Positions 1 through 64,000 of a stretch of 64,000 bases of DNA are shown piece after piece. Positions within the stretch are counted from its first letter, which is position 1. Each line of letters opens with the position of its first letter. The stretch comes from Callorhinchus milii (Eukaryota): contig NW_024704742.1 in assembly GCF_018977255.1 (NCBI RefSeq), positions 90,150,001-90,214,000 of the forward strand, read 5' to 3'. A model generated the notes under the pieces. The model was not told the origin of the DNA. It made no database searches and saw only the letters and a list, made by a program, of their open reading frames with translations. Both the position numbers and the translations under genes were made by a program.

Positions 1-61
1 CTATTTCTATTAAGTTCTAATATTTATTTTAACGAATCACAGCTGTAATTTTATCAAAAGG

Positions 62-190
62 GTAATAATAATAATAATCCTTGCATTTGATATAGCACTT
101 TTCATTCTTCGAGATGGCTCAAAGCGCTTCACAGAATATATTGTAAAGTGAATTGACTGTATATTTTGTGGGTGAAACACAGCAGCCAAA
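62..190 (-). mobile_element. SINE 3' fragment (Deu-like body plus L2-type tail)
   Basis: (TAA)n-CCTTGCATTTGATATAGCAC...CTTCACAGAATA...GTGAATTGACTG, the reverse complement of the tail of the full SINEs (e.g. 45362-45680). Confidence 0.85.
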
Positions 191-277
191 GGTGTTCTTT
201 TCATTACAGTTTGTTTCCTTTCACTGCACATAAGAGAAAGTAATCCCCGAGCCCCTGTTTTGCCAGTTTATTAGTTA

Positions 278-570
278 TTAATGGCTGATCTTTCAATCTC
301 AATCCGTTTCTCTATAACCTTCCTTCACAAGTATCTATGTAGCTCTCCTTTGAACATCCCAAATCATTTGGCATCCGTGGACTTGTACAGTAGTGCAATC
401 CACATGATCACAATTCTCTGTGGGATCACAACTCTCCATGGGGATAAAATCATTCCTGATCTCACTTCCAACTATCCTAGCTCTAATATTAAGGTGATGT
501 CCTCTTGATTTGGATCCCTCCACCATAGGGAAGAGTCACCCGCTATCTAGCTTATCGATGCCCCTTTTAG
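278..570 (-). mobile_element. CR1-clade LINE 3' fragment
   Basis: Degenerate antisense CR1 end motifs (aagtatctatgtagctctcctttgaa; ttaaggtgatgtcctcttg; ctatctagcttatcgatgcccctt). Confidence 0.6.
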
Positions 571-594
571 TGTGCTAATTCCCTTGTACTCTGT

Positions 595-790
595 ATGTCC
601 TCAACTCTCCTTTTGGCTAACTTGGGCACTGTGTGAACCCCACCACCCACCCACGCTATCATTGGTGACCATGCTTTCAGGTTTTACATCTTTAACCTCT
701 GGAATTCCCTTCCTCAATTCCTCCCTCCCGCCTGCTCTCTAACTGTCGTCATATCCCGTCTCAAAACCTTCCTCTTAAACCACTTCTATG
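595..790 (+). mobile_element. Old L2 LINE 3' fragment
   Basis: ctctggaattcccttcctc...tctcaaaaccttcctct matches other L2 3' ends in the window. Confidence 0.7.
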
Positions 791-794
791 GTTC

Positions 795-1060
795 CATCTG
801 CCTGTTCAGTGGATGTTAAAGATACCACGACACTATTTGAAATGAGAAGGAAGTTTCTCTCTGTGTGCTGGTTACCAATCCCCCAAATAAGATTGGTCAT
901 TCACTTTATGGCTGCGCGTGTAATATTGCTGTGCCAAGTTGGCTGCTGTGTTTGTCCACAAAACATAAGTCACTCCACGTTACAGTAAATGCTATAACAC
1001 ACTTTGAGACATCCTCCTGACGTGAAAGATGCTATACTAAATGTAAAGATTATTATTATG
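795..1060 (+). mobile_element. Old Deu-domain SINE, 5'-truncated
   Basis: gttaaagataccacgacactatttgaa...ttggctgctgtgtttg...tail ending (TTA)n. Confidence 0.75.
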
Positions 1061-2109
1061 GTGTTTAGATGCAGCCTGAGAAGAGCGTTTCTGCAAAGTG
1101 AAAGACCTGAGCAACTTGTAACTCTGCTCAAACAATTTAGCATTGCAGGGAACCTTTATTGAAACCATAAAGTAGACCTTCCATTGCTCCATCAATAATA
1201 GCCACTAATGATTTATCCAGGCTGGGTCCTTTTTAAGGGCCAATTCTACAAATAGTTTTCTGTATTATACATACTGTATTTTAGAGAGTAGCAGAGGATC
1301 TCTTAAACCTGCTGAGTATGGAAAAGTGTCGGTTACATGCTACTTAAATACTGTGCTGGAATTCTCTTTAAATCCTTCCTAACCTCATTGTGTAAGTTAT
1401 AAACGGTCAGTAAACTTAAACAATGAATAAAACCATAAATATGTGCTGGCTGAAATGGTGATACTGTGAACAGAAAAGACCTGAATGGAAATCATAATAC
1501 CCAGACATTGACAGAGCAGGTAGTTGTCAATGTCTTGGCAGCTATGACCAGTCCATGTTAGAACTGACTGACCACCATTGTATTAGCACAAAGTCAGGCT
1601 TATTACCCGTCAGTGTGATGATTGGCTGATTTGATACACAGCGCTCTGTCTTGCGGTGACAGCAAATATTTCCAATAGCTATGTGGGTAAGTTTATAAGC
1701 ACTTCTTGTTCTAGAAATTCTAATTTGTGTGTCTAAAAGTGTTTCCTTCGCTCTTTGGTTATGTGCGCCATTGGTGAAGCCCTAAAAAAGGATCACTTGT
1801 AATGAGCTTCTTTTTGTTCAGGTGTCATTCCTATTCAGTCCTCCATGCTGCAGAAATCTCATTTTTTTTTATCATTTGGGGAGCTGGATGTGAATCTGCT
1901 TAAGAACATTGAAGAATATAGGTGCAGAGAGAGAGAAACAAACAGAGCAAAGAGCACAATGGTTGCTATACTGCTGGAGTTGGTGGGAGATAATATCTGT
2001 ACAAGGAAGGAGACCAGCAGTAGAAATGAAAGTCACTGCATCAAATGCAAGAATTATTATTTTATATGTCTTAAAGTGCTTCACAGGATTCACTGTGAAA
2101 TGTCCCTCA

Positions 2110-2600
2110 GATAGCTATGAGGACTCTCACCTCTTAATCAGCAAGTTGTGGGTTCAAGCCTTAGGTCGGGACTTGGAACACATACAGTCTAGATTGATAC
2201 TTCGTTTCAGTACTGTGGGTGTGCTGCATTTTTGGAGGTGCCATCCTTTGAATGAGATGTTAAACCAAGGTAACCATCTGCAAATTCCAACACTATTTGA
2301 AAAGAGAAGGGAGTTTCTCCCGGTGTCCTAGCCAACCAATCTCACAAATAAAATTGGTTATTCACTTTATGGTGGTTGTTGTGGGATATTGTTGTGAACA
2401 AATTGGTTGCCATGTTTGCCCACAAGATAACAAAAACAACAAATTGCATTTGTATAGCACCTTTCACATTGGAAAGACATCCCAGGGCTTTGTAGGACAC
2501 ACCATTTTCTAGTATATCCAGTGAAAACGCTGCCTGAGATGTCCATCCAACTGAAAGGTGCTATATCAAAGGTAAAGATTATTATCAGTAGCAGTAATAA
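2110..2600 (+). mobile_element. Old Deu-domain SINE interrupted by a short antisense L2 tail (about 2430-2490); antisense SINE tail follows at about 2600-2715
   Basis: gtgggttcaagcc head, ggaggtgccatcctttgaatgagatgttaaacc, Deu core, tail; collinear with 57030-57465. Confidence 0.75.
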
Positions 2601-2759
2601 TAATATTAATAATAATTGTTGTATTTGATATAGCACCTTATCACGGCTTTGAGATGCCTAAAAGCACTTTACAAAATATAGTGTGAAGTGAACTGACTAT
2701 ATTTTGTGGGCATAATAATAATGGGTAATGGTTGAGCTAAAGCTATTACAGTAGATAGA

Positions 2760-2960
2760 GCATAAGAAAACATTGGGATGAGAAAAGGCCATTAACCCAC
2801 AGAAGTTCATTCCTCGAGTACATTACCAGCCACTGGATCGCGCTCAATTTTGAATAATCCCAGGGATGCTGCCTCTTTTACCGTGCTTAGTAGATTATTC
2901 CAAACATTCATCACTCTCTGAGTCAAGACAATTTTTCAGACATCTGTTCTGAATTTTCTG
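2760..2960 (-). mobile_element. CR1 LINE 3' fragment
   Basis: agattattccaaacattcatcactctctgagtcaaga is the antisense CR1 FFTQRV..WN motif. Confidence 0.6.
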
Positions 2961-4739
2961 TTTTAAATGTATAAAGCAAGCAGCATTCTTCCTTTTATCA
3001 GTGTTCGTTTTTTGAGGATTCATTCATCCATTTACTTAACAGTGGTTGTGAACAATAATACACACCTTTTTATGCTGTTGTGGAGGATATAGGAGGCAGT
3101 GTTTCGAAGCATTTTATATGGGTTAAATAAACATTGAGGAAAAGTCTAATGTTGGACATATTATGTAACTCAGCCAAAAACCTACAACTGCAGTAATATT
3201 TTGAGCCCACGCCACGTAGCGTGCTCTAAAAAAAAATGTAACATTGGCCCCCTTGGTTCTGGACTAACAGTGTCTTTTTTTCCGGCATTGATGGAAATGT
3301 TTATTGCCCATCTGTCTTCCACTAAAGAGCCATCATGACCACTAAGTTTGGGGGTGGGGGAGGATAGATCAGGGCTCCTCACCACAGGGGCCTCAGATTT
3401 TTCCTCCCACCAATCTCAAAATATTAAACAATCTCAGTATTGCATCTTGGCAAAAACACCACCTTGGCAACAAATCTGATGGAGTTTGTATCATTTTTTG
3501 TCTGGTTTCAAGTTTTTGAATCATTATCAAAATGAACATGGCAAGGGATGAGCAGGGACTATGCATAGTTCTTTACATTAAGCACCCTGTCTGACACAGT
3601 GGTGGATTTTAGAATGACCACCAATGAATACTCTATACTTACGTGGTTCTTTGCATGTATAACAATATGCTACAAATGCTCAACTGCTATATAAATGCAA
3701 TGTTTGTTGTTGCTGCACTGCTGGGTAGAAATTATTGACCTGGCTGATTTGGAGCACTTTGTAAGGGTGCACTACAAGTGTACTTTCAATTTAGACAAAG
3801 CAAAGGTATTGCCCCTTTGTATATTACTGAAAATGTGGAGTCAAAATGTGTATCTTCATCTTCTGAGAACTACAATACCTCACTTCAATTTCTCACTTTT
3901 TTTCTCCTAGCACCAGAAGTCAGTCATTCAGCCCATCTTTCCCACTTCCGTGCCTTTTCTCCCTAGCCTTTAATAGTCCTACTTTGCAAGTATCTATTTC
4001 TAAATTATCTCATACAGCCCTGAATTTATTACGCTCCTGGGCAATAAATCCACATTCTAAATTCCACAATCCTTGCGTTTGATACAACGGCTTTCATGTC
4101 AGCAGTCTGTCTCAGTAGTGACTGTATATTTAGTATATTTATTGGTGGGCTCGATTTTTTNAAAACACAGAGCCATTGATTGAATGCTGCTTCACAAGAT
4201 ACACATTGAGTTAATTTGATGTTAATTTTAGTTATTTTCAGCTGTACCAGCATAAACCGCTGTCCTTGGAGGCAAGAACAGTGTGAAAATTGTCAGGCCC
4301 AGAAAATGTGCCAGAATTAGGAGAAGGGTATACACTCCCATGGCTAGTCGTTAAGTAAGAGTTAAAAAAAAAGCCCTATTTATAAATAGATTTCACAATA
4401 TGGTATATTGAATATTTCACTTTCATCTGTTCAGCTCCAATTTTATGATTTTTCCTCCCCATCTACCATTTCAGTCACCTTATTATTTTATAACAGAAAT
4501 CTCAACGCACAAAGTTTCGACAACACAGTTACAAATAAAACTAACAAAATACGGTCAAACCTTCATATAGGTTTGGTCACAAACAACGCAGTGTGTTGTG
4601 TTGCAGACACTTGAGCATTTCTATGAAAAATCTCCTTCACAAAAAAACAGTTGCAAGTCTCTGATAGATAGTCACCATCCTGAGGAGCTGAAAGTTTTGA
4701 ATCCTGTTGGGTCCTCTCAACCGTTAATTTTTGGAGGTA

Positions 4740-5224
4740 TAGTCTAACCTGTTTGCAGCAACCACTTAGAGGAGACTGGATCCAAGTGGTCTTTATGTAA
4801 GGATGGCCTCTGAGTAAGGGTTAGTTGGTTCATTAACTGGGTCAAAAATTCCCATGGGCCTGCATGTAGACTCCCACTAAATTCTTAGTGCATTTACCAA
4901 TGCCGCCTCACCAGTAAGGTGGAAGCTGTGACCATCACACGGGCTGCTCAGTGCAGCATTGGCAAATGCGCTAGGAGTTAGCAGGTGTCTAGAGCGGAAA
5001 TTGGTAATGTACATTTAAATTCACCTACAGTCACTTGCAACTGGCCACTGAAAAGAGTGTGTGTACACCTCCAGGGCTAAAAACGAGTGGCCACTGGTTG
5101 CATCAGATAGATGGCTGCAGAATAGAGGTGGCTTATTATGAAAAATTGGTTGCGACTGTTCCAGGGTGGTTGTTGACAGCAGGTGGTTGCTGAATAGAAG
5201 TGATTATTTTAACAGGTTTGACTG
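4740..5224. mobile_element. Non-autonomous Tc1/mariner (Tigger/pogo-like) DNA element
   Basis: TA|tagtctaacctgtt ... aacaggtttgactg|TA: 14-bp TIRs (12/14 match to CAGTCAAACCTGTT) with TA flanks. Confidence 0.6.
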
Positions 5225-5234
5225 TATATAAAAT

Positions 5235-5450
5235 GGGGGTAGCCTCAATTATGTAGTGGATGAAGCTGTAACTCAAAGATCGGGAGTTCATTGTTTTAAA
5301 TCCAGTCCATGTTGAAGTCGCTGCTCTCAGCCAGGGTTGCACGGGGAGATTAAATTGGCCCCAGGCTTCCCAGGATTAGGGAGGAGTAAACGAGCCAGGA
5401 TTCCTGCTCCTGTCCCTCTAAACCTCTGTGCTGCTAGTGTGCCTGTATGT
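5235..5450 (+). mobile_element. Ancient tRNA-SINE fragment, 5' part (AmnSINE2/UCON-type, tentative)
   Basis: agccaggattcctgctcctg motif recalled from ancient vertebrate SINEs; putative related 3' fragments at 8400-8545 and 35693-35860. Confidence 0.35.
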
Positions 5451-5535
5451 TATGTCAATATCAACATCAAATAGCAGGTGAGAAAATGCACTTGAATATT
5501 TCCCTGAGGTATCCGTTTCAATTAATGTTTCCTTC

Positions 5536-5607
5536 ATTTGATACGATTTGATACAATCTGATATGATATGATACGATTTTATATGACTTGAAATGATTTG
5601 ATAGACA
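5536..5607. repeat. Degenerate (GATAT/GATTT/GATAC)n pentanucleotide microsatellite
   Basis: atttgatacgatttgatacaatctgatatgatatgatacg... Confidence 0.8.
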
Positions 5608-7894
5608 AGAAATTAATACACCTGTATCTTACAGATTGGACAAGCAGAGTGCACTGTAAATCTAACTCGCTGTGCAGACCAGTACACAAACTCTACATTA
5701 TTTGCATTTTTGAACGGACGCTATACTTTTGCCATTCAGGCTTCAGGACAAAGCATTTACAAATCAAAGACTACCATTTACGACTAACACAATATTTGTG
5801 GGTCTATTAGTATGGTATCTGTCGTGGTCTATTGCACAAAAATAATCTAGTTTAATTTAACCAATAAAAAATCATTAAAAAGTACTTTGGGGCAGTCAAT
5901 CCATATACGAGCTGAGCTGAAGTCTAGGCAAAATTCAACTTTTCCATCTCCAGCCTATCCTCTTTTTTAATCCCTTTCCTTTGAACATACAATTCCTTTG
6001 GAGTTTTGAGATACCACCATACTTTTCTGAGCAAATCTCAATTAAAGAAAGTTCAGGGAGGAGTAAGTGCATTGGTATGAGACTCATTATGGTCCAAAAT
6101 AACCTCTCGCCCAATTAGATTCAGATAGCGATACCCCAGGCATGGCATGCTTTTGGCTCTAAAATGTCATCTGCAAATGATAATGGGTAGTAAGTGCTCT
6201 GCAAATCCACATTCCTCAACTACTGAGAAGAAGTTGAGCAGAAGTTTATTCACTTAACAAGGTCTGACTAGGGAATGCTGTGAAGTTCTGCAATATGTTC
6301 CTTGAGCTTATGTCCCCTAAGCTGTGTAGGAGAAACCATGGCAAACCATTTTGAAGTCAAGTTTTGTCAACTAACTTTTAACAAATCTATGTTGTCAATA
6401 GTAAAAGAGTTGGCCAAACTGGAAAAAGTAACCCTTGTGCCACATCATCCCATAGTATTTGCTCCTGGAATGTAAAAGCTCTACTTTCAAGTTCCTTCGG
6501 CATCTAAATAATGAATAGATCCTGTTGGAGGTAAATATAAATACCCAGTTTCACTTTGCTGAACAATTGGGCAGCATTGACACTAGAGGCAGCTCCTAAT
6601 GCTATTTAATGGTAAAGTTCCATTAAAATAACAACTTGACATGATTCATAGAAGGGGTTAAATCATTTTAACATGACGATGGTTTGCATTCTTTCCTAAG
6701 GCTTAAATTGTAATCTTTATAACATTCACTCAATTTTTTGAGTCCACAATAAAATCATTTTTTTGCGTATTCAGTAGCACCAGTACTGGCTGTTCTAACA
6801 CTACTTTGTATGTAGCTTGCAATGCTGGGAAACTTAGCATACTGAAACAATGTGCCAAAGGTTCTTTATGAAAGTAATAAAAATTGCTTTTATGATTTTT
6901 TTAAGCTAGAAAAAAAACACAATGAGAACTGACATATTATCCATCATCGTATGCCACTTTGCTCGCCTCTAAAAGGTTGTCAAATTAAATGTAAAGGTAA
7001 TACAGACTCACTTATTTAAGCCCTTCTCCACGGCTTTTGAAGAATGCAGGATAAGCAAAATCCCCTGTTTAAAAGGAAGCTTTTAAACTGGAGTTTTCAA
7101 TTACTTAATCAAACCTGCTTGTACATTATCACATGCTGTGCACGATCCAAACACTATAAATATAGTAATCGACCCACTCCCGGTGTCCTCTGGGAGCTCA
7201 CGTGGCCATTTGCAAATTGTAGCTCATCGACCTCTACCTTCAGTTTAGGCCCATTCACAGGATGCTCTGCCTGCCTCAGTATATTGTTTCACCAGGAATT
7301 AGAGGTTTGGGGCTCGTCTTAGGTAGCTGGTTGCACTCACATGACTTTAATTTTTGGCTATATACTTGGCTTGATTTCTAGTTAGCTTGTTTTTGTTCAT
7401 ACTTGGCAGTGAGTGAGTTGGATAGTTAGCGGCTGCAGTACAGAGTACTCACTCATGCTCCATCACGAATCTTAATCTTGTACTCTCTGGGCAGATGCTA
7501 AAGGAAAGCCAGATTGAAACGAGTGTTTCTGAGTTCTTTTCAATTTTACAGTAAAATAAAGGCAATAGAACATTATGCTATGTAATTTAACTGCTCTGTA
7601 CTTCACTTGGACTATGATTGGAGTAGAACCTAAGAGAAATGAAAACTTTCTATTTAATGACCACCATAGGTTTCATCTTTCTCTCTCTCATTCATACACC
7701 TATACATGCACAAGCCATCTGAAAGTCTCCTCTTTATCACAGATATTGAAATTCTCTCTTTTCTCTGTGTCCTCTCTGCTAAAAGTGTCCTCTTCTCCTC
7801 TTTCTCCTTTCTCTGTGTTAACATCTATCCTTTCTCTCTCTATTGAAAATCACGAAGTAACATTTGTAGTATGCCTTTTCCGCTTCTTAAAAAA

Positions 7895-8210
7895 TAGCAA
7901 TTTACATTTATATAGCCTCCTTGCAGGGTAATGTCTCAGAGAGATAAACAGTGGCAGATTTGACACCAAGCCAGAAAGAGAGAGGGAAGGTGATCGTAGA
8001 CACATTCGAAGAGGAAGCTTCAGATGCAATTTGAAGACTGGGAAGAAGGGAACAAGGTGGAAGGATTGATGCAGTGTCCCAGAATCTCAGGGGCATAGTA
8101 GCTGAAAGTACAGCCACCGATAGTGGAGTAGTGGGGACCAGCAGGAAGCTGGAGCCAGCTGAGCAAAAGGGTTGGGTAGAGGAGTAGGGGTGTAAGCAGG
8201 CTGTAAGCAG
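7895..8210 (-). mobile_element. Old L2 3' fragment
   Basis: caatttacatttatatagc tail; gctgaaagtacagccaccgatagtgg. Confidence 0.7.
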
Positions 8211-8669
8211 GTCAGAAAGTTAGAGAAGTACTATGGCACCATTAAAGAGGACGTCCCAAGGCGCTGGAAGAGCTGGACATTCTCTGCCACAGAGTGGGAA
8301 GAATCCCCCAGAGTGGCTCAGAGCACTGGCTTGATTCCGACATTCCAATGCCAAACAGGTCAACTTAAAGCCAGTTTCCGATGCAGGAAGTGGAATAAAA
8401 CATCCAATGCTGCTGTTTTTTGCTGATTGATCTTTGGTAGAAAATGCAGATAAATGAAGATCAGCTGAGGACAGGATTGGGCTTGGTTCTGGTGTTCCCA
8501 TTCAGTCATATAATCTGCTAACAACTCACTGTTCAGGCTCACTCTTGAGGATAGATCATGTTAATACTCATTAACATTAACAGTAATGATTAAATTGCTC
8601 CTTTGCTTTCAATTGATTATAAGCGCATTCAATCCCAATATAAACACATGATAAAAAATGGCTGTTTTC

Positions 8670-9420
8670 AATACAACAAAAAATTACATTTGTATAGCGC
8701 CTTTCATGTCAGGAGGACGTCCCAAGGTACCGAACAGTCAGGAAACTGCACCTGAGCTGGTGGTTGGAATTAGGATGGGTGGAGGGCAGGGAAAGGAGGG
8801 GTAGGAGGGTGACTGAATGTACGGCTGAAGAGGAGGGTCTTGAGACGGGTCTTGAAAGAGGCAAGGGAAGGGGTGAGGCGGACAGACTGTGAGATGGAGT
8901 TACAGAGAGTGGGGCAGAAAGGCTGAAAGCCTGCCCACCAATGGTGGGATGGGTAAGGCAAGGGACGTGAAGCAAGCCAGAGCCCATTGAGTGGAGTGAG
9001 CAGACAGGTTGGTGGGGGGTTAGGAGATCACGGAGGTAGGGGAGAGCAAGGTTGTGGAGGGATTTGAAGGTGAGTGATGGGGAGCCAGTGGAGTCGGACG
9101 AGAATGGAGTGATAGGATCTCGGAGCATGGTGTGGTAGAGGACACGGGCTGCAGAGTTCTGGATGATCTGCAGCCTGTGGAGGGAGGAGTTGGGGAGGCT
9201 GACAAGCAGTAACTTTGCATAGTCGAGCGTGGATGTAATGAATGCGTGAATGAGGGTCCCGATGGGCCTGCGGTGAGAGACAGTGCCAGAGTTGGGCGAT
9301 GTTGCAGAGGTGAGCAAAAGCAGAGCGGGTCATGGCACGGATGTGGGGGATGGAGGACAATTGAGGGTTGAACAGGATGCTGAGGTATTGGCTCTGTGAG
9401 GTTTAGAGTGCATCGTGAAG
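8670..9420 (-). mobile_element. L2 LINE 3' fragment encoding RT C-terminal region (frameshifted); second L2 tail at about 9425-9520
   Basis: ORF peptides TLIHAFITSTLDY...LQIIQNSAARVL and SFKTRLKTLLF; tail gggacgtcctcctgacatgaaaggcgctatac. Confidence 0.9.
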
Positions 9421-10119
9421 GGTGATTTGCATTTATATAGCGCCTTTTACATTGGAAGGATGTCCCAAGGTGCTTAACAATTCTGACTTGGCACACAAGC
9501 TGGAGATGGGAGCTGTGGGGGGAGAGGTGATCAACCAGAACCTGAAACCATACTCCTTCCTATCGAACCCCTACTGGCACCAACTGCCATGAAGAGAAAA
9601 GGGGGACAGGGCAACAAGGATTCTTGCAAAGTAGAATACTATATGTGGTTGAAAAACTCTGAATCGCTACAACACAAAGTATCCTGTAAGCACAGGGCCG
9701 GAACAGAGAGAATTATTTTGGATATATAATGGGTCAGTAGAGTGACCTGTTCAGACACTTATAGTAACAAATCCTACTGTGGTTAAAAGTTTGCATACAA
9801 TAAAGAGCGCCTGCAGAAATTGATTATAATAAGCCTGATGATGAATGGTGCATTGGAGATCAGAATGTCTGAAGAACATAGAGCCAGCACCAGGACACAG
9901 TGCCAAAATTGTGTAGTTTACAGAACATTTAGGTTCCTGGCTCCATTATCATGGAATTCAATCACCAAATTCCTGCAGGGTATGTAATATTGAAGTGACC
10001 TGCATATTTTTACACTTCCATTACAGATACAGTATCATGGAGCTCTGAATAAAAAGACTTTTAAACACTAGGTGTCATTGGAGTTAGATAAATGACATAT
10101 GAAACATCTACCAGAGGCG

Positions 10120-10285
10120 AATGAATGACTTCCCTCCAGGGAGAGAGTGAGCTTTCCATTCCAGACACAAGAAAATTCCACATGTGTGGCATACATATGT
10201 GGAACTCTATCTGGTTTGGATACTCTTAAGCATGGTGATGGTTTTCTGTATATGTCAGACTCTAGGCTGACTAAATATAAAAGGA
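10120..10285 (+). repeat. Unclassified A-tailed repeat, terminal fragment
   Basis: tttggatactcttaagcatggtgatgg...ggctgactaaa matches 38700-38770 and 54600-54665. Confidence 0.75.
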
Positions 10286-10459
10286 ATCTGGAGTCATAAA
10301 GAGGTGACTTCCAATAATCTCATATCATAGAATAATGGACTATATATAGAGCCCTGATTTATAGGTGCCTAGGATCCACGTCAGGTAAAATATTAAATGA
10401 AAGCCTTGCCCAAAGCTCCTCAGGAATAGCACCCAAAAAGTACTTTCAACACTTCACTC

Positions 10460-10831
10460 TTACTTACCTGCCCGTACTCTCCGTTACTCTGACTCCGGTC
10501 TGCTCCACAACCCCGCCCTAACTGCCCTACCATCGGTGGCCGGGCCTTCAGCCTCTCAGCCCCTAGGCTCTGGAACTCCATCCCCCAGTGCCGTCGCCGC
10601 CTCCTCCCTTTCCTCCTTCAAGGCCGGTCTCAAGACCTTTCTCTTCAACCGTGCCTTCAGCTCCCCTCTCGACTCTCTATCCCCTCCTCGCTCCCTCCCT
10701 CCCTTCCCTCCCCTCACCCTGACCATTTCCCCCCTGCTCGGGTCCCGACCCAACTGTCCAGTGCCTTGGGATGTCCTCCCGAGTGAAAGGCACTCTATAA
10801 ATGCAATCTTGTTGTTGTTGTTGTTGTTGTT
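10460..10831 (+). mobile_element. Young L2 3' end
   Basis: CpG-rich, SSFKAGLKTFLF frame, (GTT)n tail; close match to 11448-11820. Confidence 0.9.
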
Positions 10832-11447
10832 AATGGTGCTGTGGACGAACAGGCATTAAATAGAGAAAATTCACTGAATGCAAACACAAAAGTGGCAGAT
10901 TTGGCTCAATCTACCCAATGCTTTTTTCTAAATCATTGTGTCAGTCATGAACAATACAAAGGCAATGCATCCAAAGACAAAATGACATTCACAAAGTTCA
11001 AACTGCAGAAAGTTTTTTTTAAAAAATGTATTGCCTGGAATTTTATTAAACTCGCCTGAACTAACTTGGTTAACTGTCAACTACTATTTGACCTTCAAAC
11101 AGAGGAAATTAATCTGAGAGAGAAAGAAAATACACATTTGGTGCAGACATGGAACATAGAAAGAGGTGCTGCAGGCAAGGATCAGAGTAATAGAAACACA
11201 AGAGGCCTGCAATTCACCTAGTAAAGATTACAGTAATGGGGTTTGAAAGGGCCTCGTAAGGAAAATGGCAATGAAAATGGTGCCTTACTACCAAAAAAAT
11301 TCACAATGTAAAATCCATCTCCTACGGTGAATAAATCTCATGTATATCACAATCATCTGCAGACCTCAGTTCTGAGGCAATTTCTGCTTTGACACAATAT
11401 CTTCCAGGCTGCTGTGATTTTTGCCTAGAAAATCCATAGTCACTACC

Positions 11448-11975
11448 ACAACAACAACAACAAGATTTCATTTATAGAGCGCCTTTCACAGTGGGAGGAC
11501 GTCCCAAGGCACTGGACAGTTGGGTTGGGACCCGAGCAGGGGGGAACTGGTCAGGGTGAGGGGAGGGAAGGGAGGGTGTGAGGAGCGGGTAGAGAGTCGA
11601 GAGGGGAGCTGAAGGCACGGTCAAAGAGAAAGGTCTTGAGACCGGTCTTGAAGGAGGAAAGGGAGGAGGCAAGGCGAAGGCACTGAGGGATAGAGTTCCA
11701 GAGCCTAGGGGCTGAGAGGCTGAAGGCCCGGCCACCGATGGTAGGGCGGTTAGGGCGGGGGATGTGGAGCAGACCGGAGCCAGAGGGACGGAGGGTACGG
11801 GCAGGTAAGTAGGGGGATAGTAGGTCGGAGAGGTAGGAGGGAGCAAGGCCGTGAATGGCCTGGTAGTTGAGGATGAGGATCTTGAATTCAATCCTCTGGG
11901 GGATGGCGAGCCAGTGGAGGCGAGCGAGGGTGGGAGTGATGTGGTCGCTCCAAGCCATGGGCGGGGCAAGGTGTC
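11448..11975 (-). mobile_element. Young L2 3' fragment, abutting an older L2 (about 11975-12255) and a plus-strand SINE tail (about 12255-12335)
   Basis: ORF 11551-12096: DHITPTLARLHWLAIPQRIEFKILILNYQAIHGLAPSYL...APRLWNSIP...FKTGLKTFLF. Confidence 0.92.
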
Positions 11976-13409
11976 CGTAAGCACGGTCGAAGAGGAAGGT
12001 TTTCAGAAGGGACTTGAAAAAGGGGAGAGAGGGGGCAAGGTGGAGGGATTGAGGGAGAGCCTTCCAGAGTTTTAGGGCATATGGCTGAAAGCTCAACCTC
12101 CAATGGTGGGGTGGAAGGTCTGAGGAACAGGCAGGAGGCTGGTGTCAGTCAAGTGGAGACGCTGCGTGGTAGATTGGGAACTGAGAAGGTCGGAGAGGTA
12201 GGGAGCTGCCAAAGAGTGAAGGGATTTGAACACAAGTGTGAAGACTTGAAGTCGAGCTTTACAGTAAATCCTGTGAAGATCTTTGACACATCTCCAAAGG
12301 TAAAAGGTCAAATATAAGAATTATCATTGTTATTATGTACACGAGGGTTCCCTGTGACAGATTCACTTTACACCCTGATGCAATTTTTCCCTATATCACG
12401 GCACCATTTATGCTGGTGCTGTGCACACGAGCGCTAATGTGCTCAACCTCAATGTGACATTTATGTGTCATACACCAACCACCCTGTAGTTCCTGGGAAC
12501 TGAAGTGGTCAATTTAATGCCGAATTAGGCGGCAATTCTGGGCTCTGGAATGTGGCCCATCAGAAGCTGTGCAGAGTCTGCGCCAACACATTTGACAGAA
12601 GACACTTATACTTATTTGGCAGAGGGAGGGCGCTTTTGTGACACCTGTCTGCGTTTATGTCAAACCTGGGGAGTCATTTCAAAATAAAATGTCGAACCAT
12701 TTCAATTTGAATCAGTGGTTCGCTAAAGCATGTACAATTGAATAACATCTCACTATATTTTAATTGTAGAGACACCAAAACAATACCCTTGAACAGCAAT
12801 TTCTGTATAAATATATCATTACTCAAATTGCAGACTGTACGGCACTACAGCTTGCTCATGAATCCAATGCATAATTAATGCATCTCTGTTTTTTTCCACT
12901 GTGGCTGCTTTGAATCATACAATTACAAAGAACTTTACGGCACTGAAACAGGCCGATTGAGCCAACTAGCCCACACCAGTGTTTATACTCTACACACAAA
13001 CCTCTACCCTCCTAAACAGCATGGGCTAGGCTGGGTTTCTGGTTCAGCAACAATCAGGAAATGTAAACTGTTGAAATGGAATCAAATGCTTCTGAACATT
13101 TTACTCCATGATATATAAATACAAGCATTGCTATTTCACAATGATGGGCAAATGGTTTACCATTTATAGTTACTGTGATTTTACTGCAAGTTCTATGCAT
13201 TTCAACTTTGCTGTTGAATTTGGGAATTTCAATTATGTGCACTTAAAATATCTGGCTCACCTCACAAGATCACAGAGGTTTGGATGAACAAGGCCATTTG
13301 GACTATTTGATCTCATTCTTTCAGAATAATGAGCCTATGATTCTTCTAGCATCAAGCTGTGTTTTTTTAAAAATCCAGCCTCAGCCGCTCTTCTTTTTGA
13401 TAAGTTGTT

Positions 13410-13735
13410 CTTGTGACCTGCTGACCCCTTATCAACCTGTCCGCTCCCCCATTCAGTGGGCTCTTGCCTGCTCCACGTCCCCCGTTCATCCCGCCCCAGC
13501 ATCGGCGTCGGGCCTTCAGCCTCTCTGCCCCACTCTTTGGAACTCCATTCAACATTCCCTTTGCCTCGCTCCCTCCCTTGCCTCCTTCAAGGCACGTCTC
13601 AAGATCCTCCTCTTTGACTGTGCTTTGACCACCTTCCTACCCTCCCTGCCCTCCATCCTCCCTGATCCCAACACCCCCCCACTCAGGTCCTTGGGACATC
13701 CTTCCGACGTCAAAGGCGCTATACAAATGTTATTT
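13410..13735 (+). mobile_element. L2 3' fragment
   Basis: PTLWNSI...SFKARLK; tail cttgggacatccttccgacgtcaaaggcgctatac. Confidence 0.88.
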
Positions 13736-14050
13736 GGTATTTTGTATTATATGAATTACTCTTTGGGTAAAGTTATCCTTTTTCTTAATGTCTATCTTAC
13801 CTACAGACCTGACTCTCTGCCTCATCTGCCTGATTAAGAAAATTATTCTCTAGTTTTTAAAGTTTTGCCTTGAAATAAACCTCCCTCTCCAAATATAGCA
13901 CAGACTATCCCCGTGCATGTTAATGTGCTGATGAGGGACACAGGACAAGCAAACCATTCTAACTAGCGTCTACTCACCATCAAATTAAATTGTACCAGCA
14001 CAGTATACCCAGAGATCACTGCTAAAGATCGTATCCTGGCATATTCAGTA

Positions 14051-14081
<31 letters not shown>

Positions 14082-14092
14082 CATACACACAT
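14051..14092. repeat. Compound (CT)n(AT)n(AC)n microsatellite
   Basis: Read directly from the sequence. Confidence 0.9.
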
Positions 14093-14107
14093 AAACATTG
14101 TACACAT

Positions 14108-14308
14108 CCTGGCCACCAATTCCCTAAATAAATTTGGTCAGCAATTCCATGGTTGTTTGTGCGACATTGCTGTGTGTAAATTGGCTGGCGCATTTGCCTA
14201 CAAAATATAAGATCCCTACACTCTACAGTATATCCTCACGTGCTTTGAGACGTCCTCCTGACATGAATGGTGCTATATCAAATGCCAGGATTATCATCAT
14301 TATTATTT
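14108..14308 (+). mobile_element. Deu-domain SINE 3' half
   Basis: gacattgctgtgtgtaaattggctggcgc followed by L2-type tail. Confidence 0.8.
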
Positions 14309-15100
14309 TTCCAGCTCTTAACATGTCACAAGATAATCGAAAATAACATTGAAGTCAATAATCTGATTCATGGACACATAGATTAATTTAGTGTCTCCAA
14401 AGTTACCAGCATCTAGTGATACATGCAAACAGAGGAGTAAAAGTCTGCCTTCATATAAATGTTAGTCAAAGCATGTCAGTACTTGTATTCTATACCCATT
14501 TACCCTGAAAACAAAGGATTTAAAAAGCTTTTTGCGCAAAGTACATACATCTCTATACTTAATATTGCCCTAGAGTTTATGTTTGCTTTAATTTGATCTA
14601 TATTTACTGAAAATTATATTGCCATCATGGCCCTGTGTTTGAGTCGAGCATCCGGTATCAATTACTGTTTAGATTAGTAAATGTCCAAAATGAGATTAGT
14701 TATTGAAATGTGGACAATAATAGTACCACACTTATCTCTAGAAGTCACATATCCATTGGCTACTACAGCAGTCTCTACCACAAGAGGGGATTTCATCTTT
14801 CAAGGTGACGGTTTACGTGAGTTATTAGGCTCAGTAACCATCTGGTCTTCATCACTTTGATAAATTAAGACTTGAACTCAGGTCAGGTTCATTAAGCACG
14901 ATGGATTTAACCTTATGAGGGCAACACTATGTGTTTTGTAATATCGCTGAGTGATTTCAGCCACTGGGTAATATTAACCACTTAGATTTGTTTATGCAAC
15001 TTATGACACTTCAGTCAGATTGTGCTGCACGACTGGAGATAAGATTCGCCCGTCTAGCCAGCCATGCGGAGGTTTGTGAAAGCTGCCGAAGGAAGCTCAC

Positions 15101-15197
15101 CCTCTTGACAATATCTTCCCTCTAATATTCCAGCAACGCTGGCAATTGAAAGATTGGATCTGACAAAGGCAACAGCACATCTTAGTCCTGATGTGGG
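15101..15197 (-). other. Candidate spliced exon (97 nt) of an unknown transcript
   Basis: Acceptor cctctctgtttctctctaccAG and donor AGG|GTGAGC in non-repeat sequence; no recognisable protein. Confidence 0.2.
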
Positions 15198-15511
15198 CTG
15201 GTAGAGAGAAACAGAGAGGCCTGACCCAGGGCTGAGGAAAGGGGGGAGAGTCTGACTTCCATTTGGACGATCAACCAAATAGTTCTGCTGAGATCAGGGA
15301 CATGCCTTACTGATCCAAACTCACCCCCACGGCTCCTCCCAAAAGAAATTCAGATGAATTGACTGCTTGTCTCCTCGTGGTTTGCAGGACATTGCTGGAG
15401 CAGATTAACTGTTGTGTTCGCCTACATAATGTTACTTCATTTCTAATTGATTTCGTTCTGTGAAATTGCACAACAATTTTGTATGAACTCTAAAATTTCA
15501 TTGTGTTGTCA

Positions 15512-15635
15512 TAATAACAATAATAATAATAATCCTTGCATTTTGGTATGGCTCCTTTCATGTCAAGAGAACATATCAAACGACTTCATAGGGTATATTG
15601 TAAAATGGATGACTATGTATTTTTTGTGGGTGAAT
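15512..15635 (-). mobile_element. SINE tail fragment
   Basis: (TAA)n ccttgcatt... Confidence 0.75.
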
Positions 15636-16009
15636 GCCAGGCTGAGCCAGTGTCCCACTGTTCAAAGAGTCAGAGCACCGGTCAACCACTCATACACACA
15701 GCAGTTAAAACTAACAATGTTTAAATGCCTGAGATATATCACAATCTGATATTACTTAATTATTGGCCCGGTTCTGCAGAGAAATCTCTTACTTATGGAA
15801 ACTATCCCAGGGTTAAGGATCTATTACAGAATTAATCATCACGGTTTACTGTGAACAAGTGTTGGTCAGCATCTCATCTTGAGATTTCCTCTCATGCTAG
15901 GACATGCTGCCAAAGTAAATGCAAAAAGTTGTCACCCAGATTCTGTATCCTTCCTTTTTATGTTTTCGCTCACAGGCTACATGCATTCTTGTGAATAAAA
16001 TAATATAAT

Positions 16010-16250
16010 GCCTTATCATCATGTTGAAATGTCTTACACAGTTTTCTGTGAATTGTAGTGACTGTGTATTTGTAGCTAATTTGTGCACAGTCCTAATCTG
16101 ATGGATTGTTGGTCAGGAGATACTTGTGTTTTTGGATGGTGCCATGCGATCTTCAATGTTCACCTGAGTTCTCAGTTTAAAATCTCACTCGAAGACGGCA
16201 TGTCTGACAATGCAATGCTGCCCGAGGAGCAATATTAGAGTGTCAGCCTA
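16010..16250 (-). mobile_element. Old Deu-domain SINE fragment
   Basis: gtgccatgcgatcttcaatgttcacctgag...gaagacggcatgtctgacaatgcaatgc...agtgtcagcctaga. Confidence 0.65.
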
Positions 16251-16446
16251 GACCAGCATCCAGCCCGGCAGGTGATTTTATCCGGCTCAAGGCGATTTCC
16301 AACATTCTAACTTCTTCTCCCTCTCTGGTGAGCGTAGGTCATGGCAGAGGCAGGAGCCAGCAGTTGGGAAGACGCAGCCCAGAAAGTGGAAATAATGCCG
16401 CCCGTTACTGCAGTCTGTAAGGAAGGCAAGCACGTCTCTTACCAAC

Positions 16447-16463
16447 CACGTGACCTTAGCAAC
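16447..16463. promoter_or_regulatory. Overlapping E-box (CACGTGAC) and RFX X-box (GTGACCTTAGCAAC)
   Basis: Exact match to GTNRCC-N2-RGYAAC within a locally GC/CpG-rich patch; motif evidence only. Confidence 0.25.
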
Positions 16464-17907
16464 CACTGGCTCCTGCCGCTGAAGATAGTGAACCGTATGG
16501 TGATTGGGAGTGAGAGGGATTGAGAGGGGGAGGGTGGAGAGAGGATAGAGGGGGGGCCCCGATGGGATATGACTCAGAGTACTGAGGAAAATCGGGGAGG
16601 CAGTGGCAGTCCGGGAAGTCAGGGAGAAGATAATTTCCTAAATATTCTTGGAAGCAAATATTGCATGAGAAGACTGGAACCTAAATAATTTCACAAACTG
16701 TTCAAGAAGGAGGACAGAGATAAGCCATGAAATTATGAGGCATAAATTTGCAGTAGTCCTTCATAGCTGTCTTGCGTTAATTAGCAGAAAACTGTAAGAA
16801 ATAATGAAAAATCTGTTACCATTTCTTGATAAGCAACACCTTTGAGGATATTATTGTTTCCTGAGGAGTTGAGATGGAGGCCAGTCATTGTATATGTGAG
16901 CAACGTAATATCCCTGCATCAGTACCAAAAGGAGGCTTTATATTGTTTGATCAACACATGTTTTCCTATGGAAGTTGATTGACAGAGATATCAGCAATAT
17001 GTCTAAACCTTTCATTAATATTAATCCTTATATTCTGTGCCTTTTTATGCATGGCAGCTAGTGTTGATGACCCAAGGATCTCTCACCCTGTGAACATGGA
17101 GATCCGGAAATGTAATCTCATTCCTTGGCAAATATCTTGGCAACGTGTCTGCTGAAGTGCTTCCCTCCCTCCTTCCAAGTACAGTTCAGCTAACAGATTT
17201 GTTTCCTTCGACATTCTGGATACATTCACAGTACTTTAAGCAGCAGCACATGGTATGAATGCATGGCTCCAGGAAAGTGAGGAGGGCGGACATTTGTTTT
17301 CTCTGCGATTTGGATAAGCATTGGAACTTGTGGTCAGTGACCCCTGAGATTGTCTCAGTGATCTGACTGGGCTCTCCAGCCAGGAAGAGCCTCGGCTGAA
17401 AAATATTTATTTCCTTAGTATTTCTCCAGTATATTTTGTTAAACTGTGAATCCAATGCACATTTCAGGTTTGCTAGATGACTGAAATGACCTCAATTACA
17501 CAAAGGTCTTGCATAACATCAGACTAGCAACAGGCAGGAACCTGGAATGTCCTGGATCTCACCAATGTTTTTTCTTTCAGTTATATAAATGATTTCTGAT
17601 GGAAAAGCCACCGGGTCAAAAAATGTTCCCTGGTTGTTATCTTCCAGTTGCATAATCCTATGGTCTTCACCAGACCAGTTATTTTCTTCCCTGAGTCCAT
17701 CAAAAATGCAAGATGTGATGGTTCACAATGGAAGAACTTTCCAGTCCATCACTCAATGTCAGCATCAAGTACTTAAAGTTAATTAATGATCATAACATTT
17801 GTTATAGCTCCCATAATTTCACAGGTAATTGCTGCCTAGTGCAGTGACTGAATATTTGTAGTATGGCCAAACCCGAGGCAAAATAAAGCTCCTTATGCTT
17901 CACTTCA

Positions 17908-18272
17908 ACAATAATAATAATAATCCTTGCATTTGATATAGCACTTTTCACATCTTCTAGATGTTTCAAAGTGCTTCACAGAATAAACTGTAAAGTGAAT
18001 TGACTGTATATTGTGGGAGAAACATGGCAGCCGATTGCACACAGCAGTGTCCCACAAATAGTCATGGATTGAGTGACCAAGTTATTCTTGTTTTTTTTGA
18101 GGGATTATTAACCAGGGAAAAGCTATCTGCCGATCGACTTAACAACTGGATTCCTACTTACTGCTAGGTATACAAGGTGCTTGGAGTAAGGAAATTTGCC
18201 CAACATTTCGCCCCGCTGGGAATAGAACCCAAGTCTCTCGCTTGCGAGGCCAGTGCTCTACTGAGTTGTCTA
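17908..18272 (-). mobile_element. tRNA-headed SINE, long subfamily
   Basis: Head (gggaatagaacccaagtctctcgcttgcgaggc), internal cctacttactgctagg segment, Deu-like body, tail. Confidence 0.88.
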
Positions 18273-18339
18273 ACCCCATTGACTTACCACAAAGAATGGG
18301 GTTGGCATTCCACTTCTGAGCAAGATTCAATCTATTTAG

Positions 18340-18540
18340 ACAGTATCTATGGAGAGAGGAAAGTGAGTTAAGGTTTCAGGTCGATGATCTTTTGTCAGAA
18401 CCTTTTGTTCTGACGAAATGTCATCGACATGAAACCCTAACTCACTTTCCTTTCTCCATAAATGCTGCCTGACCTGCTGAGTGTTCCCAGCGACTTTCGT
18501 TTTTATTTCAGATTTCCAGCATCTGCAGTATTATGCCTTC
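18340..18540 (+). mobile_element. Penelope-like element terminus with inverted duplication and hammerhead-like motifs
   Basis: 62-bp inverted repeat (18340-18401 / 18407-18469); CTGACGA..GAAAC core; downstream gctgcctgacctgctgagt...tttcagatttccagcatctgcagta, which I recognise as typical of chondrichthyan Penelope ends. Confidence 0.75.
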
Positions 18541-18544
18541 AATC

Positions 18545-18712
18545 TATTTACGTAGCTTTTCAGAGTGGCCAGAATTTGGCAAATTGTTGAATTCAGTCTT
18601 AACTCGGAAGTCAGTTTTCTGTAGTTCCTAAAAAAATAAGGAATTTGACAAATTCTGGATATTCTGAAATGTTTGGAAATTAATCTCAACCCAGATGGAA
18701 TTTCACCCCCCA
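18545..18712. mobile_element. Palindromic MITE family copy (left end missing)
   Basis: ccagaatttggcaaat...atttgacaaattctgga; right end acccagatggaatttcacccc. Confidence 0.7.
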
Positions 18713-19006
18713 AATTTCTTTAAGTGGCAGTCACAGGAGTCAAGGGCCACACAAAGACTTTAACATCATCATCTGTTTACATTATGCATTCTGTTTACTC
18801 ACATCAGTAGTCTGAATATCACCAGAACACAATGAATCAGCCATGTGTACTTTATTCCATCGCAGAAAGTGCATGAATGGTGTAAACAGTCAAGAATACA
18901 AAGCGATTACACCATGCTATTGATTATTTCCTGGCACTGGACTGCATATTGCATCTTGTAATTCTACACCTTTTACTTCTTAAATTTAAGAAAACATAAT
19001 AAAAAT

Positions 19007-19229
19007 GTGGTAGAAATTCTATCTGGGTCTAGGTTTATTCTATTTTTATAACATTTCAGGATATTCCGAATTCACCAAATTCTTAATTTTGAAGCTTTTT
19101 TTGTGCAAGTTTTTTTTATAAACGACAGAAAACTGGGCTCAACGTTAAAACTGAATTCAACAATTTGTCCAATTCTAGACGCTCTGAAATACTAAGAAAA
19201 TAGAGTAAATCAGATGAAACTTCAACCCA
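19007..19229. mobile_element. Palindromic MITE family copy
   Basis: gtggtagaaattctatctgggtctag ... aaatcagatgaaacttcaaccc. Confidence 0.65.
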
Positions 19230-19387
19230 AATGTCTCCACATGGCTTTGTGGAGTGTATTTGGTGATTTTCCTGAGCAAAATAAAGATTAAAGTTAAAAA
19301 CTTTGAAAATAGTTTGTACTTTATTGCAGATAGAATTATACCTTGCATGCACTGCTATTCAGTGTAAATTGTGACCAAAGAAACAAA

Positions 19388-20480
19388 AATAACAACAACA
19401 ACTTGCATGTATACACCACCAATCACGCAGGGTAACGTCACAAAGCACTTGACAGTGGCGGAGTACAATGCTGAACCGGGGGGAGGTGACTGTAGGCACG
19501 GTCGAAGAGGAAGGTCTTCAGGCATGACCTGAAGATGGGGAAAGAGGCGGCAAGGTGGAGGGATAAGAGGAAGAGTGTTCCTGAGTTTCGGGATGTAGTG
19601 GCTGAAAAAGCGACCATCGATGGTGGAACAGAGGTCACGAGGATCAAGCAGAAGGCCACAGCCTGTCAATTGGAGGTTGTGGGTAGTGGGTTGGGGAGTA
19701 AACAGGTTGGAGAGGAAGGGAGGTGCCAGGGCATGAAGAGATTTGAAAATGAGTATGAGGATCTTGAAATCGATCCGTCCAATGATAGGGAGCCAGTGGA
19801 ACCTGGCTAGAACTGGTGTGATGGTGGTAAGGAGTTAATGCAGGTGAGTATGCTGGTGGCAGAGTTTTGGACTTGCTGGATTTTGGGTGGATAGTGCAGT
19901 TGGGGATACAGACGAGCATGGCTTTTGAATAGTCGAGGCAGTAGGTGATGAATGCATGGACGAGTGTTTCAGCTGTGTGTGGGGTAGGGTCAGAGATGAG
20001 CAATGTGGCAGAGGTGGAGGAAGGCGGTGCTTTCAGGGTCCGGATGTGGAGTAGGTAGGGCTGCGTGGGTCGAGCCTAAGTTGTGCACCAGTTTAGTGAG
20101 TTTGAGGGACAGGCCAGGGAGGTTGAGGAGGTCAGAGCCACAGGACAGAAGACGTTGAAGGGAGCCTACTTGTCGACATTTAGCTGTAAAAAGTTTGCGC
20201 TCATCCAGGTCTTGATGTCTGCCAGACAAGCCGATAGAACATTGGTGGCTCTGGAGTTGCAACTGGAGAAGTATATTTGTGTGTCATCCTCATACATGTG
20301 AAAGTTGACCCAGTGTCTGCGGATGACATCGCCAAGAGGGAGCATTTAGATAAGGAAGAGGAGGGAGCCAAGAATAGAGCCCTGGCAGACACCACAGGTA
20401 GGGACAGGGGTGCGAGGAGAATCCATTTGAAGAGATAAATTGAAAGTGGTTTGTTAGGTAGGACTTGAACCAGGCGAGTA
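19388..20480 (-). mobile_element. L2 LINE fragment including decayed RT domain
   Basis: Antisense of atgtatgaggatgacacacaaatatac (YxDD region), gggctctattcttggctccctc (GSILAP, the GSxLGP motif), AETLVHAFIT..LDY; (GTT)n tail. Confidence 0.9.
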
Positions 20481-20564
20481 TACCTTAAATCAGAAACTAT
20501 CTGATCTAAGGTATTAAAAATAATAAAAAGGTTCCAGTATCCTTGAATAGAGTGAGAATCTTAT

Positions 20565-20965
20565 AATTAATAATTTCTGCATTTGGTATTATGCCTACAA
20601 TCTTGGGAACATCTTAAAGCACTTCACAAATTTTCTGTAAAGTATAGTGGCTGTATATTTGTCGATGGATGCAACAGGCAATTTGCACAGTGACATGAAG
20701 TGAATGACCAATTTCATTTGGCCAGGACACTGAGAGAAACTCGCTTCTCTTTTCAAATAATGCCATGTGATTGTTAACATCCACCTGAACTGGCTGACAA
20801 GCCCTCAGTTTAACATCTCATTCGAAGGACGGCAGCTCCAAAACTGTAGCACACCCCAGGACAGCTTTGGAGTGTCAGCCAAGACTGTAAGCTCAGAGTC
20901 CTGCCACTAATCTCACAAAGCTCTGACCTTGAGGCGAAAGTGCTATAGATTGTGCCAGGCAGACA
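20565..20965 (-). mobile_element. Full-length old Deu-domain SINE
   Basis: Collinear antisense match to 57030-57465. Confidence 0.78.
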
Positions 20966-21507
20966 CACAAAATTTAAATTAATAGTTATTTAAATTAATA
21001 AAGTGAAGTACTAGACCTTTAGTCCCATGGCAACTCATTGTTATTTGGGCTCAGATAATTTGCTAAGCAAAATATCGCCATCCATTTGACAGTAACTGCA
21101 GTTCTACTTATATTGCAATTTAACAGAACTTAAGCACCAACTGATGCAATACAAAGTGAAACGTGTAATTTACTCTATTCAGATTGTGCAGCAACAATAA
21201 ACAACACACCTCATGTTGCTAGATTGATGAATGGAACTCTTTTCACTGATATAACTGAATGCAAACAAGAAGTAAACCACAGAGAAACGAGAGGTCAAAA
21301 CCCATCACAGAATATTCATATAATACAATATGCACAAATCCTGCAAACCTGGAAAACATAATATGAAAGTGCAATCTACAAAGAACAAAGGACATTCTCT
21401 CCTCCTGCAGAAAGGTTTTGAGCAAACTGGGGCTTGAAATTCCAGTAGCCATTTTGTAGCTGAGTAAAGGAGTCTCCATGGTTGTCAAACATTAATGCAA
21501 GAATTAT

Positions 21508-21723
21508 GTGGATAAATTCGACTTGGGTCTTGGTTTACTTTGTCATATAATAATTAAGAGAGTCCAGAGTTTGACAAATTGCTGAATTCTTTGAAATTGT
21601 TTTTCTGTAACTCTTAACAATAAACCTGACTTCAAAATCAAGACTGCATTTAAGAATTTGCCAAATTCTGGATGCTCTGAAATGCTACATCAATAGTATA
21701 AATCAGGTGGAATTTCTCCCCCC
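21508..21723. mobile_element. Palindromic MITE family copy
   Basis: gtggataaattcgacttgggtct ... aaatcaggtggaatttctcccc. Confidence 0.7.
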
Positions 21724-23429
21724 AGAATGTTGTATTTTTTTCTGGTATCAGCCTGATGTTGTCATGTCCTGAGTTTAACCCTGCCTGAGACTAACACTGC
21801 AAAAAATCACATGCTGTTTTCAGCAAGAGACTCTGACCCAATTCAGCAAGCACAATGAAGTGATAATTGCTGCATGTGTATGTCGACTGAATATACATAC
21901 ACCAATTCAAAGTACGATGGGTACCAGAAAAATAAACTCCAGAGGGGTGTGGAGAGGAGGCTGAGTGTTGGGGGTCTTGCATCGATGCAAAAGGACTTTC
22001 GACGAACTCTTTTTTGGCATGACTAGCTGCAATGGTTGGCCCAGGGAAAAGAGGGATGAATATGTGGTCCATTATAAGATGCTCTGTCAATATTGGCAAT
22101 GGCTCCACTTTGAGATCAGGGTGTCTTTCAATGTGCGGAAGGCAAAAAGGTAAGATGAACAAAACAAGATAATGTTTCAGGCACTATGTTCCAGCACACT
22201 TGTAGATGTTATTGTTTACATGTCCTCAATAACAGAGGCTGACACAATGGAGAAATTAATGACTGCACATTTTATTCTCAGAGGAAACAATGCTCAAGAG
22301 CACCCAGTGTAAGTGGAGGAAGGAGGGGCAGGTGGAGGCTCTTCCAACTATGGCAACTGATAACAGCAGAGGAGAAGGTCATAGCTCCTTTCATACCTAA
22401 AGAAAGATTGGAAGACTAGCGGAAAACCCAAAGTAATGTCAACCCTTATCACTGAGAATTTGGTTGGAAGCTTAGACCTGTGCCTGGCTTCTATAATGAC
22501 CTTCAATAGGGTAACTCTGGATTGTTAATGAATCTTGCCTGTGTGCTGCTCATTCTATCTTTGTGGGTTTGTGAGGATGCTTCACCTGGACCCGAAGCAC
22601 TTGCAGCACAGACAACAACACCAGTAACACATAAAGGAGGATGTTAGCTATCTTGTTCCTCGGGAAAGGCTTGTTTCAGTTTCTATCTCATGCAGCCTCC
22701 CCCATCACCCCACCACCCCAAAACCATCTTGTGCAAAAAACACTGCACTAGCCTCAAGTAAGTCTCAGGAATTTAAGTGCTTTGGACGGGACCAACGCTA
22801 AGAACTCCCAGGAATTTTGCAAGTACAACTATCGCTCGTTTTCTCCTTTACTGCCCAAATCAAGCCCATGCCAACGCAAGGTTGAAGATGAGAGAAAGAC
22901 CTGTAAATCTGTATTTCTCAGATCAGCCAATACAGATCAAATTACTGTCTAAAGTAAACCACCACACAAGTGCTGAATGAACGTGCTCTGCAGCAGATGG
23001 AAGGAATGGTTTACGGGAATCTAGCAATTTGGGTCCGAGTGTTGGATTTTACTATGTCTTTACAGAAAATGATCACTGAGGTTCAAAACTCAAATGTTGC
23101 AGCTGTAATGCTTCAGAGCCGAATGAATACAGAAACATGACAAGGACACTGTTATCATGTTGGCCCCAAAGGAAAATTTAGAACAATCCGGACCAGCTGC
23201 AGGAGAGTCAAGGGCTTGTTACATCTGAATTGTGTTTTAAACAAATATTAGTATCTGGTGCATGTAGAGATCCTTATCGATGCAATCGATTTAATTTACC
23301 TTTTTGTTGTCTCCTCTCCATAAGCTAAATATTCATACATACACATGGGCATACACTCACATTTGCAGAAATCTCTATTTAATACACCATTTGTTGCTGT
23401 TATCCAGGGCCTTCATAGCAACATGCATC

Positions 23430-23965
23430 ATCATCAACAACAATTTGCATTTACATAGCACCCTTCACGTCTATCGAGCATCGAAGAAGGGGAAAAGGGG
23501 AGGTGACCATAGGCGCAAAGAAGTAAGCTTTGAGGCAGGACTTGAAAACAACTATGGAGATTGGCCAACTGACCAAGATGGAGGGAGGGTGTTCCAGAGG
23601 TTATTAGCATAGTATCTGCAAGCTCAGCCACCAGCGGTGGCATGCATAAGGTAGGAGACATGCATCAAGCCTGAGATAGCTGAGCTGAGGGGACGACCAG
23701 GAGGATATCAGAGGGACATGCTAAATGAAGGGATTTTCTAGGTGAGGGCCATGTAACCAATCCGCTGGAGACAGGGAGACTGTGGAGCCGGGGAGAACTG
23801 GGCATGCAGAATTCAGTGTGGGTGAAGATGCAGTGGCAGAGTTTTGGATAAATTGGAGTTTATGGATAATGGAGCTAGGGAGGCGAGCAATAGGTGAATT
23901 AGAAAAATCCAGAGAGGAGGAGACAAAGATATGGATAACGGTTTCAGTAGCATTTGGTCTGAGAT
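23430..23965 (-). mobile_element. Old L2 fragment, followed by a CR1 tail (about 23965-24070, minus)
   Basis: caacaatttgcatttacatagc tail; gcagtggcagagttttggataaattggag; atagaatcatggaagttt...ggcccattgagtc. Confidence 0.7.
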
Positions 23966-24079
23966 AGAATCATGGAAGTTTATAGTGCAGAAGAAGGAGG
24001 TCAATTGGCCCATTGAGTCCGCAGGGGCTCTCGGAGCAAGCTGTCCATTCAACTGCCTCTCCCTATCCTCATATAGTAT

Positions 24080-24730
24080 AAAATAATAATCCTTGCATTT
24101 GATATAGCGCTTTTCATGTCTTTTAGACGTCTCAAAGTGCTTCACAGAATATACTGTAAAGTGAATTGACTGTCCTTTTTGTGGGCGAAACGCAGCAGCC
24201 AATTGTGCATAGCAGTGTCCTACAAACACTTATAATATAATAATAATAATAATAATCCTTGCATTTGATATAGCGCTTTCCACGTCGGGAGGACGTCCCA
24301 AAGCGCTTCACAGAACACACTGTAAAGTGAATTGACTGTATATTTGCGGGCGAACGCGGCAGCCAATTGCGCACAGCAATGTCCCACAAACAGTCGTAGA
24401 TTGAAAATGACCAATTTATTATTGTTTTTGGTTTTGGAAGGATTATTATTAGGCGTGTGGAGTAAGGAAACTTGCCCAAGGTTTCGCCCTGCCTGGAATT
24501 GAACTCCGGTCTCTTGCTTGCAAAGCGAGTGCTCTAACCACTGAGCTACAGGACTCCGTGGACTCACTTGTGGATTGAGTGACCAAATTATTATTGTTTT
24601 TAGTTTTTTGAGGGATTATTATCAGTCATGTGGAGTAAGGAAACTTCCTGAAGGCTTTGCCCTGCCGGGAATCTAGCCCAGGTCTCTCGCTTGTGAGGCG
24701 AGTAGTCTAACCACTGAGCTACAAGACTCC
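24080..24730 (-). mobile_element. tRNA-SINE host copy split by a nested younger copy
   Basis: 3' half 24080-24231, 5' half 24565-24730; CACTT duplicated at both junctions. Confidence 0.88.
24232..24557 (-). mobile_element. Young tRNA-Ala-derived SINE, short subfamily
   Basis: A box TAGCTCAGTGG, B box GAGTTCAATTCC, CpGs retained; near-identical to the copies at 45362, 46479 and 60083. Confidence 0.93.
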
Positions 24731-24983
24731 TACATACTCATACCTCATCACACCTGAATACAATTCAGCCTGAGTATATTTACCTGGTGACACAGTACTA
24801 GTTATTTCAACAAATGCTGCTGTATTTATGCTGCTTGTTTTATAAACCTCTACCAAAGTTGAACATCATATTCTGATGCCACCCACCAGCTACTAGGGGG
24901 TGAAGGAAGGTGATGCGGCAAAGATGAAGAATAAGCAGTCTTGGTCAGTGGTGTGAGATAGAGATGTGAGGGAGAGATGTGAG

Positions 24984-25072
24984 CTCCGAAACTCTGTTTG
25001 TCTAGTGCCTTGGAACGTCCTCCTGACATGAAAGGCGCGATACAAGTGTAATTTTGTTGTTGTTGTTGTTGC
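24984..25072 (+). mobile_element. Very short L2 tail insertion flanked by a 32-bp direct repeat
   Basis: ccttggaacgtcctcctgacatgaaaggcgc...(GTT)n; flanks 24952-24983 and 25073-25104. Confidence 0.85.
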
Positions 25073-26429
25073 TGTGAGTGAGAGATGTGAGGGAGAGATG
25101 TGAGGGAGAAAAGAGAGCTGAGACTCAAACCCAACAACTAGACCTTGCTGATTTGACGTTTTGGTGCAATTTGCCAAATGCTGGATATTCTAAAATGCTA
25201 CGTTAACAGAGCAAATCTGGTGGAATGTTACACCACAAACTCAGCAGAATGTATCTTCACCAGAAGCATTGCTTGTCTGAATGCGATATGATGTTGAAGA
25301 AATCAGGAAAAGTCACTGGCATTTTAAGTCATGAGATATTCCAAAGCAAACTGATAATGGCATACACTCAGTCACAATATTGTTGCAATTTGAGAAAATA
25401 ATTTTTATAAACAATCTTCTAATAAACAACATGAAGATTCTAGGTCATTTAATCTCCTCAAATCATTGTACCAGTGCTCATTGTTTGTAAGGGGCAACCT
25501 GTTTACATTGTATAGTTAGAGTACGACATGCAGCTTGACATACTCTGTCTACAAGTATTCCCACTGCCTTTGAACTTGATCAAAACTGCATGTTCCTAAT
25601 TTTTTTGTATTCTTGACCTCTGAAAAATATTTCTAATTTTTGGCTCATGTTATGTAAAATAACCTGAAGGAAAACAGCTTGATCTGTCCCTTGCTAAATG
25701 GCTTCAAAAAGACCAATTATGAAGCATAATACCTTTTCACTATATTTGGAAAAGATACATCGGGAAAATGTTTTTGAAAGATGGTTCTAATTTGCAATTA
25801 GGCATTTCTAAACGGGAAGATTCTTTTATTAATTACAGCTTGTCAGTATTTATTATGTCAAAACATATAGCATAGAAATGATCATTTATTCATTTGCTTA
25901 ATATATTCTGCAAAATCAAAACTCCACACAAATTTTTTTTCCCAAAGTGCCTTTGATAAAGAATGGTTTCTTCTAACTCTTTATGTAAAACTAAACTAGA
26001 GATTTTAATTAAACATGATTGAAAGTCTGGTATTAATTGTCTTCACATACTTTCTACCCAAAGCTATCCGTTACAGTAAAAAACTAATTAACGGCAGATA
26101 CGTAAGTTAAAACTGCATGGCTATTAAAAGCTGATGAACATTGTAAAATTATGTTATTAATTCCATCAGGATTTTTTGACAGAAACATGACATTGCTAAA
26201 GTCACTGAGCAGATATTCCACTGAAAATGGCAACTTCAACAGCAACCGTTTCAAAGCATTAAAAGATTTTTCTTCTATTTCATTTTGTACTATTGGGGCT
26301 AAAAAGTGCCACCTGTTATGCGGTAGCCACCAGGACCTTGGGATGTGAAAGACGCTGTACCAATGTAATTTATTGTTGTTGTTCACAATTATCCCCTGAA
26401 CAAAGGATGCAATCATAAACAGTCAATAA

Positions 26430-27265
26430 TAGTAAGAACCGTTGCATTTATTGCAGTGCCTATAACATCAAAACATCTCAAAGCACTTCACAGGGACTCC
26501 GCACTTTGTAGGTGATTGAGCCAATTTGTGCACAACAATAGCCTACAAACAGCCATGAAGTGAATGATCAATTGATCTGCCTAATTGTTGGCCAGGACAG
26601 TGGGAGAAATTCCTTCCTTTTCTCAAATAGTACCATGGGATCTTTAACTTCTACCTGAGCAGGCAGACGTGACCTCTGATACATTCAGTGTTAGCCCAAT
26701 ATTACACCAGAGCCTTGATTATGTGTTCAACAACCCTCAAGCAGGGTAGCATCCTAGAGCGCTTGACAGTGGCGGAGCACGACTCTGAGCTGCGGGGAGG
26801 TGACTGTAGGCACGGTTGAAGAGGAAGGTCTTAAGGGCACAATCTGAAGATGGGGAAGGAGAGATAGAGGAAGAGTGTTCCAGAGTTTCAGAGTGCCACG
26901 AAGGGTACGAGGAACATATAAGAGGCCGGAGCCAGTCGAGTGGAGACAGCAGGTAGTGGGTTGGGGAGTAAGCAGGTCAGGGAGGTAGGGAGGTGCCAGA
27001 GCATGAAGGGATTTGAAAACTAGTGTGAGGATCTTGAAGTCAATTTGTTTGGCGATAAGGAGCCAGTGGAGCCTGGCGAGAACTGATGTGATAGGGGTAC
27101 AGAGTTTAGTATGGGTGAGAATGTGGGCAGCAGAGTTTTGAATCAGCTGAATTTTGTGGATGGTAGAGCTGGGGAGACCGGCGAAGAGGGCATTTGAATA
27201 GTTGAGGCAGGAGGTGACAAACGCAAAGTCTTAATGTTCAAAGTCTCAATGAACCCACAACCACA
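26430..27265 (-). mobile_element. Old Deu-SINE (about 26430-26730) with an L2 fragment (about 26735-27225) in its 5' part
   Basis: tagtaccatgggatctttaac Deu motif; L2 gaggatcttgaagtc...ggagccagtggagcctggcgag. Confidence 0.75.
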
Positions 27266-28067
27266 ATGAAGGTGGGGCTCCAAAACTGGCTTTAAAATTC
27301 TGACCACCACCATCTTAGTGTTTAATGATAATCCTTGTTGTTTCTGATTGCCAAGGTAGCATTTCAGTGCTGCTGCACCAAAGACTGGCTCTACCTTGGA
27401 GCTGAGGTGTTAAGTCACTGTTGCACATACTAGTTCTCTTGCTGGAGATGGTAGGCTATTTGCCATGAGCTCTTTCCCAAAGAGCACTTTTCCAAGATAT
27501 CCACTTCGATGTTAGTAGAACACTGCAGCTCTGAGGAAATGCCACTTCTTGTCCATTTACAATGAAAAATATTCAATAAGAGGCAAAAGGCAGCAAAGCA
27601 CAATCAAAGGATATGCACCAGTTACATATTCAAATATAATTGAAACAGTAAGTTCTTCCTATTGCACAATCAACAAACGCCACAAGCTTCAAAAGGATGA
27701 AGCTCACGGATATAGAATTACAACTTGATGGCATCTATCTGACTAATTCAGGAAACATGCTCATGTTAAGTGAATAATTCAGATAACTGATTGCATTTTA
27801 GTTCCAATAATTCTTTGGGATTAGATCATAGTAAATCACCAATGAAACAGGCAATGGAGTAATTTTATGCACATAGTGAATTGCAAGAGATCTGACTATC
27901 CAAGTTTGTCTGTTCAGTGAATGATGCTTGACTAAACAGCCTCTGACTGTTAGTGAGAATGCAGGCAATTCTTATGGCAATGCCAATGCTTTATGCTACC
28001 CAACAGTAAATGTGCTGACAAAGTAGACAAAGATGTGGTAATGTAGATTTCCATGACTGGAGTGATT

Positions 28068-28750
28068 TTCTTTTGGTCAGCCGAGTGTCTGATACATCCC
28101 ATTACCATGCTTAAGAGCATCCAAAACCAAACTGAGAATTACATGCATCCCACCTACACATGGAAATTCCAGAGAGAGATTGTTGGAATGGAATGTGTAC
28201 TCTCTCCCTGGAGAGACACATCTTGCTTACCTATTTCCAGAAAGTAAAAGGTGCAGGTTGGCAAGAGCCAAGGCTTGGGAACCCCAGATTGTGCATTGGG
28301 GTACTGTTGGAGTCTAACCAGCTAAAACCACATAGCATGCCATTGATATTGTTGTCTGGCAAACTTTCCCACTGCTTGTCCAGCTAGAACCACCATTAGG
28401 GCTTTGGCTTGCAGTCTTAACAGGAGCTGAATGGGATGATACCCTGACCCAATGACTGGTCTGCCTTTCCATGTCCTGCCCATGAGCCAGACTGGATTTA
28501 CTGTCATCAGCAGTGCCCTGGAATACTGCAGACCCACCTGGATCAGGAACTGGACTGCCAAGACTACCACAGAGGGCTAACTCAATTCCGATATTCCGTT
28601 GCCAAGCATGTCAACTTGGAGCCAGTTCTGTTCCAAGGAGACTCTGTTACCTCCCTCCCCCCCCCACCCGGACGAAAGTCACTGGAGTGCCCATTAGTAT
28701 GAACTGCCGATAAGCAGCTTCACTCAATGTTAAGTATCAATGTGCCTTAG
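28068..28750 (-). repeat. Unclassified ~680-bp A-tailed repeat, long copy
   Basis: Collinear antisense match to 38090-38772 over about 600 bp. Confidence 0.85.
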
Positions 28751-28827
28751 TTCCTACAAGACATGTAAGCAAAAATCAGCCTGATGAAATGATTGATGCG
28801 AAATTAATATTCAATACGGAAGAGTTG

Positions 28828-29200
28828 TAATAATAATCCTTGCATTTGATATAGCGCCTTATCACGTCTTTGAGATGTCGTAAAGTGCTTCACAGAATAT
28901 ACTGTAAAGTGAATTGACTGTATATTTTGTGGGCAAAATGCCGCAGCCAATTGCGCACAGGAGTGTCCCACAAACAGTCGTGGATTGAAGTGAACAATTT
29001 ATTATTATTATTATTTTGAAACCGTTATTACCCCTGGAAAGTGATCCACCAATTGACTAACACCTAGGTTCCTACTTACTGCTGGGTAAACAGAGTCGTG
29101 TGGAGTAAGGAAACTTGCCCAAGGTTTCACCCTGCCGGGAATCGAACCCAGGTCTCTCGCTTGCGAGGCGAGTGCTCTAACCACTGAGCTACAGGTCTCC
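28828..29200 (-). mobile_element. tRNA-Ala-derived SINE, long subfamily, full length
   Basis: Canonical B box GGTTCGATTCC, anticodon-like loop CTCGCAA, internal ctgtttacccagcagtaagtaggaacc segment. Confidence 0.92.
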
Positions 29201-29594
29201 AAGTTGTACAATACAACTTCAGAAATAAAACTCCTGCTCCCAGCAAAAACTACACATGCACAGAAAACATCTTGACAGATCAAAGCAGTTACAGTCAAAA
29301 GCATCTAAAATATTCAAGTAGCACAGAAAAGATACCACTGATATTCTAATAAATTACTGTATTATATGGGTTTGGGCCAACTACCCTTTAAGTCCTTTAA
29401 GTCAGCTTTAACCTTTAATTTGTTACCTATTCATCAAAAGTCCTGATTGTCTTTAAATATATATATATAATTAATGGGACCAGATGGCCAAATTCTCACA
29501 ATGCTTTTTCACTTCTGAGACTTGGTTTGAATGTAACCCTGAGTTTTGAATAATAATGACAATCCTTGCATTTGATATAGAGCCTTATCTATAA

Positions 29595-30000
29595 GACAAT
29601 GAGGGGTTTGCACCCAAGCTGTAGGCTGGGATCAGAGAGGACTGGAAGGAAAGGAGGGTGGAGGAAGGAAGATGACAAAAAGCATGGTTGAAAAGGAAGG
29701 TTTTGAGATGGGCCTTGAAGGAGGCAAGGAAGCGGGAAAGGTGAGTAGCTCTGGGATGGAGTTCTAGAAGGGCTAATGGCCTGACCACTGAAGGTGGAGC
29801 AGGCAGGGTGGGAGATGTGGAGGAGGCCTTGGGACGTCCTCCCGACGTGAAAGGCCCTCTATAAATGGAATCTTGTTGTTGTTGTTGCTGAGGCCAATGC
29901 TGGCAGAACATAGGGAGCGGACAGGTTGGTAAAGTTTTAATAGGTCACAGAAGTAGGGAGAATCAATACTGTGGAGTGCTTTAAAAGTGAGGACCACAGG
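29595..30000 (-). mobile_element. Old L2 fragment containing a ~60-bp young L2 tail in opposite orientation (29829-29889)
   Basis: VLTFKALHSIDSPY and SFKAHLKTFLF frames; GAGGCC on both sides of the insert. Confidence 0.85.
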
Positions 30001-30750
30001 ATGGTAGGTGTGAGAGGTGTAAAACGTTACACTGGTGAGGTCAGGTCTGAGGCATATGCTTGGGACAGTCAGCTTTTTCTACATCTAACAGCACTGACCT
30101 AGATCTGGTAGTGATTCAATGTTCACAGTAGGTTCTTGATATGGAAAAGTATTCAATTTCCCAGGAATAACATCCCTCGCCTTGTTAAAAAGTCTTTTCG
30201 GAAAAAAAATAACTGTGATCCACATATGAGTGTCTGTGGCATTTGAAAATCCTCTAAGCAAGGTCTTAAATGGGAAAACATGGCTTCCAAGATACACATT
30301 TTTAAAATCCAAATCATTAAAACTTTGCTCTGTGAGTTTAAATGTTGCTTAAAGGGACTCAGTCTTTGTGGAAATGTGTTTGGCAAACCTTTGTTTTGCC
30401 CACAAAATACATGTTTTATTTCAGGAGGGAGAAGAGCCATACATCATACATTTTCACTGCAACGATTCGAATGTGATGGAACCGCTATATTTGCATTCAA
30501 TTTAAATCATCCTATTTTGCCTTTGCAAACAAAATTAAAATCCATGGGTCAAACATTTGTTTCCATGAAGATGATTCTCCAATTTACAGTAAAACTTTAG
30601 ATTGTGTAAATGCAGAACAGTTGCCCGAGTGGAGGTTACAGTTAAAAGCTGTAAAGGGCTGTCAATGGGGGACTACCATTGTAGTCAATTATTATTAATA
30701 TTAATAATAATTATGAATTAATAATTAATATTAATAATAATTAATATTGT

Positions 30751-31545
30751 AGATCATGGATGAAACCAAAGCTGTTTCCACTCTGTATAGCACAGTTCCA
30801 GATTAATCAAAATTCTTAACAACTGAGACATTGAGGTTTCCTTGCCATCACCTTTAAAACTAATTGGAAGAAACCTCACCTGGGTCTAGATCTACTATGC
30901 AGGAGAGGTGAAAACTATTTCAGTCATTAGTTTGTTCTCTGGCTCACCATAGAGTGACATTTTGACAAGTTTATGGTTATGTGATCAGCTGCATTGCTTC
31001 CTGTATCACTCTCCAACACATTGAATGATATTCCTGAGGACTTCAGTCAGAACCACTTCACTGTTTCACTTGACCATCTTTATTCAATTGTTTTCATAAC
31101 CCCCAACTATGTTCTCTCCTCCTGTGCTCAAAGTGATGATTTTTAAGGCTTTACGTGCCTATTCGAATCTCACTCTCTGCATAAAAATTCTTCATGAACA
31201 AACTTAGATAGTCAATGTCAGCAAGCCCATTTCACCCTACAATCAAGCCTAATCCTATTCCCACATGTATACTTCCCAACAAGGGCCAATGGAGAAAGAT
31301 CAGGAGCAGAAGCCTTGGATGATCATGGATCAGATTAACGCAATAAAAGCCATTGATCAAACTAACTCAATGAAGAATAGAGAAATTAATTTAGTGAAGA
31401 TCATGGATGAAACCAAAGTTGTTGCCACTCTGTATAGTACAGTTCCAGATTAATCAAAATTCTTAACAACTGAGACATTGAGGTTTCCTTGCCATCACCT
31501 TTAAAACTCTAATTGGAAGAAACCCCACCTGGGTCTAGATTTACT
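30751..31545 (+). repeat. Local ~146-bp direct duplication (30751-30896 and 31398-31545)
   Basis: agatcatggatgaaaccaaag...cacctgggtctagat(c/t)tact occurs twice, with a few substitutions and one 2-bp indel. Confidence 0.95.
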
Positions 31546-31727
31546 CTTATTTTTACAACATTTTAGAGCATCCAGAATTTGGCAGATCTCTAAATTCAGT
31601 CTTAAAGTTGAAGCTGTTTTTCGATAGTTATTGAAAGAAATTTGCAGAAAAAAACGCTGCAAAATTCTGGACACTGCAATTCTACCGAAATAAAGTCAAT
31701 TTAGACCCAGAGGGAATTTCTCACCAC
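31516..31727. mobile_element. Palindromic MITE family copy
   Basis: gaaaccccacctgggtctaga ... tttagacccagagggaatttc inverted ends; inner tccagaattt / aaattctgga. Confidence 0.75.
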
Positions 31728-32814
31728 TTTATAGTCGGCAAATGCAGGCAATGCTGAACCCCTCACCTGCAGGTATGTAACTAGTCAAGGTACAACAATC
31801 ACCTCATTTAAAACTGGGGATGGAATGAGTTACAAGCCACAACACAATTCGGAGTAAGATATTCAGATGCCTTCGCATAACAGTCAATGGTTTCCTGTTC
31901 ATGAGGTCACCTGAACCCTTCATTCACAGTGCAGCCTTAAACATGCTCCAGCCTGATTGTACTTCTATACATAACATTGAGCTCCTAAACTCTTGGCTCT
32001 TTGCCATGCTAAAACACTCCAACATGCTCGCTCATGGGAGGAAGCCTCAGTATGACTCACTCAAAGTTGAGATGGCTACCTCTTTCTGGTATTATAAACT
32101 TAGACTGAAGACAATGAACATTTTCCTCAGTTTATAAGTACATTGGACTTATTGGAAGAGTTGATCTTGTATTAATTAAAGATTCCTCTTTACACAGAGT
32201 TTCAGGTCAAGCACAAAGTGATACACATCAAACCTGATGTTAGCCACTTATGTGGTGCAGAACATCTGTTGAATTTTCAGGAGATGTCACTTCAAGTTTC
32301 CAGTCAAACCGTCATTTGTGTCCTGACAGCTTCTTGATGTTTAACCATTTTTGTCAGATTTTGTATAGTTGGTTCAGCAATTTCTGGTAACATGAACCGT
32401 GGCTAATTAACTTCAGTGTCCTATGTTAGCAAGACAGGTTTTCATTAAAAGGCCTTCTGAAAGAGTGTTTGGCAACTCCATTCCAGTGTGCTTCAGCTGT
32501 GTATCACCACAATCAGCCCACAACAACAACAAATTACATTTATATAGAGCCTGTCACATCGGAAGGACATCCCAAACCAAGAAACCCAATGATGCTATTT
32601 ACATTCTGTGGTGCATCTGCAAACACAAAACAAAAGCTTTGTCCAAAATATTTTCAGGGCAACACGTGCTCCTTCTACAGCACAAAGTATTTGAACATTT
32701 TCACCAAAGAAGTGCCACCTGCTGGATCTTACAATGCATCACATTACAAAATATCCATTTTACATCAAGCTGAAGAGGCCAATTCTGCTAATGTTTCACC
32801 AACAAAATACTTAG

Positions 32815-33325
32815 TCAATAGCAACTTGCATTTTTACAGCACCCATCACACAGGGTAGCATCTCAGAGCTCTTAACAGTGGCAGATCCTGACACCAAGGT
32901 GGGGGTGGGAGGAAAGGGGTGACCGTAAGCAAAGTCAAAAAGGAAGGTGTTTAGATGTGATCTGGAAAAGGTAAAGGAGGGGCAAGGCAGAGGAATTGAG
33001 GGAGAGTTCCAAAATTTCAGCTTGTAGTGGCTTAAAGTACAGCCGCAGATGGTGGAGCAGATGGGAAGAGGGACAATCAGGAAACCAGAGCCAGCCGAGC
33101 AAATGTGTTGGGTGTAAAGGGGGAGTAAGCAGGTTTGAGAGATAGAGCGGTGCCAGGAGTTTGCAGACGAGTATGAGGATCTTTAAGTCAATCAGTTCTG
33201 TGATAAGGAGCCAGTGGAGAGCCTAGTGAGGTCTGGTGCAATGGGGTATGGAATTTAGAATGGGTGAGTATACGGGCAGAGGAGTTTTGAATTAGTTGGA
33301 TTTTGTGGATATTGGAGCTGGGGAG
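32815..33325 (-). mobile_element. Old L2 fragment
   Basis: gaggatctttaagtc...ggagccagtggag...gagttttgaattagttggattttg. Confidence 0.8.
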
Positions 33326-34809
33326 ATAAACATATTATTTTGTCTGTTGTTTTGCAATATTCTTCTATTGATATATACACACCACTCCAACATCTCAAGA
33401 TTAATTTGGACAGAATCATCTTTAATGGCGTTTCTTCACAGTGTTGTCCTTTTGCTCCTGCAGTATTGTGCTCAATTGCTCAATTTTGTTTTCACAAGTC
33501 CTATCAGGTTAATGATTTCTGTGTAGGATACTAAAGTCTGGACACTGTTCATTTTTATCTATGATCTATACCCATGGCTTTAGCTTTCCTTCCATTTTTG
33601 GTGTTGTGACTGTTTCCAGCAAAGCATCTTTTTGGTTTGTCAAAATGTTGAATAATAACGTAAGCACAGACTGGGAGATATTTGGCTTTCATGGTCTCTT
33701 TCTAGATTATAATAATAATAAGAATAATAATCCTTGCATTTGATCTAGCAACGTGCTTCACAGAATGTATTGTAAAATGAATTGATCTTGCATTTTGTGG
33801 GCGAAACACAGAGGCCATTTAATACACTTTGACATCCATTACCAAACATTCCAACAATGATAGTTATACAGTATATCGCACATTTCATGTAAAATAAATG
33901 CCTCAAAGCCCTTTACTGAATGAGATTAATTACAAGTGAAGTGAATGCTGTTATGAAGGCAAATAATCTGCGACAGTCACATCCTACATGCTTTACAACA
34001 AATGATAGGCCTCATTGGGATAGTAGCTTTGAATATTTGTGAGCACATTTTGCTTTAATGGTTTAACTTACTGCTAACATTAATTTAGGATATCAGTTTA
34101 TGGGAACCACAACCTTTACATGCAAGCATTACTATGACCCTTAACAATCAGGTCAATAGCTCCTATAACTAATAGAGCAACCCCTCTCCCCATATCATGA
34201 ATTGTTGGAGGAGAAATATCCCATCATGTGTAGTCTGTGTGGTATCAGGTATGCCCGGAGTTGGAGGAGTCTGAACTTGGCATTCAGTTTGGTTTGTTTG
34301 GCATTCATCCAAATAACTTTCAGAACATAGAGTACTGTGTGTAATATTGGATGCAATGCTTATTAAAAGATGTACAGGAATTGGACTGAACGGCATTCAA
34401 GAAAGGATGGTATCAATTATCGAGCTATGAAAAGAGACTAAGGAAGCCAATTTAATCTTATTGAAAAAAGATTAAGTGGGTGGATTTCTGGCACAAACAA
34501 AGTGTCTCAACCTCCTAAATATGTAATGTCTTCAAAGTATGTAAAAGTATGCCAGCAGAATCAGTGAACCAATATGCAGCTCTTCAGATATAGTGAACAA
34601 AATGTACGAATACCAAATCAGATGAATTAAATGCATGTCAAATTAAGTAAAATAATTAAAAAATTACATCAAATGGGGAAAATGCTCTTTTGGGTTAGAG
34701 AAGTTCGAAAGTGAAATTGTTTCCCGAATTTAGAAAAAAATCCACCAAGATTTTCCCACTTCTGATCACTATTGAGTGACTCCCTGCTAATAAAAGGACT
34801 ACAGAGAAA

Positions 34810-35465
34810 CTTCCTCTGGTGGGAGAAACCAAAACAGGGAGACATAATCTTAAAATTAGTGCTAGGCCATTTACGAGTGAAATCAGGAAACATTTTTTTC
34901 ATGCAAAGGGTAATGGAAATCTGGAACACTCCACCAAAAGGCTGTGGATGCTGGGTCCATTCAAATTTTCAAGACTGAGGTGGATAGACTTTTGTTAGGT
35001 AAGGGTATCAAGGTATATGGAGCAAAGGTCCTGCAGGAGTCCTGTAACTCAGTGGTTAGAGGACTTGCCTCACAAAAGAGAGACTTGGGTTTGATTCCTG
35101 GCAGATCAAAACCTTGGGCAAGTTTCCATACTCTACACGCCTGATAATAATCCCTCAAGAAAAAAAACAATAATAAAATTAGCCACTTCAATACACGACT
35201 GTTTGTAGTACATTGCTGTGCGCAATTGGCTGCTGGTTTCGCCCTCAAATATACAGTCAATCCACTTTACAGTATATTCTGTGAAGCACTTTGAGACAGC
35301 TAGAAGATGTGAAAAGCGCTATATCAAATGCAAGGATTATTATTTATTATTGTACAATGTGGGTAAATGGAGTTGAGGTAAAGATTAGCCATGATCTAAT
35401 AGAATTGTGAAACAGGCTTGAGAGGCCTGAATAGCCTACTCTTGTTCCTATTCTCCTATGTATCT
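34810..35465 (+). mobile_element. CR1 3' end split by a SINE
   Basis: NIFFMQRVMEIWN motif, FKTEVDRLL; 3' UTR resumes at about 35360 (agccatgatct...gcctactcttgttcctat). Confidence 0.85.
35036..35351 (+). mobile_element. tRNA-SINE, short form, inserted in CR1
   Basis: ggagtcctgtaactcagtggttagag head through (TTA)n tail. Confidence 0.9.
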
Positions 35466-36929
35466 ATATATAAAATTGATAATTTCATGGCTGTTCATGA
35501 GACATTGCTGCCTTTGCCTACAAAGTACACTGTGACTACAGCATAGTAATTAGATGGGCTGAAGGGTCTTCTTCATCCAAACCAATCTTGTGATTTTGTG
35601 ATATCCTAGGAAGCACTTTGAGGCATGTCCTGGTGTGAAAAGCACAACAACAAATGGAAGGATTGTTATTGTTATTAGGTGTAGAATTTGAGTTAGGAAA
35701 AAGCTAAGGCTCAGCTATGGTGCTTCTTCCAATTGAATCGCATGTTCACTCTCACTGGCTGGGCTCAGGCACAGAGAAAGGCCACTTAAGTTGATACCAA
35801 GAGGGTGCTGTGGCTTGTGGACTTCCACCTTTAGTATCTTCAGGAGGCGAGAAAACTAAAGGGTTCCTGTTAATCTCACTTTGTGTCTCTATTGTGTAAC
35901 GATCCAAATGTATTTACCAAAGAAAAATTCATTAATTTGTACATTTACTAAGCCAACATTACTCAGCTATAAGAAGCTGAGACCACTGTATTTCCCTGCT
36001 ACTATTCTCCTCAGTTCCTACAACTAAAATTCAAACACTCTGTTGGCCCCAGTAGTTATGAGAGATACAGCCAATTAGGCCCCAAATCTATTTAACTTGA
36101 GTAGTAGATCATGGAGATAATTGACATGTTCCAGTGAAATGGTTTAATATGGCAAAGGGTTCAAATACCATGAGACACAAATTACAATTGAGGAAGTTAA
36201 GAGTAGGATGGACCTTGTTTTACACAGAAGGTCATAAACTAATGGAATAAGCTACAGGGGAAGCCTTTTGAAATAGATGGGTTTCTAGAGAAAGAATAAA
36301 TCGAGGGATATGGTGAGAAGAGGATGAATGGAGTTGAGACCTAACAAGAAATGAGCCTGTTGAGTCCAGTAGCCGTTTCCTGCTCCAGGGAGCCACTGTT
36401 GGTCCAACAGGGTCACTCCCATCCAATCTTTCTCTTGCATCACAACTTCATCTCATTGTAGACACAAGACGAAAAACAATGATTTCTAGTTCTTGATTGG
36501 AGAGCAATAAAAATCTGGAGATGTAGATCATGGATTGCTGAAACAGTCTGTTAACATATGTACCAAACTGCCCTCCAGTGCAGTGAACACAGACAGTTGG
36601 TGCAGTCACAGTGCTTTGCACCTCTTGGTTCTGTTATACAATAGCGGATAACCCAAGTTAGACCACAAGTGCAGGGCAATAAAGCATGGACATAATATCC
36701 ACCCAACTATTGGGACTAATAGTAACAAACCAAAAAATCATTTATTCATTTGATTTATATATCTATGTATCTATCTATTTATCTAATTTATTGATTTTAG
36801 TCAGCCATGTGTCTGCCAAAGACCCTTCCTTGTGACCCATTCCAGCTATTAATTACCCTCTAGGTAAAAAAAACTTCCTGGTATCTGTGCTGAAGTTGTC
36901 CTTTGCTACGCTAAACAAACCTTTTTCCT

Positions 36930-37095
36930 AGTCCTCTTTTTCCTCTTCGACCGTGCCTTCGGTCACCTTGCTTCCCCCCTGGCCTCCACCCTCCCCAATG
37001 CCGACCCCTAGCTTAGGTCCGAAACACTGACTGTCCAGGCCTTGGAACATCCTTCTGACATGAAAAGAGCGAAAGTTGTTAGTGTTGTTGTTGTT
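36930..37095 (+). mobile_element. L2 3' tail fragment
   Basis: cctcttcgaccgtgccttcgg...ccttggaacatccttctgacatgaaa...(GTT)n. Confidence 0.82.
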
Positions 37096-37671
37096 CTGCT
37101 GTCTCGATGCATCCTAAAGTATTGGTCTGGGTTTACTTTCTCAATTCAATGACTGTGATTTCACCCATCAATAAATAACCTCCCAGGATTCACCATCCAG
37201 GCTGACAATGTGAGAAGGCCTATTTGAGTAAGGTGCCAAAGGGACGTAAACTTCACTGGATGGCAAGTCATTCCTTTTGGAGGAAAAATTAATGCGTTCC
37301 CACAGTAAAAGGTTCAGTTTAAAGATACTTGATTCTGTTGAGGCTGAATGCTGCCTGATACGGTTCAACAATCCTGTGTGACACATGTAGCTTGCCTAGA
37401 TTCTACATGATCTTGTGAGGAGCTGTATTAGCACCCCTCCCAAAACCAGGGCAATTTTTTATCCCCTTCACATATTCCACAAGTTCAGTACCAAGAATGT
37501 ATTCTACATTTTAAAAAGTCAACAGTGAAAGCCAATATCAATATCCTCCCAAGATTAGCAATAGATTCCTGATTAACCCATAAAGTAGATTAACAGGCAT
37601 TTCAAATCTGTGTGGAGCATTTTTATGTGTTCCTGAGTGCTTTGTTAAGTGAGGATTTGTTTGGATAACAG

Positions 37672-39030
37672 TGCCTCTGCCACAATCTCTGCTGCAACCT
37701 CTCCTGCTAGGATGTCAAGACCTTCATCCATGTCTTCATCGGATTCAGGCTCACTTACTCCAATGCTCTGCTCACCTGGCTCCCCAGCTCCTTGCTAGAC
37801 AAGCTGTAGACCTTGCAGAACTGTGCAGCCTCCATCCTCTCCTGCACCAGGTTCCGCGAGCCCCTCACCCCCAATCTTGCCCAGTTCCTGTGGCTTCCCA
37901 TCTCCTATGCATTTACCTCAAGATTCTCATTGGCACTTTCAAATACTTCCACGGCCTTGCCCCACCTTACCTCTGCAATCTCCTGTGATCACACTGCCCT
38001 GGGCACCCGTCTGCTCAACAAGCACCAAGCTGCTTCACACCCTCCACCATCGGTGGATGAGCTTTCCATTCTACTATCACCCATTTCACGCTGAGATACA
38101 TTGTCCACTGGGAAGCTCGCAGGGAGTTGTTTGTATTTACCATCCACCTAGTGAGGCCCAAACCGCACTTGTCAGATGTCGAACGACCAACTATAGTCTT
38201 GGGGAGGAGGAAAGCAGGGTCTCCTTGGAGCTGAACTGGCTTCAAGGTGACATACCTGGCAATGGAATGTTGGAATCGAACCAGCCCTCTGTGGCGGTCT
38301 CGGTAGTCTGGTTCCTGAGCCAGGTGGGTCTATATTATTCCAGGGCATTGCACAGCCAGCTTGGCTCATCGGTTGACCTGAAAGGACAGACCAGTCACTG
38401 GGGGAAGGGAGTCATCCCACTCAGCTCCCGTTAACCCTGCAAGCCAAAGCCCTAACAGGCAGGGTGGTCCTAGCTGGACAAGCAGTGGGACATCAAATCA
38501 ATGGAGTTTTAACCAGTTTTAGCTGGTTAGACTCCAGCATTACAGCAACGCACACTCTGGGGTCCCCAAGCCTTGGCTCTTGCCAACCTGCGCCTAATTC
38601 TTTCTGGAATTAGGTAAGCAGGATGTGTCCCTCCAGGGAAAGAGTGTGCATTCCATTCCAACAATCTATCTCTGGGATTTCCATGTGTAGGTGGGATGCA
38701 TGGAAATCTCAGCTTGGGTAGCATACTCATGGTGATGGGTTTCCGCATGTGTCAAGCTGACTAAAAAAAAATAATTCTGCCTCTACTCTCTGGAATTCCA
38801 CTCCAGTGTCCCTCTGCCTTGCCCCCTCGTTCCCCACCTCTAAAACTTGATTCAACACCTATTAACCATGTTTTCGGCCTCCTTTCCCCCTACTGCCATC
38901 ACCCAGCGCTCCCCCTCCTCACCACCACCCAGCTCCCCCTTCCCACTCAGTAAACAATCAGTTGTGTAAAGTGCTTTGAGACATCCACTCTACATGAAAG
39001 TCACTGTATAGATGCAAAATGTTGATGTGT
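37672..39030 (+). mobile_element. Old L2 split by the unclassified repeat (L2 parts about 37672-38070 and 38776-39030)
   Basis: QNCAASIL and FKYFHGLAPPYL frames; ccaccatcggtggatgagctttc resumes as ctgcctctactctctggaattcc. Confidence 0.8.
38090..38772 (+). repeat. Unclassified ~680-bp A-tailed repeat, long copy nested in L2
   Basis: Ends gtgtcaagctgactAAAAAAAAA; homologous to 28068-28750. Confidence 0.85.
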
Positions 39031-40219
39031 GCAGTTGGAAGCAATTAGGTGACCTGCAATCCCACCTAGTCTAGGGCTGCAAATTAATGGTGTTGTAAAA
39101 TTTAAATTTGCACATAAATTCAGAACTAATTGGAAAGCCAGTTTTCCACTATTCTTAATAAGACTTTCAGATTAACACTGAAGATTTTTCCACAATTTTG
39201 AGCGTTCTTACATTTTAAGACAAAATGGTCTGATAGGTTAAGACTAGGTGCAATTTCAAGCCTACGATTTCCTATGTATTACACAAAAATGTTGTCTGCT
39301 CCATCAGCTAAAAATTTTTTTTTGCTGGAAAAGTACGACATAGCCAAAAACATGCTACATAAATAAATGGGACTGATATCAAACCACTACACAACACAGA
39401 GAAGCAGAACTGGAGTATTATTTAGGCATAAAAATGATTAAAAACTCCATTTCACAATGGAAAAAAATTAATTAAGTTTTTTTTCCCCACAAAAGAGATT
39501 TTCAAAGCTGGCTTTTCATGACTTCAAAGATTAATGTATTGTTTATTATTACCAGCTCAAGCCAAAAAGAATCAATCCTGTCCCAGATCCCTTGCAGCTT
39601 CTTTGATGTGAGTGTAAACAGACTCTGGAAAGCTTACAGGTAGGATCAGGGCAGCACCAATTTAATTTCTGAAGGATATAAAAAGACGTTAGACCTGGCA
39701 TGAATGCACTGGAGAAATCTTGTATCTCATACAGTAACACATTGATTATTTCTGTTCTGTATCTTGACTGACCATCACCCAAGCTAACCGACTATTTCCT
39801 ATTATGGTTTTAAGGGCAACACAAATGATTGCATTCTTTCCCTCTGTAAATCTCCAACTTTCATTTACGCTTTCTTCACAGTCCTTTGAATCTTTTAATA
39901 TTTTGGCAATAACTCAAACTGTCCATAGTGATCATGCACATTCTAATCTCAGTACTAAAGAGGACTGTGCTCAACGCAAAAGATTAATGTCAAATTTGTA
40001 GGGATCAGTTATCCGCTCAGGTTACCTGAGGCTCTACTATTTAAAACCCTTAAAGTTTCTTTATACAGTTCTACAATTGCTGTAAAGGCTGGTTTTAGAA
40101 GCTCCCTGATTCTTGAACACATCACAGATCATGGACAATCTTTGGTGGGAAAATGACATAAAAAAACAGGAAGTCAATGTCACCAACAGGTAAACTTATC
40201 AGGAGCTCCATGGAATCAA

Positions 40220-40680
40220 ATACTCCCGGTGTCCTAGCCAACAATACTGGAGGTTAAGTTAGTTGTGGTTGTTTGTGGGACACTGCACTTACAAAATACC
40301 CAGTCAGTACACTTTACAATGCATTCTAGAAAGTGCTTTGAGACTGCCTCCTGACATGAAAAATGCTATATCAAATGTAAGGACTATAATGATAGTATAG
40401 TCCTTAGCTCAGCAGAATAAACATTTCTAACTTTAAACCAAGTTCTCCTCTTCCTGTTCAAAATATTGTAAAAGATGCTGTGGCACTATTCAAAAAGAGA
40501 AGGGAGTTACTTCCGGTGTCCTGGCCACCAAATCCCCAGATAAAATTAGATATTCACAGTTGGTTTTTTTGTGGCATTTTACTATGTGTAAGTTGACTAC
40601 TGTGTTCACCTATAAATACAGTCACTACAGTACATTTGTGAAGCGTTTTGAGACGATTTGTTGATGTGATAAGGTGCAGA
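40220..40680 (+). mobile_element. Two tandem old Deu-SINE 3' fragments (about 40220-40390 and 40465-40680)
   Basis: ccggtgtcct(a/g)gcca; aaagatgctgtggcactattcaaaaagagaagggagtt. Confidence 0.72.
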
Positions 40681-40984
40681 TAGTAGTGTTCCACTGGTGT
40701 AGTAGTGTAAAATACTTTCCTTTAATGCTTCCAGTACAATGAATCACAGGAACACCAGAAACACTCATTTTTACATGAGTTGTGTTTATGTATCAGGCAA
40801 GACTGATAATTAAGCCATGCACGTATCCAAAAGAGAATAAAAACAGAAGGATCCTGCAGTAAAAATACCTTTATCAGAGGTCACGTATAATTGCTTTCCT
40901 ACATCAATATAAGATGAAGATTTTATTACTAAACTTTGCATGAGTTAGTTTGGAGCATTGAAGTAGAGATTCTGGACAATATGT

Positions 40985-41170
40985 CATAGAATCACAGAAT
41001 CATAGAATTATAAAGCACAAAAGGAGGCCATTCGGCCCATCGTGTCTGTTCCGGCTCTTTGAAAAGAGCTATCCAATTCAGTCCCACTCCCCCGCTCTTC
41101 CCCATAGCCCTGCAAACTTGTCCTCCCCAAGTAATTATCTATTTGGGGAAGACAAGTTTGCAGGGCTATG
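40985..41170 (-). mobile_element. CR1 3' tail with a fold-back at its 5' truncation
   Basis: (CATAGAAT)-type octamer tail, ggaggccattcggcccatc; 28-bp inverted repeat 41103-41130 / 41143-41170. Confidence 0.85.
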
Positions 41171-41861
41171 AGGCTACAATTATCTAACGCCCACAGCACT
41201 GACATTAATCTGTCACTTTGCCAGAGGTATTTGATGATATAACAAAGAATATTGTGCGGAGTAGCCAAACCACAATGTCTACAAGGAAAGATGAGTTTAA
41301 TCCTAATACTGTAGCATGCACTGCAATGAATAGATGCATTGTCGGCTCATATGGTATTGGAAAAAGGTTTGAGGATCAGATGGTTAAACAGTCATTTTAA
41401 GATTGTAATTGTTTGAAATTAAGGAACAAAGTAGAGAATTCTTTCAAAAGAACATGCATTGTGTTCAGTCGTTAGTTCTGTCTTTTGGAACTAATTTGTG
41501 TTTTGGTTTATTTTCTGAATTCTTAGAGATAAGACAACTTCGACATGTTTGGACTTAGATACATTTGAAACAGGGCATTATGTTACCAGTGTTGGCATTA
41601 CAATAATCAGGCCATTTCTGGCAAGAAGCTGATTTTTTAAAAGCCACACTGCGCTAATCCTCTCAGGAGCAAAAGAAAAACGCAACAGTGCAATTTAAGA
41701 ACGCGGTTCTCTGATGGGTCACCTTTAATTTTTCTCTGCAATGACTAGAGACTTATGTTGTCTCTAATAAAAGTATTTTCTTTACCATCACATTGAAGGA
41801 GGGGAGGGAGCAAAGGCAGTGTGAAACATCAAACCAAGATCGATTCACTAAGGCAATCAAA

Positions 41862-42085
41862 CAAGGTTTAGGGTTGCAAAGGGCAATTTCAGATCTGATA
41901 TCGAGAAGCTTCTCTTTACCAGAGTAAGTAACGACTGGAACAGGTTGCTAAGAGGGTTGGTTGACCCTGGATTAAATTTAAAAAGACAGCTTCATGCTGT
42001 AATGGTGGGATGGTAGGTTGGGTATTCCTGGATGAGGTCAGATGGGCCAAAGGGTCTTCTTCATCCAAACTGATTTTGTGAGCCT
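41862..42085 (+). mobile_element. CR1 3' end
   Basis: ctttaccagagtaagtaacgactggaacaggttgc; homologous to 53480-53695. Confidence 0.78.
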
Positions 42086-42647
42086 GACATCATGCTTTTG
42101 GAACCGTTGAGCATTTACACATTGAGAAAATATATCGTACAAACCTCAGTACTGAAGCAATTACAACAATTCTATCCTTATCTGTGATATTGTACAAAAT
42201 AACTCTACCTTCACTGCCTTCACAGTGAAGATAGAATCAGACTCCAATATAACCATAAACAAATTAATGAATTAAAAAGTGCAATATCATGCTCCTACAT
42301 TGTTTAAAAGCTCCTCTCAGAACATCCTAGAGGAAGAAGGGAATACAATAATGATTTACATTTTCTATGGTGCCTTTCATGTGGAGAGGACATTTCAAAT
42401 CATTTCATACAGCTAACTTGGAATAGTGGTATTCGAGTGGATGGGCGAGGAATTAGGAGAGGGGAGGCTCATGTGGTACAACTGCTACTATTTTACACCA
42501 ATTACACCAATCATCAAAGAAAGGTAGAGTACAATTCAACAGAGCACTGCACCCCTTATCATCTGCAAGATCTCTGTAACCATCTCATAAAATAAAGAGG
42601 AAATGAGAACCTGCTGCTACAGCCTGTAAAATAAATTCCAGTAACAC

Positions 42648-42870
42648 CTTTTTTTTTGGTTTGACCCATGACACAAAACCAATCTCTGTGCTTAAGAGGA
42701 TACAAACCAAACAGAGTGCACATATGTATGCCACATACACATGGGAATGTTCTTGTGTATGGATTGTGTAATCTCTCCCTGGACATATTTACCTAATTCT
42801 GAGTATTAGGTACAGGTTGGCAAGAACCAAGGCTTGGGGCGTGGATTTGGGTACTGCTGGAATGTAACAT
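42648..42870 (-). repeat. Unclassified A-tailed repeat, truncated copy
   Basis: T-run then gcttaagaggatacaaacc...ggttggcaagaaccaaggcttgggg. Confidence 0.8.
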
Positions 42871-43081
42871 CTTGTGTGTCACCTTCAAGTCTGATCACAG
42901 AAGCATGAACAGGAGGAATCATCTGTCAGTGATGGTCATGTCCAATAATAACAAGAAACAATTCAAGAGAAATATAGTCCGAAAGTAAAGGCTTGAAGGG
43001 AATATGAGGAAAAGCAGGGCAGTGGAAGTGAATGGAAACAGCTTGCTCTGAGAGCCAGTGGAGACTCAATTCTGTGAAAGA

Positions 43082-43692
43082 TAATAACAACAACAAAATT
43101 ACATTTGTGTAGCGCCTTTCATGTCAGGAGGATGTCCCAAGGTGCTGGACAATCAGCGTTTCAGACCCAAGCTGGGGGTTGGGATCAGGGAGGGTGGAGG
43201 GCAGGAGGGGAAGGAGGGAGATCGAAGGCACGATCGAAGAGAAGGGTCTTGAGATGGGTCTTGATGGAGGCAAAGGAAGGGGCAAGGGACTGCGAGATGG
43301 AGTTCCAAAGGATGGGAGCAGAGTGCATGAAAGCCCATCCGCCAATGGTGGGGCGGGCGAGACAGGGGAACCATCAAGCAAGCCGGAGCCCACTGAGTGG
43401 CGGAAACTGGTATGTGGCTAGGGGGTTAGGAGGTCGCAGAGGTAAGGGGGAGCAAGGCCATGGAGGGCTTTGAAGGTGAGGATCTTGAAATTACACTGTA
43501 TTCTCTGTGTGATGGGAAGCCAGTGGAGTCGGGCGAGGATAGGGGTGATAGGGTCACGGAACCTGGTGTGGGAGAGGATACGGGCTGCAGAGTTCTGGAT
43601 GATCTGCAGCCTATGGAGGGAGGGGTTGGCGAGGCTGACAAGCAGGGAGTTTACATAGTCAAGCCTCAATGTTATGAATGTGTGTATGAGCA
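43082..43692 (-). mobile_element. L2 3' fragment
   Basis: LIHTFITLRLDYVNSLL...LQIIQNSAARIL...ITPILARLHWLP; tail. Confidence 0.92.
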
Positions 43693-44149
43693 ACCATATG
43701 TTCTGTAAATTTCAATGATTCTATGACGATGTAAACTATACAAATTTATTATAGGTTCTAACTGAAGCTTGTGGACTTCTGTTTTAACCATCAGAGACCC
43801 GATTGTTTCTAAGCCTGAAATTATGATTTTTCCAAAATTCTACACAATCTTAAATTGTAAGGTAATGGTCTCAAAACTCAGACAATCAGAGGTCACAAGC
43901 CTGGGTTTTCAGCACAAGGCAATTTGAGGGTTACAGTAGTCAACTTTGGAATTGTGAATTTCATCTCAATTCTTACATTAAAACATCAACACCAAAATCG
44001 ATGTGCAGGTTAAATCTGGTCATTTCTGTGAGATTTTGATTCAAAATAGTGGGTGATAGCAAAATACAAGAGAGTTCCCCTTCTGACACAGGCAAAAAGA
44101 AAGAGAGAGGATGGAAGTGAGCATAAAATTGAAAGAGAGAATGAAATAA

Positions 44150-44511
44150 AAATTATTCCTTGCATTTGATATAACACCTTATCACATCTTTGAGACATCT
44201 CAAAGCTCTTCACAGAATATACTGTAAAGTGTATTCACTGTATCTTTCATGGGCGAAACACAGCAGCCAACTGCACACAGCAGTGTCCCACAAACAGTAG
44301 TGAATTGAAGTGACACACTTTTTTTTTAAGGAATTATTACCCCAGGAAAAGTGATTCACCAATGGACTAACAATCAGGATCCTATTTACTGCTAAATAAA
44401 CAGAGGCGTTTGGAATAAGGAAACTTGCCCAATATTTTGCCCTACCGGGAATAGAACCCAAGTCTCTTGCTTGCGAGACGAGTGCTCTAATCACTAAGCT
44501 ATAGGACTCCA
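44150..44511 (-). mobile_element. tRNA-SINE, long subfamily
   Basis: Collinear with 28828-29200. Confidence 0.9.
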
Positions 44512-45361
44512 CACGGAGAGAGAGACACGCACAACAAAAGGAAGTGACAGAGAAAGACACGGCAGAATGGACACAGACAGAAGGCTCAATTTTTCAAATC
44601 AAATAACTTTTCTGATTTTCAAAGCAAAAAACAGAAATTGGAAACAAAACGTTCGCCATGTAAAGCAAATCTAACAAAAATAGCTCCAATTACAGTTTTG
44701 AGAATAGCACTTGTTCGAGTGTGTTCTAAGGTAGTAACACAATCTTGGTGTTTGACACAACCGTGATAGAGCACTGCTTTACACCACCACACTCAATTTG
44801 TCCCTGCCTTGCTACACACTCCAGCCTGCGCTCCTTTACATCTGGGTAATTTGATGTAAAGGAATTTGGACAACAGACAGCAAACAGCACCCCCTGCTGT
44901 CTAATAACAATACTAGCCGGCACAGGCCCTTGAGAAAATAGAGGAACAATAATAATATAATCCTTGCATTTGATGCATTTGATCACTTTACCGTATATTG
45001 AAGCAATTGATGCAAGTTGGGTTCTTAGAAATAAACTCCCTTATAGATTTTCCCCAGATCACCATTATCTTTACAAAATCATCTCCAACTACAATGAGCT
45101 GAACCATGAAGCAACTCTCTGGTTTGTAAGTAACATGTCCTTTCACTGCCAATGCTTCTATGCACAAGTCCCTCCATGTTGAGACATTGACCTCTTGCTC
45201 CTGTCCACCCCACTGATCTACCCACTCTTTTTATAAACTATATATAGCTTTAATCTTTTAAGATTAAATGCTCAGAGTCCAAGAATAATTGACAATTCCA
45301 CTCTTCATGAAATGAAATTCCTGCTTGTTTAGCAACAAATTTAACTTTACACTATTACACG

Positions 45362-45680
45362 TGGAGTCCTGTAGCTCAGTGGTTAGAGCACTCGCTTTGC
45401 AAGTGAGAGACCTGAGTTCAATTCCAGGCAGAGGGCGAAACCTTGGGCAAGTTTCCTTACTCCACACAGAGCCTAATAATAATCCCTCCAAAAACAATAA
45501 TAAATTGGTCATTTTCAATCTACGACTGTTTGTGGGACATTGCTGTGCGCAATTGGCTGCCGCGTTCGCCCACAAATATAAATCAATTCACTTTACAGTG
45601 TGTTCTGTGAAGCGCTTTGGGACGTCCTCCCGACGTGAAAAGCGCTATATCAAATGCAAGGATTATTATTATTATTATTA
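45362..45680 (+). mobile_element. Young tRNA-Ala-derived SINE, short subfamily
   Basis: ggagtcctgtagctcagtggttagagcactcgctttgcaagtgag...; stem-loop tail and (ATT)n. Confidence 0.93.
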
Positions 45681-45720
45681 TATTCTGTGAAGTGCTTTGA
45701 GACGTCCAGAAGACGTGAAA

Positions 45721-45978
45721 AGCGCTTCACAGAATATATGGTAAAATGAATTGACTGTATATTTGTGGGCAAAATGTGGCAATCAATTGCGCACAGCAAT
45801 ATCCCACAAACAGTCGTGGATTGAAGTGCCCAATTTATTATTGATTTTCTTTTCTTGAGGGATTATTATCAGGTGTGTTGGTGTAAGGAAACTTGCCCAA
45901 GGTTTCGCCCTGCCAGGAATTGAACCCAGGTCGCTCACTTGCAAGGCGAGTGCTCTAACCACTAAGCTACAGGACTCT
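45721..45978 (-). mobile_element. tRNA-SINE, short form, tail missing, inverted relative to its neighbour
   Basis: Head at about 45905-45978; joins a plus-strand tail remnant at the palindrome AGCGCT. Confidence 0.88.
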
Positions 45979-46478
45979 ACAAATACTAGGATTGGAAATT
46001 AACTCATTTAACTTCGACTTTGTATGATTCTTGGTTTGGGCTATTTTCCCACCAGGAATATCTAAAATACAGCATGAAAAAAGATTTGGGCTTTTTATGA
46101 ATATAATGGAAACATACTGAGTAATGGAGTGGGTGTGTGGGGGGAAAGTGTCAAAGACAGTTTTCAGCAGAAATAAAGTTTAAAGAAATATTTATATTCT
46201 GTCCAAATTACATGTACTTCCATATTAAATCTGTGAAACATGTGAAAGGTCACACTTATCACTGGGTCACCAAAGATGCCTGCTACAAACCGTGTTCCCA
46301 TATATGCAAAGCGAATCTAAGCTGTTACCTTAGGTGCTGTGAAGGTACTGGCTGTTTGCACTCTGAGGTGCTCTACCGAAAGGCAGGGGACCAGGATTTT
46401 TCCCCACAATCCTCCAGCCAGTGAGTCCCTGATTTCACTTATGCCTTTGTGGGCCCTCTAAGACATTAGCCTGCATAC

Positions 46479-46799
46479 TGGAGTTCTGTAGCTCAGTGGT
46501 TAGAGCACTCGGTTTGCAAGCGAGAGACCTGAGTTCAATTCCAGGCAGAGGGCGAAACCTTGGGCAAGTTTCCTTACTCCACACGCCTAATAATAATCCC
46601 TCCAAAACCAAAAACAATAATAAATTGGTCATTTTCAATCTACGATTGTTTGTGGGACATTGCTGTGCGCAATTGGCTGCCGCGTTCGCCCACAAATATA
46701 CAAGTCAATTCACTTTACAGTGTGTTCTGTGAAGCGCTTTGGGACGTCCTCCCGATGTGAAAAGCGCTATATCAAATGCAAGAATTATTATTAATATTA
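46479..46799 (+). mobile_element. Young tRNA-SINE, short subfamily
   Basis: Near-identical to 45362-45680. Confidence 0.93.
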
Positions 46800-47089
46800 T
46801 GAAGGGCACTATATAAATGCAAGTCGTTGATGTTACGGGTTGAAGGCACTGGAGCTGACTAAATATTTTGCAAACGGTCTGTGTCACTGATTTCATAATT
46901 TTGAGCTGGGTCTTTGGTTTTCAATTAGTTTCAGTTGCAGCACAAGGAGATTATCCAGAGGAAATGCAATTGAAAGCTTTGGAACTTAGTCTCTCCTGTT
47001 AAACTGAGAATATTGCAGCACTGGGGCAAAACCATAGAGAAGGCGGGATGAGGGGCAGTCACAGTGAGCAGCAGGATTACTCAGGCAAA

Positions 47090-47320
47090 TGTAACAATAA
47101 ATTACATTTGTAAAGCGCATTTCACATCGGGAGGATGTCACAAGGCCTTGGACAGTCAAGGATTTGGACCACAGTTAGGGGTTGGGATCAGGAGGGGTGG
47201 AGGACAAAGAAAGTAGAGATAGGAGGGTGGCCAAATGCACGGTTGTGGAGGAGGGTCTTGAGACGTGCCTTGACGTGCAAGGGAGAGAGCGAGGCGAAAG
47301 GACTGTGGGATAGATTTCAT
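47090..47320 (-). mobile_element. L2 3' tail fragment
   Basis: attacatttgtaaagcgc...gagggtcttgagacgtgccttga. Confidence 0.82.
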
Positions 47321-47867
47321 AACAGAAGCTCTTCAGGGTATGAATTAGAGAACCTGCGCTGCAGGCAACTGCAGTTGGTTAGAGGTGATGATCATCAAAT
47401 CAAATTGGAATCCAGACTCACCTAAACTTCAGAGCTTTGGCAGAAATGAGACAAATCTAAAACGTCTCCTGTCAGGTTTCATATTTTCAATTGTATTTCC
47501 TTCGGCAATCTCCGTGTGGGCACAGCTACAAGTATTTTGAAACTCGAGTCACATTGTTATTTTTTCCAAGCACCATGAAGGCTCTAGTTGTCATGGAGTA
47601 CATAACATTGACACTTCTATGGGGCTGGCTCACTACAGAGTTTTGCTGAACAGAGATGAGATCAGCCCACCCAACCGAGAATGGATCAATAACTCCAGCC
47701 ATAGTCCTAAAGAGGAAATGCAATCAATTGAATAAGCCACGATTCTCAGAAATGTTGCAAAGAGAGACATCTACGTTCAGTCCACCAATCCATGAGGCCA
47801 CTGGAGATATTAGGAAGGCAAAGCAAATTGAGTTTCTGCACAATTTGTTCCCAGGCAGCTCTTGATC

Positions 47868-48000
47868 AGAGAAATTCCACCTGGTCTGATTTTCTCTATT
47901 TATGTAGCATTTTAGTGTGCTCAGAATTTGGCAAAATGAAATACAGCCTTAATTTTCATTTAAATACATCCTTAATTCTTTTAGGAATTACAAAAAAACA
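47868..48000. mobile_element. Palindromic MITE family, partial copy
   Basis: agagaaattccacctggtctg...agcattttagtgtgctcagaatttggcaaa. Confidence 0.65.
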
Positions 48001-48154
48001 ATTCCTTGTTCCACTACTTGTGTTGGTCATTTTCTCCTATTTTCTAGTTATTAAAAATAATTTTCCGCATTACTATTTTTTCCTCTATTGGTGGTGCTTA
48101 TTGTGAAGCTGATCCCTTGTTAATGAATTTCTTTACACGATGGAAAGCGTGCAT

Positions 48155-48825
48155 CAGATAAGCTCAGTTGGTTGCACTCTCGCCTTTGAAGGTTTGTGGG
48201 TTCAAGCTCCACTTCGGGTTGTGTATATATTACTCATATAGTCTATGCTGACAGTCCAGGTGAATATTAAAGATCCCGTGACATTGTTCAGAAATAGCAG
48301 GGAGTTTCTCCCAGTATTCTGGCTAACAATCCCTTAAATAAAATTTGTCATGTACTTCATAGCTGTTTGTGGGACATTGCTACGTTCAAATTGGCTGCTA
48401 CATTCACAGTCTACCCACTTTACAGTAAATCCTGTAAAGTGCTTTAAGTCTTCCTGCCAATGTGATTTAAACTGTAAAAACATAATAATAATAATCATTG
48501 CATTTGATATAGTATCTTATTACATCAGAAGGATGTCTCAAAGTGCTTCACGAGATTTACTGTGCACTTGTAGGCAAATGCGGCTGCACAATTGCACACA
48601 TCAACATCAACATGGCCATGAAACTAATACCAATGTTATTTGGGGGATTGTTAGCCAGGATTCCAGGAAAACTCCTTTCTCTTTTCGAAGATCTTTTTGG
48701 AATATTTAACGTCCACCTGAACAGGCAGATGGCACCTCCGTTTAATGTCTCATCTGAAGGACGGCGCCTCCAAAAATGCAACACATCCCCAGCACTGCTT
48801 TGGAGCGTCAGCTTAGACTATTTGG
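48155..48825. mobile_element. Two old Deu-SINEs tail-to-tail (plus about 48155-48490; minus about 48485-48825)
   Basis: agctcagttggttgcactctcgcc head; aaagatcccgtgacatt; antisense aacgtccacctgaacaggcag...gaaggacggcgcctcc. Confidence 0.8.
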
Positions 48826-49029
48826 ATCAATGAAATAGATGGATGGAGACAACATCATTGGTGGTTTGACCAGGACAGTCACAATCCTATGAGCAAGGGC
48901 AGCAGCTAGAATGTTGTGATAGTGATATTTGCTACAAGTGGCAAAAGCTCACCTCTGATCAATACAACAACTTGCATTTATATAGTGCCCTTCACAAAGA
49001 GTTTACAATAGTGTTGATGGCTGTGGTGG

Positions 49030-50163
49030 TGTTCAAAGTGGTGGTGAAAGTCACAACTGACATTCTCTCTATCTGTGACCAGGGCTCCCTCTGCCTTCTC
49101 ATCCTCTTGGATCTCTCTGCCACATTCAACACAGTCAACCACACCATCCTCCTCCATTGGCTCTCCTACCTCATCTACCTCAGTGGGACCATACTCTCAT
49201 GGTTCGAGTCCTACTTAACCAACTTCCTCAATTTCATCTCAGCAAATGGTTATTCCTCTCGCCCCCGTAAACTTCCACATGTATGCGGATGACACACAAA
49301 TTTACTTTGCCTCCTCCAGTACCAACTCTAGGTCTGCCAATGTTCTAGCAGATTGTCTGACAGACATCAAGGCCTGAATGAGTGAAAACTTCCTGAAACT
49401 GAATATGGACAGGACGGAAGCCATACTCCTTTGCTCCCATCAACGTCTTCACTCCTGCAGATCTAAACTCCTCAACCAACCTGGGCCCTCCCTCAGACTC
49501 GCCGAACCAGTGCGTAACCTAGGCATCCGGTTCGACCCCCAACTATCCTTCCTCTCCCACATCCGGTCCCTGACCAGGACCAGGACTGCTTTCTTCCACC
49601 TCCACCACATTGCCCGACTCCGACTGTACCTTCCCCAAATTCAGCCGAAACCCTCGTGCATGCGTTTGTCACCTCCCACTTGGATTACTCCAATGCACTC
49701 CTTGCCGGTCTCCCCAACTCCACCATTCACAAGATCCAGCTCATTCAAAACTCTGCCACCTGCATACTGATCCAGACCAAACTCCGTACCCACACTCACC
49801 AGTTCTGGCCAGGCTCCCTGGCTTCCCATCACTGAATGGATCGACTTCAAGATCCTCACACTCGTGTTCAAATCCATTCACTCCTTGGCACCTCCCCACC
49901 TCTGCTCAATAGGCACCGGCCTCCTGCTCATCTCTCACACTGTCCACCCCACCATCAGAGGTTGTGCTTTCAGCCACTACACTCCGAAACTCTGGGACAC
50001 TCTCCTTTAATCCCTCCCCCTTTCCCCTTCTCTCCCCTCTTTCGAGTCCCGATTGAAAACTTTCGTGTTTGACCACCTCCCACTTCAGGCACTGGCACTG
50101 TTAAGTGCTCTGAGAAGCTACCCTGCATGGAGTGCACTGTATAAGTGCAAATTGTTGTTGTTG
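49030..50163 (+). mobile_element. L2 LINE fragment with decayed RT and internal deletions
   Basis: LILLDLSATFNTVNHTILL..WFESYL; atgtatgcggatgacacacaa (MYADDTQ); MSENFLKLNMDRTE; (GTT)n tail. Confidence 0.92.
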
Positions 50164-51714
50164 GCTGCCAAGAAGGAGGGAGGGAAAAAAGGGGAAGGGG
50201 AGGTGATCATATGCAAAGAGGTACATTTAATGTGCTTGAAGAAGGATAGAGGTGGGGCGAGATGGAAGGATAGAAAGAGGGACTTCCAGAGGTTAGGGGC
50301 ATACCATCCAGTACACTTGTATTATTTTCCTGTTATGGGTTTATGGAGTCAGGCCATCACAAAATACTCTCTTCCTCCCACTTTAAGCATGGTGTACAAT
50401 ACGGACAGTGCTGCAAATACTCAGATGGCTGTTCTGATATTACTTAAGAGAAAACAAGTACCTTCAAGAATTTATAGATATCACAATACTGCCACAAATA
50501 TGCATCTACCAGACTTACTCTGCACTACGTGAGGGTTGCTCTCTAAACCATTGTTATGTGTATGTTTTTTTGCCGGGCCAATCTTCAATAAATGCCACGT
50601 CATTGCACTCAAAAGGGCATTTAGTAATATATTAATGTCACCAAGATCCTGTGCGAATGAGAAAGGACACTCAATGCCAATGCATTTCTTTCCATTTTCT
50701 CAGGGAAACCCTTTACTTGCTGCAAAATGTCTGGGGGGCCTCTGGCTACCAGACTGCTGTTGCTTTTTGTTTAGTGACCTGTCAGCTCTGCAAGTGCATT
50801 TTGTTGGAAAGCAAATCCAATGAAGACTACTTCTGGGGGACTGGCTTTTTATGTTTTTCTGACACTGACCATTAGAAACCCCTGTGGGTAAAAATTCCGT
50901 TTGGCGTTACTGCATTGCCTTTGACAATATCAGCGGCTAATGGGATTCCCCACTATATAATCTCCAATTACCAAAGACCGTATGCTTAATGCTGAGTGGA
51001 ACCCAAATTGTCAGATATTTCACTGGTGGATCGCTGGGAGTACCCAGTATATGATTAAATAGCAGAAATTTCATTCCGTTCCAGTACATGAATCTCAGAG
51101 ACTCTGAAATGCCAGCACATATTTTATTTTAACCTGAGGTCCTTCTTTTGCCACAGCTCATTCCCCATCCCCCACCCATTCCATCCTCATTCTTCCTCTG
51201 CCACATAACTTGTGCCAAATAAACAAATGCCTTCACAATGCAAACAGGCCTTTGACTGTGAAATTGCAGGCAAGGACAATTTAATTGCTTGGCAACGTTC
51301 AGGAGGCAAGAGAGTCAAGTAAAAGGTTTTATGAAAATAATTCTGATTGCCTTGTGGTATTAGCTATTAAAACTGTGGAAGAGTGTTCAATATGTATCAT
51401 TGATCAGTTACCACAGACTGATAAATCTAACTGTATTGAAAGAGAAAACTGAACGAGACAAGTCAGATAGGAGAGAGTGTTCCAATCAGGTGTGTAAATG
51501 GTCATCTTTGTGATAGAGGGGGGGGAAGTTGTACGTTTTCTCTGAGCAGCCCAGGTGCTGTCCAAGGTTTGCAAAACCATGTGGAGGAGATGCTGTGCTG
51601 TGACTTAGTGGCTTCATAATGAACAAGCTATCAAAACCTTTGGTGTGTTTAAGAAACAAAATGTGTGCAAAGTGTGGAACACACAGTCAACATTGTGGGG
51701 TCACTGATAATTAA

Positions 51715-52203
51715 ACTCTGCCGCCCGCTTTCTCACCCGCAACAAACTTCGCTCCCCGATTACCCCAGTCCTTGCCAGACTGCAGTGGCTGCCTATCCCA
51801 GAGAGGATCAACTTCAAGCTCCTTACCATTGTCTTCAAATCCCTCCATTTCTCTGCACCCCCCCTACCTCTCTGACCTTCTCTCTCCTCAAAACAGTGCC
51901 CGTTGCTTTCGTTCCACCGGGTTTGTCCTGTTCTTTGGCTCCAGAGTCCTCCGCTCCACCCTCAGTGGCCGTGCTTTCAGCCACTATGCCCGAGGCTCTG
52001 GAACTGCCTTCCTCACTCCCTTCACCTCGTTCCCTCGCTTCCTCTTTTCAGATCTCTGCTGAAGACCTTTCTTTTCGACCGCGCCTTTGGTCACCTTCCT
52101 CCCCCTCCCCTTGGCTCAGCCCCGGGATCCTTTACTGTGAAGCGCTCTGAGACGGTGTCCAGCGTGGAGGGCGCTATATAAATCCAAGTTATTGTTGTTA
52201 TTA
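51715..52203 (+). mobile_element. L2 3' fragment
   Basis: PRLWNCLP...FRSLLKTFLFDRAF; tail. Confidence 0.88.
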
Positions 52204-52224
52204 ACTCAAAAAAAATCTTTCAAA

Positions 52225-52507
52225 ATTGCATTTGAAAAAGAACCATTTATGCTGGAAAGACATCCTAAACAGCTTCACAGGATTTTACTGTAAAGTGCCA
52301 AACGCGATAACCAACTTGGGCACAGCAATATCCCACAAACAGCTATGCAGTGGAATTGGTCATTTATTCCATGACAGCTTGTGAGACATTGGTGTGCACA
52401 AATTGACTGTTGCGTTCGCCCAAAAAATTTACAGTAAAATTTTTGGATGTGCTTTAAGATGCCTTCCCAATGTGAAAAGGTGCTATATCAAATGCAAGGA
52501 TTATTAA
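52225..52507. mobile_element. Two SINE 3' fragments in inverted arrangement (minus about 52225-52350; plus about 52355-52507)
   Basis: gcacagcaatatcccacaaacagct versus agcttgtgagacattggtgtgc. Confidence 0.7.
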
Positions 52508-52571
52508 GGACTATTTATTTATCAAAATACAATTTGATGAGAATATGAGAAAAAGTGGAAAATATCAGGTT

Positions 52572-52946
52572 AAGTGCTATAACTCAGTAGTTAGAACACT
52601 CGTCTCGAAAGCGAGAGACCTGGGTTCAATTCCTGGGCAGGGCAAAATGATGGGCAAGTTTCCTTACTCCACACACCTCTATTTACCTAGCAGTAAGTAG
52701 GAATCCGGTTGTTAGTCAACTGGTGGATCACTTTTCCGGGGGTAATAATCGTTTCAAAAAATGTTTTAAAAAAAAAATGTGGTCACTCAAATCACTATTT
52801 GTGAGGCACTGCTGTGTGCAATTGGATGCCACATTTCGCCCATAAAATATACAGTCAATTCACTTTACAGTATATTCTGTGAAGGGCTTTGAAACATCTC
52901 GAAGACATGATAAGGCGCTACATCAAACGCAAGGACTATTATTATT
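52572..52946 (+). mobile_element. tRNA-SINE, long subfamily, flanked by ~85-bp direct repeats
   Basis: Head, internal segment, tail; repeats at 52486-52571 and 52948-53030. Confidence 0.9.
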
Positions 52947-53479
52947 GTATCAAATGCAAGGATTATTAAAGACTATTTCTTTATCAAAATATAATATTGT
53001 ATTACAAGAAAAAGAGGAAAATATCAGGTTTATAATAATAAAACTCTATGTTCCCATGAAAAGGCCAATGTACTTTCCATGCCGAAGGGAAATAATGCCA
53101 GTGATTTTCAATGTGCAATCTAGCAGAGCAACATAACGACAGCCTGTACCACTTCCTGTCCAAACTATCACCCAACCCAGCTGTGATGCATGAAAAGAAC
53201 TATTGTGGAAGGAACGGAAATCCCTGCCGTTATATTTCAGTTGAACCACATTGCCATTTTCCATGCTATTAATGATATGTGCATCGGAAACGACCAAAAC
53301 TTCACAAGGAAAAGGATGGGATTTAGGAGGCTGAGTGCCAAGAACAGACCTGCTTCAGATCATTGTTGCAGTGGTTTTCTGTTAACTCTGTGAAAATATA
53401 GTGACCTCAATTGTTCCGAATACAGGTGGGATGTTCTGCTGTAGATTTCTCAGTCCAGTGCTTCATTGGAACTAGGATA

Positions 53480-53695
53480 TGCAGGTTTTGAGTTGCAAAG
53501 GGCAATTTCAGAACAGACACCAGGAAGCGTTTTTTTACTCAGAGAGTAATTAACGAGTGGAACCAGTTGCCAGGAAGGTCAAGACACTTGGACGCATTTA
53601 AAAAACAGCTTGATTCTGCAATGGGAAGAGTGGAGGGCGGTTGTTCAGGAAGGATGAGATTTCTTCAACCAAACCAACCTTGTGATCTTGTGAAC
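53480..53695 (+). mobile_element. CR1 3' end
   Basis: tttactcagagagtaattaacgagtggaaccagttgcca (FTQRVINEWNQLP). Confidence 0.85.
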
Positions 53696-54229
53696 TGAGA
53701 ATTGCCATGTTGCTGGTGATTAAACAGGGAGTTGCTCCACCAGGGCGTGCTTAAAAATTGCTTAGTTACAAAACCATTTATTGATTTTTATAGCCCTAAA
53801 TTGGCTATTCTGATAGATTCTGGAATATTTTAGTGCTGTTTGTCACAATTGGCAAACTTCAGGTTGAGCAGTTACAGAGCTTTGCTGTACAATGAAGATG
53901 AATTTTGACACAGTTATAAAACCAATAATTCTGAGTTAGTGAGAGCTCTCTGAGAGGTTATCCTACATGAAGGGTGTTATAGATATGCAAGGTGCTAGTG
54001 TTGTTGAGTATCTGCTATCAGTCATTCAGCTCACTCACTCTGTCCAGTTCAGCACCTCCTACAAGCTTGTTCCTCACGTCATACACACTTGCTGCTTGAA
54101 CACGAGAAAGCATAACAATCCATAAATATAGGCAGGAAAACAAGAGAAGAGAATACACTTATAGATTCATAAATGGCACGGCTCAGAAACAACCCATCCA
54201 GTCCATCAAGTCCGGCTGTTGTTTAAACT

Positions 54230-54666
54230 AGATTCCATCCTTCGTCCCATAGGGCACTGCTGATGACAGCACGGCCAAACTATGTGATACGCCTGAAGCT
54301 GGAAGGGAATCATGCCACTCAGTTCCTGTTAATCCTGCAAGCCAAAGCCCTATGGGTAGGCTGCTACAAGAAAGCTTGCCAGTCAGCGATATCAATGGCA
54401 AGCTATGTGGTTTTAGCTGGTTAGATTCCAGCAGTACACACTCTGGGGTACCCAAGCCTTGGCTTTTGTCAAATTGTGCCTAATATTTTCCAGAATTAGG
54501 TAAGCAGGATGCGTTCCTCCAGAGAGAGGGTGCAAATTCCATTCCAACAATCTACCTCTTGAATTCCCATGTGTAGGTAGGATGCATGGAATTCTAAGTT
54601 TGGTTTGGATACTCTTAAGCATAGTAAAGGGTTTCCTTGTGTGTCAGACAGCCAGCTGACAAAAAC
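54230..54666 (+). repeat. Unclassified A-tailed repeat, truncated copy
   Basis: Matches 38400-38772; ends cagctgacAAAAA. Confidence 0.85.
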
Positions 54667-55626
54667 ATCCTGTTTTTTCCATATCCCTCAACGTTTATTC
54701 TCTCTTAACCATATGGATGTGAGTGTGCACATGATTGCCACCCCAACAATTGACTGTAGCAGAGAGGTACACAATACTTGACGCAAATACTGAACAAAAA
54801 AATCCTTCACAATACATGGAATGATACAAAGGAACTCTTCATGATTAAAAGAGTTCTGGGGAAAAGGTCATCCCTTTGGAAGGAGAGTTCTAGGAGTCTT
54901 GCAGCCTCAATCATAAAGTGGGACTGCAGGAGTGATTCGACACATAATGTCACAGGCCACATTGCTTTCAAGTGAGTGTTTTTGTAGGCAAATGCGGCAG
55001 TCACTTGTGCCAACACGATCCCATAAAGAGTAATGAGGTGAAGTGACCAATTAATCTGGAGGGTTGCTGGCCAGAGACATAGGATGAAACTCCCTTATTT
55101 TTGAAAGGTACACTGCATGAATCTATTTTCCTATTTTCCAAAATAAATTTTCAAACCACATAATGTCATTTGATAAAAGTTTGGAAAAACTTGTAACTTC
55201 TCAAAGATGTTAACAAGGAAAGCCTTATTGCTAAAAAGAAAAAAAAGTTGAAACAGAGGCAAATGTGTCACACAGAGAAAAGAGGCTTAAAAGCTTAATT
55301 TCCTGTGATTTCCTGTGAAGAGTTTTATTTTATGAAAAGGGAAACAAGTTAAAAGCACACGCAGAGCTATTAGCAGTTGTTGCCAGGTATCAACGCCGTA
55401 TGTTATGGAGCACAAGGAGCGAAGGGTTGCTGACCTCTAGATCCAGTGAACGAAAGGTCAGTCTGTAGTTACAGCTTTACTGTTTGTTGACCATTAACTC
55501 AACTGCTCCTGTACTTGTACACAGAAACATAGAGACATAGGTGGGAAGAAGTGAAAAAAGGCTGAGGCCCAACTAGTCCACTCCTGGGAGTTACGTCCCC
55601 TCCCCCACGCCACAATGTACGCAATG

Positions 55627-55997
55627 TGGAGTTCTGTTGCTCTGTGGTTAGAGCAGTTGCCTTGCAAGTGAGAGACCTGGGTTCCATTTCTGGCAAAGCA
55701 AAATGTTGGGCAGGTTTCCTTACTCCACGTGCCTCTGTTTAGCTAGCAGTAAATTGAAACCCGGTTGTTAGTCAATTGACGAATTGCTTTTTCCCGGGTA
55801 ATAATTCATTCAAAATAATTTTTTTTAAAAAATTTGGTCATTCAATCCACGACTGCTCTGCATGATTGGCTGCCGGGTTTTGCCCACAAAATATACAGTC
55901 AATTCAATTTATAGGATATGTTCTGAAGTGCTTTGAGACATCTCGAAGACATGATAAGGTGCTATACCAAATGTAAGTAATATTAACATTATTATTA
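55627..55997 (+). mobile_element. tRNA-SINE, long subfamily
   Basis: Collinear with 52572-52946. Confidence 0.88.
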
Positions 55998-57029
55998 CAC
56001 CTCTCTGTGTGCTGGTGTCTAAGTTCCCTCCTAGAGGAGGCAAAAGTTAGAGCAAACCACCCAAATAAATGGACAATTTAGTGGAAAAAAGATTTACCTG
56101 GAAAATTACTGCCCAACTCCTGGGAGTAGTAAAGCGAGCTCCAGGAAATGGATGAGCCACTGCTAACACAAGAGAGTTGTTTAATATCCTCTTCACCCTG
56201 TTACACCACGTGGCAAATGGGCAACTTTCAATACAACGGCAATCACTGCAGGTGAAACCACATGGCCTGATAGGCAATGTTCAACTCACCAGCAATTTAC
56301 AAATTATAATAGAAGATAAATTCTCCTTTTGAATTAGTATTTTTGTTTTCAAGAATTAAAGTCTGAACTATCACTTTTGAAACATCTCCAATGTGGTACT
56401 CAGCTCAGAGCTTGGGAGTGGGGTTAGAGGTCAATTTGATCCTCTTGCCATTCAGCTCCTGACTTGAGCCACACTGAGTGGGATACACAAAGTGTAGGGT
56501 TACAGCATTTCCCTCTTATGGAGGGAGGAGGGGGAGGGAAGCCAGAGGGAAGATTTGCAACTGATTGTCCAATGTCACTTCTTAGACCCCAGCCTCAAGG
56601 GTTTTGTACATCCTTCCATTTTTAACATTTTTATCACATTATTGAAATGCCTCAAAGCACGGCACAGGATTTACTGTAAAATGTATAATTTTGTATGCCT
56701 CTCACCTGTTCATCTGGTTTCTTTATTCTGATCTGATGACCTATGGCCAAACCTTTTCTGGTGAGTTTGTTCCACAGATGAGCACGCACTTAAGGACAAG
56801 AGGTCCAGAAAATGCGGTTTCCACTGACGTCTCTTAGTGACTTTTAAAAAGGAAGAGAAAAGATAATCCAGTGCATCAAACAATAACCCAACAATATTGT
56901 GTTTAGTCTTGTAAAGAAGAGATGGAGATAGCTGTGCTTTCCTGTGCAATTACATGCAGGCTTCTGCTGCGGCAGCTATGTGTACAACCTCACAAAACAT
57001 TGAATTCTTCTGTCCATGAACAAAGAAGT

Positions 57030-57465
57030 GCCTGGTTCAGTTGGTAGCATTCTCACCCCCTTGTCAGAAATTGTGGGTTCAAGCTCCACGTTAGGACTTT
57101 GAACTCACAGTCTAGGCTGACCATACAATAAAGTGCTGGAGGAGCATTGCATTGTTGGAGGTGCCATCCTTTGCATGAGACATTAAACCAAGAAACTAGC
57201 TGGCACTTCAAGTGCACTTTAAAGATCCCATGGAATTTTTCAACAAGTGAAGGGAGTTTCTCCAGTGTCCTGACCAACAATCCCTCAGATAAAAATGGTC
57301 ATTCACTTCAAGGATGTTTGTCAGACATTGCGGTGCGCAAATTAGCTACCACTTTTGGTTACAAAATACACAGTCACTATACTTCACAGTAAAATTCCAG
57401 TGAAGCACTTTGAGACGTCCTCTAGATGTAAGATGTATAAAATGTAAGGATTATAATTTATTATA
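57030..57465 (+). mobile_element. Full-length old Deu-domain SINE (SacSINE1/AmnSINE1-like)
   Basis: ggttcagttggtagca A box, gggttcaagctcc B box, taaagatcccatgg...gggagtttctccagtgtcctgaccaaca...attgcggtgcgcaaattagct, L2-type tail. Confidence 0.82.
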
Positions 57466-57811
57466 TCTAATCTTGCCTCTCTCAAGAGTAGTTACTGGTC
57501 AGCCTCCAGATGTTTAAATATTTAGTGCTTCCCATCCTTTTTCAAATTCAAATTTCTCACATTTGAACAGACTCCCAACAGATGATGCCATCCACTCACT
57601 CCTTCATATAGGAACTAAATACAGCTAAATACAGGTTAATATAAGGATCGATACAGACGGAGGTGAACAAACACTCCCATGGAACACAATGATTTCTATG
57701 CTGCTGTGACCAGAAGAGTGAGGAAAGAGTTGGGCAAAAGTCTGCCAGGGTTAAGTTGTTGAGATGTGCGGATGGATCAAATATCAGGAATTGTTACTGA
57801 GTTATCATTGA

Positions 57812-58190
57812 GTGTCAGTTGTGAGTTCAAGCCCCATGTTGAAATTCATATAGCCTAGGCTAACACTCCAATGCAATGCTGGAAATCCTGGATTGTTCGA
57901 AGTGCTGTCCTTCAGATGAAACATTAAACTGAGACCCAATCTGCATGCTCAGGTGAATGTTAAAGATCCCATGGCGCTATTCAAAAACATAAATAAGTTT
58001 TTTTCTAGTATTCTGGCCAACAATCCCCCACACAAAATTGGTCACTCACTTCAATGGCTATTTGTGTTTGTGTCGCGTTCACCCACAAAACACAGGCACT
58101 GCACTTTACAGTAAATCCTGTGAAGCGCTTTGCGACATCCTTGTGAGGTGAAAGGCACTTTACCAAATGTAAGGATTATTTATTTATTCA
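57812..58190 (+). mobile_element. Old Deu-domain SINE
   Basis: Collinear with 57030-57465. Confidence 0.8.
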
Positions 58191-58770
58191 TTCAGCTTTT
58201 TCCTTCACTTTGTTCAGCCCAGGCCTTGGAAAGGGGAGGGGAAGAATATACCTCTAAAGTACATGAGGATGGGGGTAATAAATGTAATGCTTTCATGAAT
58301 GCCAGAGTTATAAAATATCACATTTTCACTCCATTATTAACTATTATTAACTATTGCTTATAAACTGCCTACAGAAACTGGCTCAAAGGACCTTACTCTA
58401 ACGTCTAATCAGAGTTAGAAGGTTTTGGTTACAACAAATGTTTTAAATTGACCTCAATTTACAATCTGAATTATATGTTTGTGAAAAACATCTGAGACAG
58501 GTTTCAATCCGTGGAGGAAAGGGTTTGAAAGCTTGTGTTTCCACAAGGCAATCTCTGTAATAATGTGGAGGTCTGGGTCCTTCATTTCAAACCCCTGCAT
58601 TAAAACAAAGCATGGTCCTTTTTCAGATGGCCAGGTTGTTACTCACTTCAACTCCTTTGCGTTACATGCATGTGGTCCATGAGAAAGAAGCCTCATTGAG
58701 ATTTTACGTTCAATACACATGCACTTCATTCATAAAGTGTTGCCAATTGCGCTTCCAGCACATGGCACGC

Positions 58771-58823
58771 AGGAAGTGACATCAAGGCACTCAGAAGACA
58801 GCCATTTATTTCAGCACCGGAAG
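58771..58823 (+). promoter_or_regulatory. ETS plus CRE-like composite (AGGAAGTGACATCA) and a second ETS site (ACCGGAAG)
   Basis: Motif matches in non-repeat sequence. Confidence 0.22.
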
Positions 58824-60082
58824 ATCGGGGTGTTGTGCTTCTGGTATAGCATGGGTCCACAGTAAACCAACTCTATAAGCAAACCCTCACTACACCTGGA
58901 CATATTCAAACAGGGTCCACTTGTATTAAGTGGTCAGGCAGTATACCAGTTTTTCTGTGCAAGTGGTTGGTGAGGAAATAGAAGGGGAAAACATTGAACT
59001 GGGTGAACATTCCAGTTTTGCCACTGAAGAAGACAAGTGGTTCCAAAAACTTAGAGCTGTTATCTGGAGTTTTAAGGTTGAAATGAAACTAAGTAGAAGA
59101 TCCAAAGCAAAGCCAGTATGGCTTATCTTTCTCTGCCCCTGCCCACCCCAATAATACAATTTACATTTATATAGTCCCTCTCATCTCGGGAGTACATCTT
59201 AAAGCACTTCACAGTCTTGGAATGGGCACTCGAGCTGGGAGTTGCAGCCAATTATTGTTAAAACTGTTGATCTGAAAAGGCAGTAGGTTTAACTAAATGG
59301 AACTTACAAGCAGTGGTCTGAATATTTTTCTAATAAAAGTGATGTTGTTCCTACAAATAATAGGTTTTACCGCAATCTATTTCCAATTTCCTCTTGTAAC
59401 GTTAGCTATGAAAATAAAACACTCAGCATTCAATCTAGAAGGTGAAGTGATACTAGCCATACCATATTCCATGGTTAAATTCCAGTTACATGCAGAACAA
59501 CTTCAACAACAACTTGCATTTAAATAGCGCTCTTCACAAGGGGTAGTGTCTTGGTGCTTTTAGCTGGAGGCAAAGCATTTAAAAGCAGGGAAGGATTTTT
59601 GTGAAACAATGTTTACCCTGTGTTGAGAGCAGAGGACTAAAATGCTTTAGTTATACTACAGGCAATAGTATGATGTTGTGCAAGTGGTGGAGTGATTCAG
59701 AGCCAGCAAACTGTACATTTCTTTTTTACTAATGCCACATTGCTCTCACCCAGGACTCAGGCCAAAGTAAAGGGAGCCTTTGCCCATGCCAAGTTAAGCA
59801 CATGCAAGAGCTCTGATAACCAGAACTAAACACTGGCCGGTTGTTAATCATTAAAGAGCTGGAAGTGTGGCAGGCTCAATGATAAAGTCAACATGCCTAA
59901 AGACAGCCCAACAACAGAATGGGAATTTCAAACTCAAGTATGGAGATTGGTGCTGAACTGGCTTCAGTAACAGCAGGACTACACTGTAGCTGTGTGCTTC
60001 AATCAGATTCTAGAGCATATTTCAGAAGCAGTATTCTGAGATGAATTAATATCAGTGAAACACTGCATTTCCAGCATTGATT

Positions 60083-60409
60083 TATAATAATATAATAATA
60101 ATATTACTTGCATTTGATATAGCACTTTTCACGTCAGGAGGACATCCCAAAGCGCTTCACAGAACACACTGTAAAGTGAATTGACTGTATATTTGTGGGC
60201 GAACGCGGCAGCCAATTGCGCACAGCAATGTCCCACAAACAGTCGTAGATTGAAAATGACCAATTTAATTATTGTTTTTGGTTTTTTGGAGGGATAATTA
60301 TTAGTCGTGTGGAGTAAGGAAACTTGCCCAAGGTTTCGCCCTGCCTGGAATTGAACTCAGGTCTCTCACTTGCAAAGCGAGTGCTCTAACCACTGAGCTA
60401 CAGGACTCC
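60083..60409 (-). mobile_element. Young tRNA-SINE, short subfamily
   Basis: Near-identical antisense match to 45362-45680. Confidence 0.93.
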
Positions 60410-60682
60410 ACAATATGGAAACTGCATTGTATCAATGCCAATTTCAGTATGTGGTATGAAACACCAGACACAAACACCTCCCACTCAGCCACTGGAAAAA
60501 GAACAAGTAGCATTCGAATAAGAAGCAAGATTAAATAATGAATTCCATTATTTCCTGGATTCCCAAGGGGGCTTGGCTGAAAGTTGATTGTACACTTCCA
60601 TGGATTGGCCTGCAGCTGTTTACCATATACTTTCTATATATTATATAATACACATGTATATAATATAGCTAAAACAAATAGA

Positions 60683-61890
60683 CAATAACAACAACAAAAA
60701 AAAATATATTTGTATAGCGCCTTTCACATCAGGAGAACGTCCCAAGGTGCTGGACTATCAGTGTTTTGGACCTGAGCTGGGGGCCTGGGTCGGGGAGGGT
60801 GGAGGACGGGGGGGAGAAGGAGGGTTGAAGAGGAGTCTTGAGATGGGTTTTGAAGGAGGCAAGGGAGAGGGCGAGGCAGAGGGACTGTGAGATGGAGTTC
60901 CAGAGGGTGGGGGCAGAGTGGCAGAAGATCCACCCACTAATGGTGCTGCATGCGAGGCGGGGGATGTGAAGCAGGCTGGAGCTCGCTGAGCAAAGAGAGC
61001 GAGCAGGATAGTAGAGGGTTAGGAGGTCGCAGAGGTAAGGCCATGGAGGGCTTTGAAGGTGAGGACCAGGATCTTGAACTGTATCCTCTGTATGATGGGA
61101 AGCCAGTGGAGTCGGGCGAGGATGGGGGTGATAGGGTTACGGAGCCTCGTGTGGGAGAGGACGCGGACTGCAGATTTCTGGATGATCTGCAGCCTAAGGA
61201 GGGAGTAGTTGGGGAGGCTGACAAGCAAGGAATTTGCATAGTCAAGCCTCAATGTTATGAATGCGTGTGTGAGGGTTTCAGTGGCCTGCGGTGTGAGACA
61301 ATGGCGGTGTTGGGCAATGTTGCAGAGGTGGGAGAAGGCAGACCGAGTCAAGCCACGGATGTGGGGTAGAAAGGATAGTTGAGGTTCAAACAAGACCCCA
61401 AGGTTCCAGACTGGCTTAGCAAGGTGGAGTGTGCAACCATGGATGGCGATGCTGTCAGTGCCTGAGGTGTGGAGGCGCTGACGGGAGCCAATCAGGAGGG
61501 CTTCAGTCTTGTTGATGTTCAACTGAAGAAAATTAACTCTCATCCAAAACTTGATGTCTGACAGACATTCTGTCAGGATAGCAGTGGTCCTGGAGTCGAG
61601 GGTGGTGGCAGAGAGGTACAGTTGGGTGTCATCTGCAAACATGTGGAAGTTGACACAATATCTGTGAATGATGTCACCAAGATGGAGCATATAGATTTTG
61701 AAGAGGAGGGGACCAAGGATAGAGCACTGAGGAACGCTGCACGAGATGGTGTGGGGGCTAGAGGAGAAGCCATTTGTGGAGATGAAATGGAGGCGGTGTG
61801 AGGGGTACCATCTGAACCAGTCAAGGACAGAACCATGAAGGTTGAGGTCAGAGGAGAGGCAGTGGATAAAGATAGTGTGGTCAACATAGA
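60683..61890 (-). mobile_element. Longest L2 LINE fragment; RT domain readable for about 290 codons
   Basis: VLDWFRWY..SVPQCSILGPLLFKIYM..FHMFADDTQLY..WMRVNFLQLNINKTE..LHWLP; 5'-truncated, frameshift at 3' end, tail. Confidence 0.95.
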
Positions 61891-61894
61891 TATA

Positions 61895-62500
61895 AACGGG
61901 AATATATCTACGTTTGCTGATGGCACAAAGTTTGAATGCATGGTGAGTGGTGAAGGACAGCGCAGAAATTTGCAAGCAGATTTTGATAATCATGAGGAGG
62001 GGTATTGCAAATGCAATTAAATGTAGCAAAATGGGAAACAATCTATTATGAGCATAAAAATGGAGGAGGGGATTTCAAATAGAAGTAAATGAGGATTTTT
62101 AAGCCGGAACCAATAAACACAGGGATTTAATTGTATGAATAAACAAATCATTACAAGTCAGTTCACATGTGTAGTGCACCAGTGGAAAACTGGAATGCTC
62201 AGCTGGAGGCATAGAATTTAAAAGCAGGGGAGGATTTTTGTTGCTATATTGGGCATACTGACAAGACCAAATTGCATGCAATTTTAAAATCCTCTTTACA
62301 GAAAGGATTGCAGTGAATGTTTTGTAAGTTTCTAAATACCAGATATGAGAAAGCTAATATATAGTAAAATCAAGGATAGACAAGGGGTGTACTATATAGA
62401 GAAATAGTTTAGAATTATCAAGAGGCTCAACAAAATAAGAATTGAGCGACTTTTTCACCCCTGATATGTCCATGAGTTACAAGAGGACATAGCTTTAAAT
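61895..62500 (+). mobile_element. Old CR1 RT fragment abutting the L2
   Basis: ORF 61835-62020 ISTFADGTKF...RNLQADF resembles CR1 ISKFADDTKL..LQ.DL. Confidence 0.7.
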
Positions 62501-62512
62501 GAGATCAAATTA

Positions 62513-62725
62513 CTTTTGTTTTGTCCTATGTCCGACAATGCAGAAACCCATCATTATGCTTAAGAACATCCAAATCAGACAAAGTTTGATATTCGTATGC
62601 CACCAACGCAAGGAAATTTCCCTGTCTGAAATGAAATGCACACTTTGTCCGTGGAGGGATGTATCCTGTTTAGATAATTAGGCCCAGGTTGGTAAGAGCA
62701 AAGGCTAACGGCCCCAGAGTGTATA
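62513..62725 (-). repeat. Unclassified A-tailed repeat, truncated copy; another copy at about 63280-63400 (plus)
   Basis: catcattatgcttaagaacatccaaatcaga...; tttggatgttcttaagcatgatgatggg. Confidence 0.75.
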
Positions 62726-63139
62726 TATTCTATTGCAGACACAGTGAAATTTCAAAAGGTAAGTAGCATATATATGTGGAACTCAGCCTTGTCAGCTAGT
62801 CATTTTAACATAGACTGTACAGGTTTCTGGATGAACTGTGCAGGTATTAGGAGGGACAACCACCCCCTTAGGGTGAGTGGAGGGGAGTGGCAGAACCATC
62901 CAAAGGATGGATAGGGACCAGGTCACTGAATGTGCCCTAATGACCTGGCTCAGGGTGGTCCAACCTTATGGCTGCTGAAGGCCTGATGCTCTATTTGAGA
63001 AATGTCTGCGGGTGGCATAAGCAATATTTTTGTGTTTCCCTTCCAGAAACATAACATAACATTTCCGAGTTATGGATGAAGCAGGTAGACCAGATGAAAT
63101 AAAGGCGGGGGAGTGAAATCGGCAATGAAATGATCACAT

Positions 63140-63255
63140 TGTCGAGACATCTCAAAGCATTTTACAGGTTATACCGTAAAGTGGATTGACTGTGTTTTTT
63201 GTGGGCGAACGCGGCAGCAAGATTGCGCACAGCAATGTCGCACAAAGGCCATGGA
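63140..63255 (-). mobile_element. SINE body fragment
   Basis: gtgggcgaacgcggcagcaagattgcgcacagcaatg. Confidence 0.8.
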
Positions 63256-64000
63256 GTTAGTTCAAGTCCTTAGATGTGATTCACATTTGACAGGGGAATT
63301 TTCTTGAGTTGGTGGCATACATATATCAAACTTTGTCTGGTTTGGATGTTCTTAAGCATGATGATGGGTTTCTCCATGTGTCGGACACAGAACAAAAAAG
63401 CCATTTGATCTCATTTAAAGCTATGTCATCTTGTAACTCATGGACCTATTGGGGGGGAAAGGCACTCAATTCTTATTTTATTGAGCCTCTTGATAATCCT
63501 AAAACCACATTTGACCTTCTTGAATTTGATCCATCCCTCAGTGATGGATGTCATCATTGATGGCTAAACTCTGCTAACAAAGAGATATGTTAATGCGTTT
63601 GCTGCTACACATTCTGTTCTGGTCCCCAGTGTTAAAATCTGCTACTATTCAAATAACTTCAATAATGAAATCTTTGTGACCTTTATGCAAACCTTTGTGG
63701 TTCTAGGAGTTAAGCCATTCTTTCACAAAGTACTGTCGTGCAATGTTTTTTTATGTCAAAGCATTTTTGAAGGCTTTCAAATACTTGAGATACAACTCCT
63801 GCAATGGGCTCAGGCCTATTAGTTAAATAAATGGCAACCGTCAAATACGGTATCCCTGACAGAAGGGAACCTGATATGTGCACAGAGTAAAAGACAACAG
63901 TACTGTCACCAGAAAGAAATGGAAAAATTAAATCTCTTTAAGCAACAGTAGAGGGAAACAGATACTTCAATAAAATGTCTGATTAATGCTCGACATTAAT

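What the first reader, a model, noticed from the sequence alone, without database searches (positions are those of the whole stretch)
18340..18469. 62-bp hairpin from a Penelope-like terminus with a hammerhead-ribozyme core on each strand
Seen: 18340-18401 is the reverse complement of 18407-18469 with scattered mismatches, around a 5-nt loop (CTTTT). The plus arm reads CTGACGA-A-ATGTC-atc-GACAT-GAAA-C (18410-18435), i.e. the CUGANGA and GAAA boxes around a 5-bp stem II. The minus arm reads CTGACAA-AAGATC-atc-GACCT-GAAAC. Established: Penelope-like retroelements carry minimal type I hammerheads in their pseudo-LTRs and often leave inverted partial pLTRs. Inference: both copies are probably degenerate, because the GAAAC-GUH end reads GAAACC in both and the minus copy has lost a core G. 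The locus would still form a long dsRNA stem if transcribed from either strand.
Basis: partly seen in the sequence, partly recalled or inferred. Interest (0 to 1): 0.7.

Follow-up and report, generated by a model that had tools for sequence, protein, structure and literature searches.

The report
Dead fold-back Penelope-like retroelement stub
The hairpin is real, but it is an old 199-base leftover of a jumping gene: two head-to-head copies of its end piece, each with a self-cutting RNA motif that has since been broken, which is a known and common kind of genomic debris.

Summary
The hairpin is confirmed: two 63-nt arms (18339-18401, 18407-18469), 54 of 63 identical, 5-nt spacer, folding z -13.7. 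Contigs of four public runs show a very abundant repeat family. Its majority letters give a complete minimal type I hammerhead (CUGANGA, stem II, GAAAC-GUU), and a sister subfamily covaries in stem II. This copy is broken on both arms: the plus arm lost U16.1, the minus arm lost G8, both share a rare C16.2, and the long hairpin buries both folds. Best reading: a dead-on-arrival, 5'-truncated, inverted-plus-direct insertion of a Penelope-like element end, a published pattern. The link to a Penelope RT/GIY-YIG ORF and the empty site could not be shown here. Two leads remain. The family's predicted cleavage site lies inside a branch-point-like motif of a splice-acceptor-like signal followed by AUG. 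The plus arm also carries an unexplained compensatory pair change in stem II. Verdict: ordinary; low interest.

The parts
18326..18338 (.). Left copy of a 13-bp target-site duplication, 85% A+T (flanks 56.5%)
   Evidence: record 1 (run X1) crosses this junction with 0 differences, but that run may be the window's own source
18339..18401 (-). Inverted, 5'-truncated copy of the element end (63 nt); left arm of the hairpin
18367..18401 (-). Broken minimal type I hammerhead: G8 is A (18393), one stem II pair is A-C (18388), 16.2 is C (18372); U16.1 kept
   Evidence: table 3
18402..18406 (.). 5-nt spacer at the head-to-head junction
18407..18537 (+). Direct, 5'-truncated copy of the element end (131 nt); boundaries uncertain by about 2 nt
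   Evidence: family alignments end mostly at 18532-18539
18407..18441 (+). Broken minimal type I hammerhead: stem I 18407-09/18439-41, CUGACGA 18410-16, extra A 18417, stem II 18418-22/18426-30, GAAA 18431-34; 16.2 is C (18436) and U16.1 is C (18437)
   Evidence: table 3
18437..18464 (+). Family-level splice-acceptor-like signal: branch-like YUNAY (A at 18440), pyrimidine tract, AG at 18460-61 (native in the minus arm at 18348-47, lost in the plus arm), then ATG at 18462. Inferred, not shown
   Evidence: 18461 is G in 95-99.6% of family depth
18462..18536 (+). 25 open codons up to the element end; possible N-terminus of the parent ORF. Unconfirmed
   Evidence: one search found no protein relative
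18470..18537 (+). 68-nt extension present on one arm only (published PLE tails are 30-40 nt)
18538..18550 (.). Right copy of the 13-bp target-site duplication

Best explanation
The locus is one old, dead-on-arrival insertion of the end piece (pseudo-LTR with its minimal hammerhead plus tail region) of an endonuclease-bearing Penelope-like retroelement. Shown: a 199-bp insert between 13-bp A+T-rich direct repeats, made of a 131-nt direct copy and a 63-nt inverted copy that start at the same nucleotide; an abundant family whose majority is a complete minimal type I hammerhead; loss of core letters on both arms; burial of both hammerhead folds in the long hairpin. Inferred: the parent's RT/GIY-YIG protein cut both target strands 13 nt apart, primed cDNA at an internal site, and stopped 3 nt upstream of CUGANGA. 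The second arm was then copied from the same template or by snap-back on the new cDNA, which explains the symmetric junction and the rare C16.2 shared by both arms. Since then both arms have decayed independently. The hammerhead served the parent element (as a dimer or with protein help) and does nothing here. If transcribed, the locus gives a passive dsRNA stem.
For: TSD of 13 bp, reached by 1 of 3000 random points. Family abundance: 15,559, 21,176, 18,015 and 962 contigs laid on the 601-bp stretch in 4 of 4 runs (this count includes a neighbouring SINE and MITE), with depth near 10 or 0 in the unique flanks. Family majority in the four runs: 18437 U 86-99%; 18436 G 62-95% with the CpG-decay letter A 4-33%; 18419 G 64-98%; 18429 C 87-99%; 18388 paired letter 74-95%. 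At the 16.2 position, all letters other than G and A make up 1.5-3.4% (minus arm) and 0.9-8.2% (plus arm), yet both arms have C. Loose-end consensus before 18440 in 4 of 4 runs keeps the core, varies N7 (A, C, U) and has a G-C first stem II pair with a different loop (table 7). This fits the published consensus CUGANGAH-stem II-GAAAN-NUH. 7 of the 32 listed contig pieces span the hairpin centre with 16-24 other letters and 1-12 gaps, so similar junctions arose at other loci (table 8; the list is selected for length). Published PLE insertions have an adjacent inverted truncated copy, a one-sided tail, 8-10-bp TSDs and palindromic junctions and prefer A+T-rich cuts on both strands. Hammerhead stems have pairing probability 0.000 in the whole insert on either strand.
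Against: No physical link to a PLE reverse transcriptase or GIY-YIG ORF was found; membership rests on motif and architecture. The empty site was not seen: runs X10 and X13 do not cover the unique flanks, and none of the 15 joints shown (of 350) skips the insert. The one-sided extension is 68 nt, not the published 30-40. The first stem II pair of this subfamily is A-U (or G-U), not the G-C called highly conserved in PMC4209133. G8 on the minus arm is the family letter in only 42-89% of depth, lowered by CpG decay and by bias towards the reference letter. The plus arm carries a two-sided change in stem II that plain neutral decay explains poorly. Depth is not a copy number.
Confidence: 0.85

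Rival explanations
1. A self-propagating non-autonomous fold-back mini-element (or retrozyme-like monomer): the 199-bp hairpin unit is itself the mobile entity, copied in trans by a PLE protein.
For: Head-to-head junctions near this site recur in other contigs (7 of 32 listed pieces; depth at 18404 is about 7%, 4% and 3% of depth at 18414 in X1, X10, X13). One paralogous fold-back contig has depth 709 in a run guessed to be RNA (record 25). PLE-derived non-autonomous retrozymes are reported in vertebrates, including one chondrichthyan.
Against: The centre-spanning pieces differ in spacer and gaps, and the letters between joints differ from case to case (tables 5c, 8), as expected of independent junctions. 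No tandem organisation here, which defines retrozymes. No second copy in the window.
Confidence: 0.07
2. An exapted functional RNA at this locus: a pre-miRNA or endogenous siRNA hairpin, or a working ribozyme.
For: Very stable stem with a 23-bp uninterrupted helix. The only 2 transversions among the 9 arm differences (18419, 18429) are the two sides of one stem II pair of the plus arm, G-C changed to U-A.
Against: The plus arm lacks U16.1 and the minus arm lacks G8; both lose the ACGU palindrome needed for the dimer stem III. Stem II cannot form in a transcript that spans the insert. Arms differ at 14% of sites, mostly transitions. Rfam miRNA matches are far below gathering score (29.8 against 55.4 bits; 23.9 against 73). 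Template switching during replication can make such two-sided changes without selection (PMC8794818 abstract).
Confidence: 0.04
3. A foldback DNA transposon (MITE) whose inverted repeats resemble a hammerhead by chance.
For: A long palindrome between direct repeats; the bare motif occurs by chance in 21 of 100 shuffled windows.
Against: The inverted repeats are not terminal (68 nt on one side only). Family depth is concentrated on single arms and falls sharply at the centre. The family majority restores every hammerhead core position that differs here and covaries in stem II. A 13-bp TSD is longer than those of common DDE superfamilies (recalled, not tested).
Confidence: 0.03

Closest known systems
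Minimal hammerheads (min-HHR) of metazoan Penelope-like elements (Cervera and De la Pena 2014, PMC4209133; main text parts 1-2 of 4 and supplement file 2 parts 1-2 of 3 read)
   Same: Type I layout, CUGANGA plus one extra base, short stem II, GAAA-C-G-U-H with no helix III, 3-bp helix I; most motifs dispersed as truncated remnants; pairs on opposite strands close together are mentioned.
   Different: No chondrichthyan row in the paper's alignment of 56 motifs. Opposite-strand pairs there lie about 100-700 bp apart; here the cores are 11 nt apart. This subfamily has A-U at 10.1-11.1. This copy fails the core on both arms.
Insertion units of endonuclease-positive PLEs: inverted 5'-truncated pLTR, one-sided tail, TSD (PMC8557442 and PMC3846280, passages read)
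   Same: Head-to-head inverted copy, palindromic junction, extension on one end only, short TSD, pLTR plus tail holding the first 12-22 codons of the ORF in Pen2a_Av (25 open codons here).
   Different: No ORF body at all; total 199 bp; extension 68 nt instead of 30-40; TSD 13 bp instead of 8-10; no RT link shown.
Poseidon from Anolis carolinensis, PAc (PMC11167929; parts 1-2 of 4 read)
   Same: Hammerhead near the ORF start, internal RT start sites about 100 nt downstream, A+T-rich target cut on both strands; ribozyme needs protein help and is dispensable for insertion in vitro.
   Different: Sequence similarity not tested (no PAc sequence found in 3 supplement files). In PAc the ORF starts at stem II; here the candidate AUG lies 24 nt after the cleavage site.
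Non-LTR retrozymes of animals (bioRxiv 10.64898/2026.07.22.740005; parts 1-2 of 5 and passages read; supplements closed)
   Same: Non-coding, PLE-derived, carrying a type I hammerhead.
   Different: Retrozymes are head-to-tail tandem units with an intact motif in consecutive units; this is a head-to-head pair with broken motifs.

Membership tests
Metazoan PLE minimal hammerhead (family level) | Core CUGANGA, one extra base, stem II, GAAA, then C-G-U-H | tested here: met
   Majority letters in 4 of 4 runs against the published consensus; 41 further variant rows were not shown
Metazoan PLE minimal hammerhead (family level) | Covariation in stem II | tested here: met
   Sister subfamily with G-C instead of A-U at the first pair and another loop, loose-end consensus in 4 of 4 runs (21-335 records, agreement 0.58-0.75; table 7). 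One event only
Metazoan PLE minimal hammerhead (family level) | G10.1-C11.1 pair | tested here: inconclusive
   Present in the sister subfamily; A-U in both arms here; G at 18418 in 37-87% of depth
Active hammerhead (this copy) | Intact core (G8, A15.1-U16.1) and palindromic 15.2-16.2 for dimer stem III | tested here: not met
   Plus arm U16.1 is C; minus arm G8 is A; both have C16.2
Active hammerhead (this copy) | Stems I and II able to form in the transcript | tested here: not met
   Pairing probability 0.000 in the whole insert on both strands; 0.10-0.13 (plus) and up to 0.009 (minus) for stem II in single arms
Active hammerhead (this copy or family) | Self-cleavage | not testable with these tools
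   Needs an in vitro assay
Endonuclease-positive Penelope-like element | Attachment of the family to an ORF with PLE-type RT and GIY-YIG endonuclease | tested here: inconclusive
   No protein relative of the 42-codon frame among 75-2000-residue proteins (weak by the tool's own note). In 150 window frames the only Pfam match above its curated cut-off was an RT at 61022-62074 that I read as LINE-type. No genome held
Endonuclease-positive Penelope-like element | Adjacent inverted 5'-truncated copy, head to head | tested here: met
Endonuclease-positive Penelope-like element | One-sided tail of 30-40 nt | tested here: inconclusive
   One-sided extension present but 68 nt; a hint of a second family end near 18504 in 1 of 4 runs (149 records) is confounded by a mismatch at 18505
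Endonuclease-positive Penelope-like element | Short TSD in A+T-rich target | tested here: met
   13 bp, 85% A+T; empty site not seen
Endonuclease-positive Penelope-like element | Similarity to a curated Penelope/Poseidon/Neptune consensus | not testable with these tools
Non-LTR retrozyme | Head-to-tail tandem units with intact hammerheads | tested here: not met
   Single head-to-head pair, both broken (definition)
Known microRNA family | Rfam match at gathering score | tested here: not met
   29.8 of 55.4 bits and 23.9 of 73 bits

The most novel reading that the evidence does not exclude
In the parent element of this family the hammerhead lies inside a 5' intron: its scissile bond (after 18438) falls within the branch-point motif, 2 nt before the branch A, of an acceptor that delivers the AUG of the ORF. 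Self-cleavage and splicing would then exclude each other, giving PLE hammerheads a concrete role as a switch between spliced mRNA and retrotransposition template. The same folded region would also be a preferred stop and snap-back site for the RT, which would explain the recurring mini-hairpins. This concerns the family, not this dead copy.
Probability: 0.12. Interest if true: 0.6.

Novelty: new member of a known kind. Interest (0 to 1): 0.18.

Why it matters
For this locus, little: it is one of very many decayed stubs. It is a clean worked example of PLE insertion anatomy (TSD, symmetric junction, one-sided extension, a rare letter shared by both arms pointing to one template). The role of PLE hammerheads is called unclear in PMC8557442, and the ribozyme is dispensable for insertion in vitro. 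If the overlap of cleavage site and branch point holds in full-length parents, that open question becomes directly testable. Searches listed no paper on this overlap or on hammerheads of this fish family, but the library lacks most subscription journals, including Lunse et al. on PLE hammerhead dimers, and Repbase or Dfam may already hold the family.

Tried and rejected
Own-genome search: no genome held. Rfam at E up to 10: no hammerhead model matched; minimal hammerheads without helix III may escape those models (inference). Pattern scans with letters shared by both arms: 2 matches in metagenome contigs, both without similarity beyond the pattern and rejected as chance; 0 in viral contigs. 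Other copies in the window: none; a 45-nt weak match at 20561-20603 (E 0.011) was not counted. Protein search for a parent ORF: none. Host gene context: 150 frames scanned (149 of the 192 non-repeat frames of 55 aa or more, plus one long RT frame); 4 weak matches below cut-off were dropped, so whether the locus is intronic is unknown. Expression: no RNA holder listed; run X5 is RNA only by guess and no listed X5 piece matches this locus, so nothing is concluded. Empty site: flanks not covered in organisms B and C. A at 18439 as a second rare shared letter: rejected, because the majority G there probably comes from the sister subfamily. Starts of many contig pieces at 18405-18409 as evidence of a truncation hotspot: rejected, because the reference element itself begins there. 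Cleavage with a shifted U at 18438: rejected by inspection, stem I then fails. No PAc sequence in its supplements. Supplement file 1 of PMC4209133 could not be searched and the bioRxiv supplements are closed; either may list this family.

Full report
OBSERVATION. The hairpin exists as described, with arms one base longer: 18339-18401 and 18407-18469, 54 of 63 identical, 5-nt spacer. It folds at -90.3 kcal/mol, z -13.72, better than all 200 shuffles. The two motif readings are exact. The bare motif is weak evidence: a minimal descriptor with stem II of 5 bp or more hits once in the window and in 21 of 100 shuffles, and Rfam lists no hammerhead among 27 matches.

ANATOMY. The hairpin is part of a larger insert. 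An identical 13-mer stands at 18326-18338 and 18538-18550; 1 of 3000 random points gives such a repeat, and it is 85% A+T against 56.5% for the flanks. Between them lie 199 bp: a 63-nt inverted copy, the spacer, and a 131-nt direct copy whose last 68 nt have no partner. Both copies begin at the same nucleotide, 3 nt upstream of CUGANGA, which is the 5' edge of a 3-bp stem I. No other copy lies in the window. The surroundings are dense in tRNA-derived SINEs and LINE remnants (36% self-repeated). No host exon was identified. The repeat make-up suggests a cartilaginous fish; that label is recalled and echoed by earlier AI notes, not tested.

THE FAMILY. No genome is held, so I laid contigs of four public runs, from three coded organisms, on 18170-18770 at 80% likeness. 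Depth is 0-10 in the unique left flank and rises to 10^3-10^6 over the insert, so this is an abundant repeat in all three organisms (depth is not a copy number). Family alignments end mostly at 18532-18539 and continue into unrelated A+T-rich sequence. Where this copy departs from a hammerhead, the family majority does not: U at 18437 in 86-99% of depth, G at 18436 in 62-95% (with the CpG-decay letter A in 4-33%), a G-C second stem II pair, and the paired letter at 18388 in 74-95%. G8 of the minus arm is the family letter in 42-89%. The majority therefore reads CUGANGA, an extra A, a 5-bp stem II, then GAAA-C-G-U-U, matching the published min-HHR consensus and many rows of its alignment. A sister subfamily, seen as loose ends in 4 of 4 runs, keeps the core, varies N7 and swaps the first stem II pair from A-U to G-C with another loop. 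Only 40 variant rows, 15 of 350 joints and 32 of about 57,000 pieces were shown, and contigs that match the reference letter are favoured.

THIS COPY IS DEAD. The plus arm has C at U16.1 and the minus arm has A at G8; G8 substitution abolishes cleavage in PAc, and the need for the A15.1-U16.1 pair is established knowledge (recalled). Both arms have C at 16.2, which destroys the ACGU palindrome that lets minimal hammerheads build helix III as dimers. In a transcript of the whole insert, on either strand, every stem I and stem II pair has probability 0.000 because the long hairpin wins. The arms differ at 14% of sites, 7 of 9 by transitions, so they are not being homogenised.

HOW IT AROSE. Published EN+ PLE insertions carry an adjacent inverted 5'-truncated copy, a tail on one end only, palindromes at the junction and 8-10-bp TSDs; self-priming was proposed for the palindromes. 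The PAc protein cuts and extends both strands of A+T-rich DNA and starts reverse transcription at internal sites. I infer a 13-nt staggered cut, cDNA from the tail end that stopped at the edge of the hammerhead, and a second arm copied from the same template or by snap-back. The shared C16.2 supports one template: letters other than G and A make up at most 1.5-8.2% of family depth there. Similar junctions formed elsewhere: 7 of 32 listed pieces span the centre with different letters and gaps, and depth at the centre is about 3-7% of that at the core in the three DNA-type runs. Not shown: a link to a PLE ORF and an empty site. The 68-nt extension is about two published tail lengths; D. virilis pseudo-LTRs end in one or two 34-37-bp units, and one run hints at a family end near 18504, but this is only a hint.

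TWO LOOSE ENDS. First, the only two transversions between the arms (18419, 18429) are the two sides of one stem II pair of the plus arm. By rough post hoc arithmetic this has odds of about 1 in 1000 under independent decay. A minor subfamily or a local template switch (PMC8794818, abstract only) can explain it; selection for a ribozyme is unlikely given the lost U16.1. Second, the family has an acceptor-like signal right behind the hammerhead: branch-like YUNAY with its A 21 nt before the G of an AG, 16 of 18 pyrimidines, then ATG and 25 open codons to the element end. The AG is native in the minus arm and the ATG in the plus arm. Only 7 of 8476 AG sites in the window pass the same filter, which I set after seeing the motif. 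PLEs are known to keep 5' introns, and the D. virilis intron ends at helix I. Here the predicted cut would fall 2 nt before the branch A. The protein search gave no support for this AUG, so I put the reading at 12%.

COMPARISON AND NOVELTY. It works like a truncated inverted-plus-direct insertion of an EN+ Penelope-like element; membership is met on motif and architecture and open on the ORF link. It is not a retrozyme (no tandem units) and not a known miRNA. No chondrichthyan is in the 2014 alignment, and searches listed no paper on this family, but vertebrate PLE hammerheads and this insertion pattern are in print. Earlier AI notes on the same genome describe several like insertions; they agree but are unchecked and not independent evidence.

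PAPERS SEEN. PMC4209133: parts 1-2 of 4, supplement file 2 parts 1-2 of 3. PMC11167929: parts 1-2 of 4, supplement search. bioRxiv 10.64898/2026.07.22.740005: parts 1-2 of 5 and passages. Passages only: PMC8557442, PMC3846280, PMC8969392, PMC2377424, PMC4350176, PMC6765202. Abstract and opening only: PMC8794818. Lunse et al. (PMC5785218): not held, known only as cited.

VERDICT. Observation confirmed; interpretation supported; new member of a known kind; interest 0.18. Most novel reading (cleavage against splicing in the parent): probability 0.12, interest 0.6 if true.

Noticed in passing
window 18561-18666: A separate palindromic repeat 10 nt right of the TSD: imperfect terminal inverted repeats of about 18 nt, folding z -4.9, high family depth in 4 of 4 runs. 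Looks like a MITE; no TSD identified.
   Followed up: partly
window 41100-41173: A near-perfect 34-bp-arm hairpin, folding z -11.3; Rfam miRNA models match only far below gathering score. MITE or pre-miRNA-like; not resolved.
   Followed up: partly
run X5, record 25, laid on window 18355-18451: A 1128-nt contig with depth 709 in a run guessed to be RNA starts with a paralogous fold-back of this family (16 other letters, 1 gap). It may be an abundant transcript with such a hairpin; its RNA status is unproven.
   Followed up: no
window 17911-18282 and at least 9 other places (e.g. 29127-29198, 45905-45976, 60336-60407): An abundant tRNA-derived SINE with a LINE-like tail; its head scores up to 60.7 bits on the tRNA model. 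A decayed copy ends about 45 nt left of the insert.
   Followed up: no
window 61022-62074 (-): A 351-codon frame with a reverse-transcriptase domain (Pfam RVT_1, E 3.3e-10), read as a LINE2/CR1-type remnant (recalled motifs); unrelated to the insert.
   Followed up: partly
window 8825-8858 (+): A second match to the minimal hammerhead descriptor (4-bp stem, long loop, no GUH) inside a LINE remnant; taken as chance.
   Followed up: partly
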